Shown here: one piece after another, positions 1-64,000 of the stretch | How positions within the stretch are numbered: position 1 is the stretch's first letter | How the letters are laid out: each line of letters begins with the position of its first letter | Source of the DNA: Escherichia coli | Lineage (GTDB): Bacteria; Pseudomonadota; Gammaproteobacteria; Enterobacterales; Enterobacteriaceae | Reading direction: 5' to 3' (one strand) | Length of the DNA stretch: 64,000 nucleotides | NCBI RefSeq assembly: GCF_017348835.2 | Contig: NZ_CP071375.1 | Made by a program: the position numbers and the translations under genes | The notes under the pieces: generated by a model | Seen by the model: the letters and a program-made list of their open reading frames with translations, nothing else | The model's database searches: none | What the model was told of the DNA's origin: nothing

Positions 1-51
1 GTTCTCGGTAAATTCACTTTCCGCATTGCGTATTTTCGTCAGGTACAACAT
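1..51 (-). CDS. murR: MurR (RpiR-family repressor of murQP), N-terminal fragment running off the window edge
   Basis: Reverse-strand ATG at 49-51 reads MLYLTKI..., divergent from murQ as in K-12; only 17 codons visible. Confidence 0.45.
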   Translation of the reverse strand, partial: MLYLTKIRNAESEFTEN

Positions 52-214
52 CTTCCACTCTCCTGGGCTGGCAGCAAAAATTCCGCTTAAGTTCTTATGA
101 CGCTCTTCACACTCTGCGAGTGTAGACTCAATGATTCCTTTAAGTCTGTCAATTCGGGATATATGATTCCATACATCTGCAATTATTTGATCGTAAATAG
201 TAAGGTCACCACCG
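52..214. promoter_or_regulatory. murR/murQ divergent intergenic control region
   Basis: 163-bp gap between divergent starts; promoter/operator positions not resolved by eye. Confidence 0.35.
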
Positions 215-1111
215 ATGCAACTTGAAAAGATGATTACCGAAGGCTCGAACGCCGCCTCGGCTGAAATTGACCGCGTATCAACGCTGGAAATGTGCCGGAT
301 TATCAACGATGAAGATAAAACCGTACCGCTTGCCGTTGAGCGCGTACTGCCGGATATCGCCGCGGCGATCGATGTTATCCACGCCCAGGTAAGCGGCGGC
401 GGTCGTCTGATTTATCTCGGTGCGGGAACATCCGGTCGTCTGGGGATTCTGGATGCCAGCGAATGTCCGCCCACCTACGGCGTGAAACCGGGTCTGGTAG
501 TTGGTTTGATTGCTGGAGGCGAATATGCCATTCAGCACGCGGTGGAAGGCGCTGAAGATAGCCGGGAAGGTGGTGTTAACGATCTGAAAAATATTAATTT
601 AACGGCACAGGATGTGGTGGTTGGTATTGCGGCCAGTGGTCGCACGCCGTATGTAATTGCCGGACTGGAATACGCACGCCAGCTCGGCTGCCGCACAGTG
701 GGAATTTCCTGTAATCCGGGGAGCGCCGTTTCAACCACCGCAGAGTTTGCCATTACACCGATTGTAGGTGCCGAAGTGGTTACCGGTTCTTCGCGGATGA
801 AAGCAGGTACAGCGCAGAAACTGGTGCTCAATATGCTCTCCACCGGGCTGATGATTAAATCCGGCAAAGTGTTCGGCAACCTGATGGTCGATGTGGTCGC
901 CACCAACGAAAAACTGCATGTGCGCCAGGTCAATATCGTTAAAAACGCCACCGGATGTAATGCCGAACAAGCGGAAGCGGCGTTAATTGCCTGCGAGCGC
1001 AACTGTAAAACGGCCATTGTGATGGTGCTGAAAAATCTCGATGCCACAGAAGCTAAAAAACGCCTGGATCAACACGGCGGCTTTATTCGTCAGGTTTTAG
1101 ACAAGGAATAA
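215..1111 (+). CDS. murQ: N-acetylmuramic acid 6-phosphate etherase
   Basis: 298-aa ORF with SIS-domain etherase sequence; conserved position before murP. Confidence 0.93.
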
Positions 1112-1114
1112 CCC

Positions 1115-2539
<1,425 letters not shown>

Positions 2540-2543
2540 TATT

Positions 2544-3848
2544 ATGAAACGGACAATGCTCTATCTTTCTCTGCTGGCTGTCAGTTGTAGCGTCAGCGCC
2601 GCAAAATACCCTGTTCTGACAGAAAGTTCGCCAGAGAAAGCAGGGTTCAACGTCGAACGGCTTAACCAGATGGATCGCTGGATTAGCCAGCAAGTGGACG
2701 CCGGTTATCCCGGCGTAAACCTGCTGATTATAAAAGATAATCAGATTGTGTATCGCAAAGCCTGGGGAGCGGCGAAAAAGTACGATGGCAGCGTATTGAT
2801 GGAACAGCCTGTCAAAGCCACCACCGGGACGCTGTATGACCTGGCTTCCAATACCAAAATGTACGCCACTAACTTTGCTCTGCAAAAGCTAATGAGCGAA
2901 GGCAAGCTGCATCCTGACGATCGGATTGCGAAATATATTTCGGGGTTTGCCGATAGTCCAAATGACACCATCAAAGGCAAAAACACGCTGCGGATTTCTG
3001 ACCTGCTGCATCACAGCGGCGGTTTCCCGGCGGACCCACAATATCCGAATAAAGCGGTCGCGGGCGCGTTATATTCCCAGGATAAAGGCCAGACGCTGGA
3101 GATGATCAAGCGCACGCCGCTAGAGTATCAGCCCGGCAGCAAGCATATTTACAGTGATGTCGATTATATGCTGCTTGGATTTATCGTCGAGTCGGTCACC
3201 GGTCAGCCGCTTGACCGCTATGTTGAAGAGTCGATTTATCGCCCGCTCGGCCTGACACATACGGTATTTAACCCGCTGCTGAAAGGCTTTAAACCGCAAC
3301 AAATTGCCGCCACGGAATTGAACGGCAATACCCGCGATGGAGTGATCCACTTCCCGAATATCCGCACCTCCACTCTCTGGGGTCAGGTGCACGATGAAAA
3401 AGCCTTTTATTCGATGGGCGGCGTTTCCGGGCACGCAGGTTTGTTTTCCAATACCGGCGATATTGCGGTGTTAATGCAAACGATGCTGAACGGCGGGGGC
3501 TATGGCGATGTGCAGCTGTTCAGTGCGGAAACGGTGAAGATGTTCACCACCAGCTCTAAGGAAGATGCCACTTTTGGCCTCGGCTGGCGCGTGAATGGTA
3601 ATGCCACCATGACGCCGACGTTTGGCACGCTGGCAAGCCCGCAAACCTACGGTCACACTGGCTGGACCGGAACGGTGACCGTTATCGATCCGGTGAATCA
3701 TATGGCGATTGTGATGTTAAGCAACAAGCCACATTCGCCGGTTGCCGATCCGCAAAAGAATCCCAATATGTTCGAAAGCGGTCAGCTGCCGATTGCAACG
3801 TATGGTTGGGTAGTTGATCAGGTGTATGCGGCGTTAAAGCAAAAGTAA
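2544..3848 (+). CDS. yfeW: Penicillin-binding protein 4B-like serine hydrolase (beta-lactamase fold)
   Basis: ORF 2457-3848 trimmed to ATG 2544 (MKRTMLYLSLLAV signal peptide), which sits just after the murP stop. Confidence 0.88.
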   Translation: MKRTMLYLSLLAVSCSVSAAKYPVLTESSPEKAGFNVERLNQMDRWISQQVDAGYPGVNLLIIKDNQIVYRKAWGAAKKYDGSVLMEQPVKATTGTLYDLASNTKMYATNFALQKLMSEGKLHPDDRIAKYISGFADSPNDTIKGKNTLRISDLLHHSGGFPADPQYPNKAVAGALYSQDKGQTLEMIKRTPLEYQPGSKHIYSDVDYMLLGFIVESVTGQPLDRYVEESIYRPLGLTHTVFNPLLKGFKPQQIAATELNGNTRDGVIHFPNIRTSTLWGQVHDEKAFYSMGGVSGHAGLFSNTGDIAVLMQTMLNGGGYGDVQLFSAETVKMFTTSSKEDATFGLGWRVNGNATMTPTFGTLASPQTYGHTGWTGTVTVIDPVNHMAIVMLSNKPHSPVADPQKNPNMFESGQLPIATYGWVVDQVYAALKQK

Positions 3849-3850
3849 TA

Positions 3851-3886
3851 AAAAGGCCAGTCAGTAATGTTACTGCCTGGCCTTTA
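3851..3886. terminator. Bidirectional intrinsic terminator between convergent yfeW and yfeX
   Basis: Hairpin ggccagtcagtaa..ttactgcctggcc flanked by an A-run upstream and T-run downstream. Confidence 0.6.
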
Positions 3887-3905
3887 ATCAATGAATCAGA
3901 AACGC

Positions 3906-4889
<984 letters not shown>

Positions 4890-4900
4890 TCAGACGCAAA

Positions 4901-5476
4901 TTAACGCCGCCAGATAATTTTACTGACTTTCCAGTTTTTCAGGGTATCGTCCGAAGGCATTAACCCTTCAGGACCACTCCATTCCCCGCTGAACTGGTAG
5001 CTAATATGTTGACTGCCTTCGGCTTTACATTCGACGGCACGATTATCATCACCATCAGCTTTTTGGCAATTGCCAAATGCTTTGCTGTAAAGGTCGCTAA
5101 ACGGTGTACCGATTTTAACACCGGTGTCAGCAGGAATATCGCTATCCAGCACGTCAATGCGACTGATCGTGCCTTGATCGCCGTTAATCACCATCGCCAC
5201 GTTGTCGCCCTTCATCACTTCAAAAAAGCGCACCACGTTGCCGTTCGCGGTTTTCATTCCGCTGCGCAGGCGATAATCGCCATCAAGCGCATCGGCAATG
5301 GCTTGTTCTTGCAGTGGTGTGGACGCCGTTAATTCACCAACGCCCTGCTCGCTCACTTTGGTGGACGACCCAAACCAGTTCCACGGGTTAGCGGCAGACC
5401 AGTTAACTGACGACATCGTGGAACAGCCGGTCAGCATCAATGGCATAGCGCATAACATTAAACGCAGCGATTTCAT
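4901..5476 (-). CDS. yfeY: Lipoprotein YfeY
   Basis: 191-aa ORF with lipobox LTGC near N-terminus. Confidence 0.85.
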   Translation of the reverse strand: MKSLRLMLCAMPLMLTGCSTMSSVNWSAANPWNWFGSSTKVSEQGVGELTASTPLQEQAIADALDGDYRLRSGMKTANGNVVRFFEVMKGDNVAMVINGDQGTISRIDVLDSDIPADTGVKIGTPFSDLYSKAFGNCQKADGDDNRAVECKAEGSQHISYQFSGEWSGPEGLMPSDDTLKNWKVSKIIWRR

Positions 5477-5536
5477 GTCACTTCCTTTGGTTATTCAATA
5501 ACGTTGCTTGGAGTGCAAATTCACCAAAAAGTGCCG

Positions 5537-5986
5537 TTATTCTTTTACTTCATTAAAACAAGCGCGTAAACGTCGATTGGTCAGCAGCCAGATTAATGCC
5601 ACAATATCCGCCACTACCAGCGCCAGACCGAAACCGCTAACGGATTCACCGTTCAGCCACAGCCACGGTTGCCAGCAAAGTAAAACCACTTGCGCCAACA
5701 GCAACAGAAAATAGAGCACATGCCAGATACGGGGAAACGAAGCCCGCCGACCACTCAGCAAAAACGCCAGCACCGCCGGAATGCCAGGAATCAGCCCCAG
5801 CCAGAAATTATCGTGATCGGGATAAAACAGATTTAGCAGCGCAGTACCCTGCTCGCGCGACGCACCGGCAATAACAAACAGCACCCAGGTTCGCGCCTGA
5901 AGCAATAGCACAAGCCAGAAGAGCAAGGGTAAACGCAGGCGACCGTGCGCATCATAATGGACAGGATGAAACTCAGTACTCTTCAT
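5537..5986 (-). CDS. yfeZ: Inner membrane protein YfeZ
   Basis: Hydrophobic ORF; first ATG at 5984-5986 (the track start is TTG). Confidence 0.8.
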
Positions 5987-6398
5987 CTTCAATCAAACGC
6001 TTACCCAGACTCAGCACGTCGGCGTGTTCATATCCCAGGCGTTCATACATTCCGAGCACCATGTCGTTATCTTCCGGCACGTTGATCTGAATTTTCGGGC
6101 AGCCGCGAGCAATCAGCTTTTTCTCCAGCCGGTTAAGCAACGCATTGGCAATTCCACGCCCACGAAACTCTGGATGCACGCCAAGATAATAAGCAGACCC
6201 GCGATGCCCGTCATAACCGCCCATCACCGTTCCGACCACTTCACCGTTCACCTCAGCGACCAGAAACAAACTGACGTCATGGTTCATCTTACGCTCGATG
6301 TCCATTTCCGGATCGTTCCACGGACGCAGCAAGTCGCAACGCTCCCAAAGGGTGATGACCTCTTCGAAATCTTCCTGGCGAAATACGCGTATCTCCAT
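5973..6398 (-). CDS. ypeA: GNAT family N-acetyltransferase
   Basis: ORF trimmed to ATG 6396-6398 ([14 protein letters not shown]...); GNAT motif [10 protein letters not shown]; 141 aa. Confidence 0.88.
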
Positions 6399-6611
6399 GG
6401 TATTCGTTACCTTTTTGCGGGTTAAAAGGCTGATTATGGCGTGAACGGTCGAATTAGCCAATATCTGACGAAAATCGGTTGAAAAAGTGGCATAATGGGG
6501 AGTTGTCAACTATTGAAATGAAAAGTAAAACAATTCTCAACAGCAAACGGTCGTAACGGATTACGCGATACGATATAACATCTGGAACTTTATTATTACA
6601 ACTCAGGCCGT

Positions 6612-7481
6612 ATGAGCACTTTTAAACCACTAAAAACACTCACTTCGCGCCGCCAGGTGCTGAAAGCCGGTTTGGCTGCCCTGACGTTGTCAGGAATGTC
6701 GCAAGCCATCGCCAAAGACGAACCTTTAAAAACCAGCAACGGACACAGCAAGCCGAAAGCCAAAAAATCTGGCGGCAAACGTGTCGTTGTTCTCGATCCA
6801 GGCCACGGCGGAATTGATACCGGAGCGATCGGGCGCAACGGTTCGAAAGAAAAACATGTGGTGCTGGCGATTGCTAAAAACGTCCGTTCCATTTTGCGTA
6901 ATCATGGGATTGATGCGCGTTTAACGCGTTCTGGCGATACGTTTATCCCACTTTACGATCGCGTTGAAATCGCCCATAAACATGGCGCAGATCTGTTTAT
7001 GTCAATTCATGCCGATGGCTTTACCAACCCGAAAGCTGCCGGTGCTTCGGTATTTGCCCTCTCTAACCGTGGGGCAAGTAGCGCAATGGCGAAATACCTG
7101 TCTGAACGCGAAAACCGCGCCGATGAAGTTGCCGGTAAAAAGGCGACTGACAAGGATCACCTATTGCAGCAAGTGCTGTTTGATCTGGTGCAAACCGATA
7201 CTATTAAAAACAGCCTGACGCTCGGCTCGCATATTCTGAAAAAGATTAAGCCGGTGCATAAACTGCACAGCCGCAACACCGAACAAGCCGCGTTTGTGGT
7301 GTTGAAATCGCCGTCGGTTCCTTCGGTGCTGGTGGAAACCTCGTTTATCACCAACCCAGAAGAAGAGCGACTGTTAGGCACGGCGGCGTTTCGTCAGAAA
7401 ATCGCCACAGCGATTGCTGAAGGCGTGATCAGTTATTTCCACTGGTTCGACAACCAGAAAGCACATTCGAAAAAGCGATAA
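6612..7481 (+). CDS. amiA: N-acetylmuramoyl-L-alanine amidase A (Tat-exported)
   Basis: 289-aa ORF with twin-arginine signal SRRQVLKAGLAALTL and amidase_3 domain. Confidence 0.93.
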   Translation: MSTFKPLKTLTSRRQVLKAGLAALTLSGMSQAIAKDEPLKTSNGHSKPKAKKSGGKRVVVLDPGHGGIDTGAIGRNGSKEKHVVLAIAKNVRSILRNHGIDARLTRSGDTFIPLYDRVEIAHKHGADLFMSIHADGFTNPKAAGASVFALSNRGASSAMAKYLSERENRADEVAGKKATDKDHLLQQVLFDLVQTDTIKNSLTLGSHILKKIKPVHKLHSRNTEQAAFVVLKSPSVPSVLVETSFITNPEEERLLGTAAFRQKIATAIAEGVISYFHWFDNQKAHSKKR

Positions 7482-8384
<903 letters not shown>

Positions 8385-8389
8385 CTCCC

Positions 8390-9442
8390 TCACCCCCATT
8401 CCCGCATCCGCTGATGCAACGTCAACGACGGCTTCTCGGCAAACAGCTGCTGGTAATCCGTGGCAAATTGCCCCAGATGCCAGAATCCCCACTGCATGGC
8501 GGCGTCTTTTACCGTTGTGCTTTGCGACCACGGGCTTATCAGTTCGCGGCGTACGGCGTTCAGGCGAATGCGTTTCAGCCACGCGTTTGGGCCAATGCCT
8601 AAAATAGCGTGAAACGCGTTTTGTAGCGTGCGGCGGCTGACATGCAGTTGATTACACAAATCCAGCACCGTCACCGGTTCGGACATGTTTTCCAGCACAT
8701 ATTCACGGGCGCGGGAAAGTAATCTACGGTAACTCTGATGACTGATGCTTTCCGCCGTCACCATTGGTTGCGCTTCTTCCAGCATCGCCCCCATCGCCAT
8801 TAGCAAATTATCCCCCAGCACTTTTCGCACTGCAGGCTGATGAAGATTTTCCGGGTTCTCGCAAAACGTCGCCAGCGCCTGTTGGACAAAGCCCCACAGC
8901 GCGGCTTTATGCTGCTCTTTCACTTCCAGCGCCGACTGGCTACGCAACATATGTAATACCCGATCCGGATTATGCAAAAAGTTAGCCTGACGGGTGATGA
9001 CATCTTCAGAAAGCACTACGCCCAGGATCGTGTAATCGTCCGGCGTACTTAATTCAAACTCGGTTCCACCAGGGCGCGTCGCTATTTCTGCGCTTCCCAG
9101 ACATTGCGAACCGATAAATCCCTGCTCACCGCGCGTCGCCGGAATGCCAAACCAGAACGAGTTCGGCCAGACCAGACACGACTGACGCAGCGCCAGACCG
9201 GTGTATTCACGAAAAACCTGAATATCATCGAGTAGAATTTCCGTAAATTCACCATGAAACTTGCCCGGATGCAGCTGATCGTAAATCTGCTGCCAGGCGG
9301 TAATCGTTAAAGCATGTTCATAGACATCCGTTGTCTGTCGTTGATGAACATTATCCACTTCGACCTTCGGCGTGAGCTTCAGGTTTTCGGGTAAGGGCTC
9401 ATGATAAAGATGGTGCAAATTGGCTGTACGGGTCTTTTTCAT
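8390..9442 (-). CDS. eutR: AraC-family transcriptional activator of the eut operon
   Basis: 350-aa ORF with C-terminal AraC HTH; last gene of eut cluster. Confidence 0.92.
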
Positions 9443-9487
9443 GATGTTAATGCCGGGTGTTGTAGGACACCCGGCACCTCCGACAGG

Positions 9488-9988
9488 TTAATGGGGCTTG
9501 AGACGATAACGACTACTGCGTTTACGTAACGTCCCGGCAGAAAAGAGCTGTTCGAGCGCATTTCTGGCTTTTTCCAGCGGCCAGCCAAAGTGGGCAGCCA
9601 CTTCTCCTGCCGTCATTCCCTGACGTACTGATGTTAACAGCGCCAACAACTCGTCAGCAGATTCCGCGACGATAACTGGCGCGTCGGGTTCCTGTACGGG
9701 TTGCTTCGGCTGGCGGTTAAAGCCAGTAACCAGCCACTGGGTGTCATCGTCTGGCCGACCGATCTCCTTACGGCTGATGACACGCCCGGTACGCATCGCG
9801 GCAGCACAACCTGCGTCCAGCGCAGCACGACACGCCGCCAGATCGCCTTCCACCACCAGCGTTAAGCGACCAGGGTCAAGCACTTCGTGACTGAGCAGAC
9901 GAACGTTAGCTGCTTTGAGCATGGCATCCGCTGCATCTATCGCAGCGACCATGCCGTCCACTTCCAGCAATCCCAGTGCATTGATCAT
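9488..9988 (-). CDS. eutK: Microcompartment shell protein EutK
   Basis: BMC domain N-terminus (MINALGLLEVDGM...); ATG 9986-9988 with GGAGG RBS. Confidence 0.9.
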   Translation of the reverse strand: MINALGLLEVDGMVAAIDAADAMLKAANVRLLSHEVLDPGRLTLVVEGDLAACRAALDAGCAAAMRTGRVISRKEIGRPDDDTQWLVTGFNRQPKQPVQEPDAPVIVAESADELLALLTSVRQGMTAGEVAAHFGWPLEKARNALEQLFSAGTLRKRSSRYRLKPH

Positions 9989-10000
9989 CGGCAACCTCCA

Positions 10001-10660
10001 TTACGCACGCTGGATTGGATTACGCGCGATTTCCAGCACTGCATCGGTAAAGGCGTTACAGGCCGCTTTACACGCTGCCTGGCTACCGGTTAAAAATGCT
10101 GCCGAGTAGTTAGTTTCAGACGGTGGCGGGACATAGGTCACCAGCTGTACGTCGGCAGATTTCAACGCTGCATCAATGCCGTAGGTCGCTTCCAGCGGCG
10201 GTGCCACCAGATACGCCATCGGATCGCCAAGCGTGATCCCGGCGGTTGATGAGAGATAAGAACCGGTACGCGAAACTACATGTGCCAGGAATGCCGTATC
10301 TTGCGCATCATTAGCCCACTGGAAAGCAGCGCCATTTTCAATATGCGCAACCATCGCATCCAGACCTGCACGCACTTCCGCCGGGTTTGGCCCACCAAGC
10401 ATAATCAGCACTTCACCGGCAGTCGGTGACGGGCCGTGTGCAGCGCCCGCATACAGCGAGCGGCCATACACCACTTCGACCATCGCCTGTTTGGTTGCTT
10501 CATCAGCGGCAATGTAGGTGACGTCATCGGAATCAGCAGAAATCAGCCCGAGGCTACGAATATGCGGCGGCAATTTCAGTTCACGCGCAAATTCGGCGTT
10601 AACGGAGGCAATCACCCGCATGGCGGTTACCGACGGTCGAATCAAATCTAAAGCTGGCAT
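10001..10660 (-). CDS. eutL: Microcompartment shell protein EutL (tandem BMC domain)
   Basis: 219-aa ORF in conserved eut position. Confidence 0.92.
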
Positions 10661-10669
10661 GATGCCTCC

Positions 10670-11557
10670 TTATCGGGTCATGTTGATGCCGGATGCTTTC
10701 TGCTCCAGCATACGTTTCGCCAAATCCACAATGACGGCTGCGGCTTCAACCGGCGGCGTGCCGCCCTGGTGAATGTTAGAGATACAGGTGCGATCGGCCT
10801 CAACGGTGGTCGCCATACGCGGCGAGTAAACGGCGTAGCAGGAGAGGCTTTCTGACTGACCCAACCCCGGACGTTCGCCCACCAGCAGGATCACTACTTT
10901 CGCGCCGAGGATCTCACCGATCTGATCTTCAATCTTCACGCGACCATAACGAACAAAGAATGGTGTACCGACTTTCAGCCCGGCCTGTTTCAGGCCCGCC
11001 ATCAGCGGTGGCAGGATCTCTTCGTAGTTCACGGTGATCGCATCAGTTGACAGGCCATCAGAAATAACGACCTGTACGTCCGGATTAGCAACACACTGTG
11101 CTTTCAGCGCTTCAACAGCTTCTGCACACAGGCGGCGGCCCATATCCGGGCGAGTCAGGTAGAGATTTTTGTCGCTAATTTCGGAGCGTACTTCCAGCAA
11201 GCCCTGCGCTTTCACCCACTCTTCCGGCACTTCTTTCAGTACGGTATCTTTCGAACGAGAGTGATCGGCCAGGAAACGCAGCAGCGCCTGGGTACGCGGA
11301 CGCGGACCGGCACGACCGGTACAAACGCGGGCCACGGTGCTGCGGCGCAGTTCTGTTAATACGTCTGCGCGATGCGGGTTTTCAACACCAATCCACGCTT
11401 TTGCTTCAGCGGAACCTAAATCCAGCGCACAGCTTTCCGAGGTCACCGGTGCCGCACAGGTGGTAGTGGCGCACTTTGCTTCTGACGGCGCGGGGGCCGT
11501 TTGTCCCATTGACGCCATCACGCTGCGTACAATTTCTTCAATCTGTTTTTGATCCAT
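10670..11557 (-). CDS. eutC: Ethanolamine ammonia-lyase small subunit
   Basis: 295-aa ORF directly downstream of eutB. Confidence 0.93.
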
Positions 11558-11577
11558 GATGTGTTATCTCCGCGTCA

Positions 11578-12939
11578 TCAGAAGAACAGTGACGGATCGC
11601 CCGCCCGTTTGGTCAGGCGACCGTTTGCCATAATGCCCATGCTTTCCAGCCAGCGTTCAAACTCCGGTGACGGGCGCAGGTTGAGTAACTGACGCACAGT
11701 GGCGGTATCGTGGAATGCGGTGGTCTGGTAATTGAGCATGATGTCATCACCCAGCGGCATCCCCATGATGTAGTTGCAGCCTGCGGTGGCGAGCAGGATC
11801 ATCAGGTTTTCGTTGAGGTTCTGGTCAGCGTCAGCGTGGTTGGTGTAACAGCAGTCACAGCCCATAGAGATGCCGCTCAGCTTGCCCATAAAGTGATCTT
11901 CTAAGCCCGCACGAATAATCTGGCGGTCATTGTAGAGATACTCCGGCCCAATAAAGCCGACCACGGTGTTGACGATAAACGGATCGTAATGACGCGCCAG
12001 CCCGTAGTTACGCGCTTCCATGGTCACCTGGTCTGCGCCGTAGTTGGCACCCGCCGACAGCGCCGAACCTTGCCCGGTTTCGAAGTAGAGGCAGTTTTCC
12101 CCGGCGATACGGTTGAACTCTGCACCCACTGCGCGCGCTTCGTCGAGCATCGCCAGTTCCACGCCAAACTCTTTCAGCCCTTTTTCACTGCCACAGATAC
12201 TCTGGAAAATCAGCCCGCCTGGTGCGCCACGACGAATCGCTTCGATCTGGGTGGTGACGTGCGCCAGTACGCAGCCCTGAGTTGGGATGTTGAATTTGTC
12301 GATCACGCCATAGATGGTGTCCAGCACGCGGCTTAAGTTTTCCACGTCGTCAGTTACCGGGTTGACGCCGATCACCGCATCGCCCACCCCGAAGGAAAGC
12401 CCTTCGTAGATTTGCGCGGCGATACTTTGCACGTCGTCACGGGTGTCATTTGGCTGCAAACGGGCGCTAAAGGTGCCCGGAATACCGATGGTGGTATTGG
12501 CCTTTTTGATTACCGGCATTTTCTTCGCGCCGTAGATCAGGTCCGCGTTGGAGCAAATCTTCGCTACCGCCGCGACCACTTCCGAGGTCAGCCCTTTGCG
12601 GGTAAAGGCAATGTCGTCCACGCTGGTTTCATCGCTCAGCACATACTCACGCAGTTCGCTGATGCTCCAGTTTTTAATCTGGTTGTAGGCCGTTTCGTTA
12701 ACATCGTCCTGAATCAGCCGCGTCACGCAGTCATCTTCATAGGCAATCACCGGATTATTGCGGATGTCCGCTACGGTCATTTCCGACAACACCTGCTTTG
12801 CTGCCACGCGCTCCTGTGAGCTTGCCGCTGCAACGCCCGCCAGCACATCCCCCGAACGCAGTTCGTTGGCTTTAGCCAGCACCTCTTTTACATCCTTAAA
12901 CTGATATACATTGCCGAACAATGTGGTCTTTAGTTTCAT
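11578..12939 (-). CDS. eutB: Ethanolamine ammonia-lyase large subunit
   Basis: ORF trimmed to ATG 12937-12939 (MKLKTTLFGNVYQF...); 453 aa. Confidence 0.93.
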   Translation of the reverse strand: MKLKTTLFGNVYQFKDVKEVLAKANELRSGDVLAGVAAASSQERVAAKQVLSEMTVADIRNNPVIAYEDDCVTRLIQDDVNETAYNQIKNWSISELREYVLSDETSVDDIAFTRKGLTSEVVAAVAKICSNADLIYGAKKMPVIKKANTTIGIPGTFSARLQPNDTRDDVQSIAAQIYEGLSFGVGDAVIGVNPVTDDVENLSRVLDTIYGVIDKFNIPTQGCVLAHVTTQIEAIRRGAPGGLIFQSICGSEKGLKEFGVELAMLDEARAVGAEFNRIAGENCLYFETGQGSALSAGANYGADQVTMEARNYGLARHYDPFIVNTVVGFIGPEYLYNDRQIIRAGLEDHFMGKLSGISMGCDCCYTNHADADQNLNENLMILLATAGCNYIMGMPLGDDIMLNYQTTAFHDTATVRQLLNLRPSPEFERWLESMGIMANGRLTKRAGDPSLFF

Positions 12940-13050
12940 AAGTCGTTCCCTCAGGAAGAAGTGATGAGTGACATTTTTCACAGCCTTCAAACAATTCTAT
13001 TTCATCGTTAACCCTTGTCCTGTAAGGTAATTACCTTAGTACGCCCGCTA

Positions 13051-13087
13051 TTCATCCTGCCGAACGCAACCGAACGCGCCGGATACA
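13051..13087. repeat. Left att-like imperfect direct repeat (ttcatcctgcc..N17..ccggataca)
   Basis: Shares the 11-bp and 9-bp arms at the same spacing with 22476-22511. Confidence 0.5.
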
Positions 13088-13127
13088 TGAGCGGGGTTAT
13101 CGAGTCGTTAGATCGAGGTATCCGGTT

Positions 13128-14333
13128 TTGAGCAAGACACCACTGACAGCAAAGGCCATAGAGGCCGCACAACCGCAGGACAAGCCCTATAAACTCACCG
13201 ATTCACAGACACCTGGCCTGTTTTTGCTGGTCCATCCCAACGGCAGCAAATACTGGCGATTCCGGTATTGGATAGACAAGAAGGAGCGGTTACAGGCTAT
13301 TGGGGTGTATCCGCTGATTAGCCTCAAGGAAGCCCGCAAACGCGCCACAGAGAGCCGTTTACTGATAGCCCAGGGAATTGACCCAATGGATTTGGCACGC
13401 AAGGAGAAAGCCATTGATGCTCTTAATGCTATCGCCAGTTTTAAAGCTGTAGCAGAAGACTGGATGGCTACCAAGGTGAGCGGATGGAGTGAGAGCTATA
13501 CAAAGCAGGTCAGATCGGCACTAGAGAAAGATGTTTACCCCGTGCTAGGTAAGCGGTCGATAGTGGATATAACGGCCCGTGACGTGCTGGCGTTACTACA
13601 GAAAAAGGAGCGCACCGCACCGGAACAAGCCAGGAAATTACGCCAGCGTATCGGGGAGATCTTCAAATTTGCCGTTATCACTGAACTGGTTAACCGGAAT
13701 CCGGTTGCAGATCTGGATACGGCACTGAAAGCCAGACGCCCAGGCCATAACGCGTGGATACCGATTAATGAAATTCCGGCCTTCTACAAAGCCCTTGAGA
13801 GAGCTGGGAGCGTTCAGATTCAGACGGCAATACTTTTGCTCATCCTCACAGCTTTGAGGACGGCAGAATTGCGCCTGATGCGCTGGGAATGGGTAGATCT
13901 GCAATCGGCAACAATCACATTGCCCGCTGAAGTCATGAAGGCCCGCCGACCGCATGTTGTCCCGCTATCCCGGCAGGCGGTCGAGCTATTACAGGACCAG
14001 TTTACCCGCAGCGGATACAGTGCTTTCGTCTTTCCTGGCCGATTCATGGACAAGCCACTTTCAGCCAGTGCCATCCTTAAAGCCCTGGAGCGTATCGGAT
14101 ACAAGTCGATAGCCACAGGCCACGGCTGGCGGACCACCTTTTCAACGGCGCTTAATGAGTCCGGCAGGTACTCACCAGACTGGATCGAAATCCAACTGGC
14201 CCACGTTCCGAAAGGCGTGCGCGGTGTTTATAACCAGGCGGCCTACCTGAAGCAACGACGGGCCATGATGCAGGATTATAGCGACTGTATTGATTCAATA
14301 CTGGCTGGTGACGGTAATCCACTTGAACCGTGA
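13128..14333 (+). CDS. intZ: P4-family tyrosine site-specific integrase
   Basis: 401-aa ORF; AP2-like N-terminal domain; C-terminal catalytic region with R..HGWR..Y signature (HGWRTTFSTAL, RGVYNQAAY); first island gene beside the left repeat. Confidence 0.88.
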   Translation: MSKTPLTAKAIEAAQPQDKPYKLTDSQTPGLFLLVHPNGSKYWRFRYWIDKKERLQAIGVYPLISLKEARKRATESRLLIAQGIDPMDLARKEKAIDALNAIASFKAVAEDWMATKVSGWSESYTKQVRSALEKDVYPVLGKRSIVDITARDVLALLQKKERTAPEQARKLRQRIGEIFKFAVITELVNRNPVADLDTALKARRPGHNAWIPINEIPAFYKALERAGSVQIQTAILLLILTALRTAELRLMRWEWVDLQSATITLPAEVMKARRPHVVPLSRQAVELLQDQFTRSGYSAFVFPGRFMDKPLSASAILKALERIGYKSIATGHGWRTTFSTALNESGRYSPDWIEIQLAHVPKGVRGVYNQAAYLKQRRAMMQDYSDCIDSILAGDGNPLEP

Positions 14334-14455
14334 ACTATAAGGCCGGGTTTATACTCAATATCGACGGTTGAAGCGCTCAAAAAACAACCGTGACAACCGT
14401 CACAAATATGCAATGTCAATGATCTGAATCAATAAATTGCCAATTCTTCGTTTCC

Positions 14456-14470
14456 ACTTTCGAATGAAAG
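14456..14470. repeat. 15-bp motif actttcgaatgaaag, copy 1 (internal inverted repeat ctttc/gaaag)
   Basis: Exact duplicate of 14591-14605. Confidence 0.7.
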
Positions 14471-14590
14471 CAAGATGCAGAAAAATAAATCACCATGAAA
14501 TCATGTACTTATTAATTTTGACCAAATGGTCCAAAATATCCTCGGTGAATCCATGCTTGCCACAGCCAGATGATTAATATTTAACCCATG

Positions 14591-14605
14591 ACTTTCGAAT
14601 GAAAG
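14591..14605. repeat. 15-bp motif actttcgaatgaaag, copy 2
   Basis: Exact duplicate of 14456-14470, 135 bp away, in AT-rich non-coding DNA. Confidence 0.7.
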
Positions 14606-14733
14606 TAAATTGATAAAAAAGTCAGTGTACACTAACTAAATCGAATATTTTTTGCGCTATGTTTGAATGATAATTGAGCAAAACTTTCGCAAGGTGTGAC
14701 GATGTGAGTAATTAATTTTAACTCTACAATAAA

Positions 14734-14791
14734 CCCATCCCGACAGGGATGGTACCTGGAGCGGAGCGAGAGGGACCATCCCCCTGTTTTT
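14734..14791 (+). terminator. Nested hairpins followed by a T-run (terminator-like; may also act on the minus strand)
   Basis: cccatcccgacagggatgg hairpin overlapping ggatggtacc..N16..gggaccatcc stem, then ccctgttttt. Confidence 0.45.
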
Positions 14792-14884
14792 AGTCTTTTG
14801 AAGTTAGTTTTTTAAGGGATTAAATAATTTTGCCTCAAATGAGACCACACCATACAAGGCCAAAAACAATCAGTATTGCGTGGA

Positions 14885-15400
14885 TCAGGCTGGTTTTTTA
14901 ACTATATACCCCGTATGCCAAGGATTCTGATCGCGCGGCATCGGGTCCGCCTTGATAGACTCATAAAACTTATCAGCCATCTCAGCCACAAACTGTACAG
15001 AGGATTCGAACTCAGCGTTTTTGTGTGCGGGAGGAAACCAGAAGTCTAACACGCCAGCATTTCTATTTTTACATACAGCGTATATAAGATAAGCATCAGA
15101 TGTAGGGGTAACTTTTTCGAAACCACCGGGACCATAACGACCAGTAGACCAGTCATCCCAGCATTGTTCTGTCCCGCTATAGCCGTACTGATTGGTATAA
15201 AGACCAATATTTACATGGACTTTACGTAAGTGGATAGGATATACACACGGGGGTTTATGGAAAAGAGTATCCTTTCCAAAATCAGGATGATGTCCATATC
15301 TCCAATGATAAATAAACGAATCCTTAAAGCTCTTTAATTCATCGTTTGTTTTAAACTTATTATCACTGTAGACCTTACCAATAAATTCATTCTGGACCAT
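14885..15400 (-). CDS. Hypothetical protein (171 aa), distal gene of two-gene island cassette
   Basis: ORF 14885-15403; ATG at 15398-15400; overlaps upstream gene by 14 nt; Trp/Tyr/His-rich, no family recognised. Confidence 0.6.
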   Translation of the reverse strand: MVQNEFIGKVYSDNKFKTNDELKSFKDSFIYHWRYGHHPDFGKDTLFHKPPCVYPIHLRKVHVNIGLYTNQYGYSGTEQCWDDWSTGRYGPGGFEKVTPTSDAYLIYAVCKNRNAGVLDFWFPPAHKNAEFESSVQFVAEMADKFYESIKADPMPRDQNPWHTGYIVKKPA

Positions 15401-15734
15401 CAAAGCTTACACTCTTTAAGCGTTCTTCTCGTGAATCGAATAAATCTTTTGATAAATCACACGCTTGTGTGAACGTCATTTTTTTTACTCGTGGTACAGC
15501 CATAGGCGAGGCCGCATTCATCACTTTGTTTTCTTCGTGATCGAGAGTAGCAGTGTAGCGAAACATGACACTTTTACCGCGCACCAACTGGTATCCTAGT
15601 CGATACGCTAACGCGTCAAGATGCGTCAGACGATTTGTTTTACGCAAGCCAGTCATAGCTTTTGGCTTACGAGTGCGCACAGAAAGGGATTTCCCTTCTC
15701 GCTTAGTCGCAAACAAAGTAACTATTTTTGACAT
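15387..15734 (-). CDS. Hypothetical basic protein (115 aa), proximal gene of two-gene island cassette
   Basis: ATG 15732-15734 preceded by GGAGA RBS; Lys/Arg-rich; stop overlaps start of downstream gene. Confidence 0.55.
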   Translation of the reverse strand: MSKIVTLFATKREGKSLSVRTRKPKAMTGLRKTNRLTHLDALAYRLGYQLVRGKSVMFRYTATLDHEENKVMNAASPMAVPRVKKMTFTQACDLSKDLFDSREERLKSVSFDGPE

Positions 15735-16290
15735 GGTATCTCCTGACATCAATCTGCTAAGGCCATTGTGCCTTGTTTGAATAGTAAACTATTCGCCCAA
15801 TCTACACCAGTGATTTTCTTGACGCCAATAGTAAAGGCAGCATTGCCCACCACAGGCAGACAATGAGACTTCAGATAGCGCACCTTCTATCGCGCACGCG
15901 CTCAATAAAACCAACGACACCGCCATCCTGCCTGACCGATGTTTTTAACCAGCGTATACAGAGAAACAGACAACAGCATGAAATCAGCGTATATCCAGGT
16001 GCAGACGGCACTATCACACAACGCACAGCAGGCTGAGGTGAACACTCAAGCAACTTTATCCCCGCCACCGACCACCGCAAACTATCATGACCGTGCCAAA
16101 TTCAAAAGGAATGGCCCATATAACGCGATGAACACACATAAGCGCTACACTTGCTTACCTGAAAACTTCACAGCGTCACAGCGCGTTTTAGACACGTTAA
16201 AATTAATGAGATTTCATTAAATTTTCACCAGACACCGGAACAAGCCTATAAATCAAAAATGAATTACCGACATGCGCCGCTGGCGTTCAC

Positions 16291-16310
16291 AGGAAGAATC
16301 AATAACTTAG
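16291..16310. repeat. Imperfect direct repeat aggaagaatcaataacttag, copy 1
   Basis: 17/20 identical to 16391-16410, exactly 100 bp downstream. Confidence 0.55.
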
Positions 16311-16390
16311 GCCAATGGCGAAAGTTAAACAAAATCAAGAACTTGCAGAAATGCAGGATGAAGCAGCCGATGTGCCCCGTTGGATTTTAC

Positions 16391-16410
16391 CAGAAGAATC
16401 AACAAGTTAG
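16391..16410. repeat. Imperfect direct repeat cagaagaatcaacaagttag, copy 2
   Basis: See 16291-16310. Confidence 0.55.
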
Positions 16411-16662
16411 ACTCGGTGATTTCACCGACTCCTGCCGGACTACTGACCAGATCGAACCATTCCCCAAATTTGGGGAGAGCAAACCACACGCAGATCCTGC
16501 CAGGCTATTTCATCCCACCGCATCACGTATTTGCACACTTCCCCGCTGACGTGCTCATTTTGATAACGAGTTACCCGCTAGCCCTTGCCACATCACCATT
16601 TGTCGCGCTTTGACTAAATTAGCGACGTGCCTGTTATAGCGATACGCTAGTTATGCAGAAAG

Positions 16663-16682
16663 CGCGACATATCCAGCAACCA
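16663..16682. repeat. Exact 20-bp direct repeat cgcgacatatccagcaacca, copy 1
   Basis: Identical to 16790-16809; lies just upstream of the 16707 ORF start. Confidence 0.7.
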
Positions 16683-16706
16683 TGCACCCTACAGAGGAAT
16701 TGAATC

Positions 16707-17159
16707 ATGCGAGACATAGACTGGTCAGCTATCCCTTTCGATGATTTACCGCCCTGGCATCTGGACTGGGACGTAGACCAACGCGAAAACGCGACATATC
16801 CAGCAACCACCAGCATTACAGCGATGCGCCCCGTAAAGCCTAAGAAATACCAGGCAACCGACCTGATAGCTCACCTCAAAGCTATTGGCGGCGTATTTAC
16901 CGGAAGCAAAGACACGCTTGCACATGAAGTATGGCCCCGGAAGACGCCAGCGGGTCGAACCGTTTTACGCTTACTGACCGAACTGTCAGACAACGGCGAC
17001 GCTGTAGTGATTAACCGTGGTCGTTGTGGCGTGGAAGTTATTCTGACGCCGAAGAACAGGGCACAGACGCCTGAATTAAGCGCACCCAAGCAAATGCATA
17101 GCCAAAAATTAAGTCCAGCAGAACGCGTTATATCGCTTTTAAATGGCATCGGATTTTAA
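16707..17159 (+). CDS. Hypothetical protein (150 aa)
   Basis: ORF with GAGG RBS about 10 nt upstream of the ATG; non-repetitive composition; no family recognised. Confidence 0.5.
   Translation: MRDIDWSAIPFDDLPPWHLDWDVDQRENATYPATTSITAMRPVKPKKYQATDLIAHLKAIGGVFTGSKDTLAHEVWPRKTPAGRTVLRLLTELSDNGDAVVINRGRCGVEVILTPKNRAQTPELSAPKQMHSQKLSPAERVISLLNGIGF
16790..16809. repeat. Exact 20-bp direct repeat cgcgacatatccagcaacca, copy 2
   Basis: Inside the 5' end of the 16707 ORF; 127 bp from copy 1. Confidence 0.7.
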
Positions 17160-17185
17160 TTAATTTTGATGTGGTAATTGCAGGC

Positions 17186-17213
17186 AAAAAAATCCCGCCG
17201 GAGAAAGCGGGGA
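17186..17213 (-). terminator. Intrinsic terminator-like hairpin oriented for the minus strand
   Basis: Minus-strand reading ccccgctttctccggcggg followed by U7 (plus strand aaaaaaa-tcccgccggagaaagcgggga). Confidence 0.5.
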
Positions 17214-17446
17214 AGTGAAATCAATCGTTGTAGTTATAGATCACATTTTGGAGTTGAGGATGGCTAATCCTCGCTAATATTATCGCGCCGTTATGTGATG
17301 GGCGCAATTATTTCTTACTAATTAAAAGTTTTGTAAATATTACAGAATATCCCTTTTCACTATATGGTAAAAGATGTGAAACAGGGACATGAGGAATATA
17401 ATATTAAGTATCAACAGTAATGTTGGTCTTTAATTTCATTCAGGGC

Positions 17447-17490
17447 GCGGTGAGGGTTTTCTCCATATTTTTCCTCACCGCTACTTTTTC
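17447..17490 (+). terminator. Terminator/attenuator-like hairpin immediately upstream of the AlpA-like gene
   Basis: gcggtgagg..N17..cctcaccgc stem then tactttttc; a third complementary segment gaggtgag overlaps the RBS of the next gene. Confidence 0.45.
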
Positions 17491-17501
17491 GAGGTGAGAA
17501 C

Positions 17502-17693
17502 ATGAATGATAGCGAATTAATGACGGTGAACGAGGTAGCCGCTTTATTCGGCGTTACCCGTCGGACAATATTCCGGTGGATGAACAAGATTAAAGGCTGG
17601 CCCGTCCCGGTCAGTCCGATTGGCTCAAGAATTAAGTTTATCCGATCTGAGATTTTGGAATTCTATAAAAACAAAGGCGCTCGCCACCAATGA
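17502..17693 (+). CDS. AlpA/Xis-like small DNA-binding regulator (phage transcriptional regulator family)
   Basis: 63-aa ORF with HTH-like segment VNEVAALFGVTRRTIFRWM; GAGGTGA RBS. Confidence 0.65.
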   Translation: MNDSELMTVNEVAALFGVTRRTIFRWMNKIKGWPVPVSPIGSRIKFIRSEILEFYKNKGARHQ

Positions 17694-17769
17694 AAACAGC
17701 TACTGAGATTATCAAATAACCTATTGATTTAAAAAGCTAGCTACCGCAATTTCTGAAGGAATAGGCAGC

Positions 17770-18096
17770 ATGAAAATCAAAGCAAACACAATTAAAGAAA
17801 TAACATCAATCAAAGTAAAAGGAGCAGATGCCATGCATTCATTAGATAGTTATTTTCAGCGCACGACAGCCCCTAAATCAGCCGCCCAGGAACGCCGTGA
17901 GGAATTCCAGGAAAAAGTGATGCGTTCTGCTGATTATATTGCGGACAAGTTCGCGGAAACGGTTCGGCCACTTGTTGATGAAGTAGCTGATAAACTTCAG
18001 TCTGAAATGCCGGAAGACATGGAAGGCACTGCAAAGGCGCGACTCCTTTTTGAATTAAGTCGTCGTTTCGGCGTGTCAATAAGCACTTTTAAATAA
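17770..18096 (+). CDS. Hypothetical phage protein (108 aa)
   Basis: ORF in co-directional island gene string; no family recognised. Confidence 0.5.
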   Translation: MKIKANTIKEITSIKVKGADAMHSLDSYFQRTTAPKSAAQERREEFQEKVMRSADYIADKFAETVRPLVDEVADKLQSEMPEDMEGTAKARLLFELSRRFGVSISTFK

Positions 18097-18113
18097 TCGG
18101 AGGAGGAAAGACA

Positions 18114-18656
18114 ATGGACGCATTTGATGTACTGACAAACAAAGGCGATGAACTGGTAGCACAGCGTGATAAAACCGCCAACGAAGGGGAACGCGCACTG
18201 TTAAATAAGCAGATTAAAGCGATCCGTATGGCCCAGTTTAAATTAATCAGCAATGAAGTTATCGAAAAAATTAAACCGCAGATCCCACAAATCGTTGCTG
18301 ACGCTATTAAAGCCGCCGGACTGGAGAAACGCATTGCCGGGCTGAAAACGAACGCAGAGAAAATGGAGATGCACAAACAGAGCGGTGCTCCGACTCCGGA
18401 TGAGTACTTCTCACCGGATGCTGAGTTTATGGCGCAGGTTGAGGAACGTCTGGGTAGCTGTCTCACCGAGGAACAGTGTCGCTATTTTGATGGAGTGGAT
18501 AGTTCGGCAGGTATTGACCTGAACTCGTATTTCGGTCGTGAAATTGAGCATTTTGATGCCGCCCCGTCTATGCCGGAGCCAGAACCAGAAATGGCCGCCG
18601 ATCCTGAAGCTGAGCAACGGAAACGCGTATTCAATGCGATAGGGATTCGGTACTGA
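18114..18656 (+). CDS. Hypothetical phage protein (180 aa), acidic C-terminus
   Basis: ORF preceded by GGAGGAAAG RBS (18092-18108); no family recognised. Confidence 0.55.
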   Translation: MDAFDVLTNKGDELVAQRDKTANEGERALLNKQIKAIRMAQFKLISNEVIEKIKPQIPQIVADAIKAAGLEKRIAGLKTNAEKMEMHKQSGAPTPDEYFSPDAEFMAQVEERLGSCLTEEQCRYFDGVDSSAGIDLNSYFGREIEHFDAAPSMPEPEPEMAADPEAEQRKRVFNAIGIRY

Positions 18657-18707
18657 TCGGATAAAAGAAAGCCGGGAATTACCCCGGCTGACTTAACAAT
18701 GTGACCA

Positions 18708-19082
18708 ATGAACAAATCGGACAAGACAAACAGGATAAGCAGTCTCGAAACAATGTTCGGGAACTATATTAGCACAAGTCCGGAGAAAATCATCATGTTG
18801 GCACTACGCATCATGCAGGGCATCGCTAAGACCCTCGCAGAACATGTCTTAGACCTGAAACATTCGCCACTGAGCAAACAGGCCATGAAGCGCCAAACGC
18901 TTCGTCTGTGGGCTGAATATTCGCTTGGAACTATCAATAAAATCATCGACATGAAATCGGGGCCGAGCAACCAGAGCGCGGAGGAAATGGAGTTCATCAG
19001 GCGTTTAATTCTCATTCGCAGAGACATTCATAGCCAGTTACACAGCGTGGGAATCGATATTAATGATGGGACGGGCGATTAA
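18708..19082 (+). CDS. Hypothetical phage protein (124 aa)
   Basis: ORF in co-directional gene string. Confidence 0.45.
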   Translation: MNKSDKTNRISSLETMFGNYISTSPEKIIMLALRIMQGIAKTLAEHVLDLKHSPLSKQAMKRQTLRLWAEYSLGTINKIIDMKSGPSNQSAEEMEFIRRLILIRRDIHSQLHSVGIDINDGTGD

Positions 19083-19120
19083 TTTTCGGACAAGTACTAT
19101 GCGCGCGCGAGGAGCTGAAC

Positions 19121-19351
19121 ATGAAGCAAGATATTGCAGACAGGCTGGAGATACTCGAAGGCCAGCGGGCAGAAGCGAAACAACTACGTAAGCAGGCCAG
19201 AAGAGCGCACAGGAACTACGAAGCAGAATCACTGACCGCTTTCATCAACTTCACAAACCGTTGCATCCTGGAGTGTTACAGGGAGGATGCAGAAAACTGG
19301 CTGGATTCATTGCCAGAACAGACTCTGCATGAACTGAACGGCGACCAGTAA
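19121..19351 (+). CDS. Hypothetical phage protein (76 aa)
   Basis: ORF with GAGGAG RBS upstream. Confidence 0.45.
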   Translation: MKQDIADRLEILEGQRAEAKQLRKQARRAHRNYEAESLTAFINFTNRCILECYREDAENWLDSLPEQTLHELNGDQ

Positions 19352-19638
19352 ATAAATCCAGTACGTTTCCCGCAGTGCGCATAACGTACATTATGTGAAA
19401 AACGATATGGATATATATCAGTCTGACTTCAATGAAGAAAACGGACTTCCAGCATCAACCACAAAGAAGTATGGCTAATGCAGCTTTATAAGCCATTGAT
19501 TCTATTAAACGATATTTTTTGTGATTGGTTGAAGCAAACCAAAACACGATGCCACTGAAGCGTTAATAAACTGTTTCAATGTGAAATTATCAGAGTAAAG
19601 AACAATTTGGAGGGTCCGCAAACGCGGATAACAATATC

Positions 19639-21819
19639 ATGAGTGGAAATCTCGGGACCATATACTACGAGGTCGATGCCCGCACTGGGAAACTTCTTAT
19701 CGCGCAACAGCAGGCGGAAGAGGCGTTCGATCGCATTGAACGAGGAGCGCGGAAGGCTGATAGCGGCGTCAAAAAGTTAAATACGCAGATGACTAAAACA
19801 TCAGCCGCAGTCAAAACCAACCTTTCCCCGGCAATCCGTAACGCATCATACCAGATCGCAGACCTTGCCACTCAATTGCAGATGGGCGGTAATGCGCTTC
19901 AGGCGTTCGCTGTGCAGGGTGCGCAGTTATTAGCTGGCTTTGGCACGATGGGCGCGGTAGCTGGCGCGGTGCTGGCTATCGCTGGCGCTATGGGTGGAAG
20001 CCTGGCACAAGGCGCTGATAGTGCAGCCGGATCGGTTGAGTATCTGGACAAGGCGATCACCAAACTGAACGAGGTCATAGCTGTAAATGAACAGGGCGTG
20101 ACGGTGATGAGTGATAGTTACGCCAGACTTTCTAAGGTTAACGCTGAAGTAGCGAAACAGATGCGGAACATGGCTGAAATTCAGGCAATTGCAGCACTGC
20201 GTGACCTGAAAGAACAGGCAAGCCAGGCACAGGGGGAAATGTCGTCATTCTGGCGCAGCTTGCAGGGTGGTAAAGCTGACGCAGCAGCAGCAGCACAGGC
20301 ACTTGATGATCTTGGAATCACAACCAACGACTACAAAGAGGCGATAGCCATACTGAACGCCAATCAGCCGGATACACAGGCGCAAATGGCAACGCTAGCT
20401 AAGTCCGTGATGTACATAGGCGAGGAATACAACCTGACAAACCAGCAAGCCTACGAGTTCATCCGAGCACTAAATAGGGCCGCGACAACGAGAACGCCGG
20501 AAGCCATGCAGGAACTATCGGGCTTCATGCAGGTATTGCTACAGGACACCGAAAACGGTAACGAGGCATTCCGTGAACTGGCTATCAAATTCGTTGATGC
20601 ACAAACCAAAGGCGCAATGCTGGAAGACCAACTAAACCGACTGAAAGGCGCTATCAGTGACGCAGCCACAGAAGCCAGAAACGCCAATTTTACCACTATG
20701 CTCAACACCGTCGCCGCACGCCTGGCAGCCATTGAGCAAGGTTGGGAGGCAGGCGTTAGGATGCAGATGAAAGCCCAGGGCTACACTGAAGAGCAGATCG
20801 ATGAATATGTGAACATGGAAACGGCGTACCGTGATGCAAAAGCCGCTTTGGACGAGAAGAATAAGGCCGACCGTGAAGCTATTGCGCTATCCAAACGCCA
20901 GGCCGCAGAAGCAGCCCGCAAGGCAAAACAGGAAGAAGCTGAAGCACAACGCAAGGCCAAACAGTTAGCCGCGCAGAAGGAGCAGGCAGGACGCTTTACG
21001 CAGCAAGTAATGACGGAATACCTGACGACCGTAGATCCGGCAACAGGCAAGGCGTTTAACCCTGCCGCACAAGTAGAAATGCAGGAGCAGCAGAAGAAAG
21101 CGGCGCTGGATAAATACAGACAGTTGGGCGTCCTGGATGAACAGCAGTACCAGAACACGCTAACCGCCATCCAGAAAACCGCGTCAATGCGCCGCCAGCA
21201 AATCATCAAAGACGAGGCCGACACGTTATTCAACAATCAGCAACAGTTGATCGGCACATTTGGCGATTTCTTCGGTGAACTGTCTGGAGTCATAGCAGAC
21301 GGTGCAGGTGAGCAAAACGCGGCATATCAAGCGCTATTTGCTGTGCAGAAGGGTTTTGTATTGGCATCAGCAGCTTTAAGCCTTCAGAAAGCGCTTGCTG
21401 AGGCAAACGCCTTGCCTTTCCCGGCTAATCTTCCGGCCTATGCGCAAGCTATGTCAGCAGGCACGCAGATCATTTCAGCTATTCGTGGAATAGCTTTCGG
21501 TGGCGGACGCTACAACGGCGGCGCGGTTGGTGCTGGCAACCTGTACCGCGTGGGTGAACACGGTAAGCCTGAGATATTCAAGGCGAACAATGGCAGCCAG
21601 TACATGATCCCAGGTGATAACGGTCGCGTGATAAGTAATCGTGACATTGGCGGCGGTGGCGGCGTAACAATCAACAGCCCGATCACCATTAACACTACGA
21701 ATGGCTTCAGTGATGAAGACTCAAGGCGTCTTGAGGAAGCGATGAAGCGCGTAGCTATGGGCGTTTGCAGGCAGGAGTCAACCAGACCGGGAGGAATGTT
21801 AGCCCCGCGCCGTCGTTAA
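19639..21819 (+). CDS. Phage tail tape-measure-like protein (lambdoid H-like), orphan
   Basis: 726-aa Ala/Gln-rich coiled-coil ORF; C-terminal GNLYR motif and Gly-rich tail as in lambda H; no neighbouring tail genes. Confidence 0.6.
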   Translation: MSGNLGTIYYEVDARTGKLLIAQQQAEEAFDRIERGARKADSGVKKLNTQMTKTSAAVKTNLSPAIRNASYQIADLATQLQMGGNALQAFAVQGAQLLAGFGTMGAVAGAVLAIAGAMGGSLAQGADSAAGSVEYLDKAITKLNEVIAVNEQGVTVMSDSYARLSKVNAEVAKQMRNMAEIQAIAALRDLKEQASQAQGEMSSFWRSLQGGKADAAAAAQALDDLGITTNDYKEAIAILNANQPDTQAQMATLAKSVMYIGEEYNLTNQQAYEFIRALNRAATTRTPEAMQELSGFMQVLLQDTENGNEAFRELAIKFVDAQTKGAMLEDQLNRLKGAISDAATEARNANFTTMLNTVAARLAAIEQGWEAGVRMQMKAQGYTEEQIDEYVNMETAYRDAKAALDEKNKADREAIALSKRQAAEAARKAKQEEAEAQRKAKQLAAQKEQAGRFTQQVMTEYLTTVDPATGKAFNPAAQVEMQEQQKKAALDKYRQLGVLDEQQYQNTLTAIQKTASMRRQQIIKDEADTLFNNQQQLIGTFGDFFGELSGVIADGAGEQNAAYQALFAVQKGFVLASAALSLQKALAEANALPFPANLPAYAQAMSAGTQIISAIRGIAFGGGRYNGGAVGAGNLYRVGEHGKPEIFKANNGSQYMIPGDNGRVISNRDIGGGGGVTINSPITINTTNGFSDEDSRRLEEAMKRVAMGVCRQESTRPGGMLAPRRR

Positions 21820-22315
21820 CCAAATCCCACGCCAGGGGGATAGACTGGCGGCCTTTCAATTCCGTTGAAACGACGGAATCAAACACCCCGATTCAGGGTA
21901 TTTAAACGTCGCGTTTCACGACATTTATCTAAGTCATTGATTTATATTGTAACTCATAATTGAGTTGCGCCGACCATCCCGCCACAAACGCTCCTACGCA
22001 AAAATTCCCTCACAATTACCCTGCCAATTTTCCAGATTTCACGTATACGCGCCTATATCCCCGCCACCGGATACACGCCCGCTTATACCGGATACTTTTA
22101 TGCCATCATTATTAAATCCATTAATAATCATCAAACCATAATTAGCACAACTTATAATCGAACAAAAAACACACAACATTGATAATGATTTTTTCTGGTT
22201 ATACTTATCTAAAAAAGTGGTATGGGAAGTAACTTATTGTTTTGTAATTACAAATTTATTGCGTGGTCAGATGAACAGACTTGCGCACCTCCCGAAAAAC
22301 ACGCGAAAATCGAAG

Positions 22316-22426
22316 TGTTCTTTCTTTTTTTGTTTTTTATTTTTTTATTTTCTCTTTTTCTTCTCTTTCCGGTTCTCTTCTTTTTCTGGTTTTGGTTTTT
22401 TCCTTTTTTATTTTTATTCTTTCTTC
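22316..22426. repeat. ~110-nt homopyrimidine (T/C-rich) low-complexity tract
   Basis: About 90% pyrimidine on the top strand by eye; no plausible coding frame. Confidence 0.7.
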
Positions 22427-22475
22427 AGGGTTGTGATCAAACACACCAAAACATTTTCGCCACAAAAGCGTTAAT

Positions 22476-22511
22476 TTCATCCTGCCAGACCATTCACTTT
22501 CACCGGATACA
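22476..22511. repeat. Right att-like imperfect direct repeat (ttcatcctgcc..N16..ccggataca)
   Basis: Partner of 13051-13087; a further partial copy (caccggatacac) at 22065-22076. Confidence 0.5.
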
Positions 22512-22572
22512 CAGCCGGATATAATCCCGCTAACACCCAGCCACCCAGCATCACGCCTGATAACTACCGTAT

Positions 22573-23976
22573 TCAGGAAGGAAATGCGAGTGATTTCACC
22601 GTCACCGGCACAACCGATCCGCCAAAAAGAGGCGTACCAATGTCGATATAGTCCCCCGCGCGGACAATCACTTCGTCAATGACTGCCAACGGGAGTTGTT
22701 GTAGCTGTGGGCGCAACAACATGCCCAGAGCTTTACCAAAGTCCTGCCCGGCCACCACCAGCAGGGGATGCGGATTCGGAAAACGCGCGACGAAATCGAC
22801 CAACGCGTTGATGACCGTCAGTACCGCGGCGTAACGCACAGGCAGCGAGGCGGGAAGCGCCAGCACGTACGCGTCAGTTTTGGGATCAAGATCCAGCTGA
22901 ATCAGCGCCTGTTGCCAGGCACTCACCAGATCCGTTTCATCAATCGGGATCGCCACCGGCAAATTGCGCAGCGGCAGTTGTACGCCCTCCAGCCAGATTG
23001 TGCTGCCAGAGAGCGAAAGGGTATGTGCACCCGCGCCAATCACCGTGGCGCGTACGGTTTGCGCCGGAAACTGCACGTTCATCTCACGCAGGCGCGGATG
23101 GTCATGCAGCGCCGTTGCCAGAAGCGGGCCAATATCGGCAAAACAGAACGGGTCGGCGGGCTGGTGGCGATAACATTCGCCCACGCCGCCAGAAAGCGTA
23201 ATGATTTCGGGCGTAACACCTGCGGGCAGCAAACCGGTTTGCATTAATGCCTGCGCGAGCGGCGAAAGCGTTCCGTCAATCACTTCGACAATCAGCTCTG
23301 CCATCCGCCAGGTAACCTGCACCAGCTGCGCGCCGGTCAGCGAACGGGCGTCGGTGCCTGCGCCGAAGCACTCATCCACAATCATCTGCCCCGGTTTATG
23401 AGCGTAAACCACGCGCCCCTGGCTGTCGGTTTCCAGCAGGCGACCACCGACGTTGAGGCAGGCAGTGCCGCTGATTTTTCCGGCATCGAACAGGGCGTAG
23501 TTCGCGGTGCCACCGCCGATGTCGATATTCAGTACCCGACACAGCCGTTGTTCAGAAAGGGTTTGCGCCCCGGCACCGTGACCGGCGATCACGGATTCGA
23601 GGTGCGGCCCGGCGCTGGCGACGACAAAATCGCCCAGCGACTGAGAGAGCGCCATCACCGCCGGGCGAGCATTGCGGGTTTTCGCGCTTTCACCGGTGAT
23701 GATGATGGCACCAGAATCAACGCTTTCCGGCGCAATGCCCGCAGCCTGATATTGCTCTAAAATCAGCGATTTCAGTTCCGCTTCTTTTAAACCACCCTGT
23801 TTATCGACAGGGGTAAAGAACACCGGGCTTTGCCAGCTAATTTCGCGTTTGATGAATTCGTAGCGCGGCACCTGCGACACCGCCGCACGGTTAACCAGTT
23901 CCAGGTGGGAGAAAATCACCTGGGTGGTGGTGGTGCCGATATCGATACCGACGCTCAGTAGCTGGCGAGTGTTCAC
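22573..23976 (-). CDS. eutA: Ethanolamine ammonia-lyase reactivating factor
   Basis: 467-aa ORF; conserved eut order. Confidence 0.92.
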   Translation of the reverse strand: MNTRQLLSVGIDIGTTTTQVIFSHLELVNRAAVSQVPRYEFIKREISWQSPVFFTPVDKQGGLKEAELKSLILEQYQAAGIAPESVDSGAIIITGESAKTRNARPAVMALSQSLGDFVVASAGPHLESVIAGHGAGAQTLSEQRLCRVLNIDIGGGTANYALFDAGKISGTACLNVGGRLLETDSQGRVVYAHKPGQMIVDECFGAGTDARSLTGAQLVQVTWRMAELIVEVIDGTLSPLAQALMQTGLLPAGVTPEIITLSGGVGECYRHQPADPFCFADIGPLLATALHDHPRLREMNVQFPAQTVRATVIGAGAHTLSLSGSTIWLEGVQLPLRNLPVAIPIDETDLVSAWQQALIQLDLDPKTDAYVLALPASLPVRYAAVLTVINALVDFVARFPNPHPLLVVAGQDFGKALGMLLRPQLQQLPLAVIDEVIVRAGDYIDIGTPLFGGSVVPVTVKSLAFPS

Positions 23977-25199
23977 GATTGTGCCTCCGCTTCGGTTTTA
24001 GCCGCGGTCGCGTCGTCTTTTGGCACCAGCATCATCGCCACGCCAATCGCCGTTACGCCGCCGATCAACTTGCCGACAATCATCGGGAAGATCATGGCAT
24101 TCATGTTGGCAGCGGCGAAGCCTAAGTGGTCGCCCAGGGCGAAAGCAGCGGAAACGGCGAAGGCGCAGTTGATGACTTTGCCGCGGGTATCCATCTGCTT
24201 CATCATGCCGAACATCGGGATGTTGTTGGCAAGCGTTGCCACCATGCCGGCTGCCGCGATGTTGTTCATATTCAGCACTTTACCGACGCTCATCAGCGGT
24301 TTTTCAAACCAGCGGGTCAGCAGCAGCACCATTGGATACGCCCCTAACAGAACGCAGGAGATAGAACCGATAACTTCAATGGCGCGCATCACCTCACCGG
24401 GTTTATCGCCAGGGGCCATAAAGATAGGATCCAGACCGGGGATCAGTTCCCAGCCAAGCAGGAATTTCACTACCGCAGCGGCAAGACCGAGGGTGATCAA
24501 TGCAACGAGGAATTTGGCGAAGATCTGGAAGCCGTTGATCATTTTTTCCGGGATGAATTTCAGCCCCAGCGCCACCAGAATCGCAACAATGATCACCGGG
24601 ATCATGTTCATCAGGATCAGGGCGAAAGTGAATTCCACCGGCTGGCCGTTGATCTGAACACCGGAGTACATAGCTACCAGACCACCAGCGATACAACCAA
24701 TCGGAATGGTCACAATGCCCGCCAGCACGCCGAGCGCCAGATAACGACGGTCAGAAGGTTCGATAATGCCGAGCGCCACCGGAATGGAAAACACAATCGT
24801 TGGCCCCATCATCGACCCGAGAATTAACCCAGAGTATAGCCACGCTGCTACGTCGCCGCCCGCCAGCTCTTTGGCGAGGAAGAAGCCGCCCATATCGCAC
24901 GCCAGCAGCGTTCCGGCGAACATTGACGGGTTTGCGCCGAGCATTTCGTAAACCGGGATAATTACCGGCCCGAGTACGTGAGCCAGTACCGGTGCCAGCG
25001 CGGTCATACCGACCATCGCCAGACCCAGAGCGCCCATTGCCATAAAGCCTTCTTCGAACTGACCGCCTGATCCTTCGATACTTTTACCGAACTTACCGAG
25101 GAAACGAGCAGAACCGCCGAACTGTGACAGGATCCTGTCTACGGCAGCTATCAGCATAAAGAACATCATGATGTACATGATGATTTCGTTAATTCCCAT
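23973..25199 (-). CDS. eutH: Ethanolamine permease
   Basis: 408-aa polytopic membrane ORF. Confidence 0.92.
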   Translation of the reverse strand: MGINEIIMYIMMFFMLIAAVDRILSQFGGSARFLGKFGKSIEGSGGQFEEGFMAMGALGLAMVGMTALAPVLAHVLGPVIIPVYEMLGANPSMFAGTLLACDMGGFFLAKELAGGDVAAWLYSGLILGSMMGPTIVFSIPVALGIIEPSDRRYLALGVLAGIVTIPIGCIAGGLVAMYSGVQINGQPVEFTFALILMNMIPVIIVAILVALGLKFIPEKMINGFQIFAKFLVALITLGLAAAVVKFLLGWELIPGLDPIFMAPGDKPGEVMRAIEVIGSISCVLLGAYPMVLLLTRWFEKPLMSVGKVLNMNNIAAAGMVATLANNIPMFGMMKQMDTRGKVINCAFAVSAAFALGDHLGFAAANMNAMIFPMIVGKLIGGVTAIGVAMMLVPKDDATAAKTEAEAQS

Positions 25200-25231
25200 C
25201 GCCTTTACTCCCTGTTAGTTGTTATTTATTA

Positions 25232-25296
25232 GCGGATGCTGCGTGAAGCCTTATCCGCACTACATGTGCAATCCCACAGACCGGATAAGACGCGGC
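25232..25296. repeat. REP-like palindromic element between eutH and eutG
   Basis: gcggatgctgcgtgaagccttatccgc...gaccggataagacgcgg. Confidence 0.4.
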
Positions 25297-25298
25297 AT

Positions 25299-26486
25299 TT
25301 ATTGCGCCGCCGCGTACAGGCCGACAATCTGTTCCAGGCTGGCGGTACGCGGGTTGCTGCGCAGACAAATATCTTCCTGCGCGGCCTGCGCCCATGCACC
25401 GTAATGCGCAGATGTCGCGCCAACATCGCCCAGTCGTTTACCAATCCCAACTTCCGCAATCAGCTCACTTACCGCGTTAATAGCGTCACGATCGTCGGAT
25501 TTTTTAGTTCGCAGTGCCCGACCAATCTGACTAAAGCGTTCGCGACATACCATCCGGTTAAACTCCATCACCGTTGGCAGCAACATAGCGTTCGCCAGAC
25601 CGTGCGGAATATGCAGCGCCGCGCCCGGCTGATGCGCCATCGCGTGGCACAACCCAAGACCCGCACTGGAAAACGCCATTCCCGCCATACATGAAGCCAG
25701 CAACATGCTCTCGCGCGCGGCAAGGTCGTGACCGTAGCCCACCGCTTTCGGCAGCGATTTGCCAATCATCGCAATGGCACCAATCGCCAGACTGTCGGTA
25801 AACGGTGTAGCGTTCAGGGCGCTGTATGCTTCAATGGCATGGGTTAACGCATCAATGCCGGTCATCGCCGTGACATGCGACGGCACACCTTCGGTCAATG
25901 CGGCGTCGAGGATCGCCACATCCGGCATCAGCGAGGCATGGGCTAACACCTGCTTGCGCCCGCTCACCGCGTCGATAATCACCGTTACATTGGTGGTTTC
26001 AGAGCCGGTTCCGGCGGTAGTTGGAATGGCAATCAGCGGCAAGCGCGGTTGCAGAACGCTGGTTTCTGACATCTCTGCCAGCGTGCTATCCGGGTTCGTC
26101 ACCAGCAACGCCACGGCTTTCGCCGCATCCAGCACCGAGCCGCCGCCAAATGCGATCACCCCGTCACAACCTGACTCACGCAACTGCGCCACGGCTGCAC
26201 ACACGTCGGTAATGCACGGTTCGCCCACCGGACATGGCCAGAGCGTCATGGCGATACCTTTAACGGCCAGGCTACGCGTCAGCCCGGCGGTCATCCCTGC
26301 CTGATGCAAAAAGCTGTCTGCCATCACGAACAGATGTTTCAGCCCACGCGTTTGCGCTTGCTGTCCGCAACTGCTCACCGAGCCCGGACCGCAAAGCGTC
26401 ACCGGTGGAACGCTAAATGTTTTTACCCGTTGCAGATTCAGGGTATCGAACGCCTGAAAGAGCGCGGTCTGCAATTCATTTTGCAT
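25299..26486 (-). CDS. eutG: Iron-containing alcohol dehydrogenase
   Basis: ORF trimmed to ATG 26484-26486 (MQNELQTALF...); 395 aa. Confidence 0.9.
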   Translation of the reverse strand: MQNELQTALFQAFDTLNLQRVKTFSVPPVTLCGPGSVSSCGQQAQTRGLKHLFVMADSFLHQAGMTAGLTRSLAVKGIAMTLWPCPVGEPCITDVCAAVAQLRESGCDGVIAFGGGSVLDAAKAVALLVTNPDSTLAEMSETSVLQPRLPLIAIPTTAGTGSETTNVTVIIDAVSGRKQVLAHASLMPDVAILDAALTEGVPSHVTAMTGIDALTHAIEAYSALNATPFTDSLAIGAIAMIGKSLPKAVGYGHDLAARESMLLASCMAGMAFSSAGLGLCHAMAHQPGAALHIPHGLANAMLLPTVMEFNRMVCRERFSQIGRALRTKKSDDRDAINAVSELIAEVGIGKRLGDVGATSAHYGAWAQAAQEDICLRSNPRTASLEQIVGLYAAAQ

Positions 26487-27312
26487 ATAGCCCCTCCGCT
26501 TTCTCTCGCCCACTACTGGCGATTGCCAGCGGGGTCATAAACAAACTGTGCTGCGGTAAATGCACCTGTAACGCCGGGAATTGTTTGCGAAACAGTTCCG
26601 CCACGCCCGGTTGCATACAAGAGCCGCCCGCCAGCCATAAATCAGTAATGCCCTGCCCTTCAATATGCCGGGCGACAATGTCCGCCATTTTTTCGTACAC
26701 CGGTTTCACCGCAGGCCAAATCTCTTCACCGTGACCGCGCTTGTACTGCTCCGCCTCTTCCAGCGAAATACGGCGATTTCCGGCGAGAGTCAGAGAGATG
26801 TGATGTCCGCCGGTGGCTTCATCCGCCGAGTACGTCACTTTGCCCTTTTTCACGATGGCAATGCCGGTAGTGCCACCGCCGATATCCACTACGCCTGCGT
26901 TATCCAGTTGCAGTAGATCCGCGACTGCGGTTGGCTCATCCAGCACATGGCTCACTTCCAGCCCGGCAGACTCCAGCACGTTGATGGAAATACGCGGGTC
27001 CGTACCTGGAGGAAATGAAGTCGCCGCATGGCTAAAACGACGACCGAATTGCTGCTCGAGCGTGTCGAGATGGCGACGAACAATGGTGACCGCGCCGAAG
27101 AAATCCCAGACGATGCCGTCGCGGACCACATCGGCCCAGTCGAGGCATACCGCCACCGGCTGACCGTCGCGGTCGACAACCATCGACACCACATCGCAGG
27201 TGCCCAGATCCACCCCCAGCCACAGCGGAGATTCCGTCGCGGCGGGCGTCTGGTTACACAGCGTTGCCGCCGTTTGCAGACGTGGGGTGAGCCATTGTTC
27301 GTCGTGCGCCAT
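26476..27312 (-). CDS. eutJ: Hsp70/actin-fold chaperone-like protein EutJ
   Basis: 278-aa ORF. Confidence 0.9.
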   Translation of the reverse strand: MAHDEQWLTPRLQTAATLCNQTPAATESPLWLGVDLGTCDVVSMVVDRDGQPVAVCLDWADVVRDGIVWDFFGAVTIVRRHLDTLEQQFGRRFSHAATSFPPGTDPRISINVLESAGLEVSHVLDEPTAVADLLQLDNAGVVDIGGGTTGIAIVKKGKVTYSADEATGGHHISLTLAGNRRISLEEAEQYKRGHGEEIWPAVKPVYEKMADIVARHIEGQGITDLWLAGGSCMQPGVAELFRKQFPALQVHLPQHSLFMTPLAIASSGREKAEGLYAK

Positions 27313-27322
27313 CTGTTACTCC

Positions 27323-28726
27323 TTAAACAATGCGAAACGCATCGACTAATACACAGCGACGCAGACGGACAAACGTACGCGCGCTGGTTACCCCTTCACC
27401 GGTTGGCGTGGTGATGGTCATGGTGGTCCAGCCTTCCCCGCCCAGCCCCAGCCCGGCAATGCACGGTCCGTTCTTAACGAAAATGCTGGTATCAATGGCA
27501 TTCGCCATCTGGTTCATGTTCTCGATATTGCGCGAGTGCATTGCCGCCGTGTGGTGGCAACCGCCTTCCAGTTTCACCGCCAGCGCAATGGCATCCGCCA
27601 CGTTGGCGACGCGCACGACGGGCAACACCGGCATCATCAGTTCAGTCACGGCAAACGGATGTTCTGCGGTGGTTTCTACAAACAGCAATCGCGTTTGTTC
27701 CGGAACTTTAAGGCCGATTGCCGCCGCGATTTTGCCTGCATCGCGACCTACCCAGTCACGGCTGACGGTACCTTTTCCGCGCTCGTCGATATTTTTCAGC
27801 AACACCGGTTGCAATTGCTGCGCCTGCTCTGCGGTCAGTTTCACCGCGTGCTGGCCTTCCATCAGACGCATCAGTTCATCGGCTACGCTATCAACAACAA
27901 TCAGTACCTTTTCGTCGGCACAAATGATGTTGTTATCGAAAGACGCGCCTTTAACGATGGACTGAGCAGCACGGGCGAGGTCAGCGGTTTCATCCACCAC
28001 TACCGGCGGGTTGCCAGCGCCTGCGGCAATCAGACGTTTATTGGTGTGTTTACGCGCCGCTTCTACTACCGCTTCGCCGCCGGTCACCACCAGCAGGCCG
28101 ATGCCCGGAAACTTGAACAAGCGTTGCGCGGTTTCGATATCCGGATTTGCCACAGTAACCAGTAAGTTTTCCGGCCCACCTGCGGCAACAATCGCCTGGT
28201 TGAGCAGCGTAATCGCCCGCTGGGAGACTTTTTTCGCCGCCGGATGCGGGGCAAAAATGACGCTGTTGCCCGCGGCAATCAGGCTGATGGCGTTGTTAAT
28301 TACGGTTGCCGCCGGGTTAGTGGACGGCGTCACCGAAGCCACCACGCCCCAGGGTGCGTTTTCAATTAGGGTCAGGCCGTTGTCGCCAGTCAGCACTTGC
28401 GGAGAGAGGTACTCAACGCCTGGTGTGCCGCGCGCCTGAGCGACGTTTTTTGCAAATTTATCTTCAACGCGCCCCATGCCGGTTTCACTGACGGCAAGTT
28501 CCGCTAAATCTCTGGCGTGTTTTTCGCCTGCTTCACGAATGGCAGCAATGGCTAACTGGCGCATTGCCACGCTCTTTAACCCTTGCTGGGCGACTTTGGC
28601 TGCCGCAACGGCGTCATCCAGGGACGCGAAAACGCCCATCTCATGAACGGCGGCGGGCGGCGTGTCACTGCTTTGCATTTTCAGCAGTACCGCTTTCACC
28701 ACCTGTTCAATATCCTGTTGATTCAT
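27323..28726 (-). CDS. eutE: CoA-acylating acetaldehyde dehydrogenase
   Basis: 467-aa aldehyde dehydrogenase-family ORF. Confidence 0.92.
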   Translation of the reverse strand: MNQQDIEQVVKAVLLKMQSSDTPPAAVHEMGVFASLDDAVAAAKVAQQGLKSVAMRQLAIAAIREAGEKHARDLAELAVSETGMGRVEDKFAKNVAQARGTPGVEYLSPQVLTGDNGLTLIENAPWGVVASVTPSTNPAATVINNAISLIAAGNSVIFAPHPAAKKVSQRAITLLNQAIVAAGGPENLLVTVANPDIETAQRLFKFPGIGLLVVTGGEAVVEAARKHTNKRLIAAGAGNPPVVVDETADLARAAQSIVKGASFDNNIICADEKVLIVVDSVADELMRLMEGQHAVKLTAEQAQQLQPVLLKNIDERGKGTVSRDWVGRDAGKIAAAIGLKVPEQTRLLFVETTAEHPFAVTELMMPVLPVVRVANVADAIALAVKLEGGCHHTAAMHSRNIENMNQMANAIDTSIFVKNGPCIAGLGLGGEGWTTMTITTPTGEGVTSARTFVRLRRCVLVDAFRIV

Positions 28727-28737
28727 GATGTTCTGCC

Positions 28738-29025
28738 TTATTTGTGGAAAATTACCTGACCGCCAGACACCACCTCATCGACAATGCCAATCACGCACAG
28801 ATCGACCGGTGACGTTTCGCTTTTATGCGCCTGGCGGGCGGAACTGCCACTCACCAGTAACACCCACTCCCCGGTTCCCGCGCCAATATTGTCGATGGCG
28901 ACGGCGCATTGCCCGTCAGGATTACCTTGTGGATCAATCATTTCCACCATCAGCAATTTGTCATGCGCCAGTCCGTGATGGCGTACGGTACAAACAATTT
29001 GTCCAGTGACGACTGCCAGTTTCAT
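28738..29025 (-). CDS. eutN: Microcompartment vertex protein EutN
   Basis: 95-aa ORF. Confidence 0.9.
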   Translation of the reverse strand: MKLAVVTGQIVCTVRHHGLAHDKLLMVEMIDPQGNPDGQCAVAIDNIGAGTGEWVLLVSGSSARQAHKSETSPVDLCVIGIVDEVVSGGQVIFHK

Positions 29026-29131
29026 ACCCGCCTCCGTGGCGTATTTCAGGTAAAAGCTCCCCCTACCCTCCGCGGAAGGTAAAATGAAAAATGAGAGAGC
29101 GTGACGCCCGAATCGACGTCACACAGGGTGA

Positions 29132-29425
29132 TTACAGGTTGCTGCTATCGCCTTTCAGGCCGATCGGGAACACTTCTTCCAGGTCGCCGTGCGGACGCGG
29201 GATAACGTGTACAGATACCAGCTCGCCGATACGCTGTGCCGCTGCGGCACCGGCATCGGTCGCCGCTTTACAGGCTGCAACATCACCACGAACCATGGCA
29301 GTACACAGGCCGCCGCCAATCTGCTTAACACCAACCAGCTTGACGCGCGCCGCTTTCACCATCGCGTCAGAAGCCTCAATCAGTGCAACCAGGCCCCGGG
29401 TTTCGATCATTCCTAATGCTTCCAT
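29132..29425 (-). CDS. eutM: Microcompartment shell protein EutM
   Basis: ORF trimmed to ATG 29423-29425 ([11 protein letters not shown]...); 97 aa BMC domain. Confidence 0.9.
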
Positions 29426-29463
29426 TGTGCTTTCCTCTTTATCAGGGTCCAGAACGGGACCGT

Positions 29464-30480
29464 TCATTCAACCAGTGTTTGTAAACTGCTTTCGCGGTTC
29501 ATTTCTGTCTGACGCGGCACAGCTGCCACCAGCGCCAGCTCGATAATTTCCTGCACGCTACAACCACGAGAGAGATCGTGCATCGGCGCGGCAAGTCCTT
29601 GTATCAATGGCCCGACGGCACGATATCCGCCGAGTCGTTGTGCGATTTTGTAGCCAATATTTCCGGCTTCCAGCGACGGAAAAACCATCACATTGGCCTT
29701 GCCCTGTAGCGGGCTGGCAGGCGCTTTTTGCGCCGCCACTTCCGGCACGAAGGCGGCGTCAAACTGCAACTCGCCATCGACTACCAGCTTTGGTGCGCGC
29801 TCACGGACGATTTCTGTCGCCTGCTGGACATTGGCAACGCAGGGGTGACGGGCGCTACCGTTACTGGAAAACGACAGCATCGCCACGCGCGGCTCTTCTC
29901 CGGTGATGGCGCGCCAGGTTTCGGCGCTGGCAAGCGCGATATCCGCCAGCTGCGCCGCCGTCGGCTGTGGTACCACGCTGCAATCGGCAAAGCCCAACGC
30001 CGGACCGCTGTACTGTGGCAGCATCAGGAAAATGGATGAGAGCGTTTTACAGCCTGGCTGCAAGCCGATAATGCGTAATCCGGCACGCAGCACATTCGCC
30101 GTGGAAGAGAGGTTGCCCGCGATACAGACATCCGCTTTACCGGCGCTGACCATTGCGGCGGCGAACATCAGCGGATCGGTAAGTTTTTCCAGCGCATCCG
30201 GCGGCGTTTTTTCGCCCGCGCGGGCCAGCCAGCGATGAGCAAATTCTTCCCGCATTGCGAGGTTGCCATGCGGATCAATAACCTGTAGCCCGTCCATCGC
30301 TACGCCATGACTGAGCGCAAACTGACGAAGTTCAAACGGATTGGCGACCAGAATGGGCGTTGCCAGACCTTGTTGATGTAAATATTGCGCAGCTTTCAGC
30401 ACACGTTGATCTAACGCATCCGGAAAAACCACTCTGGCGGGCGCTCGCAACGCCAGTTCACGACAACGTTCAATAATCAT
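29464..30480 (-). CDS. eutD: Phosphotransacetylase
   Basis: 338-aa ORF. Confidence 0.92.
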
Positions 30481-31280
30481 TGCGTTTCCCCCAGTCGTTG
30501 TTGGATCTGCTTCACCGTTAGCGGCTGCTTCGTTACGCTCAGGATCATCATCACGTAGACCGTGCTCGAAAGGCGGTTCAGCGCCTGCAAGATGTCCGGG
30601 CGTAATACTTCAAAGCTGCGGGTGATAAACACCTGCGCCGCTACGGTTTCGGTTTCCCGCACTTTGGTGCGTAGCAGATTGAGCAACGCAGCATCGCGCC
30701 CGTGGCTGGCTTCCGGCACCAGATGATCGTGGTCGAGATAGCGCAGCGGCTGATGAGAAAGCCGATGCAGATCTTCGTCAGAAAGCCCGACAATCGCTTG
30801 ATCGCCCAGCGGTTCCCCCAGCGCATCGGCACGCATAATGTTGCCAAGACGCGAACGGATATCCGCCAGCCACGGCTGCCACGGTTCCGCCAGTTCAATT
30901 TGCAGCCACACTGCCAGCGCAATGGTGCTGTCGAGAACCGCGCGAAAACCCAGACGCGGATCGCTTTTGGCGACCATTTTTTCCGCCGACAGGTGAGTCA
31001 GCGTATCCGGCTTTTTTGCCACCGGCTGGCGGCACAGTTCGCAGCACGCCTGCGGATGTTCATCGCTGCTGGTCAGCCCATGAACGGGCTGCGGCTGCTG
31101 CTGTTCATCGTCAACAAACAGGCGGCCCTGCTCGTCAATAAACTTGATGCGCAGATGGCGGCTTTCCAGTAACTCCCGGGCAGAGGGCGTCAGGCGACTG
31201 TCCGCAGGGAGATGGATCTCTGCGCCTTCGCTGAGCGTATGGTTCGCTCTTAGCCATGCTTCGGTGATGAAATCTTTCAT
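30477..31280 (-). CDS. eutT: Cob(I)alamin adenosyltransferase EutT
   Basis: 267-aa ORF. Confidence 0.9.
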
Positions 31281-31978
31281 AGGGATTGCCAGTTAGCCGG
31301 CCAGGCGACATACAGGAATTTCACGCTGGATGTCGTACCAAATTCGATGCTGGAGCCTTTCGGGATAAACATCACGTCACCCGCTTTGGCGATCATGGTT
31401 TCGCCTTCGTGGCGAACATGCAGCTCCCCTTCCAGCACCATGTCGATTTCGTCGTAGTTCAGGGTCCACGGGAAGAATGCGTTCTCCCACTGCATAAAAC
31501 CGGCGGCCATGCTGCTGCCGTCGTCTCCGGTCACAAGATCAGTCAAGCCCACGCAATGCGGTTGTGCGCCATCAAAACGACCAAACTTGACGCTGCTGCC
31601 ATCAATCACTTTGATGCCGCCTTTGCCGGTCACCGATTTGAAGCTCGGCAGCATTGCGCCCTGCTCCAGCGACTGTTTTTCCTTCATCACTTTTTCCATC
31701 AGCTGCGCGACCAGGCTTTCGGTAAACTGGCCTTCCGGCAGCTGGGCAATGATGGTTTCGCGGATGCGCTGGCTTTCGGTTTTATCGGCTGGCACGCTGG
31801 CGGGAACAGACGCCGTTACCGGGATCGATTCATCACATTCGGTGATGGTAAAACCCAGTAGATCCGCCACTTCACGGGCTTCCGGGGTAATAATGCTGGC
31901 GCGCAGAACCACGGACATTGCCTGTTCGCCGCGCGCGTGTGCTTCACGAATATCATTCGCTGTGATGAGTTTTTTCAC
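31277..31978 (-). CDS. eutQ: Cupin-fold protein EutQ
   Basis: 233-aa ORF. Confidence 0.9.
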   Translation of the reverse strand: MKKLITANDIREAHARGEQAMSVVLRASIITPEAREVADLLGFTITECDESIPVTASVPASVPADKTESQRIRETIIAQLPEGQFTESLVAQLMEKVMKEKQSLEQGAMLPSFKSVTGKGGIKVIDGSSVKFGRFDGAQPHCVGLTDLVTGDDGSSMAAGFMQWENAFFPWTLNYDEIDMVLEGELHVRHEGETMIAKAGDVMFIPKGSSIEFGTTSSVKFLYVAWPANWQSL

Positions 31979-32432
31979 CTGCTTCCTCCTGTTTGGTGAG
32001 AGATGCCAGATAATCCACCAGTTGCTGCACGCTTTGCGGGTCGTGGCTGTTTAGCTCGAAAATCGGCTCTTCGAAGCCCGTCTCAAGCAATAACTTTCGC
32101 GTTGCGGCGACGTCAGCATCTGGCATGTCCGTTTTACTGATGACGGCGATTTGCCGTTTGCTGACGCCAATATCCAGCAACCCGGCAGGCAACCGACTTT
32201 CCGGGTCATTCGCGCCGTGGACATAGATCAGCATGTCCACATCCTGTAGCGTGGTAATTAAGGCGTGATACCAGCGGGGATGGCTAAAATATTCACCCGG
32301 CGTATCAATATCGCCCTTATCATTAAATTCCACGGCCTGTGTTTTTCTGGCGAGGGTATAATTCCCCTGCAACGCATTAAATAACGTTGTTTTTCCTGCC
32401 CCGACGGTACCCACAAACGCAATTCGTTTCAT
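31953..32432 (-). CDS. eutP: P-loop NTPase EutP
   Basis: 159-aa ORF with Walker A GTVGAGKTT. Confidence 0.9.
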   Translation of the reverse strand: MKRIAFVGTVGAGKTTLFNALQGNYTLARKTQAVEFNDKGDIDTPGEYFSHPRWYHALITTLQDVDMLIYVHGANDPESRLPAGLLDIGVSKRQIAVISKTDMPDADVAATRKLLLETGFEEPIFELNSHDPQSVQQLVDYLASLTKQEEAGEKTHHSE

Positions 32433-32444
32433 GAATGCCTCGTA

Positions 32445-32780
32445 TTAACTTTTGGTCATTTCACAAAGCGTATAATTTAATAAGCGACCTAAACCGCTGA
32501 CGGTTTGTGATAACGCTTCTTCTACTGCGCCCACCGAGCCATAAATCACCAATGCACCACTGAAGCGGTCGAGAAAACCGATATGCACATCAGCGGCTTT
32601 CAATGCTAAATCACCGGCGATCATCGCCGTTTCGCCAGGAGTTAGCGTCATAATGCCAATTGCGCCCGCATCCGGAACGCCGATTTTCTTCGCCAGTTCC
32701 TCGCCGGGATGCGCGATGAGATGCGCCAGCGTGACCTGTTTGCCGGGCACAAATTCCTGAATGATGCGTTCTTTATCCAT
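32445..32780 (-). CDS. eutS: Microcompartment shell protein EutS
   Basis: ORF trimmed to ATG 32778-32780 ([10 protein letters not shown]...); 111 aa. Confidence 0.88.
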
Positions 32781-33027
32781 GAGTCGCCGCCTGTGAAAAA
32801 CTTTCGTGTATCGTGACAATTTTTCGTCAGAGTAAATAACAAAATTCGGCAAGCGCGTTTAAAAGGTGAGGTAGATCACTAAGAATGGAGAGATATTCGC
32901 TGTGGTGCATAAACTTTCATATACAACGCATGAATATAAATAAAATAATATCGAGATATTATATAGACTGCTTTTTTTATTATTCGCAAACTCAGTAATA
33001 AGCTTTACTAATATATTGCAGCCAAAC
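32781..33027 (-). promoter_or_regulatory. eut operon upstream control region (main eut promoter expected here)
   Basis: AT-rich 250-bp non-coding region upstream of eutS; exact promoter and EutR site not resolved. Confidence 0.3.
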
Positions 33028-33055
33028 CGCTTACCCTGAATATTCAGGGTAAGCG
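33028..33055. repeat. Perfect 28-bp palindrome cgcttaccctgaat/attcagggtaagcg just downstream of maeB
   Basis: Read directly from sequence; 18 bp after the maeB stop. Confidence 0.6.
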
Positions 33056-33072
33056 TGAGAGTTAAAAAAGAA

Positions 33073-35352
33073 TTACAGCGGTTGGGTTTGCGCTTCAACC
33101 ACGGCCAGCGCCACCATGTTGACGATACGACGCACCGATGCGATCGGCGTTAACACATGAACCGGTTTCGCCACGCCCATCAGCACCGGACCGACAGTCA
33201 CACCTTCCGAGCTGGAAACGCGCAGTAAGTTGTAACTAATGCGGGCAGCTTCCATGTTCGGCATCACCAGAATATTGGCAGAACCTTTCAAAGGGCTGTC
33301 CGGCATACGGTCGTTGCGAATCGCTTCCACCAGCGCTGCATCGCCGTGCATTTCACCATCAATCATCAGTTCTGGTGCACGTTCCCTGACCAGTTCCAGC
33401 GCCTGACGCATTTTGCTCGACGACGGGCAGTCAGAAGAACCAAAGTTGGAGTGCGACAACAAAGCAACGCGCGGCTCAATACCAAAACGACGGACAGTTT
33501 CTGCCGCCATCAAGGTGATCTCCGCCAGCTCTTCTGCGTCTGGTTCGTCATTGACGTAGGTATCGGCAATAAAGGTGTTACCACTCGGCAGCAGCAGCGC
33601 GTTCATTGCACCTGCGGTGTGAACGCCATCGTGATAACCAAAGACATTTTTCACCACGCTAAAATGTTCATGATAATCACCCACCGTACCGCAAATCATT
33701 GCATCGGCTTCGCCACGCTGAACCATGATCGCGCCGATCACTGTCGGGTTACTGATCAGCGCCCGCTGCGCCTGTTCCTGAGTGACGCCGCGACGCTTCA
33801 TGATCTGGAAGTATTCGGTCCAGTACTCTTTAAAGCGCGGATCGGATTCGTTATTGACGATCTCAAAATCAACGCCCGCTTTGATCTGCAAGCCCAGTTT
33901 CTGAATGCGCATTTCGATCACGTTCGGACGACCGATAAGGATCGGTTTCGCCAGTCCCAGCGTTACCAGTTCCTGAGTGGCATGCAGAACGCGCGCCTCT
34001 TCCCCTTCCGGCAGAACTACGCGCTTCGGCGCTTTGCGAGCCTGGGAGAAAATCGGCTTCATAAACAGGTTGGTTTTGTAAACGAACTCAGTCAGCTTGT
34101 CGATGTAGACGTCGAAATCAGCAATCGGACGCGTCGCCACGCCCGACTCCATCGCCGCTTTCGCGACCGCAGGAGCGATCTTAACGATCAAGCGCGGATC
34201 AAACGGTTTTGGAATGATGTATTCCGGACCAAAGCTCAGATCCTGATCGCCATACGCTGAAGCCACCACTTCGCTCTGTTCCGCATGGGCCAGTTCTGCA
34301 ATCGCGCGTACCGCCGCCAGTTTCATCTCTTCGTTGATGGCGGTTGCGCCAACGTCCAGCGCGCCACGGAAGATAAACGGGAAGCACAGGACGTTGTTCA
34401 CCTGGTTCGGGTAGTCGGAACGGCCGGTACAGATGATGGCATCCGGACGCACTTCTTTCGCCAGCGGCGGCAGAATTTCCGGTTCCGGGTTCGCCAGCGC
34501 CAGGATCATTGGTGCCCGAGCCATTTTCTTCACCATTTCCTGGGTCAGCACTTTCGGGCCGGAACAGCCGAGGAAAATATCCGCACCTTCAATCACATCA
34601 TCGAGGGTACGTTTGCCGTCATCCACCACCGCATATGCGGCTTTGGTTTCCGCCATGTTTGGCTCACGGCCCTGATAGATAACGCCTTTTGAATCGCAAA
34701 CCACGATGTTATGTTTTTGCAGACCCAACGCTACCAGCAGGTTCATACAGGCGATTGCTGCAGCACCCGCGCCGGAAACCACCATACGCACGTCAGAGAT
34801 GTTTTTCTCCACCACGCGCAAGCCGTTGAGGATGGCGGCAGTGCTGATGATTGCCGTGCCGTGCTGATCGTCGTGGAATACCGGAATATTCATCCGCTCG
34901 CGCAGTTTCTGTTCAATATAGAAACATTCTGGCGCTTTAATGTCTTCGAGGTTGATTCCGCCGAAGGTCGGTTCGAGCGCAGCGACGACTTCAATAAATT
35001 TGTCCGGGTCGAGTTCATCAACTTCAATGTCAAATACATCAATTCCGGCGAATTTCTTAAACAGAACGCCCTTGCCTTCCATCACCGGTTTGCCCGCCAG
35101 CGCGCCAATGTTGCCTAACCCCAGCACCGCCGTACCGTTAGAGATCACCGCCACCAGGTTACCGCGCGCGGTATATTTGTAGGCTTTTAACGGGTCTTTT
35201 TCGATTTCAAGACAAGGTGCGGCAACGCCTGGTGAGTAGGCCAGCGCCAGATCGCGCTGCGTTGCCAGAGGCTTGGTTGGAGAAACCTGGATTTTCCCTG
35301 GAACTGGAAATTCATGGAAATCAAGTGCACTTTGTTTTAACTGGTCATCCAT
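33073..35352 (-). CDS. maeB: NADP-dependent malic enzyme
   Basis: 759-aa ORF. Confidence 0.94.
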
Positions 35353-35640
35353 TTGGTTGTTCCTTTCACGTAACGTTCACAAATAAAGTGTGTGGGCAAC
35401 AGCCCCTGCCCACAACGTGGCGCACATTATTACCCTGCCGGAGTCTACAGACTTTGAGCAAGTCCAAACTCTCACCATTAATATAATGTTTTGGTAATAA
35501 TCCTATAACACTGATGTTACCTGCTTAATCCAGCAATACCATGCCTGTCTGCTATGCTTTTTTGATGCGTTTAGCGAAATTTCTCAGAAGTGTGAATTAA
35601 CGCACTCATCTAACACTTTACTTTTCAAGGAGTATTTCCT

Positions 35641-36591
35641 ATGAACGAGTTAGACGGCATCAAACAGTTCACCACTGTCGTGGCAGACAGCGGCGATATT
35701 GAGTCCATTCGCCATTATCATCCCCAGGATGCCACCACCAATCCTTCGCTGTTGCTCAAGGCTGCCGGATTATCACAATATGAGCATTTAATAGACGATG
35801 CTATCGCCTGGGGTAAAAAAAATGGCAAGACCCAGGAACAACAGGTGGTCGCAGCGTGTGACAAACTGGCGGTCAATTTCGGTGCTGAAATCCTCAAAAT
35901 CGTACCCGGTCGCGTGTCAACAGAAGTTGATGCACGCCTCTCTTTTGATAAAGAAAAGAGTATTGAGAAGGCGCGCCATCTGGTGGACTTGTATCAGCAA
36001 CAAGGCGTTGAGAAATCACGCATTCTGATCAAACTGGCTTCGACCTGGGAAGGAATTCGCGCGGCAGAAGAGCTGGAAAAAGAAGGTATTAACTGCAACC
36101 TGACGCTGCTGTTTTCTTTTGCACAGGCGCGGGCCTGTGCAGAAGCGGGCGTTTTTCTGATTTCGCCGTTTGTCGGGCGTATTTATGACTGGTATCAGGC
36201 ACGCAAGCCGATGGACCCGTATGTGGTGGAAGAAGATCCAGGCGTTAAATCAGTACGCAATATCTACGACTACTATAAGCAACACCACTATGAAACCATT
36301 GTGATGGGCGCGAGCTTCCGTCGCACCGAACAAATCCTCGCCTTAACCGGCTGCGATCGACTGACTATCGCACCGAATTTGCTGAAGGAGCTGCAGGAAA
36401 AAGTTTCGCCAGTGGTACGTAAATTAATCCCACCTTCTCAGACGTTCCCACGCCCAGCTCCCATGAGCGAAGCGGAGTTCCGTTGGGAGCACAATCAGGA
36501 TGCGATGGCGGTAGAAAAACTGTCTGAAGGCATTCGTCTATTCGCCGTTGATCAACGCAAACTGGAAGATCTTCTTGCCGCCAAACTATAA
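35641..36591 (+). CDS. talA: Transaldolase A
   Basis: 316-aa ORF. Confidence 0.93.
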
Positions 36592-36610
36592 ACCAGCCAC
36601 GGAGTGTTAT

Positions 36611-38614
36611 ATGTCCCGAAAAGACCTTGCCAATGCGATTCGCGCACTCAGTATGGATGCGGTACAAAAAGCCAATTCTGGTCATCCCGGCGCGCCGATG
36701 GGCATGGCTGATATTGCCGAAGTGCTGTGGAACGATTTTCTTAAACATAACCCTACCGACCCAACCTGGTATGATCGCGACCGCTTTATTCTTTCCAACG
36801 GTCACGCGTCGATGCTGCTCTACAGTTTGCTGCATCTGACCGGTTACGACCTGCCGCTGGAAGAGCTGAAGAACTTTCGTCAACTGCATTCGAAAACCCC
36901 TGGCCACCCGGAAATCGGCTATACGCCCGGAGTTGAAACCACCACCGGTCCTCTTGGACAAGGTTTGGCGAACGCCGTCGGGCTGGCGATAGCGGAACGT
37001 ACGCTGGCTGCACAGTTTAACCAGCCAGACCATGAGATCGTCGATCACTTCACCTATGTGTTTATGGGCGACGGCTGCCTGATGGAAGGTATTTCCCACG
37101 AAGTCTGTTCGCTGGCGGGCACGCTGGGACTGGGCAAGCTGATTGGTTTTTACGATCACAACGGTATTTCGATTGATGGAGAAACCGAAGGCTGGTTTAC
37201 CGACGATACGGCAAAACGTTTTGAAGCCTATCACTGGCATGTGATCCATGAAATCGACGGTCACGATCCGCAGGCGGTGAAGGAAGCGATCCTTGAAGCG
37301 CAAAGCGTGAAAGATAAGCCGTCGCTGATTATCTGTCGTACGGTGATTGGCTTTGGATCGCCGAATAAAGCAGGTAAGGAAGAGGCGCACGGCGCACCGC
37401 TGGGGGAAGAAGAAGTGGCGCTGGCACGGCAAAAACTGGGCTGGCACCATCCGCCATTTGAGATCCCTAAAGATATTTATCACGCCTGGGATGCCCGCGA
37501 AAAAGGCGAAAAAGCGCAGCAGAGCTGGAATGAGAAGTTTGCCGCCTATAAAAAGGCTCATCCGCAACTGGCAGAAGAGTTTACCCGTCGGATGAGCGGT
37601 GGTTTACCGAAGGACTGGGAGAAAACGACTCAGAAATATATCAATGAGTTACAGGCAAATCCGGCGAAAATCGCTACCCGTAAGGCTTCGCAAAATACGC
37701 TTAACGCTTACGGGCCGATGCTACCGGAGCTGCTCGGCGGTTCGGCGGATCTGGCTCCCAGCAACCTGACCATCTGGAAAGGTTCTGTTTCGCTGAAGGA
37801 AGATCCGGCGGGCAACTACATTCACTACGGGGTGCGTGAATTTGGCATGACCGCTATCGCCAACGGCATTGCGCACCACGGCGGCTTTGTGCCGTATACC
37901 GCAACGTTCCTGATGTTTGTTGAATACGCCCGTAACGCCGCGCGGATGGCGGCACTGATGAAAGCGCGGCAGATTATGGTTTATACCCACGACTCAATTG
38001 GTCTGGGCGAAGATGGTCCGACGCACCAGGCTGTTGAGCAACTGGCCAGTCTGCGCTTAACGCCAAATTTCAGCACCTGGCGACCGTGCGATCAGGTGGA
38101 AGCAGCGGTGGGCTGGAAGCTGGCGGTTGAGCGCCACAACGGACCGACGGCACTGATCCTCTCCAGGCAGAATCTGGCCCAGGTGGAACGTACGCCGGAT
38201 CAGGTTAAAGAGATTGCTCGTGGCGGTTATGTGCTGAAAGACAGCGGCGGTAAGCCAGATATTATTTTGATTGCTACCGGTTCAGAGATGGAAATCACCC
38301 TGCAAGCTGCGGAGAAATTAGCAGGAGAAGGTCGCAATGTTCGCGTGGTTTCCCTGCCCTCGACCGATATTTTCGACGCCCAGGATGAGGAATATCGGGA
38401 GTCGGTGTTGCCTTCTAACGTTGCGGCTCGCGTGGCGGTGGAAGCAGGTATTGCCGATTACTGGTACAAGTATGTTGGTCTGAAAGGGGCAATTGTCGGG
38501 ATGACGGGTTATGGGGAATCTGCTCCGGCGGATAAGCTGTTCCCGTTCTTTGGCTTTACCGCCGAGAATATTGTGGCAAAAGCGCATAAGGTGCTGGGAG
38601 TGAAAGGTGCCTGA
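36611..38614 (+). CDS. tktB: Transketolase 2
   Basis: ORF trimmed to ATG 36611 ([13 protein letters not shown]...); 667 aa. Confidence 0.93.
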
Positions 38615-38620
38615 TGGTGA

Positions 38621-38710
38621 TCGCCGGACGCTGATCGCCGGATGCTGATTGCCGGATGCGACGCTGACGCGTCTTATCCGGCCTACAGCGTCTTATCCGG
38701 TCTACATGTC
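38621..38710. repeat. REP/BIME cluster downstream of tktB
   Basis: Repeated gccggatgc...cgtcttatccggcctaca units. Confidence 0.6.
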
Positions 38711-38723
38711 CCCGCTATTTTGT

Positions 38724-39767
38724 TTAACGGGTGATCCACAACGTGGGCCAGGCGTCTGGCCCATGCCAGTTATCGCAGGTGGGTTCTGCGGCGTAACGCA
38801 CCAGGCGAAAACGCTGACCGTCAAAGCGCCAGCGCGCCTGAATGCCACAATCGCTTAATCCGCGCCCTTTCGCTAAGGTCACCAGCTCACGCGATTTCTC
38901 ATCAAATGTTGCGTTCATCAGTTCCAGTTCATTTGTCTCCTGCCCGTTGTTGAACGGCAAACGCAACCGAACCGGACGCGAGGCTAGTGGCTTTTTACGC
39001 GACACAATCCATGCCAAATCAATGGTGTTATAGGCCCCTGCCTCACAGCTAATCATCATCAGCGCTTTATCATCAGTCAGCGCAGTGACATTCACCTCAC
39101 GACGCAATGGATCAAGCGAGCAGCGCAGACCATTCATCCGCCAGTTTCCATAATCCAGCAAATCGTTGCGTTCTTCGAGTGAGAGTGGCGTCGGCGTTGG
39201 GTTAACCACCACGACCTCTTTCAGCGCAGGCGCGGGCGGTACGCTGAGCGGCGGTTCGTCCCCTTTCTTGATCCACGCGTTTTCACTGCCAACGCGCTTT
39301 TGCTGAGCATCAATAAACAACAACGCCGCTTTTAAGCCACTCAGAGAAATGGTCTGATTGCCGTCGCGTAAGGTGATCGCCTTCCCTTCCTGAATCATCT
39401 GCAAAAACGCGGTGATGGTTGCCGTATCATCGGTTACTAATAACCATGGTGAAATCCGCCACTTGTCACCACTTAACGCCAACGGCTCGCCATCTAACAG
39501 CAGCCGTGGCGCAATTTCCCCTTCAGACGCATCCGGCGACTTCAACCCGCCGCGCTCAATACGTAAAACGGCATCGGTATGCGCCCCGGCGCTGCGGCTC
39601 AGGGTCATCACCAGTCCATTATGATCGCCCGTATTACGCGCCACGCAGAAGTTTTGGTTATTACAGGTGACCTGCCAGTCGGAAAACGCCCGTTGCGCTG
39701 GTGCCGCCCACACCAAAGACGTCGGCAACAAAGCGAAAAAAAAGAGAAGGAAAATGCGATAGCGCAT
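38724..39767 (-). CDS. ypfG: Periplasmic protein YpfG
   Basis: 347-aa ORF with signal peptide. Confidence 0.85.
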   Translation of the reverse strand: MRYRIFLLFFFALLPTSLVWAAPAQRAFSDWQVTCNNQNFCVARNTGDHNGLVMTLSRSAGAHTDAVLRIERGGLKSPDASEGEIAPRLLLDGEPLALSGDKWRISPWLLVTDDTATITAFLQMIQEGKAITLRDGNQTISLSGLKAALLFIDAQQKRVGSENAWIKKGDEPPLSVPPAPALKEVVVVNPTPTPLSLEERNDLLDYGNWRMNGLRCSLDPLRREVNVTALTDDKALMMISCEAGAYNTIDLAWIVSRKKPLASRPVRLRLPFNNGQETNELELMNATFDEKSRELVTLAKGRGLSDCGIQARWRFDGQRFRLVRYAAEPTCDNWHGPDAWPTLWITR

Positions 39768-39892
39768 GGACGGTACGACCCCAGAAGTTCAAACAAACAG
39801 CACAAGTCGTATCTTCGTTGCGCAGGTAGCGCGGCTCAATCGGATTTGTCGGATTGAGCCAACAATAAACAACGAAATATTATTGTTATTTT

Positions 39893-40468
39893 TCAGTCCA
39901 TTAAATGTGACGTTTGCAAATAGTTAAGCAATAACACCGTCTTACCGTCACGTATCTCGCCGGTTTTGATCATCTCCAGCGCCTGGCTGAACGGCAGCTC
40001 GAGCACTTCAATATCTTCATCTTCGACACCGCCACCGGCGTTAGCGCGCTGATTGTCACTGTATTCGGCGATAAAAAAGTGGATTAGCTCAGTCACACCG
40101 CCTGGCGACATATACAGTTCAAATAATTTGCGCACTTCACCCACTTCATAGCCCGTCTCTTCAATCGCTTCTTTGCGAATGCACACTTCCGGTTCGTCGT
40201 TATCCAGCAGCCCGGCGCAGGTTTCAATCAGCTGCCCGCTTTCATTGCCATTAACCCAGGTAGCGACACGGAACTGACGAATCAGAACCACGGTCTTTTT
40301 CTTCGCGTTGTACAGGAGGATCGTCGCACCATTACCGCGATCGTAAACTTCACGTTTATGGCGGATAACTTCGCCATCTTTGCGCGTGAGATCGTAAGTA
40401 ATGTTGTGCAGGGTGAAATAGTTATCGGAGAGAATTTTGTCTTTAATGAGGGTGATTTGTTGCGTCAT
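39893..40468 (-). CDS. nudK: GDP-mannose pyrophosphatase (Nudix)
   Basis: ORF trimmed to ATG 40466-40468 ([10 protein letters not shown]...); Nudix box present. Confidence 0.9.
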
Positions 40469-40535
40469 ACCGACTCCACAGCGCGAAATGAACAATTATC
40501 TTACGCTGTGAAGTCGGGTTTGTCTGCGCAGGCTA

Positions 40536-42515
40536 TCAGTGAGATTTGACTGATTTTACCCCCAGCCAGTCAATAATCCCCTGTGCCGCATGACGTCCTT
40601 CTGCCATTGCGGTAACCACCAGATCCGCACCACGCACGGCGTCACCACCAGCGAAGATTTTCGGATTGGTGGTCTGGTAACGGTACTGGCTTTCCACATC
40701 CGCGATGATGCGGCCCCATTTGTCTACCGTTACACCGTGCGACTCCAGCCACGGCATCCCATGCGGATTGAAGCCAAACGCCATAATCACCGCGTCGGCT
40801 GGCATGACAAATTCACTGCCTTCCACCGGTACTGGACGCCGACGCCCCTGGGCATCCGGCTCGCCAAGACGCGTGCGCAGGAAACGAATCCCGCAGACGT
40901 GACCTTGTTCATTCAGCTCAAGCGCCACCGGCTGGACGTTAAATTCGAAGTTGGCCCCCTCTTCGCGGGCGTTCTTCACCTCTTTCTTCGAGCCTGGCAT
41001 GTTAGCTTCATCACGACGATAAGCGCAGGTGACGTTACTCGCGCCGTGGCGCAGCGCAGTACGCACACAGTCCATCGCGGTGTCGCCGCCGCCCAGTACC
41101 ACGACGTTGAGTCCGGCGGTATTGATAAACGGCTCTTCCGGTAGCTCTTCGAGCCCCATCACCTGTTTAGTGTTGGCGATGAGGAACGGCAGCGCGTCAT
41201 AAACGCCCGGCGCATCTTCATTGGGTAAACCCGCTTTCATGGAACGGTAAGTGCCTACGCCAACGAAGACCGCGTCGTATTGTTCCAAAAGCGAATCCAA
41301 AGAGACATCTTTACCCACTTCACAATTGAGTTCGAAGTGAATCCCCATCGCGCTGAAGATTTCCCGACGACGTGCCAGCAGGGATTTATCCAGTTTGAAA
41401 GAAGGAATGCCGAAAGTGAGCAAGCCACCGATTTCTGGATGGCGATCGTACACCGTCACCGCCACGCCATTGCGGGTCAGAACATCCGCACAGGCCAGCC
41501 CTGCCGGACCTGCACCGATAATCGCCACCCGCTTGTCCACTTTGGTGACATGGCTTAAGTCAGGACGCCAACCTTTCGCCAACGCCTGATCTGAAATGTA
41601 GCGTTCAATGTTGCCGATAGTTACCGCACCGTGCTCATCGCGAATAGTACAGGCACCTTCACACAAACGGTCTTGCGGACAAACGCGTCCGGTAATTTCC
41701 GGCAGGGTGTTGGTCAGGTGAGAAAGCTCGACGGCGGCGTCGATGTTTCCGGCTTTCACCAGTTCAATCCACTGCGGTATATGGTTATGCAGCGGGCAGG
41801 TCCATTCACAAACGCTGTGCTCGCCGCATTTAAGGCAGCGCGAGGCTTCCCGTTGTGCCTGATCGGCACGGAATGGCAGATAAATTTCATCAAAACCGGT
41901 TTTGCGCGCTTCAATCGCCAGTTTATCCGGCTCGCCACGCGCGGGCGTTGCCTGCATTTGCTCGACTTTACTCATTACCGGCATTTCTTGCGCCGCGGTA
42001 CTGGCATGCCACGGTTGATGTTCCTGACGTGCGGTACGCAAGCGACGGGATTTCGCCATGCCTGAGAGTGCGGCGTCAGTGACCAGCTGCAGCGCGTCCG
42101 CCGGGCAATTCTCGACACAGGCAGGACCGTTTTCGCGCCCTGCACAAAGGTCGCATTTATGCGCCGTGGCTTTAACTTTGCCCGCTGCGACGGGTGTCAG
42201 GACGATTTGCATCGTACCAAACGGACAGGCCACCACGCAGGATTTACAGCCAATACACTTTTGCTGATTGACCTGAATGCTGTCATCAACGTGGCTGATT
42301 GCGCCATTAGGGCAGCTACGGGCGCAGGGCGCATCTTCACAATGGTGACAGGTCACTGCACTACGTTGCTGCTGATGTTTGATAACCGTAATTCGGGGAT
42401 GAAAATGATGTTGGCTCAGGACATGTTGCTCATCATTGTGAGCCATGACACAAGCGATTTCACAAGCATGACAACCCAGACATTGCTGACTGTTGGCCAT
42501 AATAAAACGATTCAT
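40536..42515 (-). CDS. aegA: Fe-S cluster oxidoreductase AegA
   Basis: 659-aa ORF with N-terminal ferredoxin Cys clusters and C-terminal FAD/NAD domain. Confidence 0.9.
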   Translation of the reverse strand: MNRFIMANSQQCLGCHACEIACVMAHNDEQHVLSQHHFHPRITVIKHQQQRSAVTCHHCEDAPCARSCPNGAISHVDDSIQVNQQKCIGCKSCVVACPFGTMQIVLTPVAAGKVKATAHKCDLCAGRENGPACVENCPADALQLVTDAALSGMAKSRRLRTARQEHQPWHASTAAQEMPVMSKVEQMQATPARGEPDKLAIEARKTGFDEIYLPFRADQAQREASRCLKCGEHSVCEWTCPLHNHIPQWIELVKAGNIDAAVELSHLTNTLPEITGRVCPQDRLCEGACTIRDEHGAVTIGNIERYISDQALAKGWRPDLSHVTKVDKRVAIIGAGPAGLACADVLTRNGVAVTVYDRHPEIGGLLTFGIPSFKLDKSLLARRREIFSAMGIHFELNCEVGKDVSLDSLLEQYDAVFVGVGTYRSMKAGLPNEDAPGVYDALPFLIANTKQVMGLEELPEEPFINTAGLNVVVLGGGDTAMDCVRTALRHGASNVTCAYRRDEANMPGSKKEVKNAREEGANFEFNVQPVALELNEQGHVCGIRFLRTRLGEPDAQGRRRPVPVEGSEFVMPADAVIMAFGFNPHGMPWLESHGVTVDKWGRIIADVESQYRYQTTNPKIFAGGDAVRGADLVVTAMAEGRHAAQGIIDWLGVKSVKSH

Positions 42516-42720
42516 AACGACCTTCTTTTTTGGTTGTAAAAACCTTATTCTTTATATGAGTGTTGTTATTACCCGACTTACAGGGGAATCGGCAATGTTC
42601 ATGTGCCCAGAATAAGTAACTATTTCGCTATAAACTGTGGCAGATCAAATAATCCCATCACTGACTAAATTGCGTTTCAGCGAACTGGAACATTAATGAT
42701 TTTTTGTGGAGAAGACGCGT

Positions 42721-44421
42721 GTGATTGTTAAACGACCCGTCTCGGCCAGTCTGGCCCGGGCCTTTTTTTACATTGTGCTGCTGTCGATTCTTTCCACGGG
42801 TATCGCTCTGCTAACTCTGGCGAGCAGTTTGCGCGACGCTGAGGCTATCAATATTGCCGGATCGCTGCGTATGCAGAGTTACCGCCTGGGCTACGACTTG
42901 CAAAGTGGCAGTCCACAACTCAATGCACATCGCCAGTTATTTCAGCAGGCACTGCATTCACCGGTATTAACCAACCTCAACGTCTGGTATGTGCCAGAAG
43001 CAGTAAAAACTCGCTATGCGCATCTGAATGCAAACTGGCTGGAGATGAATAATCGGCTCAGCAAGGGCGATTTGCCGTGGTATCAGGCCAATATTAATAA
43101 TTATGTTAATCAGATAGACCTGTTCGTGCTGGCTTTACAGCACTACGCTGAACGCAAAATGCTGCTGGTGGTGGCGATTTCCCTGGCTGGCGGTATCGGT
43201 ATTTTCACGCTGGTCTTTTTTACTTTGCGCCGCATACGCCATCAGGTGGTTGCCCCGCTGAATCAGCTGGTTACCGCCAGTCAGCGTATTGAACACGGAC
43301 AGTTCGACTCGCCGCCGCTGGATACCAGTCTGCCGAATGAGCTTGGTCTGCTTGCAAAAACCTTTAACCAGATGTCGAGCGAGCTGCATAAATTGTACCT
43401 TTCGCTGGAGGCGTCAGTAGAAGAAAAGACCCGCGATCTCCACGAGGCCAAGCGTCGTCTGGAGGTGTTGTATCAGTGTTCGCAGGCGCTGAACACCAGC
43501 CAGATTGATGTGCATTGTTTCCGCCATATTTTGCAGATTGTTCGCGACAATGAAGCGGCTGAATATCTGGAGCTGAACGTTGGGGATAACTGGCGGATTA
43601 GCGAAGGGCAACCAAACCCGGAATTGCCGATGCAGATTTTACCGGTGACAATGCAAGAGACGGTTTACGGCGAACTGCACTGGCAAAATAGTCACGTTTC
43701 ATCATCAGAACCGCTGCTTAACAGCGTTTCGTCGATGCTGGGACGCGGTTTGTACTTTAATCAGGCGCAGAAGCATTTTCAGCAGTTATTGTTGATGGAA
43801 GAACGTGCGACCATCGCCCGCGAATTGCACGACTCGCTGGCTCAGGTGCTTTCTTACTTACGTATCCAGTTGACGTTACTTAAGCGTTCGATACCGGAAG
43901 ATAACGCCACCGCACAAAGTATCATGGCCGATTTTTCCCAGGCGTTGAATGATGCTTATCGGCAGTTACGCGAGCTGTTGACTACTTTCCGCCTGACGCT
44001 GCAGCAGGCGGATCTCCCCTCCGCGTTGAGGGAAATGCTGGATACGTTACAAAATCAAACCAGCGCCAAACTGACCCTCGACTGCCGTCTGCCAACCCTG
44101 GCACTGGATGCGCAAATGCAGGTGCATTTGTTGCAAATTATTCGCGAAGCGGTGCTGAATGCGATGAAGCACGCCAACGCCAGCGAAATCGCCGTCAGTT
44201 GCGTCACCGCGCCGGACGGCAATCACACGGTTTATATCCGTGATAACGGGATTGGTATCGGTGAACCGAAAGAGCCCGAAGGTCATTATGGACTGAATAT
44301 CATGCGCGAACGCGCGGAACGGCTGGGCGGGACGCTGACTTTTTCACAACCTTCCGGCGGCGGCACGTTAGTGAGTATTAGCTTTCGCTCCGCGGAGGGT
44401 GAGGAAAGTCAGCTGATGTAA
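42721..44421 (+). CDS. narQ: Nitrate/nitrite sensor histidine kinase
   Basis: ORF trimmed to GTG 42721 (MIVKRPVSASL...); HAMP and HisKA_3/HATPase domains. Confidence 0.9.
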   Translation: MIVKRPVSASLARAFFYIVLLSILSTGIALLTLASSLRDAEAINIAGSLRMQSYRLGYDLQSGSPQLNAHRQLFQQALHSPVLTNLNVWYVPEAVKTRYAHLNANWLEMNNRLSKGDLPWYQANINNYVNQIDLFVLALQHYAERKMLLVVAISLAGGIGIFTLVFFTLRRIRHQVVAPLNQLVTASQRIEHGQFDSPPLDTSLPNELGLLAKTFNQMSSELHKLYLSLEASVEEKTRDLHEAKRRLEVLYQCSQALNTSQIDVHCFRHILQIVRDNEAAEYLELNVGDNWRISEGQPNPELPMQILPVTMQETVYGELHWQNSHVSSSEPLLNSVSSMLGRGLYFNQAQKHFQQLLLMEERATIARELHDSLAQVLSYLRIQLTLLKRSIPEDNATAQSIMADFSQALNDAYRQLRELLTTFRLTLQQADLPSALREMLDTLQNQTSAKLTLDCRLPTLALDAQMQVHLLQIIREAVLNAMKHANASEIAVSCVTAPDGNHTVYIRDNGIGIGEPKEPEGHYGLNIMRERAERLGGTLTFSQPSGGGTLVSISFRSAEGEESQLM

Positions 44422-44584
44422 TGCCTCCTACTGACCAAAGAATACTTGCACTTAAGGTTCAGTATAAAAGGGCATGATAATTTACATTAACTCCTTTTTT
44501 TCTCCACGATTGGCTCGTACCTTGCCGCTACAGTGAAGCAAGTCAAGCCTACAACGATACGCAGAAACACGAGGTCCTCTTTTA

Positions 44585-47500
44585 ATGGCGAATTTCTTTA
44601 TTGATCGCCCCATTTTTGCCTGGGTGCTGGCAATCCTGTTGTGTCTGACAGGTACCCTGGCGATTTTTTCATTGCCCGTTGAACAATACCCCGATCTCGC
44701 GCCACCGAATGTGCGAGTGACCGCTAACTATCCCGGCGCATCGGCCCAGACGCTGGAAAACACCGTGACCCAGGTTATCGAGCAAAATATGACCGGCCTC
44801 GATAATCTCATGTATATGTCATCTCAGAGCAGTGGCACCGGTCAGGCATCTGTCACTTTAAGTTTTAAAGCAGGCACCGATCCGGACGAAGCCGTGCAGC
44901 AAGTACAAAACCAGCTGCAATCAGCCATGCGAAAGTTACCGCAGGCGGTGCAAAATCAGGGCGTGACGGTGCGTAAAACCGGCGATACCAATATTCTGAC
45001 CATTGCTTTCGTCTCTACCGATGGTTCGATGGATAAACAGGATATTGCTGATTATGTTGCCAGTAATATTCAGGATCCGTTAAGCCGCGTGAATGGCGTC
45101 GGGGATATCGATGCCTATGGTTCGCAATATTCCATGCGTATCTGGCTGGACCCGGCGAAACTCAACAGTTTCCAGATGACAGCTAAAGATGTCACTGATG
45201 CCATTGAGTCACAGAACGCGCAGATTGCGGTTGGGCAACTTGGGGGTACACCTTCCGTCGATAAGCAGGCGCTCAACGCCACCATTAACGCCCAGTCACT
45301 GCTGCAAACACCAGAACAGTTCCGCGATATCACCTTGCGGGTGAATCAGGACGGCTCAGAAGTAAGGCTGGGCGATGTCGCCACCGTCGAAATGGGGGCG
45401 GAGAAATACGATTATCTTAGCCGCTTCAATGGTAAGCCAGCCTCCGGGTTGGGGGTAAAACTGGCCTCCGGCGCAAACGAAATGGCGACAGCGGAGCTGG
45501 TGCTCAATCGTCTCAACGAGCTGGCGCAGTATTTCCCGCATGGACTGGAATACAAGGTGGCGTATGAAACCACCTCGTTTGTTAAAGCCTCCATTGAAGA
45601 CGTGGTGAAAACGCTGCTGGAAGCTATCGCTCTGGTTTTCCTCGTTATGTATCTGTTCCTGCAAAACTTCCGCGCCACGCTGATACCCACTATCGCCGTG
45701 CCGGTGGTGTTGATGGGAACCTTCTCCGTACTTTACGCCTTCGGTTACAGCGTCAACACCTTAACCATGTTCGCGATGGTGCTGGCGATCGGTCTGCTGG
45801 TGGATGACGCCATCGTGGTGGTGGAAAACGTCGAACGTATTATGAGTGAGGAAGGACTCACTCCTCGCGAAGCCACACGTAAATCGATGGGGCAGATCCA
45901 GGGGGCACTGGTCGGGATTGCGATGGTGCTTTCGGCGGTATTTGTACCAATGGCCTTCTTCGGCGGCACCACCGGTGCCATCTATCGCCAGTTCTCTATT
46001 ACCATTGTTGCGGCGATGGTGCTGTCAGTACTGGTAGCGATGATCCTCACTCCGGCTCTGTGTGCCACGCTACTTAAGCCACTGAAAAAAGGTGAGCATC
46101 ACGGGCAAAAAGGCTTTTTTGCCTGGTTTAACCAGATGTTTAACCGCAACGCCGAACGCTACGAAAAAGGGGTGGCGAAAATTCTCCACCGTAGCCTGCG
46201 CTGGATTGTGATTTATGTCCTGCTGCTTGGCGGCATGGTGTTCCTGTTCCTGCGTTTGCCGACGTCGTTCTTACCGCTGGAAGACCGGGGCATGTTTACT
46301 ACCTCGGTACAATTGCCCAGCGGTTCAACCCAACAACAGACCCTGAAAGTCGTTGAGCAAATCGAGAAATATTACTTCACCCATGAAAAAGACAACATCA
46401 TGTCGGTGTTTGCCACCGTTGGCTCTGGCCCTGGGGGCAACGGGCAAAACGTGGCGCGAATGTTTATCCGCCTGAAAGACTGGAGCGAACGCGACAGTAA
46501 GACCGGCACCTCATTTGCCATTATCGAGCGTGCAACGAAGGCGTTTAACAAGATTAAAGAAGCTCGCGTTATCGCCAGCAGCCCGCCAGCAATTAGCGGT
46601 CTTGGTAGTTCTGCGGGTTTTGATATGGAGTTGCAGGACCACGCTGGAGCAGGTCACGATGCGCTGATGGCAGCACGTAACCAGTTGCTGGCGCTGGCGG
46701 CGGAAAACCCGGAGCTAACCCGTGTGCGCCATAACGGCCTCGATGACAGTCCGCAGTTGCAGATTGATATCGACCAGCGTAAAGCTCAGGCGCTGGGCGT
46801 TGCTATCGACGATATTAACGACACACTGCAAACCGCCTGGGGTTCGAGCTATGTGAATGACTTTATGGATCGCGGTCGCGTGAAGAAAGTCTATGTGCAG
46901 GCAGCTGCGCCGTATCGCATGCTGCCAGATGACATCAATCTCTGGTATGTCCGAAATAAAGATGGCGGCATGGTGCCCTTCTCTGCTTTCGCGACCTCAC
47001 GCTGGGAGACAGGCTCGCCGCGTCTGGAACGCTATAACGGTTATTCTGCGGTTGAGATTGTTGGGGAAGCCGCACCGGGGGTCAGTACCGGTACGGCGAT
47101 GGATATTATGGAATCGTTAGTGAAGCAGTTGCCAAACGGCTTTGGTCTGGAGTGGACGGCGATGTCGTATCAGGAGCGGCTTTCCGGCGCGCAGGCTCCG
47201 GCGCTGTACGCTATTTCCTTGCTGGTGGTATTCCTGTGTCTGGCTGCATTGTATGAAAGCTGGTCGGTACCGTTCTCGGTAATGCTGGTCGTGCCGCTGG
47301 GGGTTATCGGCGCGCTGCTGGCAACCTGGATGCGGGGGCTGGAAAACGACGTTTACTTCCAGGTGGGCCTGTTAACGGTCATTGGTTTATCGGCGAAAAA
47401 CGCCATCCTGATCGTCGAGTTTGCTAACGAGATGAACCAAAAAGGCCACGACCTGTTTGAAGCGACGCTCCACGCCTGCCGTCAGCGTTTACGCCCGATT

Positions 47501-47698
47501 CTGATGACCTCGCTGGCATTTATCTTCGGCGTATTGCCAATGGCAACCAGCACGGGTGCCGGTTCCGGTGGTCAGCATGCGGTGGGTACTGGCGTAATGG
47601 GCGGGATGATTTCAGCTACTATTCTGGCTATTTACTTCGTGCCGCTGTTCTTTGTGCTGGTGCGCCGCCGCTTCCCGCTGAAGCCGCGCCCGGAATAA
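44585..47698 (+). CDS. acrD: RND aminoglycoside efflux pump
   Basis: 1037-aa ORF. Confidence 0.94.
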
Positions 47699-47702
47699 GC
47701 AA

Positions 47703-47737
47703 TAAAAAAGGCGACATGCCAATGTGTCGCCTTTTTC
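47703..47737. terminator. Intrinsic terminator after acrD (also downstream of ypfM on the other strand)
   Basis: aaaaaa-ggcgacatgccaatgtgtcgcc-ttttt. Confidence 0.65.
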
Positions 47738-47796
47738 AACTTTCCGATTAAGAACTTGCTCAGCAGGTTCTTGCTGTTTGTACTTTGTCTCAGGAA

Positions 47797-47856
47797 TTAC
47801 TTACGAAGCATAACTTCAATAAAGTCTTTCCAGTTCCCCAGTTCACGTTCAATCAT
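47797..47856 (-). CDS. ypfM: Small protein YpfM (19 aa)
   Basis: Reverse-strand micro-ORF MIERELGNWKDFIEVMLRK with GAGAGG RBS; not in the 60-aa ORF track. Confidence 0.6.
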   Translation of the reverse strand: MIERELGNWKDFIEVMLRK

Positions 47857-48218
47857 AACAACCTCTCTTATAATTATGGGTATTCTACGGAAACAATATA
47901 CCGTGGTGAAGCTAATTTACTCGATTGCTGCGATGACTACCTCCGGGGGACAAACCTTATGTAAATACTATGGTCCTGCGGTGATGATTTGTATGTGATA
48001 CACAGCAACATTTCGAGATATTCATACGGCATCTAATACTGATTTAATTCTGGTTAAAATACAGACAGATAACAAGATGAATATTCTTAATGTTTACGTT
48101 AAAAATGTTTAATATTATTTAATAGTTGTTAATTTGAATACTTCGATAATGTTATATTTCCTGATAATCATTTGCAGGCAAAATGTTTTCACCCTTAAAT
48201 GAGTATTTATTCTCATAA

Positions 48219-48593
<375 letters not shown>

Positions 48594-48596
48594 TCT

Positions 48597-49724
48597 ATGT
48601 CGTGCCCGGTTATTGAGCTGACACAACAGCTTATTCGCCGCCCTTCCCTGAGTCCTGATGACGCAGGATGCCAGGCTTTGTTGATTGAACGTTTGCAGGC
48701 GATCGGTTTTACCGTTGAACGCATGGACTTTGCCGATACGCAGAATTTTTGGGCATGGCGTGGGCAAGGTGAAACATTGGCCTTTGCCGGGCATACCGAC
48801 GTGGTGCCGCCTGGCGACGCCGATCGTTGGATCAATCCGCCGTTTGAACCAACCATTCGTGACGGCATGTTATTCGGGCGCGGTGCGGCAGATATGAAAG
48901 GCTCGCTGGCGGCGATGGTGGTAGCTGCAGAACGTTTTGTCGCACAACATCCCAACCATACGGGGCGACTGGCATTTCTGATCACCTCTGATGAAGAAGC
49001 CAGTGCACACAATGGTACGGTAAAAGTCGTCGAAGCGTTAATGGCACGTAATGAGCGTCTCGATTACTGCCTGGTCGGCGAACCGTCGAGTATCGAAGTG
49101 GTAGGTGATGTAGTGAAAAATGGTCGTCGCGGATCGTTAACCTGCAACCTAACCATTCATGGCGTTCAGGGGCATGTTGCCTACCCACATCTGGCTGACA
49201 ATCCGGTACATCGCGCAGCACCTTTCCTTAATGAATTAGTGGCTATTGAGTGGGATCAGGGCAATGAATTCTTCCCGGCGACCAGTATGCAGATTGCCAA
49301 TATTCAGGCGGGAACAGGCAGTAACAACGTTATTCCGGGTGAACTGTTTGTGCAGTTTAACTTCCGCTTCAGCACCGAACTGACTGATGAGATGATCAAA
49401 GCGCAGGTGCTTGCCCTGCTTGAAAAACATCAACTGCGCTATACGGTGGATTGGTGGCTTTCCGGGCAGCCATTTTTGACCGCGCGCGGTAAACTGGTGG
49501 ATGCGGTCGTTAACGCGGTTGAGCACTATAATGAAATTAAACCGCAGCTACTGACCACAGGCGGAACGTCCGACGGGCGCTTTATTGCCCGCATGGGGGC
49601 GCAGGTGGTGGAACTCGGGCCGGTCAATGCCACTATTCATAAAATTAATGAATGTGTGAACGCTGCCGACCTGCAGCTACTTGCCCGTATGTATCAACGT
49701 ATCATGGAACAGCTCGTCGCGTGA
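48597..49724 (+). CDS. dapE: Succinyl-diaminopimelate desuccinylase
   Basis: 375-aa M20 peptidase-family ORF. Confidence 0.94.
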
Positions 49725-49751
49725 TGAGTGGTTCTGCAAGAGGAAATAAGC

Positions 49752-49952
49752 ATGGACTGGCTGGCTAAATATTGGTGGATTCTGGTGATTGTCTTTTTGG
49801 TAGGCGTCCTGCTGAACGTGATTAAAGATCTCAAGCGCGTCGACCATAAGAAATTTCTCGCCAACAAGCCGGAGCTTCCCCCGCATCGTGATTTCAACGA
49901 TAAGTGGGACGATGACGACGACTGGCCGAAAAAGGATCAACCGAAGAAGTAA
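49752..49952 (+). CDS. ypfN: Small membrane protein YpfN
   Basis: ORF trimmed to ATG 49752 ([14 protein letters not shown]...); 66 aa. Confidence 0.8.
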
Positions 49953-49960
49953 GCTAAGTG

Positions 49961-50040
49961 GCCGGATAAGGCGTTAACGCCGCATCCGGCAATGGTGAAC
50001 GATGCCTGATACGACGCATCACGCGTCTTATCAGGCCTGG
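49961..50040. repeat. REP element
   Basis: gccggataaggcgttaacgccgcatccggca and partner. Confidence 0.5.
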
Positions 50041-50051
50041 TAATCTGTCTT

Positions 50052-50750
50052 TTACATCATTTCAATCACATCATCATCGCCAGGCTTACCGCCACTTAGC
50101 GCTTCGTCGAAATAATGTTTCGGAATGGTATAACGCAAGTGATCCAGGGCAAATTGCATACTGCGATTGTCGATCGCATGGCCTAAATCCTCCACGATAT
50201 CCAGCGTCACGTCACCACCGGCACTGATTAACGCTTCCTGCGCCGCAACCGCATGCGCCAGATCGATAACCGGATCTTCACCGCCATGAATCAGGTGAAT
50301 TGTCGTTGCTGTAGACGCGGTTTCCGGCAGGCTCGCATAGCGTCCGTTAAAGGCAATGACGCGCGAAGCAAGGCCCGGTTCGGCTTTAATGCTCTCCAGC
50401 GCCATAATCGCGCCTTGTGAGAAACCAATTAGCGCCGTGGCGTTAGCCCCTACTCCGCTCTGTTTCTGCCAGTAGCGCACCGTCTCAATAAACGTCGGCA
50501 TGATGGCATCCACACGCGCCTGGCGATTATCTTCCGTAATACCCTGCACCGAAAACCACTGACGCCCCGCCGGATTACCGCTCGGCTCCGCGCCTCCGAC
50601 ACTCACCACCAGCGCATCCGGGAACAACGGTGCAAACCAACTGCCAATCTCCCCCATCGCTACTGGGTTATCACCGACGCCGTGAAAAAGCAGCAATAAC
50701 TGTTGCGCAGGTTTATCCGGGCTTTGAACAACAAAATGGTCATGTTTCAT
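50052..50750 (-). CDS. ypfH: Alpha/beta-hydrolase esterase YpfH
   Basis: ORF trimmed to ATG 50748-50750 (MKHDHFVVQS...); GFSQG nucleophile elbow. Confidence 0.88.
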   Translation of the reverse strand: MKHDHFVVQSPDKPAQQLLLLFHGVGDNPVAMGEIGSWFAPLFPDALVVSVGGAEPSGNPAGRQWFSVQGITEDNRQARVDAIMPTFIETVRYWQKQSGVGANATALIGFSQGAIMALESIKAEPGLASRVIAFNGRYASLPETASTATTIHLIHGGEDPVIDLAHAVAAQEALISAGGDVTLDIVEDLGHAIDNRSMQFALDHLRYTIPKHYFDEALSGGKPGDDDVIEMM

Positions 50751-50823
50751 GGCGAACTCCTTAACTGATGTCATTAATTTTACGCCGCTGACTCACAATG
50801 ACCATGGGAGAAAATTGAAGGAG

Positions 50824-52839
50824 TCAGTGAAAAAATTGCCATTGCGTTATGCGATCGCGCAGACGCTCAGTGCGAACCTCATTAAGTGCGAACAGCGCCT
50901 GTGCGGCCTCTTCCCGCTGACGGACCAGTAACATCTTGCGGCCTGAAAGTTTAAGTGTGGTACATAACTGCGCATCACTGGCGTTTTTCTGTAAACGCCC
51001 ACGCAGCGCCGGTAATGCCAGTTCACTGGTTTGTAGCAGACGCAATAAGCAACCTAACGACGTTAATAGCGGACGATGAGCGAAAGCAAAACCGGCCAGT
51101 TCAAGCCAGTCGTCGTCAGAAAGCACGATATCGTTTAGTGGATCAACAGGAAGCATTTCGCCATTCCACTGCGCGAGAGCTTGCGCATCGCGACGTAAAC
51201 GGTAATGCTCACGTTCAGCCAGCTGTTTACCCGCATCACTCATCGGTAACAGCGCCATCGCCGTATAGCAACCGCTGCTGGCTTCACGATGATTACCCAT
51301 TCGCACCAGCACAAAACCGCAGCGTTGCCAGAAACGCCATAACTCCCCGGTGTAACCAAAACTCACCGAAAGATAGTCGAGGCCAGGCCTATATTGCAAA
51401 GCGCTGGCAATGAGCTGTTGCCCAACGCCTTCGCGCTGACGCGCCGGATGGACTGCAATCCGGCTGACCCGCCGTCCACGCAATGTCGCCGCCAGTGGAT
51501 TGCTGCCGTGCGCCGCCAGCGACTGGGCCACCAGATTACCCCGCGGGCGACGAAAACCTGCCCATACCGCCTGACTGAGTTCTTGAGATAATCCACCCTC
51601 ATCCACCAGCCACAGCGCTCCGGCAATCTCGTTTTCGCCAGCCGCCTGTAAAAAATGTTGCCCTGGTGCATCCATCATCCGGCGTAAATCCAGCGGCGAA
51701 GTCCGGTAGTGCGCACCAGACAATAACTGATAAACCTTTAACGGCGTTTCTGGCTCGATTCGCCATAACGTCTGTTCAAATGCGGAAATGACAATATTGC
51801 CTTGTGGTGTATGGGTGAAGTTTTCATCGTCAAAAACCAGTGCATTACTAACCATTTTTTCCAGCGGGCATCCCTGTGCCCAGCGGATCGGCTGTTGTAG
51901 TTCAAAACGGTGTAAATGCGGAAAGCGAGCGCAAAATTTCAGCAAAAAACCACGTCCGGTGCCTTCGTAGCCCTGCACCGTAGTGGTTAACAACGTTCGA
52001 GGAAAACGCGATACCAGTTGATGCAACAACGGCGCAGGTATGGCTGCGGCTTCGTCGACCACCAGCCAGTCGGCTTGCTCATCGCTGGCTAACAAGGCAT
52101 CCGGCGCAATAAAGCGAAACTTCTCGCCCGCAAATTGTGCCAGTACATCCGTTGCCGCTTTTGCGGGCGCAGTGACAATCGCACTACCCGCAATACGAGA
52201 AATGAGTTGCCCTGCCAGCGCCGATTTACCGCGCCCACGCGCAGCAGTTACCGCTGCCACGCCCGACGGCATGGTCAGTAGCTGCTGTAAGAGTTGCTGT
52301 TGTTCTGGTTGTGGTGCGCCGGTCGCGGGGTGCCAGTCAGTACGGGGAGTAAAATGCGCCAACGAGAACGGCTGGTTTTGCCGCCAGAGGATAGCGTCGT
52401 TATCCGCCGTAAGTACGCGTTTGAAATGCTGGACAAAATGCGGCGTCGCAATAGGGTCAGGGCAATCACTCCAGCGCAGCGAGTCGGCATCAGGTTGGTT
52501 TTCCCACTCTTCCCATACAGGGAGTAACAAAACCAGCCAGCTTCCCGCTTTCAACGTTCCGCTAAGTGCGGCAAAGGCAGCGGCATCAAAGCCGTGGCGG
52601 GCGTCGAATACCGCATGCCGGAACTCGCGCCCAAGTAAAGTTTGTAGTGCCGAGGGAGAACAGTGGTTTTCAGCGACTGGCTGCGGCGAAATCCACAGCC
52701 AGTCGCCAGGTAAGGCATCACGCAACTTAAGCGCATGATCAAAACACCAACCCTCTTCCCCGCTCAACACCAGCAAGCGGCGGATCCCTTCACGTTTCAT
52801 TTGCGCTGTTAATGTGTGAAGCGCAGTCAGTTCAGCCAT
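50824..52839 (-). CDS. tmcA: tRNA(Met) cytidine acetyltransferase
   Basis: 671-aa ORF with helicase-like P-loop and GNAT domain. Confidence 0.9.
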   Translation of the reverse strand: MAELTALHTLTAQMKREGIRRLLVLSGEEGWCFDHALKLRDALPGDWLWISPQPVAENHCSPSALQTLLGREFRHAVFDARHGFDAAAFAALSGTLKAGSWLVLLLPVWEEWENQPDADSLRWSDCPDPIATPHFVQHFKRVLTADNDAILWRQNQPFSLAHFTPRTDWHPATGAPQPEQQQLLQQLLTMPSGVAAVTAARGRGKSALAGQLISRIAGSAIVTAPAKAATDVLAQFAGEKFRFIAPDALLASDEQADWLVVDEAAAIPAPLLHQLVSRFPRTLLTTTVQGYEGTGRGFLLKFCARFPHLHRFELQQPIRWAQGCPLEKMVSNALVFDDENFTHTPQGNIVISAFEQTLWRIEPETPLKVYQLLSGAHYRTSPLDLRRMMDAPGQHFLQAAGENEIAGALWLVDEGGLSQELSQAVWAGFRRPRGNLVAQSLAAHGSNPLAATLRGRRVSRIAVHPARQREGVGQQLIASALQYRPGLDYLSVSFGYTGELWRFWQRCGFVLVRMGNHREASSGCYTAMALLPMSDAGKQLAEREHYRLRRDAQALAQWNGEMLPVDPLNDIVLSDDDWLELAGFAFAHRPLLTSLGCLLRLLQTSELALPALRGRLQKNASDAQLCTTLKLSGRKMLLVRQREEAAQALFALNEVRTERLRDRITQWQFFH

Positions 52840-52853
52840 CCCTGCCCCGGAAG

Positions 52854-53717
52854 TTAAATGCTTTTACCAAAAGTATTGCATTGTGCCGGATCGCCGCTGT
52901 CGAAACCACGTTTAAACCAGCTGTAGCGTTGCTGAGAAGTGCCATGAGTGAAACTGTCTGGTACTACTCGCCCCTGACTTTGTTGTTGTAAACGGTCATC
53001 GCCGATGGCCTGCGCCGCGTTCAGCGCCTCTTCCAGATCGCCGGTTTCCAGAACGCCTTGCTGCTGCATACTATGCCCCCAGACACCGGCAAAACAGTCG
53101 GCCTGGAGTTCCATACGCACAGATAAGCGGTTCACTTCCGCCTGCGTCGCGTTTTGTTGCAGTTGACGAACTTTCGGCTCGATGCCTAACAGTTTCTGCA
53201 CATGATGACCGACTTCATGGGCGATAACGTACCCCTGGGCAAAATCGCCATCCGCGCCAAGTTTGTCTTTCATGTCATCATAGAAGGAGAGATCGATATA
53301 AACCGTGCCATCCGCCGGGCAATAGAACGGCCCCATTATGGACTGGCCCGCCCCGCATCCGGTACGCGTCATTCCACGGTACATGACCAGCTTCGGTTGC
53401 TGATAGGTCTTACCCATCTTCTCGAATTGTTGTCCCCAGGTGTCTTCCGTGGTTGCCAGAATCACCGAGGTGAATTTTGCGGCTTCGTCTTCATTTGGGC
53501 TAATTGACCGCGTTGATTGCTGTTGAGAAACCGGCTGCCCGGTCATCAACCCGGTTAAATCAACGCCATAGTAGCCTGCAACCAGCACGACTATCAGTAA
53601 AATCAGCCCGCCTTTACCGCTCGGCAGACGGAAACCGGGACCGCCCATTGACGGACCGCCGGAGCTATTGCGCCTGTCTTCAACATTGTCACTTTCACGT
53701 CGCCCTTGCCAACGCAT
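52854..53717 (-). CDS. ypfJ: Putative zinc metalloprotease YpfJ
   Basis: 287-aa ORF with HEVGHH motif. Confidence 0.88.
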
Positions 53718-53884
53718 AGATACCTCAACAATATATTCATTATAGAAATGATCGTAGGTGGTTCAGAGGAAGATTACCACAGGAAAGCGGGATGAAATGG
53801 CGGAGGAATGAGCGTTCAATGCACATCTTACGAGAATGGTTGTCTTGCCGTGTCAGCAGCACGGCAAGATGATGAACAGAAAAA

Positions 53885-54598
53885 TCAGTCCAGCTGTACA
53901 CCCAGGCGGCGGGCGACGGCTTCATAGGCTTCGATCAGGCCACCGAGGCTCTGGCGGAAACGGTCTTTGTCCATTTTCTCCAGCGTTTCTTTGTCCCACA
54001 GGCGGCTACCGTCCGGGGAGAACTCATCACCCAGTACCACTTCGCCTTTGTACAGACCAAATTCCAGCTTGAAGTCGACCAGAATCAGACCAGCATCATC
54101 GAACAGTTTTTTCAGCACGTCGTTCGCTTTGTAGGTCAGCTCTTTCATACGCGCCAGATTCTCTTTGCTTACCCAGCCAAAGGTTTCGCAGTAAGATTCG
54201 TTGACCATCGGATCGTGCATGGCGTCGTTTTTCAGGAACAGATCGAACAGCGGCGGGTTCAGCTCAATACCTTCTTCGATTCCAAGACGTTTCACCAGAG
54301 AGCCCGCAGCACGGTTACGCACGACACACTCAACCGGCACCATATCCAGCTTTTTCACCAGACATTCGGTATCGGAGAGCAGACGCTCCATTTGAGTCGG
54401 GATACCCGCTTCAGCCAGTTTGCTCATAATGAAGTAGTTGAACTTGTTGTTCACCATACCTTTGCGATCAAACTGCTCAATGCGCGCGCCATCCCCTGCT
54501 GACGTATCATTGCGGAATTCGAGCACCAACAGGTCCGGGTTTTCCGTGCTGTATACGGTTTTCGCTTTACCACGATACAACTCAGCTTGCTTTTGCAT
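53885..54598 (-). CDS. purC: SAICAR synthetase
   Basis: ORF trimmed to ATG 54596-54598 ([17 protein letters not shown]...); 237 aa. Confidence 0.93.
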
Positions 54599-54652
54599 CT
54601 TTATCACTCCTGGGTGTGAATTAACGTTTTAAAATCTTTTGCTGTCTGGTGT

Positions 54653-54717
<65 letters not shown>

Positions 54718-54810
54718 TGCGAATTACCGCTAAAATCGCGTTTTCCTGCCGACGCACACGTTTGCGTATCATATCAGAAAAAAGGGCCGGATGACTCCAG
54801 CCCTGTATTT

Positions 54811-55845
54811 TTACTTGCTAAACGCAGCCTGGAAGACAGCTACCAGCGCGTCGTTCTGACTCTGAGTCAGAGTATGACCTTTCGGATCGATGAACTGTAG
54901 GCTGCTGCGGTTATCTAAATCGCCAACCTGCAGTTTATAGTCACCGGATGCCAGACCTGGATCGCTCGCGCCCAGTTCCTGCCAGTCGCTGTCAGACAGC
55001 GGCTTATAAGTTACGGCCATGTTGCCCTGCGAACGGGTGCTGTCGGTCACTTTCATGCCCACTTTTTCCAGCGCCGCTGGCAGACGTTGCCAAACCACAT
55101 TGAACGGCCCGCGTACGACCAGCATTGGTAAACCGGTGTCATCAGCTGCACTTTGTACGTCCATAGTGGTGGAGGCACGATTTTGCGCAGCGTTCGCGGC
55201 GTCAGTGGCAGATTTATCCAGACCGGCGGAAATAACGTTCATCATCTCCGTGCTGTAACGCTGCATGGAAGCCGCGTCTGCAACCGGTTTGCCCGCCTGT
55301 TCCAGGTTCAGCAGTTTAACCGTAACCGCCTGCTGATAACCCTGCGGCTTAACAGAGATTTGATAACGACCACGATACTGCTCGTCTTCGTCCAGACGGT
55401 TCCATTGTACCCAATCGGTGGTCAGTGTCTGACCAGCATCATCACGTTGGGTGATGGTGTAGTTTTTCGCCTGCAGCACGCTAACCACCTGCGGCCACAG
55501 AGTATTGCCACGGCCATTTTCCACCAGCAATGAAGCGGTATCGCCCGTGAACTGGGTACGCGCGCCAGAAACCAGTGCCAGCGGCTGGGCTGGTGGACGA
55601 ATGTCCAGCGCCTTACCGACAGCACCACTACCGTTGGTCACCGGGATTGCATAATCACCGGAGGTCACCGGCAAAATCATTCCAGCCGGGGCATGAAGCT
55701 CCGCAAGCGGTGCCGCTTCCAGGTAGGCTTCATCACCACTGACCTGACGCTTATAGCGTGAGTCAGAACTACAGGCAGCGAGTAATAAAACAAGCGAAAC
55801 ACCCGCAACCTTTGCCAGGCGCGACTTTTGAACAGAGTAAGCCAT
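54811..55845 (-). CDS. bamC: Outer membrane protein assembly lipoprotein BamC
   Basis: 344-aa ORF with lipobox LLAACSS. Confidence 0.92.
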
Positions 55846-55861
55846 CAAATCTCCCTAAACT

Positions 55862-56740
55862 TTACAGCAAACCGGCATGCTTAAGCGCCGCTCTGACCGT
55901 CTCACGACCACTGTCGGTGATTGGTGTCATTGGCAGGCGCAGCGTATCGGTCGCCACAAGACCCAGTTCCTTACATGCCCATTTCACCGGGATTGGATTG
56001 GGTTCGACAAATAGTTTGTTGTGTAATGGCATCAGACGCTGATTAATAACGCGTGCCTCGGCAAAATGCCCTTCTGCTGCCAGTTTGCACATCTGGGCCA
56101 TATCACGCGCTGCGACGTTAGCCGTAACGGAAATAACCCCATGACCGCCTAATTGCATGAAGTCCAGCGCGCTCGCATCATCGCCGCTCAGCAGAACAAA
56201 ATCATCTGAAACCAGCTCTTTGATCTGGTTTACACGCGTTAAGTTCCCTGTTGCCTCTTTGATTCCGATAATATTTTTTACTTTCGCCAGACGGCCCACC
56301 GTTTCCGGGAGCAGATCGCAGCCAGTACGGGACGGCACATTATACAGAATTTGCGGCAGGTCAGTATGCTCAGCGATGGCTTTGAAATGCTGATACAAAC
56401 CTTCTTGCGACGGACGATTGTAGTAAGGGGTTACCGTCAGGCAGCCGACGATACCACTGTCATTGAAGCGCTGCGTCAGGCTAATGGCTTCCGCAGTAGC
56501 GTTAGCACCAGTCCCGGCAATCACCGGAATGCGCCCGTCAGCCAGCTCCAGCGTCATCATCACCACATCAGCATGTTCGTCATGATTTAAGGTAGCGGAC
56601 TCGCCAGTGGTGCCAACAGAAACGATCGCCGAAGTACCGCTGGCGACATGATAATCAATCAGTTTTTTCAAGCTAGCCCGACAGACATTACCTTTTTCAT
56701 CCATCGGAGTAACAATCGCGACAATACTTCCCGTGAACAT
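55862..56740 (-). CDS. dapA: 4-hydroxy-tetrahydrodipicolinate synthase
   Basis: ORF trimmed to ATG 56738-56740 ([13 protein letters not shown]...); 292 aa. Confidence 0.93.
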
Positions 56741-56885
56741 GGGCCATCCTCTGTGCAAACAAGTGTCTCAATGGTACGTTTGGTATGGCATTAAAAGCAA
56801 GCAGACAGAACCGTTCTGATTGTTGTATGCATGTTTTTTTTATGCTTTCCTTAAGAACAACTCACCCCTTAAAGGAATAACCAGT

Positions 56886-57458
56886 TTGACACTGTCATCG
56901 CAACATTATCTGGTGATCACTGCGTTGGGTGCCGATCGCCCTGGAATTGTGAACACCATCACCCGTCATGTCAGTAGTTGCGGCTGTAATATTGAAGACA
57001 GTCGCCTGGCGATGCTGGGAGAAGAGTTCACGTTTATCATGCTGCTTTCCGGTTCATGGAATGCCATCACTCTGATTGAATCAACGTTACCGTTGAAAGG
57101 TGCCGAACTGGATCTTTTAATCGTGATGAAGCGCACGACGGCGCGTCCGCGTCCGCCAATGCCAGCATCTGTCTGGGTTCAGGTCGATGTGGCAGACTCC
57201 CCGCATTTAATTGAACGCTTCACAGCACTTTTCGACGCGCATCATATGAACATTGCGGAGCTGGTGTCGCGCACGCAACCTGCTGAAAATGAACGGGCTG
57301 CGCAGTTGCATATTCAGATAACCGCCCACAGCCCCGCATCTGCGGACGCAGCAAATATTGAGCAAGCGTTCAAAGCCCTATGTACAGAACTCAATGCACA
57401 AGGCAGTATTAACGTCGTCAATTATTCCCAACATGATGAACAGGATGGAGTTAAGTAA
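56886..57458 (+). CDS. gcvR: Glycine cleavage system transcriptional repressor
   Basis: In-frame TTG start at 56886 gives the 190-aa MTLSSQHYLVITALGADRPGIV... protein. Confidence 0.8.
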   Translation: MTLSSQHYLVITALGADRPGIVNTITRHVSSCGCNIEDSRLAMLGEEFTFIMLLSGSWNAITLIESTLPLKGAELDLLIVMKRTTARPRPPMPASVWVQVDVADSPHLIERFTALFDAHHMNIAELVSRTQPAENERAAQLHIQITAHSPASADAANIEQAFKALCTELNAQGSINVVNYSQHDEQDGVK

Positions 57459-57928
57459 TGAATCCACTGAAAGCCGGTGATATCGCACCGAAATTTAGCT
57501 TGCCGGATCAAGACGGAGAACAAGTTAATTTGACCGACTTCCAGGGACAGCGTGTTCTGGTTTATTTCTACCCGAAAGCCATGACCCCCGGCTGTACCGT
57601 ACAGGCCTGCGGCTTACGCGATAACATGGATGAGTTGAAAAAAGCGGGCGTTGATGTGCTGGGTATCAGCACCGATAAACCCGAAAAACTCTCCCGTTTT
57701 GCGGAAAAAGAGCTGCTTAACTTCACGCTCCTGTCTGATGAGGACCACCAGGTGTGCGAGCAATTCGGCGTCTGGGGGGAAAAGTCCTTCATGGGCAAAA
57801 CCTACGATGGTATTCATCGCATCAGCTTCCTGATTGACGCTGATGGCAAAATCGAACATGTCTTTGACGATTTCAAAACCAGCAATCACCACGACGTTGT
57901 GCTGAACTGGCTGAAAGAACACGCCTGA
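57458..57928 (+). CDS. bcp: Thiol peroxidase / peroxiredoxin Bcp
   Basis: 156-aa ORF; ATG overlaps the gcvR stop by 1 nt. Confidence 0.93.
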   Translation: MNPLKAGDIAPKFSLPDQDGEQVNLTDFQGQRVLVYFYPKAMTPGCTVQACGLRDNMDELKKAGVDVLGISTDKPEKLSRFAEKELLNFTLLSDEDHQVCEQFGVWGEKSFMGKTYDGIHRISFLIDADGKIEHVFDDFKTSNHHDVVLNWLKEHA

Positions 57929-58122
57929 TTACTTTGCTCCATTCCGTGCTGGCTGCGCTTGTGGTCAGCACACCTCACTTCTCGTGACCAAGATCACATT
58001 CTCACTTTCCCCTGCGACACGGGTGTCGAATCCATTTTTTGCTGAACGTTAATGACCATCATTTTTGTACCGTTCAGAATCCAGTTAATTCATAACTTAT
58101 TGAATATATTAAATTAATAAGA

Positions 58123-58140
58123 CTGGCATCCTTTATGCAA
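58123..58140 (+). promoter_or_regulatory. Sigma-54 (-24/-12) promoter of the hyf operon
   Basis: TGGCAT-N5-ATGCA with canonical GG..N10..GC spacing, about 40 bp upstream of hyfA. Confidence 0.5.
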
Positions 58141-58180
58141 TATGAAATGTAATGTTTCATATCATTTTCAAGGAGCCGAC

Positions 58181-58798
58181 ATGAACCGCTTTGTGGTGGC
58201 CGAACCAATGTGGTGTACAGGATGTAATACCTGTCTCGCTGCCTGTTCGGACGTGCATAAAACGCAAGGTTTACAGCAACACCCGCGCCTGGCCCTGGCG
58301 AAGACGTCAACACTCACTGCCCCTGTCGTGTGTCATCACTGTGAGGAAGCCCCTTGCCTGCAGGTCTGCCCGGTCAATGCCATCTCCCAGAGGGATGATG
58401 CGATCCAACTCAACGAAAGCCTCTGTATTGGCTGCAAGCTTTGCGCCGTGGTCTGCCCATTTGGCGCAATCAGCGCTTCAGGAAGCCGTCCGGTGAATGC
58501 CCCTGCGCAATATGTTTTTCAGGCTGAAGGCTCACTCAAAGACGGCGAAGAAAACGCGCCAACACAACATGCTTTGCTGCGCTGGGAACCGGGTGTCCAG
58601 ACCGTCGCGGTGAAATGCGACCTGTGTGATTTCTTGCCAGAAGGTCCGGCCTGCGTTCGCGCTTGCCCGAATCAGGCGTTACGGCTGATCACCGACGATA
58701 GCCTGCAACGTCAGATGAAAGAAAAACAGCGCCTTGCCGCAAGCTGGTTTGCCAATGGCGGGGAGGATCCCCTTTCCCTCACTCAGGAGCAACGCTAA
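58181..58798 (+). CDS. hyfA: Hydrogenase-4 component A (4Fe-4S ferredoxin-type)
   Basis: ORF trimmed to ATG 58181 (MNRFVVAEPMWCTGCNTC...); 205 aa. Confidence 0.9.
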   Translation: MNRFVVAEPMWCTGCNTCLAACSDVHKTQGLQQHPRLALAKTSTLTAPVVCHHCEEAPCLQVCPVNAISQRDDAIQLNESLCIGCKLCAVVCPFGAISASGSRPVNAPAQYVFQAEGSLKDGEENAPTQHALLRWEPGVQTVAVKCDLCDFLPEGPACVRACPNQALRLITDDSLQRQMKEKQRLAASWFANGGEDPLSLTQEQR

Positions 58799-60816
58799 TG
58801 GATGCCCTGCAATTATTAACCTGGTCGCTGATCCTCTATCTGTTTGCCAGTCTGGCTTCGCTGTTTTTACTCGGTCTGGACAGACTGGCTATTAAGCTTT
58901 CCGGCATCACATCGCTGGTGGGCGGCGTGATTGGCATTATCAGCGGAATTACGCAATTACATGCAGGCGTAACTTTAGTCGCCCGTTTTGCCACCCCTTT
59001 TGACTTTGCCGATTTAACCCTGCGAATGGATAGCCTCTCGGCATTTATGGTGCTGGTTATCTCCTTGCTGGTGGTGGTTTGTTCGCTCTATTCATTGACT
59101 TACATGCGCGAATACGAGGGCAAAGGCGCGGCGGCGATGGGCTTCTTTATGAATATTTTCATCGCATCGATGGTTGCCCTGCTGGTGATGGACAACGCTT
59201 TTTGGTTCATCGTGCTGTTTGAAATGATGTCACTGTCTTCCTGGTTTCTGGTCATTGCCAGGCAGGATAAAACGTCGATCAACGCTGGCATGCTCTACTT
59301 TTTTATCGCCCACGCCGGATCGGTGCTGATTATGATCGCCTTCTTGCTGATGGGACGCGAAAGCGGCAGCCTCGATTTTGCCAGTTTCCGCACGCTTTCA
59401 CTTTCTCCGGGGCTGGCGTCGGCGGTGTTCCTGCTGGCCTTTTTCGGTTTTGGCGCGAAAGCCGGAATGATGCCGTTGCACAGCTGGTTGCCGCGCGCTC
59501 ACCCTGCCGCACCATCGCACGCTTCGGCGTTGATGTCTGGCGTAATGGTCAAAATCGGTATTTTCGGCATCCTGAAAGTAGCGATGGATCTGCTGGCGCA
59601 AACGGGTTTGCCGCTGTGGTGGGGCATTCTGGTGATGGCGATCGGCGCAATCTCCGCGCTCCTGGGCGTGCTATATGCGCTGGCGGAACAGGATATCAAA
59701 CGGCTGCTGGCCTGGAGTACCGTCGAAAACGTCGGCATTATTTTGCTGGCAGTCGGTGTGGCGATGGTCGGTCTGTCACTGCACGACCCGCTGCTCACCG
59801 TGGTTGGACTGCTCGGCGCACTGTTTCATCTGCTCAACCATGCGCTGTTCAAAGGGCTGCTATTTCTCGGCGCGGGTGCGATTATTTCGCGTTTGCATAC
59901 CCACGACATGGAAAAAATGGGGGCACTGGCAAAACGGATGCCGTGGACAGCCGCAGCATGCCTGATTGGTTGCCTCGCGATATCAGCCCTTCCTCCGCTG
60001 AATGGTTTTATCAGCGAATGGTACACCTGGCAGTCGCTGTTCTCACTAAGTCGTGTGGAAGCCGTAGCGCTACAACTTGCGGGTCCTATTGCTATGGTAA
60101 TGCTGGCAGTCACTGGTGGGCTGGCAGTAATGTGCTTCGTAAAAATGTACGGTATTACTTTCTGTGGTGCGCCGCGCAGTACACACGCTGAAGAGGCACA
60201 GGAAGTGCCAAATACGATGATCGTCGCCATGCTACTGCTCGCGGCACTCTGCGTATTAATTGCGCTTAGTGCCAGTTGGCTGGCACCGAAGATAATGCAT
60301 ATTGCCCATGCGTTTACCAATACCCCTCCCGTCACTGTCGCCAGCGGAATAGCACTTGTACCCGGCACGTTTCATACACAGGTCACCCCCTCATTACTGT
60401 TGCTGTTACTACTGGCGATGCCTTTGCTGCCTGGCCTTTACTGGCTGTGGTGTCGTTCGCGCCGCGCAGCGTTTCGTCGCACAGGAGATGCCTGGGCATG
60501 CGGCTACAGCTGGGAAAACGCGATGGCTCCGTCAGGCAATGGCGTGATGCAGCCGCTGCGTGTGGTCTTCTCTGCGTTATTTCGTCTACGACAACAGCTC
60601 GACCCTACGCTGAGGCTAAATAAAGGTCTTGCGCACGTCACCGCCAGGGCTCAGAGCACAGAACCCTTCTGGGATGAGCGGGTGATCCGCCCCATCGTGA
60701 GCGCCACCCAACGGCTGGCCAAAGAAATACAGCATCTGCAAAGCGGCGACTTTCGTCTCTATTGCCTGTATGTGGTCGCCGCACTGGTTGTGCTGCTAAT
60801 CGCTATTGCCGTCTAA
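58798..60816 (+). CDS. hyfB: Hydrogenase-4 component B (NuoL-like membrane subunit)
   Basis: 672-aa polytopic ORF. Confidence 0.92.
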   Translation: MDALQLLTWSLILYLFASLASLFLLGLDRLAIKLSGITSLVGGVIGIISGITQLHAGVTLVARFATPFDFADLTLRMDSLSAFMVLVISLLVVVCSLYSLTYMREYEGKGAAAMGFFMNIFIASMVALLVMDNAFWFIVLFEMMSLSSWFLVIARQDKTSINAGMLYFFIAHAGSVLIMIAFLLMGRESGSLDFASFRTLSLSPGLASAVFLLAFFGFGAKAGMMPLHSWLPRAHPAAPSHASALMSGVMVKIGIFGILKVAMDLLAQTGLPLWWGILVMAIGAISALLGVLYALAEQDIKRLLAWSTVENVGIILLAVGVAMVGLSLHDPLLTVVGLLGALFHLLNHALFKGLLFLGAGAIISRLHTHDMEKMGALAKRMPWTAAACLIGCLAISALPPLNGFISEWYTWQSLFSLSRVEAVALQLAGPIAMVMLAVTGGLAVMCFVKMYGITFCGAPRSTHAEEAQEVPNTMIVAMLLLAALCVLIALSASWLAPKIMHIAHAFTNTPPVTVASGIALVPGTFHTQVTPSLLLLLLLAMPLLPGLYWLWCRSRRAAFRRTGDAWACGYSWENAMAPSGNGVMQPLRVVFSALFRLRQQLDPTLRLNKGLAHVTARAQSTEPFWDERVIRPIVSATQRLAKEIQHLQSGDFRLYCLYVVAALVVLLIAIAV

Positions 60817-60826
60817 GGAAATCACC

Positions 60827-61774
60827 ATGAGACAAACTCTTTGCGACGGATATCTGGTCATTTTTGCGTTAGCACAGGCCGTGATTCTGCTGATGCTAAC
60901 CCCACTTTTTACGGGTATTTCCCGGCAGATACGCGCGCGTATGCACTCCCGCCGCGGGCCTGGGATCTGGCAGGATTATCGCGATATCCACAAACTGTTT
61001 AAACGCCAGGAAGTTGCGCCGACATCTTCAGGTCTGATGTTCCGCCTGATGCCGTGGGTATTAATCAGCAGCATGCTGGTGCTGGCGATGGCCCTACCAC
61101 TATTTATTACCGTTTCCCCTTTTGCGGGCGGCGGCGATCTGATCACCCTTATCTATCTTCTTGCCCTGTTTCGTTTTTTCTTTGCTCTTTCAGGGCTGGA
61201 TACCGGAAGCCCGTTTGCGGGAGTCGGTGCCAGTCGCGAGTTGACGCTCGGCATTCTGGTCGAACCCATGCTCATTCTCTCACTGCTGGTATTGGCGCTG
61301 ATAGCGGATTCCACGCATATCGAGATGATCAGCAATACGCTGGCGATGGGCTGGAACTCGCCGCTAACCACCGTACTGGCGTTACTGGCCTGTGGTTTTG
61401 CCTGCTTCATTGAGATGGGAAAAATTCCCTTTGATGTTGCTGAAGCAGAACAGGAATTACAGGAAGGCCCGCTGACCGAATATTCCGGTGCCGGGCTGGC
61501 GCTGGCGAAATGGGGGCTGGGGCTGAAACAGGTCGTGATGGCAGCACTGTTTGTGGCCCTGTTTCTGCCCTTTGGGCGCGCGCAAGAACTTTCTCTCGCC
61601 TGCCTGCTGACTTCACTTGTCGTTACGCTGCTCAAGGTTTTGCTGATTTTTGTACTGGCCTCAATCGCAGAAAACACGCTGGCACGCGGGCGTTTTTTAC
61701 TCATTCACCATGTGACCTGGCTTGGCTTCAGCCTTGCTGCGCTTGCATGGGTCTTCTGGTTAACCGGTCTGTAA
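60827..61774 (+). CDS. hyfC: Hydrogenase-4 component C (NuoH-like)
   Basis: ORF trimmed to ATG 60827 (MRQTLCDGYLVIF...); 315 aa. Confidence 0.9.
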   Translation: MRQTLCDGYLVIFALAQAVILLMLTPLFTGISRQIRARMHSRRGPGIWQDYRDIHKLFKRQEVAPTSSGLMFRLMPWVLISSMLVLAMALPLFITVSPFAGGGDLITLIYLLALFRFFFALSGLDTGSPFAGVGASRELTLGILVEPMLILSLLVLALIADSTHIEMISNTLAMGWNSPLTTVLALLACGFACFIEMGKIPFDVAEAEQELQEGPLTEYSGAGLALAKWGLGLKQVVMAALFVALFLPFGRAQELSLACLLTSLVVTLLKVLLIFVLASIAENTLARGRFLLIHHVTWLGFSLAALAWVFWLTGL

Positions 61775-61790
61775 GGAGCACTGACGGAAT

Positions 61791-63230
61791 ATGGAAAATC
61801 TTGCTCTGACGACGTTAATGCTGCCTTTTATCGGCGCACTGGTCGTTTCGTTTTCGCCACAACGTCGGGCCGCCGAATGGGGGGTTTTGTTCGCCGCGCT
61901 GACCACGCTGTGCATGTTGTCGCTGATCTCCGCGTTTTATCAGGCCGATAAAGTTGCCGTCACGTTGACGTTGGTCAACGTGGGGGATGTGGCATTGTTT
62001 GGCCTGCTCATTGATCGCGTGAGTACGCTGATTCTGTTTGTGGTGGTGTTTCTCGGTTTGCTGGTCACGATCTACTCCACGGGTTATCTGACGGATAAAA
62101 ATCGCGAACACCCGCATAACGGCACGAATCGTTATTACGCATTTTTGCTGGTGTTTATCGGCGCGATGGCGGGACTGGTACTCTCCTCGACGCTGCTCGG
62201 TCAGTTGTTGTTTTTTGAAATTACGGGCGGCTGCTCCTGGGCGTTGATCAGTTATTATCAGAGCGATAAAGCGCAGCGTTCAGCACTAAAAGCGTTGCTT
62301 ATCACCCATATCGGTTCGTTGGGGTTGTATCTTGCCGCCGCCACGCTGTTTTTGCAGACCGGAACGTTTGCGCTTAGCGCGATGAGCGAGTTACACGGCG
62401 ACGCACGTTATCTGGTTTATGGCGGCATCCTGTTTGCCGCGTGGGGGAAATCGGCCCAGCTACCGATGCAAGCGTGGCTACCGGACGCAATGGAAGCGCC
62501 AACACCGATCAGCGCCTATCTCCACGCCGCATCGATGGTGAAAGTGGGCGTTTACATTTTTGCCCGCGCCATTATCGACGGCGGCAATATCCCGCATGTG
62601 ATTGGCGGTGTTGGCATGGTCATGGCCCTGGTCACCATTCTTTATGGCTTCCTGATGTATTTGCCACAGCAGGATATGAAGCGGTTGCTGGCCTGGTCGA
62701 CCATCACTCAACTTGGCTGGATGTTCTTCGGCTTGTCGCTCTCCATCTTCGGCTCGCGGCTGGCGCTGGAGGGTAGCATCGCCTACATCGTCAACCACGC
62801 GTTCGCTAAAAGCCTGTTTTTCCTTGTAGCAGGTGCGCTGAGTTACAGCTGCGGCACGCGCTTGTTGCCGCGTCTGCGTGGCGTATTGCACACCCTGCCG
62901 TTGCCAGGCGTGGGTTTCTGCGTAGCAGCGCTGGCGATTACCGGTGTGCCGCCGTTCAACGGCTTCTTCAGTAAATTCCCGCTGTTTGCCGCCGGTTTTG
63001 CGTTGTCAGTGGAGTACTGGATCCTGCTGCCCGCCATGATTCTGCTGATGATTGAATCGGTCGCCAGTTTCGCCTGGTTTATTCGCTGGTTTGGTCGCGT
63101 CGTGCCGGGCAAACCGAGCGAGGCCGTCGCCGATGCCGCACCGCTGCCAGGGTCAATGCGCCTGGTGTTGATTGTACTGATTGTGATGTCGCTGATTTCC
63201 AGCGTAATCGCCGCGACCTGGTTGCAGTAA
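61791..63230 (+). CDS. hyfD: Hydrogenase-4 component D (NuoM/N-like)
   Basis: 479-aa polytopic ORF. Confidence 0.92.
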   Translation: MENLALTTLMLPFIGALVVSFSPQRRAAEWGVLFAALTTLCMLSLISAFYQADKVAVTLTLVNVGDVALFGLLIDRVSTLILFVVVFLGLLVTIYSTGYLTDKNREHPHNGTNRYYAFLLVFIGAMAGLVLSSTLLGQLLFFEITGGCSWALISYYQSDKAQRSALKALLITHIGSLGLYLAAATLFLQTGTFALSAMSELHGDARYLVYGGILFAAWGKSAQLPMQAWLPDAMEAPTPISAYLHAASMVKVGVYIFARAIIDGGNIPHVIGGVGMVMALVTILYGFLMYLPQQDMKRLLAWSTITQLGWMFFGLSLSIFGSRLALEGSIAYIVNHAFAKSLFFLVAGALSYSCGTRLLPRLRGVLHTLPLPGVGFCVAALAITGVPPFNGFFSKFPLFAAGFALSVEYWILLPAMILLMIESVASFAWFIRWFGRVVPGKPSEAVADAAPLPGSMRLVLIVLIVMSLISSVIAATWLQ

Positions 63231-63241
63231 GGAGATGATGA

Positions 63242-63892
63242 ATGACCGGTTCTATGATCGTAAATAATCTGGCGGGACTGATGATGCTGACATCGCTGTT
63301 TGTGATTAGCGTCAAAAGCTATCGCCTGTCATGCGGATTTTACGCCTGCCAGTCGCTGGTGCTGGTGTCTATTTTCGCCACTCTCTCGTGCCTGTTCGCC
63401 GCAGAGCAACTGCTGATCTGGTCTGCCAGCGCCTTTATCACCAAAGTGCTGCTGGTACCGTTAATCATGACTTACGCTGCACGAAATATTCCCCAGAACA
63501 TCCCGGAAAAAGCGTTATTCGGTCCGGCAATGATGGCACTGCTCGCGGCGTTAATTGTCCTGCTTTGCGCATTTGTCGTTCAGCCCGTGAAGCTACCGAT
63601 GGCTACCGGGCTGAAACCGGCGCTGGCGGTAGCGTTAGGTCATTTTCTGCTTGGCCTGCTGTGCATTGTCAGCCAGCGCAATATCCTGCGGCAAATTTTT
63701 GGTTACTGCCTGATGGAAAACGGCTCCCATCTGGTGCTGGCGCTTCTTGCCTGGCGAGCACCGGAACTGGTGGAAATAGGTATCGCTACCGACGCCATCT
63801 TCGCCGTCATTGTGATGGTGTTACTGGCAAGAAAAACATGGCGTACCCACGGCACGCTGGACGTGAACAACTTGACCGCGCTGAAGGGATAA
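63242..63892 (+). CDS. hyfE: Hydrogenase-4 component E
   Basis: 216-aa membrane ORF. Confidence 0.9.
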
Positions 63893-63896
63893 TGAG

Positions 63897-64000
63897 ATGA
63901 GTTATTCTGTGATGTTCGCTTTACTCCTGCTCACGCCGCTGCTTTTTTCGCTGCTCTGTTTTGCCTGCCGGAAACGGGGGCACTCTGCGACTCGCGCGGT
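63897..64000 (+). CDS. hyfF: Hydrogenase-4 component F, N-terminal fragment running off the window edge
   Basis: ATG at 63897 opens a hydrophobic ORF ([17 protein letters not shown]...) continuing past the window. Confidence 0.6.

Follow-up and report, generated by a model that had tools for sequence, protein, structure and literature searches.

The two overlapping genes beside the integrase of a genomic island in this E. coli genome very probably form a two-gene type II toxin-antitoxin cassette, in which a YafO-type RNase would be held by the C-terminal helices of its partner. The window analyzed here is a stretch of 64,000 nucleotides of contig NZ_CP071375.1. An initial annotation, made from the letters alone, had read the pair as toxin-antitoxin-like, and this reading has held: the larger protein is assigned to the YafO family of toxins with a predicted RelE fold, and the pair is co-inherited with a conserved overlap. 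The same annotation had proposed an undescribed system, which has to be given up, as the toxin family is known and experimentally characterized and RefSeq already names the larger protein "type II toxin-antitoxin system YafO family toxin." The cassette is a variant of the familiar YafO system, not a new system. Its genes and their signals are:

14885..15400, minus strand: toxin gene, 171 aa plus stop (open reading frame and RefSeq CDS WP_000250467.1)
15387..15734, minus strand: antitoxin-candidate gene, 115 aa plus stop (open reading frame and RefSeq CDS WP_000036755.1, "hypothetical protein")
15387..15400, minus strand: 14-nt overlap of antitoxin stop and toxin start, ATGGTCCAGAATGA (from sequence)
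15739..15744, minus strand: Shine-Dalgarno sequence AGGAGA, 4 nt 5′ of the ATG of the 115-aa gene (from sequence)

Both genes are convergent with the integrase gene intZ. The smaller runs from the ATG at 15734 to a TGA at 15389-15387 and the larger from the ATG at 15400 to a stop at 14887-14885, and the coordinates, the 14-nt overlap and the ribosome binding site before ATG 15734 are all as first reported. So is the composition of the products, with a small protein rich in Lys and Arg (K+R = 20%, pI 10.2) and a large one rich in Trp, Tyr and His (W+Y+H = 14.6%). The overlap implies that translation of the two genes is coupled. No genes are annotated on either side of the pair, in 14334-14884 and 15735-16706, and gaps of this length could suggest that the two frames arose by chance, or are pseudogenes in decay, within island DNA that codes for nothing. 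The probability of this is negligible, and the conservation data refute it. The frames are kept in relatives, being intact in 17/17 E. coli genomes with a match spanning the cassette as well as in several other genera, and homologues occur in Klebsiella, Citrobacter, Serratia, Yersinia, Enterobacter, and Cronobacter. In comparisons with orthologues from Klebsiella and Citrobacter, the large gene has a dN/dS of 0.03-0.07 and the small gene a dN/dS of 0.12-0.29, both far below 1, and the fold of the toxin is predicted with confidence. RefSeq carries both ORFs as CDS in the identical sequence of E. coli PE164. The two ORFs are genuine genes under purifying selection.

As judged from profile comparisons and structural models, the 171-aa protein is a divergent, long-form toxin of the YafO family with a RelE/ParE fold. 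The Pfam model PF13957 (YafO_toxin) matches it over its full length (model positions 13-100 of 101), but the match is weak and under usual significance (E 0.0093, 16.5 bits); among 13 subfamily homologues, the same model reaches E<=1e-3 in two and E<=0.1 in eight. No NCBIfam model matches either the 171-aa or the 115-aa protein, and in PHROGs the larger protein falls into phrog_1651 (E 1e-42), which is filed under "unknown function." Homology to the toxin of the K-12 YafN-YafO system (PF13957) is supported by both hhalign and Foldseek. An hhalign comparison of the toxin subfamily alignment with K-12 YafO gave a probability of 78% (E 1.7e-5), and one with an alignment of 16 genuine YafO sequences gave 89.8% (E 1.7e-6, 104 columns). 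Three motifs, FG[KR]D, T-S/N-D and P-x-A-H-K, are common to the subfamily and to YafO and are invariant in both; the register of the central His motif differs between the two hhalign runs. The AlphaFold2 model of the toxin (pLDDT 76.6, pTM 0.77) has the RelE-like alpha/beta core of the RelE/ParE (BECR-fold) superfamily. When this model was searched with Foldseek against AFDB50, the best 50 matches were all YafO-family proteins or unnamed relatives, among them canonical YafO of about 130 aa (E 1e-5 to 1e-4). A search of the toxin alignment against PDB sequences gave a chance match only, and no solved YafO-family structure was matched by sequence. Compared with HigB2 (5mje), HigB1 (7nbu), RelE, YoeB, and YafQ, all of the RelE/ParE, BECR-fold group, identity is only 5-16%, and catalytic residues cannot be transferred from them.

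The length of the toxin sets it apart from the 132-aa YafO of K-12. Only the longer protein carries a C-terminal extension and, at residues 64-100, an insertion of ~35 aa, within which C80, W81, and W84 are invariant in the subfamily alignment. H62, D102, and H126 of the toxin are invariant as well. The insertion is also the low-confidence region of the AlphaFold2 model. In E. coli K-12, YafO is an mRNA-cleaving inhibitor of translation (PMC2814082, PMC8546651), for which dependence on the ribosome has been questioned (PMC8546651). Because of this dispute, the mode of mRNA cleavage cannot be carried over from YafO to the protein studied here.

The 115-aa partner is probably an antitoxin of an unclassified family. 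It has no match in Pfam, NCBIfam, PHROGs, PADLOC, or PDB sequences. Kinship with YafN, the Phd/YefM-type antitoxin of the K-12 system, was considered and ruled out, as hhalign against YafN gave a probability of 0.1% with no Pfam hit; the two antitoxins are unrelated. The protein is laid out as a basic N-terminal part (residues 1-77) followed by a conserved C-terminal module (residues ~80-115), PRVKKMTFTQACDLSKDLFDSREERLKSVSFDGPE. An exhaustive HMMER search of 1.84 billion representative proteins places its family in only 24 clusters at 50% identity. Members are 105-190 aa long and have only the last ~35 residues in common, their N-termini being very diverse. This shared part comes in two flavors, one reading ...PRVxKMSFTEAxxLSRxLxDSRxERLxxAxFDGPE and the other ...REIPKMSxEQSHALSRRMFARTAEDMAQELYDDAE. 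The last residues, F/Y-D-x-x-E, are invariant, partly because they are dual coding with the overlapping start of the toxin gene. Pfam domains were found in 0/21 family members, with no recognizable DNA-binding domain.

Structure prediction points in the same direction as the alignments. A single-chain AlphaFold2 model of partner, linker and toxin was built on the paired alignment. Here residues 80-112 of the partner are predicted to form two helices (pLDDT 85-88), and residues 1-77 do not reach 50. The toxin insertion, at pLDDT 35-58 when the toxin is modeled alone, rises to 56-69 in the fused model. The model suggests, short of proof, that the partner module docks on the toxin. The partner also evolves faster than the toxin, as estimated by dN/dS, which is typical of antitoxins.

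Pairing of the two genes is strict. In 8/8 independent lineages from three mobile-element contexts, the toxin start lies within the last 11-14 nt of an upstream gene, and a partner gene lies 5′ of every toxin homologue on the fetched contigs, which come from Klebsiella, E. coli, Serratia, Citrobacter, Yersinia, and Enterobacter. These related loci were found through exact-protein contig look-ups, which were used because a scan of species-representative genomes with the toxin alignment gave 0 confirmed loci. Across eight pairs, toxin identity follows the identity of the C-terminal 36 residues of the partner (Mantel r 0.92, p 4e-4). The N-termini of the partners can be unrelated (15-17% identity) even where the toxins are 73-75% identical. 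Such a modular pattern would be expected of a toxin-neutralizing segment joined to an exchangeable second part. As far as could be found, neither the partner family nor this modular architecture has been described. Beyond the island in the window, the pair occurs in AlpA-type islands and as a moron of temperate phages, between Bro-N, tail-fibre/tailspike, and lysis genes, including in Escherichia phage EC.W1-9. The family is present in 3/50,697 phage records.

The same data bear on the idea that the 171-aa protein keeps the YafO fold without arresting growth, for example as a domesticated RNA-binding or RNase factor of the mobile element, with the upstream protein as a co-translated accessory or regulatory factor in place of an antitoxin. 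The toxin has diverged strongly from YafO, its Pfam match is weak, its PHROG carries the label "unknown function," its conserved Cys/Trp-containing insertion of 35 aa and its C-terminal extension are absent from canonical YafO, and the partner lacks the hallmarks of known antitoxin families, all of which would suit such a role. Nevertheless, we regard it as quite improbable, because the motifs that it has in common with YafO do not vary within the subfamily and the pairing is strict. The co-inheritance, the conserved overlap and the C-terminal co-divergence are what toxin neutralization predicts, and the toxin is under very strong purifying selection.

Other genes were seen next to the related pairs. 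In AlpA-type islands of Klebsiella (locus L014, 5869-6369) and Serratia (L008, 5552-6049), the gene directly 3′ of the toxin codes for a ~166-aa protein that has a membrane helix at its N-terminus, and the two proteins are 32% identical (E 5e-24). No remnant of this gene was found in the window, and it is absent from the Citrobacter and phage contexts. As no more than two island lineages carry it, it was ruled out as a conserved third gene of the system; it may be separate cargo or a third component that is optional. In the same Serratia locus (L008, 2335-3227), ~2 kb from the YafO-type pair, a SocA_Panacea-domain gene and its 144-aa neighbor form a probable Panacea-type toxin-antitoxin pair. 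A Klebsiella prophage (L004, 2557-3166) carries a small moron of two genes, one for a protein of 86 aa and one for a DUF1902 protein of 85 aa, and this moron may be a second toxin-antitoxin-like pair.

The E. coli pair occupies a cargo slot whose content varies between strains, in line with the earlier reading of the genes as accessory cargo. Two features define the slot:

13128..14333, plus strand: intZ, P4-type tyrosine integrase (domains Arm-DNA-bind_3, Phage_int_M, and Phage_integrase)
14817..15770, minus strand: swappable cassette of 954 bp, consisting of the pair with 36 nt upstream and 68 nt downstream (blastn against E. coli Ceylon31)

The domain set of the integrase bears out its placement in the P4 family. 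The element as a whole belongs to the CPZ-55 family of islands, is 9 kb long, and has its insertion site between eutB and eutA. The GC content of the cassette is 41.8% vs. 52.7% for the whole window. In E. coli Ceylon31 and its relatives, 897 bp stand in place of the cassette between identical backbone flanks, and this allele encodes a different "YafO family toxin," of 159 aa, together with a basic ORF of 48 aa. The 48-aa ORF (NZ_CP076270.1, locus L002, 6904-7050, minus strand) has a pI of 11.7, is unannotated in RefSeq, overlaps the start of the 159-aa toxin gene by 16 nt and is probably its antitoxin. The intZ region was matched in 440 of 5,426 complete E. coli genomes, of which 17 carry this cassette and 64 match any part of it. 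In other genomes the slot is taken up by yffL (in K-12), by a gene for an HTH protein, or by pseudogenes.

The remaining island genes code for an AlpA-like HTH protein, for several small proteins without a known function, and for a tape-measure-like protein of 726 aa. The last (19639-21819, plus strand), named "hypothetical" in RefSeq, matches the phage tape-measure family phrog_1538 with an E-value of 3e-103, and no other scanned protein of the 9-kb island matched a phage structural family. A second segment that varies against Ceylon31 lies at 17666-19372 of the window. Ceylon31 carries other small genes there, and one of them encodes a "terminase small subunit-like protein," which hints at a satellite-like (PICI-type) lifestyle of the island family.

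The flanks of the cassette had initially been called repeat-rich, with terminator-like hairpins. Short repeats are there, limited to two-copy and trivial tandem ones, and terminator-like sites number six against 2.2 +/- 1.6 expected; "repeat-rich" is too strong, and the flanking hairpins do not exceed shuffled sequence in stability (z -0.8 to -1.2), so that they were ruled out as significant structures. The intergenic stretch 15735-16706 (~970 nt) consists of conserved island backbone at 15771-15914 and from 16140 on. A 225-bp segment, 15915-16139, is missing in Ceylon31, and an imperfect direct repeat of 44 nt, 75% identical, stands at 16267 and 16367. No Rfam family matched anywhere on the island, this stretch included. 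Two backbone features lie close to the cassette:

14735..14782, minus strand: inverted repeat downstream of the cassette, a terminator-like hairpin GGGATGGTCCCT...AGGTACCATCCC, then CCATCCCTGTCGGGATGG and a T-rich tail
15779..15828, minus strand: weak sigma-70-like candidate promoter with a palindrome, upstream of the cassette (from sequence)

The hairpin at 14735-14782 has a folding energy of -24.8 kcal/mol with a z-score of only -1.2 and is outside the swapped segment. The candidate promoter reads TTGGCG (15828-15823), an 18-nt spacer, and TAGATT (15804-15799), and is followed by the palindrome GAATAGT-TT-ACTATTC at 15794-15779, which is no more stable than shuffles. A promoter scan was silent on 15828-15799, because only 8/12 consensus positions match. 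The cassette brings only 36 nt of its own DNA 5′ of the start codon, so transcription probably starts in the shared backbone. The stretch 15779-15828 is common to strains with the alternative cassette, and since strains with other cargo share these flanks, we infer expression from a backbone promoter, for which TTGGCG/TAGATT would be the candidate. No operator-like palindrome was found within the cassette. Classic type II autoregulation is therefore unsupported, the partner having no DNA-binding domain and the cassette no operator; DNA-binding, autoregulating antitoxins are common among type II systems, though not universal.

Most of the related loci have a different arrangement upstream of the pair, where an exact TTACC-N5-GGTAA palindrome abuts a -10-like hexamer, as in TTGACG-N16-TAAGAT|TACC.... 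Copies were found at positions 2468, 2880, and 4392 of L004; 2085, 2497, and 4392 of L005; 5883 of L006; 3356, 4416, and 5865 of L010; 4950 of L014; 4947 of L017; and 3001, 3433, and 4564 of L020, with up to three exact copies per 10 kb. Both genes of the DUF1902 moron in L004 have a copy of their own (2468 and 2880). The palindrome was ruled out as an operator of the antitoxin, since the window lacks it and since unrelated moron genes of the same prophages have it upstream as well. Cargo genes seem to share it as a portable promoter/operator or as a 5′-leader hairpin.

Taken as a toxin-antitoxin cassette, the locus would work as follows. The 115-aa antitoxin would be translated first, and the toxin would be made by translational coupling through the overlap of the genes. 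The two-helix module of the partner (residues ~80-112) most likely binds and neutralizes the toxin, as its co-divergence with the toxin and the fused model suggest. The basic N-terminal part of the partner is interchangeable in evolution and mostly disordered in the prediction; it may confer proteolytic lability, and loss of the labile partner would free the toxin. Going by homology, the free toxin most likely cleaves mRNA, stops translation, and arrests growth as YafO does. The role of the cassette is most likely stabilization of the mobile element, by post-segregational or post-excision killing, and/or defence by abortive infection.

It is possible, though doubtful, that the main role is anti-phage, by abortive infection or superinfection exclusion, and that the pair is not a plain addiction module. 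In that case the labile partner would be depleted or titrated away during infection, for example by host shut-off or by a phage trigger that targets its variable N-terminus, and the freed RNase would halt synthesis of phage proteins; this is compatible with a toxin-antitoxin mechanism and differs in biological function. The variable cargo slot adjoins a P4-type integrase, and the cargo slots of P4-like satellites are known hotspots of defence genes (Rousset et al., 2022, PMC9122126). Like those P4-satellite and prophage hotspots (PMC9122126), the slot is integrase-proximal and variable, with conserved flanks and alternative cargo; unlike P4 satellites, the island is of the CPZ-55 type, sits in the eut operon, and has cargo that matches no known defence model. 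Homologous pairs are morons of temperate phages, two different YafO-type cassettes alternate at one site, and some modules of the RelE/ParE superfamily have defence activity (PMC11980606). Against this, neither protein matches a PADLOC model (PADLOC-DB v2, no family at E<=1), and the defence reading offered initially is for this reason without direct support. No publication on the toxin or the partner was found in the literature by accession, PHROG id, or CPZ-55. The family is rare among phage records, and toxin-antitoxin modules in such positions fit element maintenance equally well. A more elaborate proposal, which we consider unlikely, is that the pair is an unrecognized YafO-type branch in which a neutralizing peptide of ~35 aa is fused to freely exchanged, mostly disordered basic N-termini that would act as sensors of phage or of element loss, and which would circulate as promoter-less, plug-in anti-phage cargo between moron slots in temperate phages and integrase-proximal slots in satellite-like islands.

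The toxin-antitoxin cassette can be set beside systems already known. As in yafNO, the antitoxin gene precedes the toxin gene and the two are closely apposed; the antitoxin-to-toxin order is that of YafO systems (PMC11980606, Table 1). The genomic setting is different, with yafNO in the dinB operon and the present cassette in the cargo slots of mobile elements. Expression of yafNO is controlled by LexA. A second parallel is PaaA2, the antitoxin of paaR2-paaA2-parE2, which has no DNA-binding domain; chain 5czf, which was among the structural results, presumably belongs to that system. Like PaaA2, the partner is small, predicted to be largely disordered, and without a recognizable DNA-binding domain, with a short helical segment as its putative neutralizing part. 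Unlike in paaR2-paaA2-parE2, there is no separate regulator gene in the cassette, and no sequence relationship exists, so the analogy serves as a lead only.

What had been a mystery cassette becomes a member of a known toxin family, with a partner from an unannotated and unclassified family of probable antitoxins. The present practical value lies in better annotation, both of the antitoxin gene and of the 48-aa partner that RefSeq lacks in the alternative allele. A putative neutralizing module that is shared among members with shuffled N-termini provides a clean natural case of modular antitoxin evolution. The CPZ-55-family island in the eut operon offers an integrase-proximal expression slot in which different YafO-type cassettes replace one another while the flanks stay identical. 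If an anti-phage role were proven, a YafO-type module would be added to the catalogue of defence systems.

What the first reader, a model, noticed from the sequence alone, without database searches (positions are those of the whole stretch)
16291..16410. Pair of 20-bp imperfect direct repeats exactly 100 bp apart in the ORF-poor gap upstream of the cassette
aggaagaatcaataacttag (16291-16310) and cagaagaatcaacaagttag (16391-16410) are 17/20 identical, and flanking bases are also similar (tgg..t.t.ac before each). They lie in a ~950-bp region (15753-16706) with only weak small ORFs of doubtful reality, which is the expected location of the promoter for the minus-strand cassette. Iteron-like direct repeats could be regulator binding sites or a replication/packaging signal.
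Basis: seen in the sequence. Interest (0 to 1): 0.45.

Follow-up and report, generated by a model that had tools for sequence, protein, structure and literature searches.

The report
IHF-site repeat module in eut island
The two repeats are real copies of a non-coding 44-bp module (a small hairpin followed by a perfect IHF-type DNA-bending site) that varies in copy number between related E. coli mobile islands and sits upstream of the island's AlpA-like regulator operon, not with the toxin-antitoxin cassette; this is a plausible but untested regulatory or architectural element of ordinary kind.

Summary
The repeat is real but longer and less exact than reported. It is 44 nt (16267-16310 and 16367-16410), 33/44 identical, 100 bp apart; 500 shuffles never exceeded 28/44. 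The quoted 20-mers match 16/20, not 17/20. The window is an E. coli chromosome. The repeat lies in a 9.4-kb intZ island inserted between eutB and eutA (the CPZ-55 site). The gap is non-coding. Each copy (R) is a short hairpin plus a perfect IHF core, WATCAANNNNTTR, and a third core lies between them. Seven of the window's ten cores lie in this island, all intergenic (0.56 expected). Relatives carry zero, one hybrid, or two R copies, so R plus the 56-nt spacer behaves as a 100-bp unit of variable copy number. The repeat is not linked to the YafO cassette, whose conserved block ends at 15914; islands have either one without the other. In 9 further loci the module sits 300-650 nt upstream of the (orf150)-AlpA-like operon. 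Best reading (about 0.4): IHF-bound architectural sites in that operon's upstream control region. Main rival: hairpin modules of a plus-strand leader RNA. Binding and function are untested.

The parts
16267..16310 (+). Repeat copy R1: hairpin GCGCC-GCT-GGCGT (16274-16286), a linker, then an IHF core
   Evidence: hairpin -6.2 kcal/mol, in register with most relatives
16297..16309 (+). IHF core 1, AATCAATAACTTA (perfect WATCAANNNNTTR)
   Evidence: conserved in L003 and L047
16304..16326 (.). 23-bp near-palindrome AACTTAGGCCAATGGCGAAAGTT across the R1/S junction (9 of 11 arm pairs; perfect in L002)
   Evidence: read; local hairpin
16311..16366 (+). Spacer S (56 nt) between the two copies; R+S behaves as a 100-bp unit
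   Evidence: S3'-R-S5', R-S-R, R alone, R-S
16333..16345 (+). IHF core 2, AATCAAGAACTTG, inside S
   Evidence: 13 distinct left contexts share an almost invariant core
16342..16357 (+). Hairpin CTTGCA-GAAA-TGCAGG (GNRA-type loop; T.G wobble on the + strand), overlapping the 3' end of core 2
   Evidence: L040 has CCTGCA/TGCAGG
16367..16410 (+). Repeat copy R2: hairpin degenerate in this window (GCCCC..GGATT), IHF core intact
   Evidence: relatives L003, L005 and L053 keep the hairpin
16397..16409 (+). IHF core 3, AATCAACAAGTTA
16413..16428 (.). Palindrome TCGGTGA-TT-TCACCGA directly after R2
16462..16475 (.). Palindrome/hairpin CCCCAAATTTGGGG, one of a family nnCCA-N4-TGGnn whose outer pairs co-vary
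   Evidence: 2.2 extra outer pairs versus 0.31 in the background
16481..16525 (+). Block C, the most conserved piece of the gap (CAGATCCTGCCAGGCT invariant in 4 aligned islands); 22/30 identical to the attR stretch
15936..16230 (+). Block A, conserved non-coding (80-90% identity; covered by most of the 197 genomes that match the gap), with a promoter-like GTCACA-17-TAAAAT at 16175-16203 pointing rightwards
14356..15914 (-). YafO toxin plus partner cassette block, including 162-180 nt upstream of the partner gene; moves independently of the repeats
16707..17693 (+). Downstream operon start: 150-aa ORF (16707-17159) and AlpA/excisionase-like HTH (17502-17693)
13051..22486 (.). The island, bounded by the 11-nt direct repeat TTCATCCTGCC (13051-13061 and 22476-22486) between eutB and eutA

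Best explanation
The two repeats are copies of a non-coding module, R. R consists of a 5-bp hairpin-forming palindrome, an 8-10-nt linker and a perfect IHF core. Together with the 56-nt spacer S, which holds a third IHF core, R forms a 100-bp unit whose copy number differs between islands. The module belongs to a conserved ~0.8-kb non-coding region (blocks A, R/S, C and D) that always lies upstream of, and in the same orientation as, the (orf150)-AlpA-like HTH operon of a family of small phage-related mobile elements. I propose that host IHF binds the three cores (16297, 16333 and 16397). IHF would then bend this stretch sharply and so shape the upstream control region of the rightward operon, for example by bringing block A or other upstream sites close to the promoter region near 16610-16700. 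Shown: the repeat, its non-coding nature, the consensus matches, their enrichment and conservation, the copy-number variation, and the linkage to the AlpA operon rather than to the toxin-antitoxin cassette. Inferred: IHF binding, DNA bending and any regulatory effect.
For: The repeat is real: 33/44 identical, and 0 of 500 shuffles reach it. Three perfect WATCAANNNNTTR cores lie within 113 bp on one strand, and 0 of 5000 gap shuffles give 3 or more. Seven of the window's 10 cores are inside the 9.6-kb island, where shuffles average 0.56 and peak at 3. All seven are intergenic, in my reading against the annotation. Cores recur at homologous places in L003, L004, L005 and L009. The two core differences between R1 and R2 both fall on N positions. 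Across variants N1, N3 and N4 vary, while ATCAA and TT change only in single degenerate copies. The R1-R2 spacing is again 100 bp in L003, at about 87% identity, despite a +1 and a -1 indel. The module is non-coding. It is decoupled from the YafO cassette. In 9 further loci it lies 300-650 nt upstream of the (orf150)-AlpA-like gene, although AlpA identity there is only 47-82%; that fits a host factor better than an AlpA-specific operator. For E. coli PICIs, the alpA promoter region is where helper-phage activation and AlpA auto-activation act (PMC6092414).
Against: There is no binding data. The cores are paralogous or orthologous copies, so shared ancestry explains part of their similarity. 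N2 is invariant, and the S-type core is conserved at all 13 positions, which is more than IHF needs. The 3' ends of cores 1 and 2 lie inside hairpin or palindrome stems. In L040 a change that breaks the IHF consensus (TT to CT) improves the hairpin. The ychJ-type island has only degenerate cores. Relatives with one or no R keep the same operon, so two copies are not essential. R2's hairpin has decayed in this window. In strain PSJ-23 all three differences from the window over 1.85 kb fall in S and R2, which suggests weak constraint or recombination there. No convincing sigma-70 promoter was found near orf150.
Confidence: 0.4

Rival explanations
1. The repeats are RNA-level modules. Under this reading the R/S/C array is part of a long structured plus-strand leader, or a non-coding RNA, running into the orf150-AlpA operon. 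What is conserved would then be the string of small hairpins separated by A-rich single-stranded stretches, and the IHF-like cores would be those linkers.
For: Hairpins sit at fixed positions with different, compensating stems. The R hairpin appears as GCGCC/GGCGT, GCTCC/GGAGT, GTACTCC/GGAGTAC and CCTGC/GCAGG. The nnCCA-N4-TGGnn hairpins have 2.2 extra outer pairs versus 0.31 in the window background. Non-Watson-Crick pairs are mostly T.G on the + strand (about 5 versus 1, my count). The + strand folds with z = -2.28 and the - strand with z = -1.17. A conserved rightward promoter-like site lies at 16175-16203 in block A. Islands without block A have a TGgTATAAT promoter-like site plus a terminator just upstream of the array.
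Against: No Rfam family matches the gap at E<=5. The z-score is modest. Palindromes are equally compatible with dimeric DNA-binding proteins. In L003, L005 and L039 a strong terminator lies directly upstream of the array. There are no transcription data, and the sequences are too few and too mosaic for a formal covariation test.
Confidence: 0.28
2. The repeat is a neutral duplication or recombination scar. A short segment would have been duplicated, or shuffled by recombination between island variants, in a fast-evolving spacer. The two copies as such would have no function.
For: Copy number varies (0, 1 hybrid, 2), and R sits exactly at junctions between alternative modules. CE0011b has a clean R1/R2 hybrid that is 100 bp shorter. 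R2's hairpin is degenerate. Substitutions cluster in S and R2 in PSJ-23.
Against: The cores and hairpins persist in sequence backgrounds whose flanks are unrelated: 13 different left contexts surround one almost invariant S core. The 100-bp spacing is retained in L003 through compensating indels. IHF-core enrichment extends across the island's other intergenic regions.
Confidence: 0.2
3. The repeats are cis-acting origin or packaging-site elements, that is, iterons or terminase/initiator sites assisted by IHF.
For: IHF sites, direct repeats and palindromes together are typical of origins, cosB, parS and oriT (general knowledge; cosB in PMC9026076). A 9-kb circular record, CP057168.1, carries a related non-coding region. 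K-12 CPZ-55 has four tandem 23-bp iterons at the analogous place. Relatives encode HNH and TerS-like proteins.
Against: No replication initiator is recognisable in the island. There are only two copies, and 100 bp is not a helical multiple. There is no lambda-type cosN. No DNA similarity to any of 50,697 phage records was found, and IMG/VR gave no hit. Single- and zero-copy relatives exist.
Confidence: 0.08
4. One reading: operators or a promoter for the minus-strand YafO toxin-antitoxin cassette. An alternative in the same class is protein-coding sequence.
For: The repeats lie in the gap upstream of the cassette. One near-identical genome annotates a 54-aa minus-strand ORF there.
Against: The cassette block ends at 15914, and cassette and repeat occur independently of each other. 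The distance is more than 500 bp. No frame is open in all relatives, and the 100-bp indel breaks every frame. The tiny R-embedded ORFs are not conserved.
Confidence: 0.03

Closest known systems
IHF sites in phage and mobile-element control regions (lambda attP H1/H2/H', cosB I1, Mu early operator region)
   Same: A perfect 13-bp core consensus, several sites clustered within about 100 bp, an intergenic location in an integrase-bearing phage-related element, and conservation at the consensus positions.
   Different: The sites are not next to the att core (attL is 3.2 kb away and attR 6 kb away). No partner sites for Int, Xis or terminase have been identified. Upstream of R1 and R2 the sequence is not A/T-rich. 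Binding is untested.
Plasmid and phage iterons (for example the four 23-bp repeats in K-12 CPZ-55, seen; P4 ori/crr)
   Same: Direct repeats in a non-coding region of a small mobile element, at the analogous position in the CPZ-55 family.
   Different: There are only two copies, spaced 100 bp apart, and identity is 75%. No initiator gene is present, and copy number varies from 0 to 2 between relatives.
P4 immunity region (seqA and seqC direct repeats pairing with the CI RNA)
   Same: Direct repeats in a long leader upstream of a satellite's early operon, in a hairpin-rich sequence.
   Different: No complementary seqB-like segment was found between or near the repeats (inverted-repeat searches). 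There is no C4/IsrK/CI RNA hit in Rfam.
RIP/BIME-1 elements (REP palindromes flanking an IHF site)
   Same: A GC-rich palindrome next to an IHF core. R1 contains ATGCGCCGCTGGCG, which resembles my recollection of a Z2-type REP segment.
   Different: There is no full REP, no naRNA4/REP hit in the gap, and no second inverted REP. The match to the recalled REP segment is the only one in the window at 0 mismatches, and the REP sequence itself comes from memory.
alpA upstream region of E. coli PICIs (EcCICFT073)
   Same: A non-coding region upstream of an AlpA-family gene in an int-bearing, phage-related island. In PICIs this promoter is helper-induced and auto-activated (PMC6092414).
   Different: This island has no pri-rep or rpp homologue and instead carries a tape-measure-like 726-aa gene. 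No sequence similarity to PICI regulatory DNA was tested.

Membership tests
IHF binding site | Match to the core consensus WATCAANNNNTTR | tested here: met
   Three perfect matches at 16297, 16333 and 16397. The consensus itself is taken from established knowledge (Craig & Nash; Goodrich et al.).
IHF binding site | Occurrence above chance and conservation in homologues | tested here: met
   0 of 5000 gap shuffles give 3 or more; the island holds 7 versus 0.56 expected; homologous sites occur in relatives.
IHF binding site | A/T-rich tract 5' of the core (typical of strong sites) | tested here: inconclusive
   Present upstream of core 2 (GTTAAACAAA). Absent upstream of cores 1 and 3 (CACAGGAAG and ACCAGAAG).
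IHF binding site | Physical binding and bending by IHF | not testable with these tools
   Needs EMSA, footprinting or ChIP.
Replication iterons | Three or more tandem copies at helically phased spacing (about 11 or 22 bp) | tested here: not met
   Two copies 100 bp apart; the repeat finder found no further copies.
Replication iterons | A cognate initiator (Rep/primase) gene in the element | tested here: not met
   No such hit in PHROGs, NCBIfam or Pfam for the proteins searched. Pfam was run on only two proteins (orf150 and the 726-aa gene), the 76-aa ORF was searched only in NCBIfam, and several island proteins have no family hit at all.
Toxin-antitoxin operator | Located at the cassette promoter and inherited with the cassette | tested here: not met
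   The cassette block ends at 15914. L009 has the cassette without R; L002, L004, L038 and L041 have R without the cassette.
P4-type RNA immunity repeats (seqA/seqC) | A segment complementary to both repeats (seqB/CI RNA) in the same leader | tested here: not met
   No inverted repeat involves R, and there is no Rfam C4/IsrK match.
Lambda-type cos site | cosN GGGCGGCGACCT with flanking cosQ/cosB | tested here: not met
   No match within 2 mismatches in the gap, and no phage DNA similarity.
Protein-coding sequence | An open frame conserved in relatives, with third-position bias in substitutions | tested here: not met
   Stops occur in every frame in at least one relative. Block A shows 30/25/28 variable columns by codon position, plus frame-breaking indels.

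The most novel reading that the evidence does not exclude
The ~0.8-kb conserved non-coding region (block A, the R/S array and block C) could be the essential cis-acting core of an undescribed family of small phage-dependent elements. That family would include the eut/intZ islands, the ychJ islands and a 9-kb circular form, all with an AlpA-like HTH, HNH/TerS-like genes and a tape-measure-like gene but no recognisable replicase. The region might act as a protein-free, IHF-assisted origin or packaging site. Alternatively it could be a helper-sensing structured leader RNA whose repeated hairpin-plus-A-rich modules are the sensor. Under either reading the R repeats would be functional units whose number tunes the response.
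Probability: 0.12. Interest if true: 0.65.

Novelty: new member of a known kind. Interest (0 to 1): 0.3.

Why it matters
If IHF does bind here, the repeats mark the control region of a widespread but uncharacterised family of E. coli islands at the CPZ-55 (eut) site. That region matches 197 of 5426 complete genomes. These islands carry variable cargo, such as toxin-antitoxin systems and HTH proteins, next to this region. Knowing where their switch lies would make induction and mobilisation testable. The comparison also corrects an appealing but wrong assignment of the repeats to the toxin-antitoxin cassette. In itself, a cluster of IHF sites in a mobile element's regulatory DNA is ordinary.

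Tried and rejected
- **Rfam:** the gathering search on the whole window and the E<=5 search on 15600-17700 found nothing in the gap.
- **tRNA/tmRNA:** none in the window.
- **Lambda cosN:** no match in the gap.
- **Phage collection:** blastn of 15900-16710 against phages gave no match.
- **IMG/VR:** the R-S junction pattern gave one hit, which BLAST showed to be unrelated, and the S-site pattern gave none.
- **GTDB representative genomes:** the R-S junction pattern gave 27 hits, all in unrelated taxa, so I take them as chance. The module therefore seems confined to E. coli strains.
- **Tiny peptides ending at each repeat's TAG:** MRRWRSQEESIT and VPRWILPEESTS are not conserved; L003 R1 has an earlier stop.
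- **The 31-aa ORF starting MAKVKQ:** only its first six or so codons are conserved, and frames and lengths differ in L002, L003 and L004.
- **CsrA-type GGA motifs:** 5 occur in 276 nt against about 4 expected, so there is no enrichment (my count).
- **sRNA pairing with the cores:** the sRNA-like gene upstream of the array in L005/L009 shows no co-variation with the cores across variants, and it is absent from the window.
- **Block C as the att core:** in the ychJ island the crossover lies about 370 nt further right. The 22/30 similarity of block C to attR in the window therefore stays unexplained.
- **Protein families for orf150 and the small ORFs:** no hits.

Full report
**Observation.** The similarity extends 5'. 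The repeat finder reports a 44-nt pair, 16267-16310 (CCGACATGCGCCGCTGGCGTTCACAGGAAGAATCAATAACTTAG) and 16367-16410 (CCGATGTGCCCCGTTGGATTTTACCAGAAGAATCAACAAGTTAG). The pair is 33/44 identical with a start-to-start spacing of exactly 100. In 500 dinucleotide-preserving shuffles of the gap, the best 44-mer pair at 44-300 nt spacing averaged 24.6 and never exceeded 28. In the real 64-kb window only one other place reaches 33/44, a T-rich low-complexity tract at 22320. The repeat is therefore real.

**Context.** The window is an E. coli chromosome, 100% identical to strain PE164 over the gap. The finding lies in an island of about 9.4 kb inserted between eutB and eutA, which is the CPZ-55 site. The island is bounded by the 11-nt direct repeat TTCATCCTGCC at 13051-13061 and 22476-22486. 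Its gene order is as follows:

| Feature | Coordinates | Strand |
|---|---|---|
| intZ | 13128-14333 | + |
| YafO toxin and a small partner gene | 14885-15752 | - |
| unannotated gap | about 15753-16706 | n/a |
| 150-aa ORF | 16707-17159 | + |
| AlpA/excisionase-like HTH | 17502-17693 | + |
| four small ORFs | 17770-19351 | + |
| tape-measure-like 726-aa gene | 19639-21819 | + |

**The gap is non-coding.** RefSeq annotates nothing there in PE164. Block A (15936-16230) accounts for most of the matches in the 197 genomes that hit the gap, at 80-90% identity. Its variable columns split 30/25/28 over the three codon positions, and relatives carry 1- and 2-nt indels. The 96-aa ORF 16259-16549 is open only in the window, and every frame has stops in at least one of L003, L005, L038 and L039. 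The copy-number difference of 100 bp cannot preserve a reading frame. Rfam finds no family in the gap, even at E<=5.

**What the repeat is made of.** Each copy starts with a small hairpin-forming palindrome (R1: GCGCC-GCT-GGCGT, 16274-16286). A linker follows, and each copy ends with a 13-mer that matches the IHF core consensus WATCAANNNNTTR perfectly: AATCAATAACTTA at 16297 and AATCAACAAGTTA at 16397. The consensus is established knowledge that I recalled and then tested. A third perfect core, AATCAAGAACTTG, lies between the copies at 16333 on the same strand.
- No shuffle of the gap gave three cores (0 of 5000; 17 gave two).
- Seven of the ten cores in the 64-kb window lie in this island (14427, 16297, 16333, 16397, 17717, 19489 and 21930). 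Island shuffles average 0.56 and peak at 3.
- Read against the annotation, all seven are intergenic.
- Cores recur at homologous places in other islands.
- The two core differences between R1 and R2 fall on N positions. Across all variants seen, N1, N3 and N4 vary, while ATCAA and TT change only in single, apparently degenerate copies.

**Comparative anatomy.** The islands are mosaics.
- The YafO cassette block, 14356-15914, is shared at 96% with L005 and L009. In both, a 75-aa HTH gene follows the cassette instead of block A, and L009 has no R at all.
- L002, L004, L038 and L041 have block A and R but a different cargo. This rules out a specific link between the repeats and the minus-strand cassette.
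- Copy number of R varies. OW1E2 (L003) has R1-S-R2, again with cores 100 bp apart despite a +1 and a -1 indel in S.
- CE0011b (L038) has one R1/R2 hybrid and is exactly 100 bp shorter.
- 203740 (L002), the commonest class, has R plus the first part of S.
- Res13 and TUM10008 (L004, L041) have S(3')-R-S(5').
- Metagenome contigs add R fused directly to the second half of S (L048, L051) and R1-S without R2 (L047).
- R (44 nt) plus S (56 nt) thus behaves as a 100-bp unit present in about 0.4 to 1.4 copies.

**Linkage.** In nine further loci the array lies 300-650 nt upstream of, and co-oriented with, an AlpA-like gene, sometimes with an orf150 homologue in between. This holds although AlpA identity to the window is only 47-82%. 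The same backbone occurs with other recombination modules.
- One is an island in ychJ, where an unrelated tyrosine integrase and its att site sit between the array and alpA.
- Another is a 9,003-bp circular record, CP057168.1, with a serine recombinase.
- K-12's own CPZ-55 lacks these blocks. It has four tandem 23-bp iterons at the analogous place.

**Hairpins.** The region is unusually rich in short palindromes whose stems differ between copies and islands yet stay complementary.
- The R hairpin occurs as GCGCC/GGCGT, GCTCC/GGAGT, GTACTCC/GGAGTAC and CCTGC/GCAGG, in register in 10 of 14 variants. Window R2 has lost it.
- Hairpins of the form nnCCA-N4-TGGnn have on average 2.2 extra complementary outer pairs in the gaps of ten islands, versus 0.31 for the same pattern elsewhere in the window.
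- The R1/S junction is a 23-bp near-palindrome (16304-16326) that is perfect in L002.
- Core 2 runs into CTTGCA-GAAA-TGCAGG (16342-16357).
- R2 is followed by TCGGTGA-TT-TCACCGA (16413-16428).
- The + strand folds somewhat better than shuffles (z = -2.28) and the - strand less so (z = -1.17). By my count most non-Watson-Crick pairs are T.G on the + strand.

**Interpretation.** I commit, at about 0.4, to the DNA reading. R1, S and R2 would carry three IHF sites that bend the upstream control region of the rightward orf150-AlpA operon. The hairpin-forming palindromes would be companion sites of unknown partners. The steps that are shown are:
- the repeat itself and its non-coding nature;
- the consensus matches, their enrichment and their conservation;
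- the variable copy number;
- the decoupling from the toxin-antitoxin cassette;
- the linkage to the AlpA operon.

Binding, bending and any regulatory effect are inferred.

The main rival, at about 0.28, is that the array is part of a structured plus-strand leader RNA. A conserved promoter-like site, GTCACA-17-TAAAAT, at 16175-16203 points into the array. Islands without block A have a TGgTATAAT promoter-like site plus a terminator just upstream of it. In L040 a change that breaks an IHF core improves the adjoining hairpin. The two readings are not exclusive.

A neutral recombination scar (about 0.2) fits several observations. These are the copy-number variation, the decayed R2 hairpin, and the fact that all three differences between PSJ-23 and the window over 1.85 kb fall in 16341-16396. 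It fits less well with cores that stay almost invariant in 13 unrelated left contexts.

An origin or packaging role (about 0.08) lacks several expected features. There is no initiator, no iteron-like phasing, no lambda cosN and no similarity to phage DNA.

**Comparison with known systems.** The closest known things are IHF sites in phage and mobile-element control regions. The module passes the sequence-level tests for an IHF site. It fails the tested defining features of iterons, toxin-antitoxin operators, P4-type seqA/seqC repeats, a lambda-type cos site and coding sequence (see the membership table). I therefore rate it a new member of a known kind. It sits in an uncharacterised island family, and its interest is modest.

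Noticed in passing
window 13051-13061 and 22476-22486 (plus CCGGATACA at 13080 and 22503): An 11-nt direct repeat, TTCATCCTGCC, flanks the island. Each copy is followed 16-17 nt later by CCGGATACA. These are probably attL and attR of the intZ island at the eutB/eutA (CPZ-55) site.
   Followed up: partly
window 16494-16523 versus 22479-22508: Block C, the most conserved piece of the gap, is 22/30 identical to the attR stretch, including an exact ATCCTGCCAG. A partial second copy, TCCTGCCGGACTA, lies at 16430. In the ychJ-type island the true crossover is about 370 nt away from block C, so the resemblance remains unexplained.
   Followed up: partly
window 16598-16611, 16658-16682 and 16785-16809: GAAAGCGCGACATATCCAGCAACCA occurs twice (24/25 identical, 127 bp apart), once just upstream of and once inside the 150-aa ORF. 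An inverted partial copy, ATTTGTCGCGCTTT, lies 47 nt upstream. The arrangement looks like an operator set for that ORF's promoter.
   Followed up: no
window 22319-22434: A long T/CT-rich low-complexity tract lies next to the right island end. PE164's RefSeq annotation places a 47-aa hypothetical CDS on the minus strand here.
   Followed up: no
window 14427, 17717, 19489 and 21930: Four further perfect IHF cores lie in the island, all intergenic: after intZ, after the AlpA-like gene, upstream of the 726-aa gene and downstream of it. Several are conserved in relatives, so the whole island seems to rely on IHF.
   Followed up: partly
window 19639-21819: The island's largest gene (726 aa) matches phage tape-measure PHROGs (1e-103 over residues 1-455) and, weakly, Pfam TMP_2. 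The island has no recognisable replicase or capsid genes. This is an unusual cargo for a 9-kb int/AlpA island.
   Followed up: partly
L045 (CP057168.1, whole record): A 9,003-bp circular 'plasmid', pRHB34-C15_2, carries part of block A, one R/S hybrid unit and a C-like block about 560 nt upstream of an AlpA-like HTH plus HNH operon. It has a serine recombinase instead of IntZ. It may be an extrachromosomal member or form of the same element family.
   Followed up: partly
L043 13579-24000 (E. coli 14EC001): An island inserted in ychJ has the same backbone (AlpA, HNH, small ORFs, an IS-disrupted region where the tape-measure-like gene would lie, cargo, block A and the array). Its unrelated integrase/att module sits between the array and alpA, so the int module has been swapped within one backbone.
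   Followed up: partly
L044 4900-5369 (K-12 CPZ-55, between yffL and yffM): There are four tandem copies of a roughly 23-bp iteron, GGTGGGTCAAAAGTTGCCGTTA, at the position analogous to the window's gap. Blocks A, R and C are absent from K-12.
   Followed up: no
L005 about 4860-4960; L009 about 3920-4000; L050, L052 and L053 likewise: In islands without block A the array is preceded by an extended -10 promoter-like site (TGgTATAAT), about 60 nt of sequence and a strong intrinsic terminator (GCGCCTGC...GCAGGCGTTTTTATTT). This is either a small-RNA gene or an attenuator directly upstream of the R/S array.
   Followed up: no
window 49960-50037: There is an naRNA4 (REP/BIME-derived) Rfam hit at 85.7 bits. 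It is the only Rfam family above its gathering threshold in the window.
   Followed up: no

Follow-up and report, generated by a model that had tools for sequence, protein, structure and literature searches.

Candidate operators of an orphan winged-helix protein, one within its own gene, in an Escherichia coli island

A 20-bp sequence that occurs twice as a direct repeat around the start codon of a 150-residue open reading frame (ORF150) is genuine, is not explained by chance and very probably has a function as DNA. From its pattern across related loci, it is most likely the recognition site of a small DNA-binding regulator that belongs to a mobile island of E. coli. The reading we favor, at a probability of roughly 0.55, is that the two copies are two of three recognition sites, or of four when an outlying site 0 is included, for the predicted winged-helix product of ORF150 itself, and that these sites would be autoregulatory. 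Within that reading, we infer that the ORF150 product is the binder, where the promoter lies, and that repression is the effect.

The repeat, its gene and its island

The window, that is, the whole 64-kb stretch of DNA that was analysed, contains exactly two copies of the 20-mer CGCGACATATCCAGCAACCA, at 16663-16682 and 16790-16809, both on the plus strand. No third copy appears in the window when up to three mismatches are allowed, and at that tolerance shuffled sequence yields a mean of 0.01 matches per shuffle, with two or more matches in 0 of 100 shuffles. The window-wide count and the shuffles confirm the exact direct repeat described by the first-pass annotation, which was also right about the ATG at 16707, about the reading frame that starts there, and about the similar flanks. 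With GAAAG or GAAAA in front, the pair widens to 24/25 identity (16658-16682 and 16785-16809, spaced by 127 bp). A shared TACAG 8 bp beyond the 25-bp repeat extends it further, weakly, to about 30/37. In codon terms, the second copy of the 20-mer begins at the third base of codon 28 and ends at the first base of codon 35. Two relatives of the repeat had been overlooked, a 14-nt inverted partial copy, ATTTGTCGCGCTTT, 93% complementary to 16659-16672 (site 1 in Table 1), and a fourth related site farther upstream (site 0). Elsewhere in the island the core motif has only one match with two mismatches, inside the tape-measure gene. A 12-nt perfect inverted repeat that brackets the module (16536-16547 and 17206-17217) was considered as well and rejected, being at chance level for an 8-kb region.

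Table 1. Features of the island around the repeat, in positions of the 64-kb window.
Feature	Position	Strand	Description
intZ	13128-14333		First in island gene order
YafO-family toxin pair		-	Between intZ and ORF150
Site 0	16529-16541	-	GAAGTGTGCAAAT read on minus strand; type-B core in a type-A locus; motif scan
Site 1	16598-16611	-	AAAGCGCGACAAAT read on minus strand; inverted partial repeat copy; end overlaps TTGACT
Candidate promoter region	16610-16648	+	Putative; TTGACT 16610-16615, TTAGCG 16619-16624, TACGCT 16643-16648
Site 2 (repeat copy 1)	16658-16682	+	GAAAGCGCGACATATCCAGCAACCA; leader, between candidate -10 and Shine-Dalgarno
ORF150	16707-17159	+	150 residues; no family match; synonymous/non-synonymous counts
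N-terminal peptide	16707-16784	+	MRDIDWSAIPFDDLPPWHLDWDVDQR; codons 1-26; acidic/aromatic; alignment
Site 3 (repeat copy 2)	16785-16809	+	GAAAACGCGACATATCCAGCAACCA; codons 27-34 and first base of codon 35
Predicted winged-helix domain	16854-17045	+	Residues 50-113; H1-S1-H2-H3-S2-S3; pLDDT 81-86
Predicted recognition helix H3	16953-16994	+	Residues 83-96, GRTVLRLLTELSDN
AlpA-like HTH gene	17502-17693		After ORF150
Several small ORFs			Between AlpA-like gene and tape-measure-like gene
Tape-measure-like gene	19639-21819		After the small ORFs

Judged from its substitutions, ORF150 is a real gene, because codons 1-26 show 12 synonymous changes against one non-synonymous change in comparison with a homologue of 70% identity. 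It matches no family in Pfam (even at E<=10), PHROG or NCBIfam, and tblastn found no homologue in 50,697 phage records. A word-indexed protein search returned only about ten clusters, the few with a source name being from E. coli, and a scan of GTDB species-representative genomes for the peptide pattern gave 119 pattern matches, none of them confirmed. An exhaustive profile search produced only 16 matches; the distant ones share the winged-helix domain alone and reside in comparable elements bearing TMP and terS genes. The single distant locus that was scanned, L009, has no repeat pattern like that of the window. Literature searches found no published work on this ORF.

An AlphaFold model built on eight homologues has a low-confidence N-terminus, disordered residues 25-42 and a confident winged helix at residues 50-113, with the H1-S1-H2-H3-S2-wing-S3 topology of MarR/ArsR/PadR-like winged helices. 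As modelled, ORF150 is a winged-helix fold outside any curated family. The 26-residue N-terminal peptide is near-invariant across all the types of locus described below, with substitutions at residues 3, 4 and 8 only, and presumably makes a protein-protein contact. Site 3 encodes ENATYPAT, within the predicted disordered linker (16779-16832).

The Shine-Dalgarno sequence of ORF150 is AGAGGAA (16693-16699). Upstream of it, site 1 overlaps TTGACT, which has no good -10 hexamer at 17±1 nt. TTAGCG is conserved and is followed 18 nt further by TACGCT, where the GF3-3 type has TACAAT and the B' type has TACGAT; TTAGCG-N18-TACGCT is a weak pair. Site 2 follows this conserved TACGCT/TACAAT position. 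A consensus promoter scan called no sigma-70 promoter upstream of the ORF. Since the scan is silent and both hexamer pairs are weak, the positions of the sites relative to the transcription start are putative, and activation is possible. Site 0 lies about 70 bp upstream of site 1 and is invariant or nearly so in loci that retain that upstream segment. The sites have no clear internal dyad symmetry, which would be unusual for sites of a dimeric winged-helix repressor.

The window is 100% identical to E. coli chromosomes. The locus lies in an island of about 9-9.5 kb with an integrase, inserted between eutB and eutA, as is the cryptic prophage CPZ-55 of K-12 (PMC6379469). The two elements share their insertion site, but what aligns between them is confined to the integrase (82% identity) and short segments at the ends. 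The alignment shows the ORF150 module to be absent from K-12 CPZ-55, so the K-12 literature is not applicable to it. ORF150 stands at the head of the island's rightward operon, with the AlpA-like gene downstream. Upstream of about 16490 the loci are mosaic. A small-terminase-like gene is carried by related islands. Strain ARS-C301 has the same regulatory region and ORF in a different island, near ychJ, directly after a DEAD/DEAH helicase gene, which indicates that the sites and the ORF travel as a unit.

Site types and the predicted recognition helix

We collected 23 homologous loci from E. coli genomes, from Logan assemblies, and from metagenomes, which were scanned with a degenerate pattern of the invariant peptide. 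By alignment and motif scanning they fall into three types of site core, AAAGCGCGACA, AAAGTGTGCAA and AAAGTGTGTGA, here called A, B and B'. Type A (the window, ARS-C301, GF3-3, KSC9, L010-12, L015, L018, L023 and L024) has AAAGCGCGACA at -106 (-), -48 (+) and +79 (+) relative to the ATG, and retains a B-type core at site 0. Type B (O157 PV15-279, PK13, EcRL2, L013, L014, L016, L017, L020 and L021) has AAAGTGTGCAA at -177 (-), -107 (-), -49 (+) and +123 (-); the +123 site is inside the ORF and encodes ..AVLHTLR... Type B' (BMH17 and L019) has AAAGTGTGTGAATACG, identical at 16/16 positions, at -107 and +123, and in L019 at -177 too; its site 2, at -49, is degenerate (AAAGTGTTTGG). No genome carries two types, and each carries the locus in one place.

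Within each type, the promoter-side sites and one site in the ORF carry the same core; of the two or more copies of one sequence present in A as in B, at least one falls within coding DNA. Every type has a site in the linker-coding region, direct at +79 in A and inverted at +123 in B and B'. Sites 2 and 3 are 12.1 helical turns apart in type A, at a spacing of 127 bp, and 16.4 turns apart in type B. The differing position and orientation of the sites in the ORF speak for recognition of DNA irrespective of orientation, and against either pairing of RNA or one isolated accident of history.

The stretches that separate the sites (CTAAATTAGCGAC, TAGAAAG and GCAACCATGC) are conserved from type to type, and the differences concentrate in the site cores. 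In the protein, type-specific residues concentrate in the N-terminal half of H3, which reads GRT(V/I)LRLL in A, RRTLAAML in B and RWTVAMLL in B'; A and B proteins can match from residue 91 on. Across the three types, sites and predicted recognition helix therefore covary inside conserved flanks. The first-pass annotation had offered paired operators bracketing the start as one of its explanations. Of its explanations this is the one that comparative evidence favors, with the correction that the pair belongs to an array of three to four sites; across three types the core of that array shifts together with the recognition helix.

The variable block is contiguous and spans site 1 to H3. A specificity cassette would be expected to look this way, and the same pattern means that linkage contributes to the covariation of protein and sites. 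With only three types, and the block co-inherited, the covariation may partly reflect linkage. This bears on the strongest alternative, in which the sites are bound by some other protein (a helper-phage or host factor, or another product of the island) and covariation with the ORF150 helix is linkage only. The small number of types, the contiguity of the block, the B-type core at site 0 of type-A loci and the asymmetry of the sites all suit it. Against it, type-specific residues fall in the DNA-reading half of H3, and ARS-C301 shows sites and ORF transferred together to a different island. Nor does any other regulator nearby follow type. The same AlpA-like protein, WP_000999975, is found in GF3-3 (A) and EcRL2 (B), the same 54-residue protein occurs in GF3-3 (A) and PK13 (B), and O157 has a 75-residue HTH gene that is missing from the window. 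ORF150, by contrast, does follow type, and we regard a different binder as unlikely.

The copy within the coding region

The window and GF3-3 are 79% identical in DNA across this region and 70% in protein, yet the eight repeat codons have no synonymous and two non-synonymous changes. At the flanking rate, at which 12/22 degenerate codons (about 55%) changed, the absence of synonymous change has a probability of about 0.002. The two replacements in GF3-3, N28S and Y31N, make its in-ORF copy equal to that genome's own upstream copy (25/25, extending to 30 bp). Codons 35-45, just beyond, have two synonymous and seven non-synonymous changes. Similarly, the change of core from TTTGCAC in B to TTCACAC in B' replaces VL by YS within the ORF, and the upstream site or sites have the matching change. 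Taken together, these substitution patterns show the in-ORF copy to be constrained, so far as comparison of loci can tell, at the DNA rather than the protein level. Homologues that encode the same peptide with no upstream copy had been named as evidence that would speak against a paired element; none was seen, and where the peptide changes the upstream copy changes too.

Among type-A sequences that are nearly identical, the single mismatch of the pair has been homogenised in both directions, by an upstream G to A change in L015 (GAAAACG) and by A16789G within the ORF in L024. L012 is a recombinant whose breakpoint falls at the in-ORF repeat.

The history of the type-A copy can be read in part from its flanks. 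GCAACCA(TGC) follows site 2 regardless of type, and the type-A in-ORF copy includes GCAACCA together with the downstream TACAG. It stands in place of a linker segment about as long, and at the position homologous to the B-type in-ORF site type A has only a degenerate remnant (9/15). These features point to a templated copy of site 2 and its flank into the linker, and such copying would account for an identity of 25-37 bp that exceeds both the shared core (11-16 bp) and what an operator needs. Of the earlier suggestion of a recent slippage duplication, the duplication survives for the type-A copy, on the strength of the GCAACCA and TACAG flank, while slippage and recency do not; the duplication is not recent, since lineages that have diverged to 79% identity in DNA and 70% in protein still retain it. 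As to whether homologous islands have one copy or two, every type-A locus inspected retains both, 127 bp apart.

A skeptical account of the same facts would make the in-ORF copy a functionless duplication in a mutation-tolerant linker, homogenised by conversion, with the promoter-side sites alone functional. The type-independent flank carried along by the type-A copy agrees with this, as do the homogenisation in L015 and L024 and the L012 breakpoint. However, B and B' have an in-ORF site of their own, at another place and in the other orientation, which at 13-16 bp is too short for efficient conversion and nonetheless tracks the B to B' core change exactly. In type A, the lack of synonymous change contrasts with the rate in neighboring codons, and a deletion-prone 25-bp direct repeat has been retained in every inspected locus. 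We consider this account quite improbable.

Another possibility is a replication origin, with the sites as its iterons and ORF150 as its initiator, in the manner of lambda O or of an autoregulating plasmid Rep protein. It is in keeping with the winged-helix fold, with sites partly inside the protein's own linker-coding DNA, with type-specific pairs, and with the position of the module directly after a helicase gene in ARS-C301. But only one of four sites is intragenic, and spacings of 61-172 bp in mixed orientation do not form a tight phased array. GC content is 0.45-0.60 across 16480-17080, with no adjacent A+T-rich segment. The protein is a single small winged-helix domain, and a helicase or primase gene adjoining the module was not seen in the eut-located islands. 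An origin here would be a considerable surprise.

A duplicated recombination site, also proposed by the first-pass annotation, would act as a substrate for a programmed or frequent rearrangement, a 127-bp deletion in type A or an inversion in type B, turning the gene off or on. Direct repeats of 25 bp at this spacing are capable of deletion, and four type-B loci (L008, L014, L017 and L021) are polymorphic for the presence or absence of a 70-bp segment between sites 0 and 1, themselves direct repeats. The predicted deletion junction is …TTATGCAGAAAGCGCGACATATCCAGCAACCACCAGCATTAC…, but neither a 127-bp deletion nor an inversion product between sites 2 and 3 occurs in 22 E. coli genomes, nine metagenome loci and three Logan loci, and in E. 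coli genomes every type-A match to a 301-bp probe is one continuous alignment without gaps. In addition, the orientation of the repeats differs between types, leaving no common outcome, and the att sites of the island integrase are the island ends. The proposal is unsupported and highly improbable.

Least credible of all is action of the repeat as RNA, through leader-ORF pairing or as a riboregulator target: leader and in-ORF copies of type B are complementary and pair in the minimum-free-energy fold, but type-A copies share one orientation, which precludes pairing, any plausible transcript begins downstream of sites 0 and 1, folds of leader and ORF start are no more stable than shuffles (z-scores -1.0 and -0.55), and an Rfam scan gave no credible match and none near a gathering score.

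Proposed autoregulation and comparison with known systems

In the autoregulatory reading, ORF150 protein would bind sites 1-3. Site 1, inverted, would abut the -35 region, and site 2 would coincide with the probable transcription start or closely follow it. Site 3, 127 bp downstream, would be an auxiliary intragenic operator that works through cooperative looping or as a roadblock. It would occupy codons for the disordered linker between the invariant peptide and the DNA-binding domain, where the amino-acid sequence is free to follow the requirement of the DNA. The bound protein would most likely repress its own promoter, and probably also the downstream alpA-like operon. The type-A in-ORF site would derive from the 5'UTR, from which about 25-37 bp of site and flank were copied into the linker by a templated process, the copies having since been kept matched by selection, gene conversion or both.

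Several known systems resemble this arrangement. The E. coli purR gene reportedly has two operators downstream of its promoter, one of them in its own coding region, as Rolfes and Zalkin are said to have described in 1990. Operator OI of gal lies inside galE and lac O2 lies inside lacZ, both as auxiliary operators in coding DNA. As in these systems, the same sequence is found at the promoter or leader and again 80-170 bp downstream in coding DNA, the spacing is near an integral number of helical turns (127 bp, or 12.1), and the regulator's own gene is the putative target. Unlike these systems, ORF150 is an orphan winged helix rather than a LacI/GalR protein, and binding and looping are putative here. 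Its intragenic site, placed in disordered-linker codons, also dictates the peptide, in that Y31N and VL to YS follow the upstream site.

Immunity regions of lambdoid phages have heteroimmune pairs of repressor and operators within otherwise homologous flanks. The ORF150 loci are similar in having discrete types, in sites and recognition helix that change together, and in neighboring sequence that is conserved and recombines freely. They differ in having no divergent cI/cro pair, in a winged helix in place of the lambda-repressor HTH, and in the nature of the element, a small int-alpA-terS island and not a phage; cross-immunity is hypothetical here. In lambda O and its origin, initiator sites are in the linker-coding part of the initiator's own gene and are type-specific among lambdoid phages. 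The likeness is a site in linker-coding DNA of the putative binder's own gene that covaries with the DNA-binding domain. ORF150, by contrast, has one intragenic site while the others flank the promoter, and has neither a tight iteron array nor an A+T-rich unwinding region.

Gram-negative phage satellites are thought to be controlled mainly through AlpA. Like Stl of the SaPIs and like AlpA-controlled PICIs, ORF150 heads the rightward operon of a roughly 9-kb integrase island with an AlpA-like gene, and its relatives have a terS-like gene. Its sequence is unrelated to Stl, matches nothing in PHROG or Pfam, and has no homologue in phage records. A more speculative extension, which we hold only tentatively and think rather doubtful, is that ORF150 and its sites form an immunity-like master switch of E. 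coli int-alpA-terS islands, these being probable phage satellites. There would then be at least three non-cross-reacting types, an operator embedded in linker codons would make linker and specificity co-evolve, and the N-terminal peptide would dock an inducing signal from the helper phage.

The ORF150 system most likely adds an uncharacterised case to a class of self-regulating switches that is already known, and no new regulatory principle is involved. If the autoregulatory reading is correct, it would give a function and testable target sites to an orphan family that has no domain annotation and that heads the main operon of small islands located in the eut operon of E. coli and at other sites. 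It would provide a natural case of selection at the DNA level prevailing over selection at the protein level, with replacements in the linker mirroring a putative operator upstream, and an instance of regulator-operator specificity switching in a satellite-like element. A module of repressor type placed upstream of alpA would also be worth knowing about in Gram-negative satellites.

Composition of the island

The island that houses the module (the regulatory region with its candidate operator sites, plus ORF150, the 150-aa ORF predicted to encode a winged-helix protein) shares only its integrase (82%) and short ends with CPZ-55, the cryptic prophage of K-12. The YafO-family toxin gene and its 121-aa partner are cargo, with the integrase on one side and the regulatory module on the other, and the pair is variable among relatives, being present in the E. 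coli relatives O157 and EcRL2 and absent from others. No tail gene other than the tape-measure-like gene is recognisable in the island. Sf6-type small-terminase-like and HNH genes are also present in relatives, and the island as a whole therefore looks like a phage satellite.

Features of the island, of the second island carrying the module, and of distant ORF150 relatives
Feature	Position	Strand	Remarks
Island	13128-21819		Between eutB and eutA; CPZ-55 insertion site
YafO-family toxin gene	14885-15403	-	RefSeq annotation; PHROG 1651
121-aa partner	15387-15752	-	Overlaps toxin gene, upstream; no family match
Second imperfect direct repeat, 44 nt	16267-16310 / 16367-16410		75% identity; 100-bp spacing
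Perfect 12-nt inverted repeat	16536-16547 / 17206-17217		CACTTCCCCGCT / AGCGGGGAAGTG; either side of ORF150 module
Terminator-like hairpin with T-run	17194-17211	- only	Just 3' of ORF150
Promoter-like match	17254-17283		Upstream of alpA-like gene
Strongly A+T-rich stretch	17300-17420		GC 0.20-0.35; after hairpin, upstream of alpA-like gene
Tape-measure-like gene, 726 aa			Island's last gene; PHROG 1538, E 3e-103
ARS-C301 island (L025, E. coli)	9854-21091		~11 kb; adjoins ychJ; module ~15740-16306
Distant ORF150 relative, L009	5001-5696
Distant ORF150 relative, L026	4019-4687
Distant ORF150 relative, L028	5001-5597

Repeats within and around the module

Loci of type B, a class defined by site core, have either two left sites upstream of the ATG, 70 bp apart, or one only (about -180 to -105 from the ATG), as seen when L008, L014, L017 and L021 are compared with L004, L005, L013, L016 and L020. 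The paired sites form a 21-24-bp direct repeat, CATCACGTATTTGCACACTTT, and the two arrangements differ by the deletion or duplication of 70 bp between these repeats. The 44-nt repeat, whose copies have ...AGAAGAATCAAYAASTTAG in common, lies in a mosaic region that precedes the conserved module; its segment GGAAGAATTAACAACTTAGG is found again in the relatives GF3-3 and PK13. The 12-nt inverted repeat is probably a coincidence, since chance alone would give about two pairs of this kind in the 8 kb that were searched.

Variation of ORF150 and transfer of the module

Polymorphism in the C-terminal tail of ORF150 (17046-17159; compared in L002, L005, L008, L013 and others) does not follow site type. 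The tail reads ...PKQMHSQKLSPAERVISLLNGI(GF) in its long form and ...LKNTVAAA* in its short one. Past the stop codons, loci with the short form keep a degraded but readable remnant of the long tail. The distant relatives share with ORF150 the winged-helix domain alone, fused to differing N-terminal parts (coiled coil, HTH), and Sf6-type terminase or TMP genes occur in their elements as well. Among these relatives, one shows translational coupling to a 71-aa MarR-like gene and another is followed by a DUF5906 gene.

The regulatory region and ORF in ARS-C301 are 92% identical to those of the window, in a different island, where the module comes immediately after a DEAD/DEAH helicase gene and ahead of a 261-aa HTH gene. 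The module moves between island backbones.

Follow-up and report, generated by a model that had tools for sequence, protein, structure and literature searches.

The question raised by this locus is which role is played by a 150-aa protein (hereafter ORF150, like its gene) that is encoded in a ~9.5-kb chromosomal island of Escherichia coli, and which the first-pass annotation of the window, i.e., the whole stretch of 64,000 nt that was analysed, had left as an island protein of unknown function without a recognised motif. The island is of the CPZ-55 type and lies between eutB and eutA, the same insertion site as that of the K-12 cryptic prophage CPZ-55. In identical islands, the RefSeq annotation of ORF150 is hypothetical protein WP_001204667.1. 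The positions of the features discussed below are collected in Table 1.

Table 1. Features of the island and of the ORF150 locus; positions refer to the window
Feature	Position	Strand	Remarks
eutB	11578-12939	-	flanking gene
Candidate att core	13051-13061, 22476-22486		TTCATCCTGCC, 11-nt direct repeat near both island ends
intZ-type integrase gene	13128-14333
YafO-like toxin gene and overlapping 121-aa partner	14885-15403 and 15387-15752	-
Second repeat class	16287-16310, 16386-16410		TTCAC(A/C)GGAAGAATCAA(T/C)AA(C/G)TTAG; 100 nt apart, 5' of ORF150
Palindrome	16461-16476		TCCCCAAATTTGGGGA, perfect, 16 nt
Site S0	16526-16541	-	GAAGTGTGCAAATACG; type B specificity, conserved ~-186 position
Site S1	16598-16611	-	AAAGCGCGACAAAT; inverted partial copy, directly 5' of the putative -35
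Putative sigma-70 promoter	16619-16648	+	-35 TTAGCG (16619-16624), 18-nt spacer, -10 TACGCT (16643-16648)
25-nt direct repeat	16658-16682, 16785-16809		GAAAGCGCGACATATCCAGCAACCA; second copy 24/25 identical, inside ORF150
Site S2	16659-16672	+	AAAGCGCGACATAT; between putative -10 and RBS
Shine-Dalgarno GAGGAA	16694-16699	+	7 nt 5' of ATG; AGGA core kept in all diverged relatives
ORF150	16707-17159	+	150 aa + stop, ATG start; predicted winged-helix protein
N-terminal peptide, codons 1-26	16707-16784	+	MR(D/N)(I/V/T)DWS(A/S)IPFDDLPPWHLDWDVDQR
Site S3	16786-16799	+	AAAACGCGACATAT; mainly codons 27-31, linker before the winged helix; within the 25-nt duplicate of the S2 region
Winged-helix domain, codons 50-113	16854-17045	+	order H-S-H-H-S-S; recognition helix (residues 83-96) varies between specificity types
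C-terminal tail, codons 126-148	17082-17150	+	APKQMHSQKLSPAERVISLLNGI; conserved, helix 137-145
Terminator-like hairpin and T-run	17194-17211	-	between ORF150 and HTH_17 gene
HTH_17/excisionase-type gene	17502-17693	+	next gene after ORF150
Four small genes			function unknown; listed between HTH_17 gene and tape-measure-like gene
Tape-measure-like gene	19639-21819	+	726 aa; phrog_1538, E 3e-103
eutA	22573-23976	-	flanking gene

The position of ORF150 in these islands is constant: it follows the integrase gene, with or without cargo in between, and precedes either the HTH_17 gene or, in some sister islands, an HNH endonuclease gene standing in its place. Its description as the first gene of a rightward block fits the window island, where nothing but a decayed ORF remnant is left in the 950 nt upstream, but not about half of the sister islands, in which a 75-aa HTH_36 gene (phrog_270, E 2e-8) is situated just 5' of ORF150. 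The remnant, a 93-aa reading frame at 15939-16220 (+), was rejected as a possible overlooked first gene, its counterparts in loci L016, L019 and L024 being interrupted by in-frame stops. The label "AlpA-like" given to the next gene holds loosely, in the sense of an HTH_17/excisionase-type product; its Phage_AlpA score of 14.7 bits is below the Pfam cut-off of 21.

The other island genes were also inspected. The YafO-like toxin matched Pfam YafO_toxin below the cut-off (E 2.6e-4) and phrog_1651 (E 9e-43), its 121-aa partner had no family match, and the pair, which roughly half of the sister islands carry, behaves as a variable cargo cassette. The tape-measure-like protein is the only phage-structural gene product of the island; among the matches listed, its identity to known tape-measure proteins of phages does not exceed ~40%. 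Fuller sister islands additionally carry a TerS-like gene (phrog_1482) and an HNH endonuclease gene (L005 11829-12254 and L005 9342-9737), as well as a YffS-like regulator, and no capsid, portal or replication genes were found in them. Overall, the gene content of the CPZ-55-type islands is satellite-like; the literature on CPZ-55, yffS and satellites with tape-measure genes held nothing functional on ORF150 or on the island family, nor was such a satellite-like gene set found described there. One member of the family (L007, NZ_CM143725.1), whose intZ-type integrase is 96% identical, is inserted in yghO rather than between eutB and eutA, so the family has at least two chromosomal sites. The candidate att core is short and could be due to chance, and no Rfam RNA family was detected in the island.

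The reading frame and its RBS were present as first annotated. Across the gene, dN/dS is ~0.2 against relatives with 55-72% protein identity, with strongly different regional contributions: in codons 1-26, dN is 0.02-0.03 against a saturated dS above 1.6 (dN/dS ~0.02), while codons 27-116, which include the domain, have a dN/dS of ~0.25. The last 32 codons are identical at the DNA level to the O157:H7 copy, which indicates a recent recombination. Judged by these comparisons, ORF150 is a real gene under purifying selection with a mosaic history, since both the RBS and the protein sequence are conserved, and a spurious ORF was rejected on dN/dS.

At the level of sequence, the absence of a motif in the first-pass annotation was borne out. 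ORF150 matched no family in Pfam (E≤1), NCBIfam or PADLOC, including the known anti-phage defence proteins of the latter; the best PHROGs match (E 0.02) was not significant, nor was any match to PDB sequences, where even the domain profile gave only E≥0.87, and no MarR, BlaI-MecI (Penicillinase_R), PadR or ArsR profile scored above its curated threshold. At the level of structure, it was not: AlphaFold2 predicted a confident winged helix for residues 50-113, with the topology H1-S1-H2-H3-S2-wing-S3 and H3 as the recognition helix. Thus, ORF150 is predicted to possess a winged-helix DNA-binding core and, to judge from profiles and model together, is a member of a winged-helix family for which Pfam, PHROGs and NCBIfam have no model. 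The core is connected by a variable linker to the N-terminal peptide, which is poorly modelled (pLDDT ~50) and yet, outside positions 3-4, invariant in seven aligned sequences, with further variants deviating at position 8 as well; this peptide may serve to dock a partner. The C-terminal helix may be dispensable, because a common 125-aa variant is without the tail, the same tail that is the sole remaining part of the gene in many decayed islands. A model of a glycine-serine-linked tandem dimer, made in search of a dimer interface, was of too low quality to be informative (pTM 0.26, mean pLDDT 48).

Repeated DNA sites are found at the start of the ORF150 gene. A 14-nt motif, AAAGCGCGACA(T/A)AT, occurs in three copies which flank the putative ORF150 promoter (S1 and S2) and lie within the gene (S3, 127 nt 3' of S2). 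With ≤2 mismatches allowed, the 14-mer of S2 is matched five times in the 64-kb window, where 0.62 matches would be expected; the best three are clustered within 200 bp at the ORF150 start. No cognate sites were seen in the island outside 16526-16799, either at the island ends with the candidate att core, at the int gene, 5' of the HTH_17 or tape-measure-like genes, or at other island promoters. In four island variants, the positions relative to the ATG are kept: S0 at ~-186 (-), S1 at ~-116 (-), S2 at ~-48 (+) and S3 in the ORF. Inside the gene, types A and A' have their site at +79 (+ strand), types B and B' at +114 (- strand), which means that the downstream site was gained or kept independently. 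The linker peptide follows the DNA site, with TAT to AAT changing Tyr to Asn.

Alignment of the diverged islands demonstrated that the core sequence of the sites differs between the variants, in every copy, in step with the recognition helix. In the window (type A), the core AAAGCGCGACA(T/A)AT, e.g., AAAGCGCGACATAT, is accompanied by a recognition helix starting with GRTVLRLL; in type A' (L003, L004 and L008), both plus-strand copies have AAAGCGCGACAAAT and the helix starts with GRTILRLL. Type B (L002, L005, L009, L016, L017 and L025) combines AAAGTGTGCAA(A/T)(A/T)AC, also given as AAAGTGTGCAAATACG, with GRRTLAAML, and type B' (L019) has AAAGTGTGTGAATACG in three copies, together with GRWTVAMLL. 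The helix therefore partitions exactly like the site cores, into GRT(V/I)LRLL in A and A' and GR(R/W)T(L/V)A(A/M)(M/L)L in B and B'. Linkage alone would co-transmit sites and protein variants; the parallel change of three to four separate copies argues against pure hitch-hiking and indicates that the sites are read by ORF150 or by a factor that co-evolves with it. S0 still has the type B sequence in types A and A', where it delimits on the left a swapped module that consists of S1-S3 and the specificity part of the gene. Such position-conserved and covarying sites are the signature of a cognate protein/operator module. With its winged-helix core and with cognate sites that covary with the protein variant, the protein of "unknown function" can be narrowed to a regulator-type DNA-binding protein, even though it still belongs to no known sequence family.

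The sign of this regulation has to be read from the arrangement of the sites. A putative sigma-70 promoter lies between S1 and S2, and its elements (TTAGCG, an 18-nt spacer and TAC(G/A)(C/A)T) are kept in the four variants, the -10 being TACAAT in L003 and TACGAT in L019. With a transcription start near 16655, S2 would cover ~+5 to +18, S1 ~-57 to -44, and S3 would be at ~+130. S2 and S3 are thus at positions where a bound protein would block initiation or elongation, and negative autoregulation is the best reading because S2 is directly 3' of the putative start and S3 is inside the gene. Between ORF150 and the HTH_17 gene, no terminator was detected on the plus strand, so repression of the ORF150 promoter could also gate the rightward genes.

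Our preferred interpretation, which we hold to be slightly more probable than not, is that ORF150 is the autoregulated immunity-type repressor of the island, a sequence-specific winged-helix protein acting on sites at its own promoter. It would recognise asymmetric sites of ~14-16 bp around this promoter and in the 5' part of the coding sequence; bound at S2, and probably forming bridges to S1 and S3, it would switch off its own promoter along with any read-through into the genes to the right, with S1 possibly helping by looping. The recognition helix and the sites would have diversified together into at least four specificities, while the N-terminal peptide and the C-terminal helix would serve as constant interfaces at which the protein either oligomerises or meets a factor of the host or helper phage that lifts the repression. 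Several sites overlapping the putative promoter of the gene, and a specificity region that covaries with them in all four types (A, A', B, B'), are in line with this. Some features are less so: asymmetric sites spaced 60-130 bp apart in mixed orientation are not what is usually seen with a simple dimeric repressor, a divergently transcribed partner gene as in the CI/Cro or Stl modules is missing, and the promoter was recognised from conservation, whereas a consensus promoter scan did not list TTAGCG/TACGCT.

The main and serious rival, to which we nevertheless give a low probability, is an origin-binding replication initiator, for which S0-S3 would be the iterons of the island origin, partly inside the initiator gene, and which, once the island is excised, would use its N-terminal peptide to recruit replication proteins of the host or of a helper phage. 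In phage lambda, the iterons of ori are located within the linker-coding sequence of the initiator gene O, and one site in ORF150 is likewise in linker-coding DNA, as are the repeats of its YffS-like paralogues; covariation of a protein with its sites is typical of initiator/iteron pairs, too. Among the island gene products, no replication protein such as a primase or helicase was recognised. An HTH_36 domain is encoded by the 75-aa gene preceding ORF150 in sister islands, and another is fused to the winged helix in the distant relative P0015, where it matches phage replication initiators in their N-terminal, DNA-binding part (phrog_270, E 1e-7). Both HTH_36 matches, however, attest a generic winged helix only, and Pfam, PHROGs and the fold model gave neither a Rep_3, Phage_rep_O or HTH_36 match nor a second winged helix in ORF150 itself, a protein of 150 aa with a single winged helix where iteron initiators have two. 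Moreover, there are just three to four sites, spaced by 60-130 bp in mixed orientation and not in tandem; no A+T-rich unwinding region is adjacent (GC ~0.5 over 16400-16900), no DnaA box was seen on reading the sequence, and two of the sites bracket the promoter, which is the arrangement of operators.

An equally low probability is assigned to ORF150 being a positive regulator, activating its own promoter and the rightward operon from S1, or an architectural protein building a nucleoprotein complex of the Cox/Apl type. S1 is where class I/II activators bind, beside a weak -35 (TTAGCG), and the scattered asymmetric sites resemble the arrays bound in mixed orientation by small winged-helix switch proteins, of which P2 Cox is an example. 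Against both stand the positions of S2 and S3, which hinder transcription; furthermore, no sites were seen 5' of the HTH_17 and tape-measure-like genes, nor near the att ends or the int gene, where a directionality factor would have to bind. On the same grounds, and for want of an HTH_17/AlpA match, which belongs to the next gene, a function of ORF150 as excisionase or recombination directionality factor (Xis, Cox, TorI, AlpA) was rejected. Decay of a cryptic element is also suggested by the fact that most CPZ-55-type islands have lost ORF150 and several copies are cut to 125 aa, but a non-functional ORF is very improbable: the intact copies are under strong purifying selection, their RBS and promoter elements are conserved, and their operator sets are maintained and co-evolving. 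Least credible of all is a role as third component or regulator of the YafO-like cassette, with which the first-pass annotation had proposed a co-occurrence analysis. ORF150 is close to the cassette in the window and O157:H7 islands, but it occurs with and without it (L003, L004, L005, L008, L016, L018 and L021 have ORF150 and no cassette), is ~950 nt away on the opposite strand, and has no cognate sites near the cassette promoter; a type II antitoxin or other toxin-antitoxin component was rejected on its occurrence without the cassette in at least seven loci. In a more speculative and unlikely reading, the CPZ-55-type islands would be a family of E. coli phage satellites that has gone unrecognised, ORF150 the origin or switch protein that determines their specificity, its N-terminal peptide a docking motif capturing a replication or induction factor of the helper phage or host, and the four specificity types incompatibility or immunity groups.

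As a repressor, ORF150 would be most comparable with lambdoid CI/Cro acting on OR/OL and with Stl of the SaPIs. Common to them are several cognate sites overlapping the promoter of the regulator (here a putative one), the joint diversification of protein and site specificity between otherwise similar elements, and constant protein parts available for oligomerisation or an inducing partner. ORF150 differs by its winged helix in place of the CI/Cro-type HTH, without any sequence similarity, by its orientation in the same direction as the putatively controlled genes with no divergent partner, and by asymmetric, widely spaced sites, one of them intragenic; repression would be its presumed mode of action. 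The best structural matches to the core were BlaI/MecI and MarR/PadR-type repressors, small autoregulated proteins whose operators also overlap their own promoters. These dimerise through defined domains, none of which was detected in ORF150, and bind palindromic operators; they have no counterpart of its 49 N-terminal residues. The resemblance to known phage regulators thus comes close, in fold and architecture but not in sequence, to the clear homology that the first-pass annotation had named as speaking against its assignment. Most likely, ORF150 is a mobile-element winged-helix autoregulator that falls by sequence into none of the named winged-helix families.

The closest proteins were found within the same island family. 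YffS of K-12 CPZ-55 and the YffS-like "XRE family" proteins encoded at the right end of such islands share a distantly homologous winged helix in their C-terminal ~75 residues; they are larger (230-270 aa), start with an XRE-type HTH followed by a coiled coil, lack the N-terminal peptide and the C-terminal tail of ORF150, and are uncharacterised as well. BLASTP gave E 5e-4 for ORF150 against the YffS-like protein of L003, and P0018, the product of the last gene of a related eut island, linked the latter (E 7e-8) with K-12 YffS (E 2e-5), as did profile matches. The distant relatives recovered by profile search have only the winged helix in common; in P0017, P0018 and P0021 it is C-terminal, preceded by an N-terminal domain and a coiled coil. 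The sole relatives of ORF150 are uncharacterised proteins of the same island family that carry the YffS C-terminal domain.

Intact ORF150 is rare, being present in ~0.4% of complete E. coli genomes: ~20 of the 5426 hold most of the gene, and ~50 further ones just its last ~100 nt, next to intZ. The ORF150 region is 100% identical in 7 complete genomes and missing from the CPZ-55 of K-12. A search of 5.8 billion proteins returned only ten clusters, all named ones from E. coli, and an exhaustive profile search of 1.84 billion representatives returned 14 proteins. No match was obtained by tblastn in 50,697 phage records and 72,556 plasmids, and no relative by a peptide-pattern scan of IMG/VR. A DNA pattern for the N-terminal motif, applied to one genome per species (100,044 species), had a single chance match in an unrelated MAG and no match in any other species; in metagenomes, it found 10 stretches, nine of which were E. 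coli-type copies of known variants and one unrelated.

In the CPZ-55 family of E. coli islands, every gene is annotated as hypothetical; these results provide a first functional entry point. The distinctive feature of the locus is a small regulator with a readable and co-evolving putative operator code, for which four natural protein/site pairs are at hand; its winged-helix family, which the public family collections lack, is connected with the C-terminal domain of K-12 YffS. Should the CPZ-55-type islands prove to be phage satellites, ORF150 would be the first choice for their immunity or induction switch; if not, it would be an ordinary autoregulator of a mobile element.

Apart from the sites discussed above, several minor features were noticed. 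The second repeat class upstream of ORF150 also occurs twice 5' of the YffS-like gene P0018 in the related eut island (L011 7759-7782 and 7824-7847) and may represent operators of another island regulator. The palindrome is in conserved non-coding DNA 5' of S0; at its position, L007 and L009 have CTCAAATTTGAG, in which both arms are changed and the symmetry is kept. The hairpin and T-run downstream of ORF150, which resemble an intrinsic terminator, suggest a short leftward transcript from the A+T-rich region 17212-17500, where neither an Rfam family nor a convincing small ORF was found. In ATCC 8739 (L026 3900-5680) and ~50 other genomes, the last ~100 nt of ORF150 lie inside a 1.8-kb unannotated stretch after intZ, and in L026 an unannotated 58-aa HTH_17-like ORF is located at 5471-5647. 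The YffS-like genes contain direct repeats in the linker-coding DNA just 5' of the winged helix and inverted copies near the gene ends (L003 16699-16780 and 17016-17038; L011 8322-8455), a layout that echoes that of ORF150.

Follow-up and report, generated by a model that had tools for sequence, protein, structure and literature searches.

Enterobacterial prophages and genomic islands encode base-pairing small RNAs (sRNAs), including DicF of Qin, IpeX of DLP12, AsxR and AgvB of EHEC prophages and the Isr RNAs of Salmonella islands. The predicted unit described here lies within a 64,000-nt stretch of Escherichia coli DNA (contig NZ_CP071375.1; the whole stretch is hereafter 'the window'). It resembles these systems in appearing to be a short RNA gene in an acquired element, with a sigma-70-type promoter, an open conserved stretch, a Rho-independent terminator and a long U tail, but it is unlike them in having no Rfam match and in being limited to one island family at one site. 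We regard it as an unannotated, candidate island-encoded sRNA of this known kind.

In phages, the lambda OOP and P22 sar RNAs are short antisense transcripts, each with a promoter and an intrinsic terminator of its own, and they overlap the gene that they control. The predicted RNA is likewise short (approximately 70-90 nt), opposite in direction to its neighbouring genes and situated in the regulatory region of an integrating element; however, its span (17186-17272) overlaps no conserved gene and it would be antisense only to read-through transcripts. It ends 27 nt short of the stop of a convergent open reading frame (ORF; 17159) and starts upstream of the promoter region of an alpA-like gene. 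The P4 CI RNA and the C4 RNA of P1 and P7 (Rfam C4, RF01695) are immunity RNAs processed from the same-strand leader of the operon that they control, where complementary target boxes are present. Only a speculative reading, with a small RNA as the negative regulator of an element that has a P4-type integrase and a Vis/AlpA-type protein, would bring our locus close to these; unlike them, it has no Rfam C4 match, and complementary boxes were not found in the island or in the alpA leader.

With regard to location, the island in the window occupies the integration site of CPZ-55 in E. coli K-12 and carries different cargo. The two elements share an integrase family, the eutA/eutB site, their orientation and a conserved attL-side sequence reaching up to eutB; they differ in that CPZ-55 has no AlpA homologue at the matching place, no RNA unit and no terminator.

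The putative terminator hairpin and the predicted RNA

The preliminary description of this DNA had pointed to a minus-strand hairpin followed by seven U residues, and this is present as described in the sequence, in a consensus scan and in the predicted fold. The minus-strand letters at the site read 5'-C CCCGCU UUCUCC GGCGGG A UUUUUUU GCC-3', such that positions 17211-17206 pair with 17199-17194 around a loop at 17205-17200, and U7 occupies 17192-17186. The seven U residues stand, but the first of the four C's is unpaired and an A intervenes between the stem and U7. In the consensus scan the stem comprises six pairs (five G-C and one U.G) with a loop of six, the tail being given as ATTTTTTTGC, and RNAfold assigns the hairpin -10.7 kcal/mol. 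The stem is G+C-rich and its loop short; within the usual range the hairpin ranks among the short and weak ones, and the 3' tract (A, then U7 in the window) holds 7-9 U in 28/28 distinct relatives. The element is unidirectional because no T run follows the hairpin on the plus strand (GAAGTGAAAT).

Taken as a single-sequence pattern, this hairpin and U run are no rarer than chance. The fold has a z-score of -1.57, with 13 of 200 shuffles folding equally well, and a loose terminator scan returned 15 sites in 12 kb against 13.6 expected; a stricter rule, requiring a T run of at least 6 and, before it, a hairpin at least as stable as -8 kcal/mol, found 8 sites on both strands of the window, where 20 dinucleotide shuffles gave 4.3 on average. 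It is conservation that raises the motif above chance. The hairpin and its run of 7-9 U are retained in all 28 distinct relatives collected, and the terminator core is invariant. The third pair changes from C-G to A-U, with compensation, in four relatives (L008, L010, L030 and L032; among 20 distinct sequences, C-G in 18 and A-U in 2). The closing pair is U.G in 15 of the 20, and since the plus-strand equivalent would be C.A, pairing there is possible only on a minus-strand RNA. In L006 and in the L003 type the 5' hairpin, too, includes a U.G pair, and the one-sided T run, the U.G pairs and the predicted promoter together favour the minus strand. A conserved promoter on the same strand approximately 85 nt upstream, and a model match that ends at the U run in every locus, suggest from sequence that the terminator would stand at the end of a transcription unit.

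Our principal contention is that the hairpin and U run are probably the intrinsic terminator of an unannotated minus-strand gene for a small non-coding RNA of about 87 nt, and that this gene belongs to the intZ island family and not to the host eut operon. An nhmmer profile and a covariance model each match exactly the same span (17186..17272), once per locus. The components of the unit and the genes around it are listed in the table; gene annotation was taken from the 100%-identical locus of E. coli LH13-b and transferred to the coordinates of the window.

Table. Features of the predicted RNA unit and of the surrounding island (positions are those of the window unless another locus is named)
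Feature	Position	Strand	Basis or match
eutB	11578-12939	-	
intZ	13128-14333	+	
YafO toxin-antitoxin pair	14885 to about 15734-15752	-	
Hypothetical ORF, 150 aa	16707-17159	+	
Whole predicted small RNA, about 87 nt, G17272 to end of U run	17186..17272	-	nhmmer and covariance model
U tract, U7 in the window, 7-9 U in relatives	17186..17192	-	sequence and alignments
Putative terminator hairpin CCCGCU-UUCUCC-GGCGGG	17194..17211	-	consensus scan, RNAfold, relatives
Near-invariant single-stranded stretch CAAAAUGUGAUCU(0-4 nt)AUAACUACAACGAU, candidate seed, ~27 nt	17223..17250	-	alignments, folding
5' hairpin GAGGAU-UAGCC-AUCCUC at predicted 5' end	17256..17272	-	per-sequence folding, A7 alignment
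Predicted -10 element GATAAT	17279..17284	-	invariant in all aligned sequences
Predicted promoter spacer, 17 bp, length fixed, sequence variable	17285..17301	-	alignment
Predicted -35 element TTGCGC, TTG invariant	17302..17307	-	19 aligned sequences
Candidate alpA promoter ATGTGA / TATAAT	17374-17379 / 17397-17402	+	
63-aa AlpA/excisionase-type HTH gene (alpA-like)	17502-17693	+	PHROG 66 (E 2e-9), TIGR01764
Four small ORFs	17770-19351	+	
726-aa tape-measure-like protein	19639-21819	+	PHROG 1538 (E 3e-103), weak Pfam TMP_2
eutA	22573-23976	-	
Unannotated 58-aa AlpA-like ORFs	L002 6376-6552; L003 6384-6560; L006 from 1880; L007 from 1879		

The predicted promoter matches the consensus at only 8 of 12 positions and falls below the threshold of the consensus scan, and the argument for it comes from the relatives. 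Columns T12, T13 and G14 of the -35 element are invariant in 19 aligned sequences, the element otherwise varying as TTGCAC, TTGTAT or TTGCGA; no gap separates -35 from -10 in any of the 19, while most columns of the spacer vary, and the same spacing is readable in 28 distinct sequences. The 5' hairpin takes at least six forms, all of which pair (GAGGAU/AUCCUC, GAGGGU/GCCCUC, AAGGG/CCCUU, AAGGGC/GCCCUU, AGGUU/AACCU, AAGGAUU/AAUCCUU and GAGGU/GCCUC). The stretch at 17223-17250 is the best-conserved portion of the unit and is predicted to be open or weakly paired in every variant, as an accessible seed would be, and a variable linker joins it to the terminator hairpin. Folded singly, each variant gives a 5' hairpin, an open middle and a terminator, over 86-93 nt.

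The covariance model was built on seven sequences, and the resulting A7 alignment contains 30 matches, 20 of them distinct. In A7, 90.3% of cells pair, against 79.9% in shuffles (none of 500 reaching the observed value) and only 35-51% when partners are slid, 28 cells are changed on both sides against 7.8 expected, and five of the six pairs of the 5' hairpin include double changes; these figures lean in favour of the structure because the alignment was fitted to it and the sequences are related, and the shuffle control overstates their significance, given that kinship. Folding of each sequence is independent of the A7 alignment. An alignment by MAFFT alone missed the 5' hairpin, which was recovered by per-sequence folding and model-based alignment.

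We propose that RNA polymerase would start at the sigma-70 promoter (TTGCGC, 17 bp, GATAAT; 17307-17279), at approximately G17272, would transcribe the 5' hairpin, a near-invariant open stretch (about 40 nt) and the terminator, and would be released at the U tract. The sRNA gene and the promoter region of the alpA-like gene stand back to back, and transcription of the former would lead away from alpA. The predicted promoter and terminator bound a non-coding RNA within the 50-300 nt range of sRNAs, and the most likely mode of action would be as a base-pairing regulatory RNA with the invariant stretch as its seed. A 5' hairpin, an open A/U-rich middle and a terminator with at least seven U fit the architecture of Hfq-type sRNAs, and by analogy the RNA may be bound by Hfq. 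From the observed conservation, covariation, strand and layout of the signals, we infer a promoter that fires, a terminator that terminates and an RNA that acts by pairing. As a side effect, the terminator would stop minus-strand transcription arriving from eutA or from antisense alpA. The preliminary description had also suggested a small minus-strand RNA from the gap at 17220-17500, ending at this terminator; the conserved promoter, the covarying 5' hairpin and the near-invariant stretch bear out such an RNA, but its predicted span is 17272-17186 and not the whole gap.

A coding function for the unit is excluded: relatives differ by indels of 1, 2 or 4 nt, and none of its ORFs is conserved. 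Individual ORFs were also rejected: a 28-aa ORF with a TTG start (17221-17307) begins in the variable promoter spacer, and an AUG-UGA within the seed is not retained in L006 or L007. A plus-strand promoter, TATTAT/TTGAGG (17254-17283), was dismissed as well, its -35 not being conserved in relatives because that position falls within the variable 5' hairpin. With regard to described RNA families, two Rfam 15 covariance scans at permissive E-values, with the C4/CI immunity RNA included, returned nothing near threshold; the best match overlapping the unit was GcvB, which scored 18.4 bits (E 0.08-1.5) where the threshold is 42.

The search for pairing partners was similarly negative within its scope. 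Pairing of the sRNA with the alpA leader or start was rejected, z-scores against shuffled seeds ranging from -1.0 to +1.7 across ten loci. In duplex scans of the island and the window the best pairings were of background level, rich in G.U, interrupted, at -19 to -23 kcal/mol and at positions other than starts, and none of 506 candidate start regions in the window paired above background. The start regions of eutJ and eutG come 6th and 7th among these 506 (about -19 kcal/mol), with split pairing that partly involves a variable part of the RNA, and are not convincing as targets.

The island family and the distribution of the unit

The island in the window is approximately 9.6 kb long and nearly all of its genes are on the plus strand; a gap of 342 bp separates the hypothetical ORF from alpA, and the terminator within this gap points against both genes. 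yafO and its upstream partner are the only protein genes of the island on the minus strand. A hairpin on that strand at 14734-14752, which the preliminary description had mentioned alongside the terminator, follows yafO by approximately 130 nt; its U tract is poor (GUUUAUUGUA), and the simplest reading makes it the end of the yafO operon. Members of the island family (9-12 kb) contain intZ, alpA, several small ORFs and a tape-measure-like protein of 726-733 aa, and in many cases an HNH endonuclease as well (window 17770-21819; L044, L046); no head or replication genes were seen in the family, which may represent a tail-gene remnant, a tail-only satellite or a tailocin-like cluster. Some of the alpA genes are themselves absent from RefSeq annotation, such as the 58-aa ORFs beginning MKAITLEQFA that lie upstream of the HNH gene. 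Outside the island, the window and the otherwise identical LH13-b locus show a difference of ~117 bp between eutA and eutG (window about 25200-25300); the annotated eutH-eutG spacer is 217 nt in LH13-b and 117 nt in O178:H19.

The unit occurs in 184-187 of 5426 complete E. coli genomes, once per genome and always on the chromosome, and in almost all of them RefSeq places no feature under it. A pattern scan of metagenomes added 26 loci, 24 of which are real and usable, and genomes and metagenomes together provide 28 distinct sequences. Flanks were read at nine loci, and in every case the unit lies in an intZ island that sits between eutA and eutB and has the same orientation. Among well-studied strains only ATCC 8739 carries the unit (NC_010468.1 about 1354966-1355084). 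No match was found by an exact-pattern scan of viral contigs or by blastn against 50,697 phage records, and a scan of 100,044 species-representative genomes gave one match, a chance one, in a Chloroflexi MAG. The unit is absent from K-12 CPZ-55 (by nhmmer and covariance model, among other checks) and from the alpA region of K-12 CP4-57, where just 43 bp separate yfjH from alpA. Given these negative scans, the unit appears to be confined to the intZ islands of E. coli. We found no paper on this unit or locus in the literature.

The unit persists while its surroundings change. Flanking sequence falls to ~75% identity, cargo on the left side differs among loci, and on the right side there are at least three types of alpA and leader, unrelated in sequence, of which two lack RefSeq annotation. 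In the decayed island of E. coli AW1.7 (L011, 1511-1572), IS5 cuts the unit after ...AGATCACATT, leaving just the terminator and a portion of the seed. To the left of the terminator there is a further conserved block (17048-17176, about 110-150 bp), which is conserved as DNA even where the 150-aa ORF is absent or truncated, and which in some loci sits after a plus-strand terminator. Its two main types differ by 7 non-synonymous and 2 synonymous changes, a pattern that is not coding-like, and it has no conserved RNA structure on either strand; it may be a decaying gene end.

Transcription of the eut operon and rival explanations

As the preliminary description stated, a minus-strand eut transcript must cross the island to reach eutB, and gene coordinates and strands confirm this. 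With the eut genes on the minus strand and the island between eutA and eutB, the terminator is on any read-through path. Polarity at this site has precedent: in K-12/BW25113, qPCR showed that ethanolamine induces eutS and eutR but not eutB (PMC7617246), and the strain does not grow with ethanolamine as carbon source (PMC7617246; see also PMC6379469). In CPZ-55, no minus-strand terminator-like site was found in the 1.7 kb scanned downstream of intZ; since CPZ-55 lacks the element and eutB is nevertheless not induced, polarity at this site needs no such terminator.

In the window, eut read-through would first meet a different terminator-like site, at 18689-18670 on the minus strand, with a longer stem of 8 pairs, 6 of them G-C. 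It belongs to a second putative small minus-strand unit (18662-18771) within the plus-strand gene row, comprising an extended -10-like TGcTAATAT, ~95 nt and a hairpin, AGCCGGGG-UAAU-UCCCGGCU, followed by UUUCUUUU (18689-18662); this unit is nearly identical in five loci. At the left end of the island there is an outward-facing promoter-like site on the minus strand (AGGACA-16-TAGAAT, 13021-12994), with the start codon of eutB following after approximately 55-80 nt. The window, ATCC 8739 and TUM9754 all have TAGAAT, O157 F3113 has CAGAAT, and the CPZ-55 counterpart is degenerate (ACGACA ... CGTGAT); to judge from its sequence, the site could provide island-driven expression of eutBCLK in some strains.

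The preliminary description held that the terminator is positioned to block eut read-through, and as a rival to our contention it might be the purposeful or main stop for transcription from eutA, with eutBCLK(R) then dependent on an internal promoter. Strand and position fit, the nine islands with flanks read share their orientation relative to eut, polarity on eutB is reported for K-12/BW25113 (PMC7617246), and the outward site upstream of eutB could serve as the internal promoter. We nevertheless consider it unlikely. A terminator alone needs no conserved promoter, hairpin or seed, so that blocking finds no support as the reason for the element and these conserved parts would be left unexplained. 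Moreover, read-through reaches 18689-18670 earlier, and CPZ-55 is polar without the element or any other minus-strand terminator-like site in the 1.7 kb scanned. An untranslated antisense RNA of 9.6 kb would also be expected to be exposed to Rho. What survives of the earlier claim is that the terminator lies on the read-through path and would be polar on the distal eut genes; what does not is the purpose ascribed to it. It would add to the barrier as one of several contributions, incidentally, being neither its cause nor placed for blocking eut.

The terminator might also end a longer minus-strand transcript from within or beyond alpA, antisense to alpA and its leader. Antisense control of master regulators is common in phages, as in lambda OOP and P22 sar, and no other minus-strand terminator-like site occurs between 18670 and 17211. 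Yet alpA and its leader are swapped for unrelated sequences while the 87-nt unit and its promoter remain fixed, no conserved minus-strand promoter was seen farther upstream, and the sole minus-strand ORF there (17411-17587) has a TTG start and overlaps alpA, all of which makes a longer transcript quite improbable. We hold it just as improbable that the conserved block is a DNA-level element, either sites for host or island proteins or a recombination anchor at the cargo border, with the terminator shape incidental. Proteins, too, may have inverted repeats in DNA as their sites, the unit does stand at the right border of variable cargo, its 27-bp stretch is better conserved than any stem, and the block to its left (17048-17176) is neither coding-like nor structured as RNA. 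However, the stems change sequence and loop length (3-9 nt) and keep their pairing, and the one-sided U run and fixed-spacing promoter would go unexplained. Nor does the hairpin co-vary with AlpA type: the window and L004 have an identical AlpA-like protein (WP_000999973.1) and different hairpins, the window and L002 a common hairpin and different alpA, and this independence argues against the inverted repeat as an AlpA operator. That the hairpin and T run arose by chance in an AT-rich spacer and have no function is very improbable indeed, for although the motif alone is not significant, a compensated pair and the 7-9 U are kept in 28/28 distinct relatives whose flanks are ~75% identical.

The alpA leader and the significance of the predicted RNA

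The island-encoded sRNA gene that we favour adjoins a leader with features of its own. On the plus strand, a hairpin at 17447-17490 (GCGGTGAGG...CCTCACCGC, -18.2 kcal/mol) is followed by UACUUUUU directly before the Shine-Dalgarno sequence of alpA, and most alpA leaders, though unrelated in sequence, share this layout of hairpin and T run, which resembles a leader terminator or attenuator. A 25-aa leader peptide (17420-17497), which would span this hairpin and stop in the Shine-Dalgarno sequence, was rejected, its frame being broken by 1-nt indels in L004, L013 and L014 and absent in L003, L009, L010 and L016. A short alpA leader RNA would resemble the StxS situation (PMC7547250). In a phage-inducible island (PICI) of E. 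coli, AlpA activates its own expression and is induced by the helper phage (PMC6092414), and in Pseudomonas aeruginosa AlpA is an antiterminator that allows RNA polymerase to bypass an intrinsic terminator (PMC7969949, PMC9371919). Self-activation and antitermination by AlpA therefore make a self-relieved attenuator before alpA plausible, by analogy with those systems.

We also entertain, as an unlikely extension of our model, that the 87-nt RNA is an immunity-type negative regulator that would keep alpA, and so excision and induction, silent; eut transcription entering on the same strand and ending at the same terminator would reinforce this effect, and would tie the island to the sensing of ethanolamine. 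No repressor is known for Gram-negative AlpA-type islands and what keeps alpA off in them is not known (PMC6092414), so that a conserved RNA whose transcription leads away from alpA offers a concrete candidate for the silencer.

For strains with islands at eutA/eutB, these observations mean that expression of eutBCLK from the main promoter is not to be assumed. The predicted RNA unit adjoins the regulator that decides island induction in related elements, and should the RNA be produced, approximately 3% of E. coli genomes would gain a regulatory RNA gene that is missing from their annotation.
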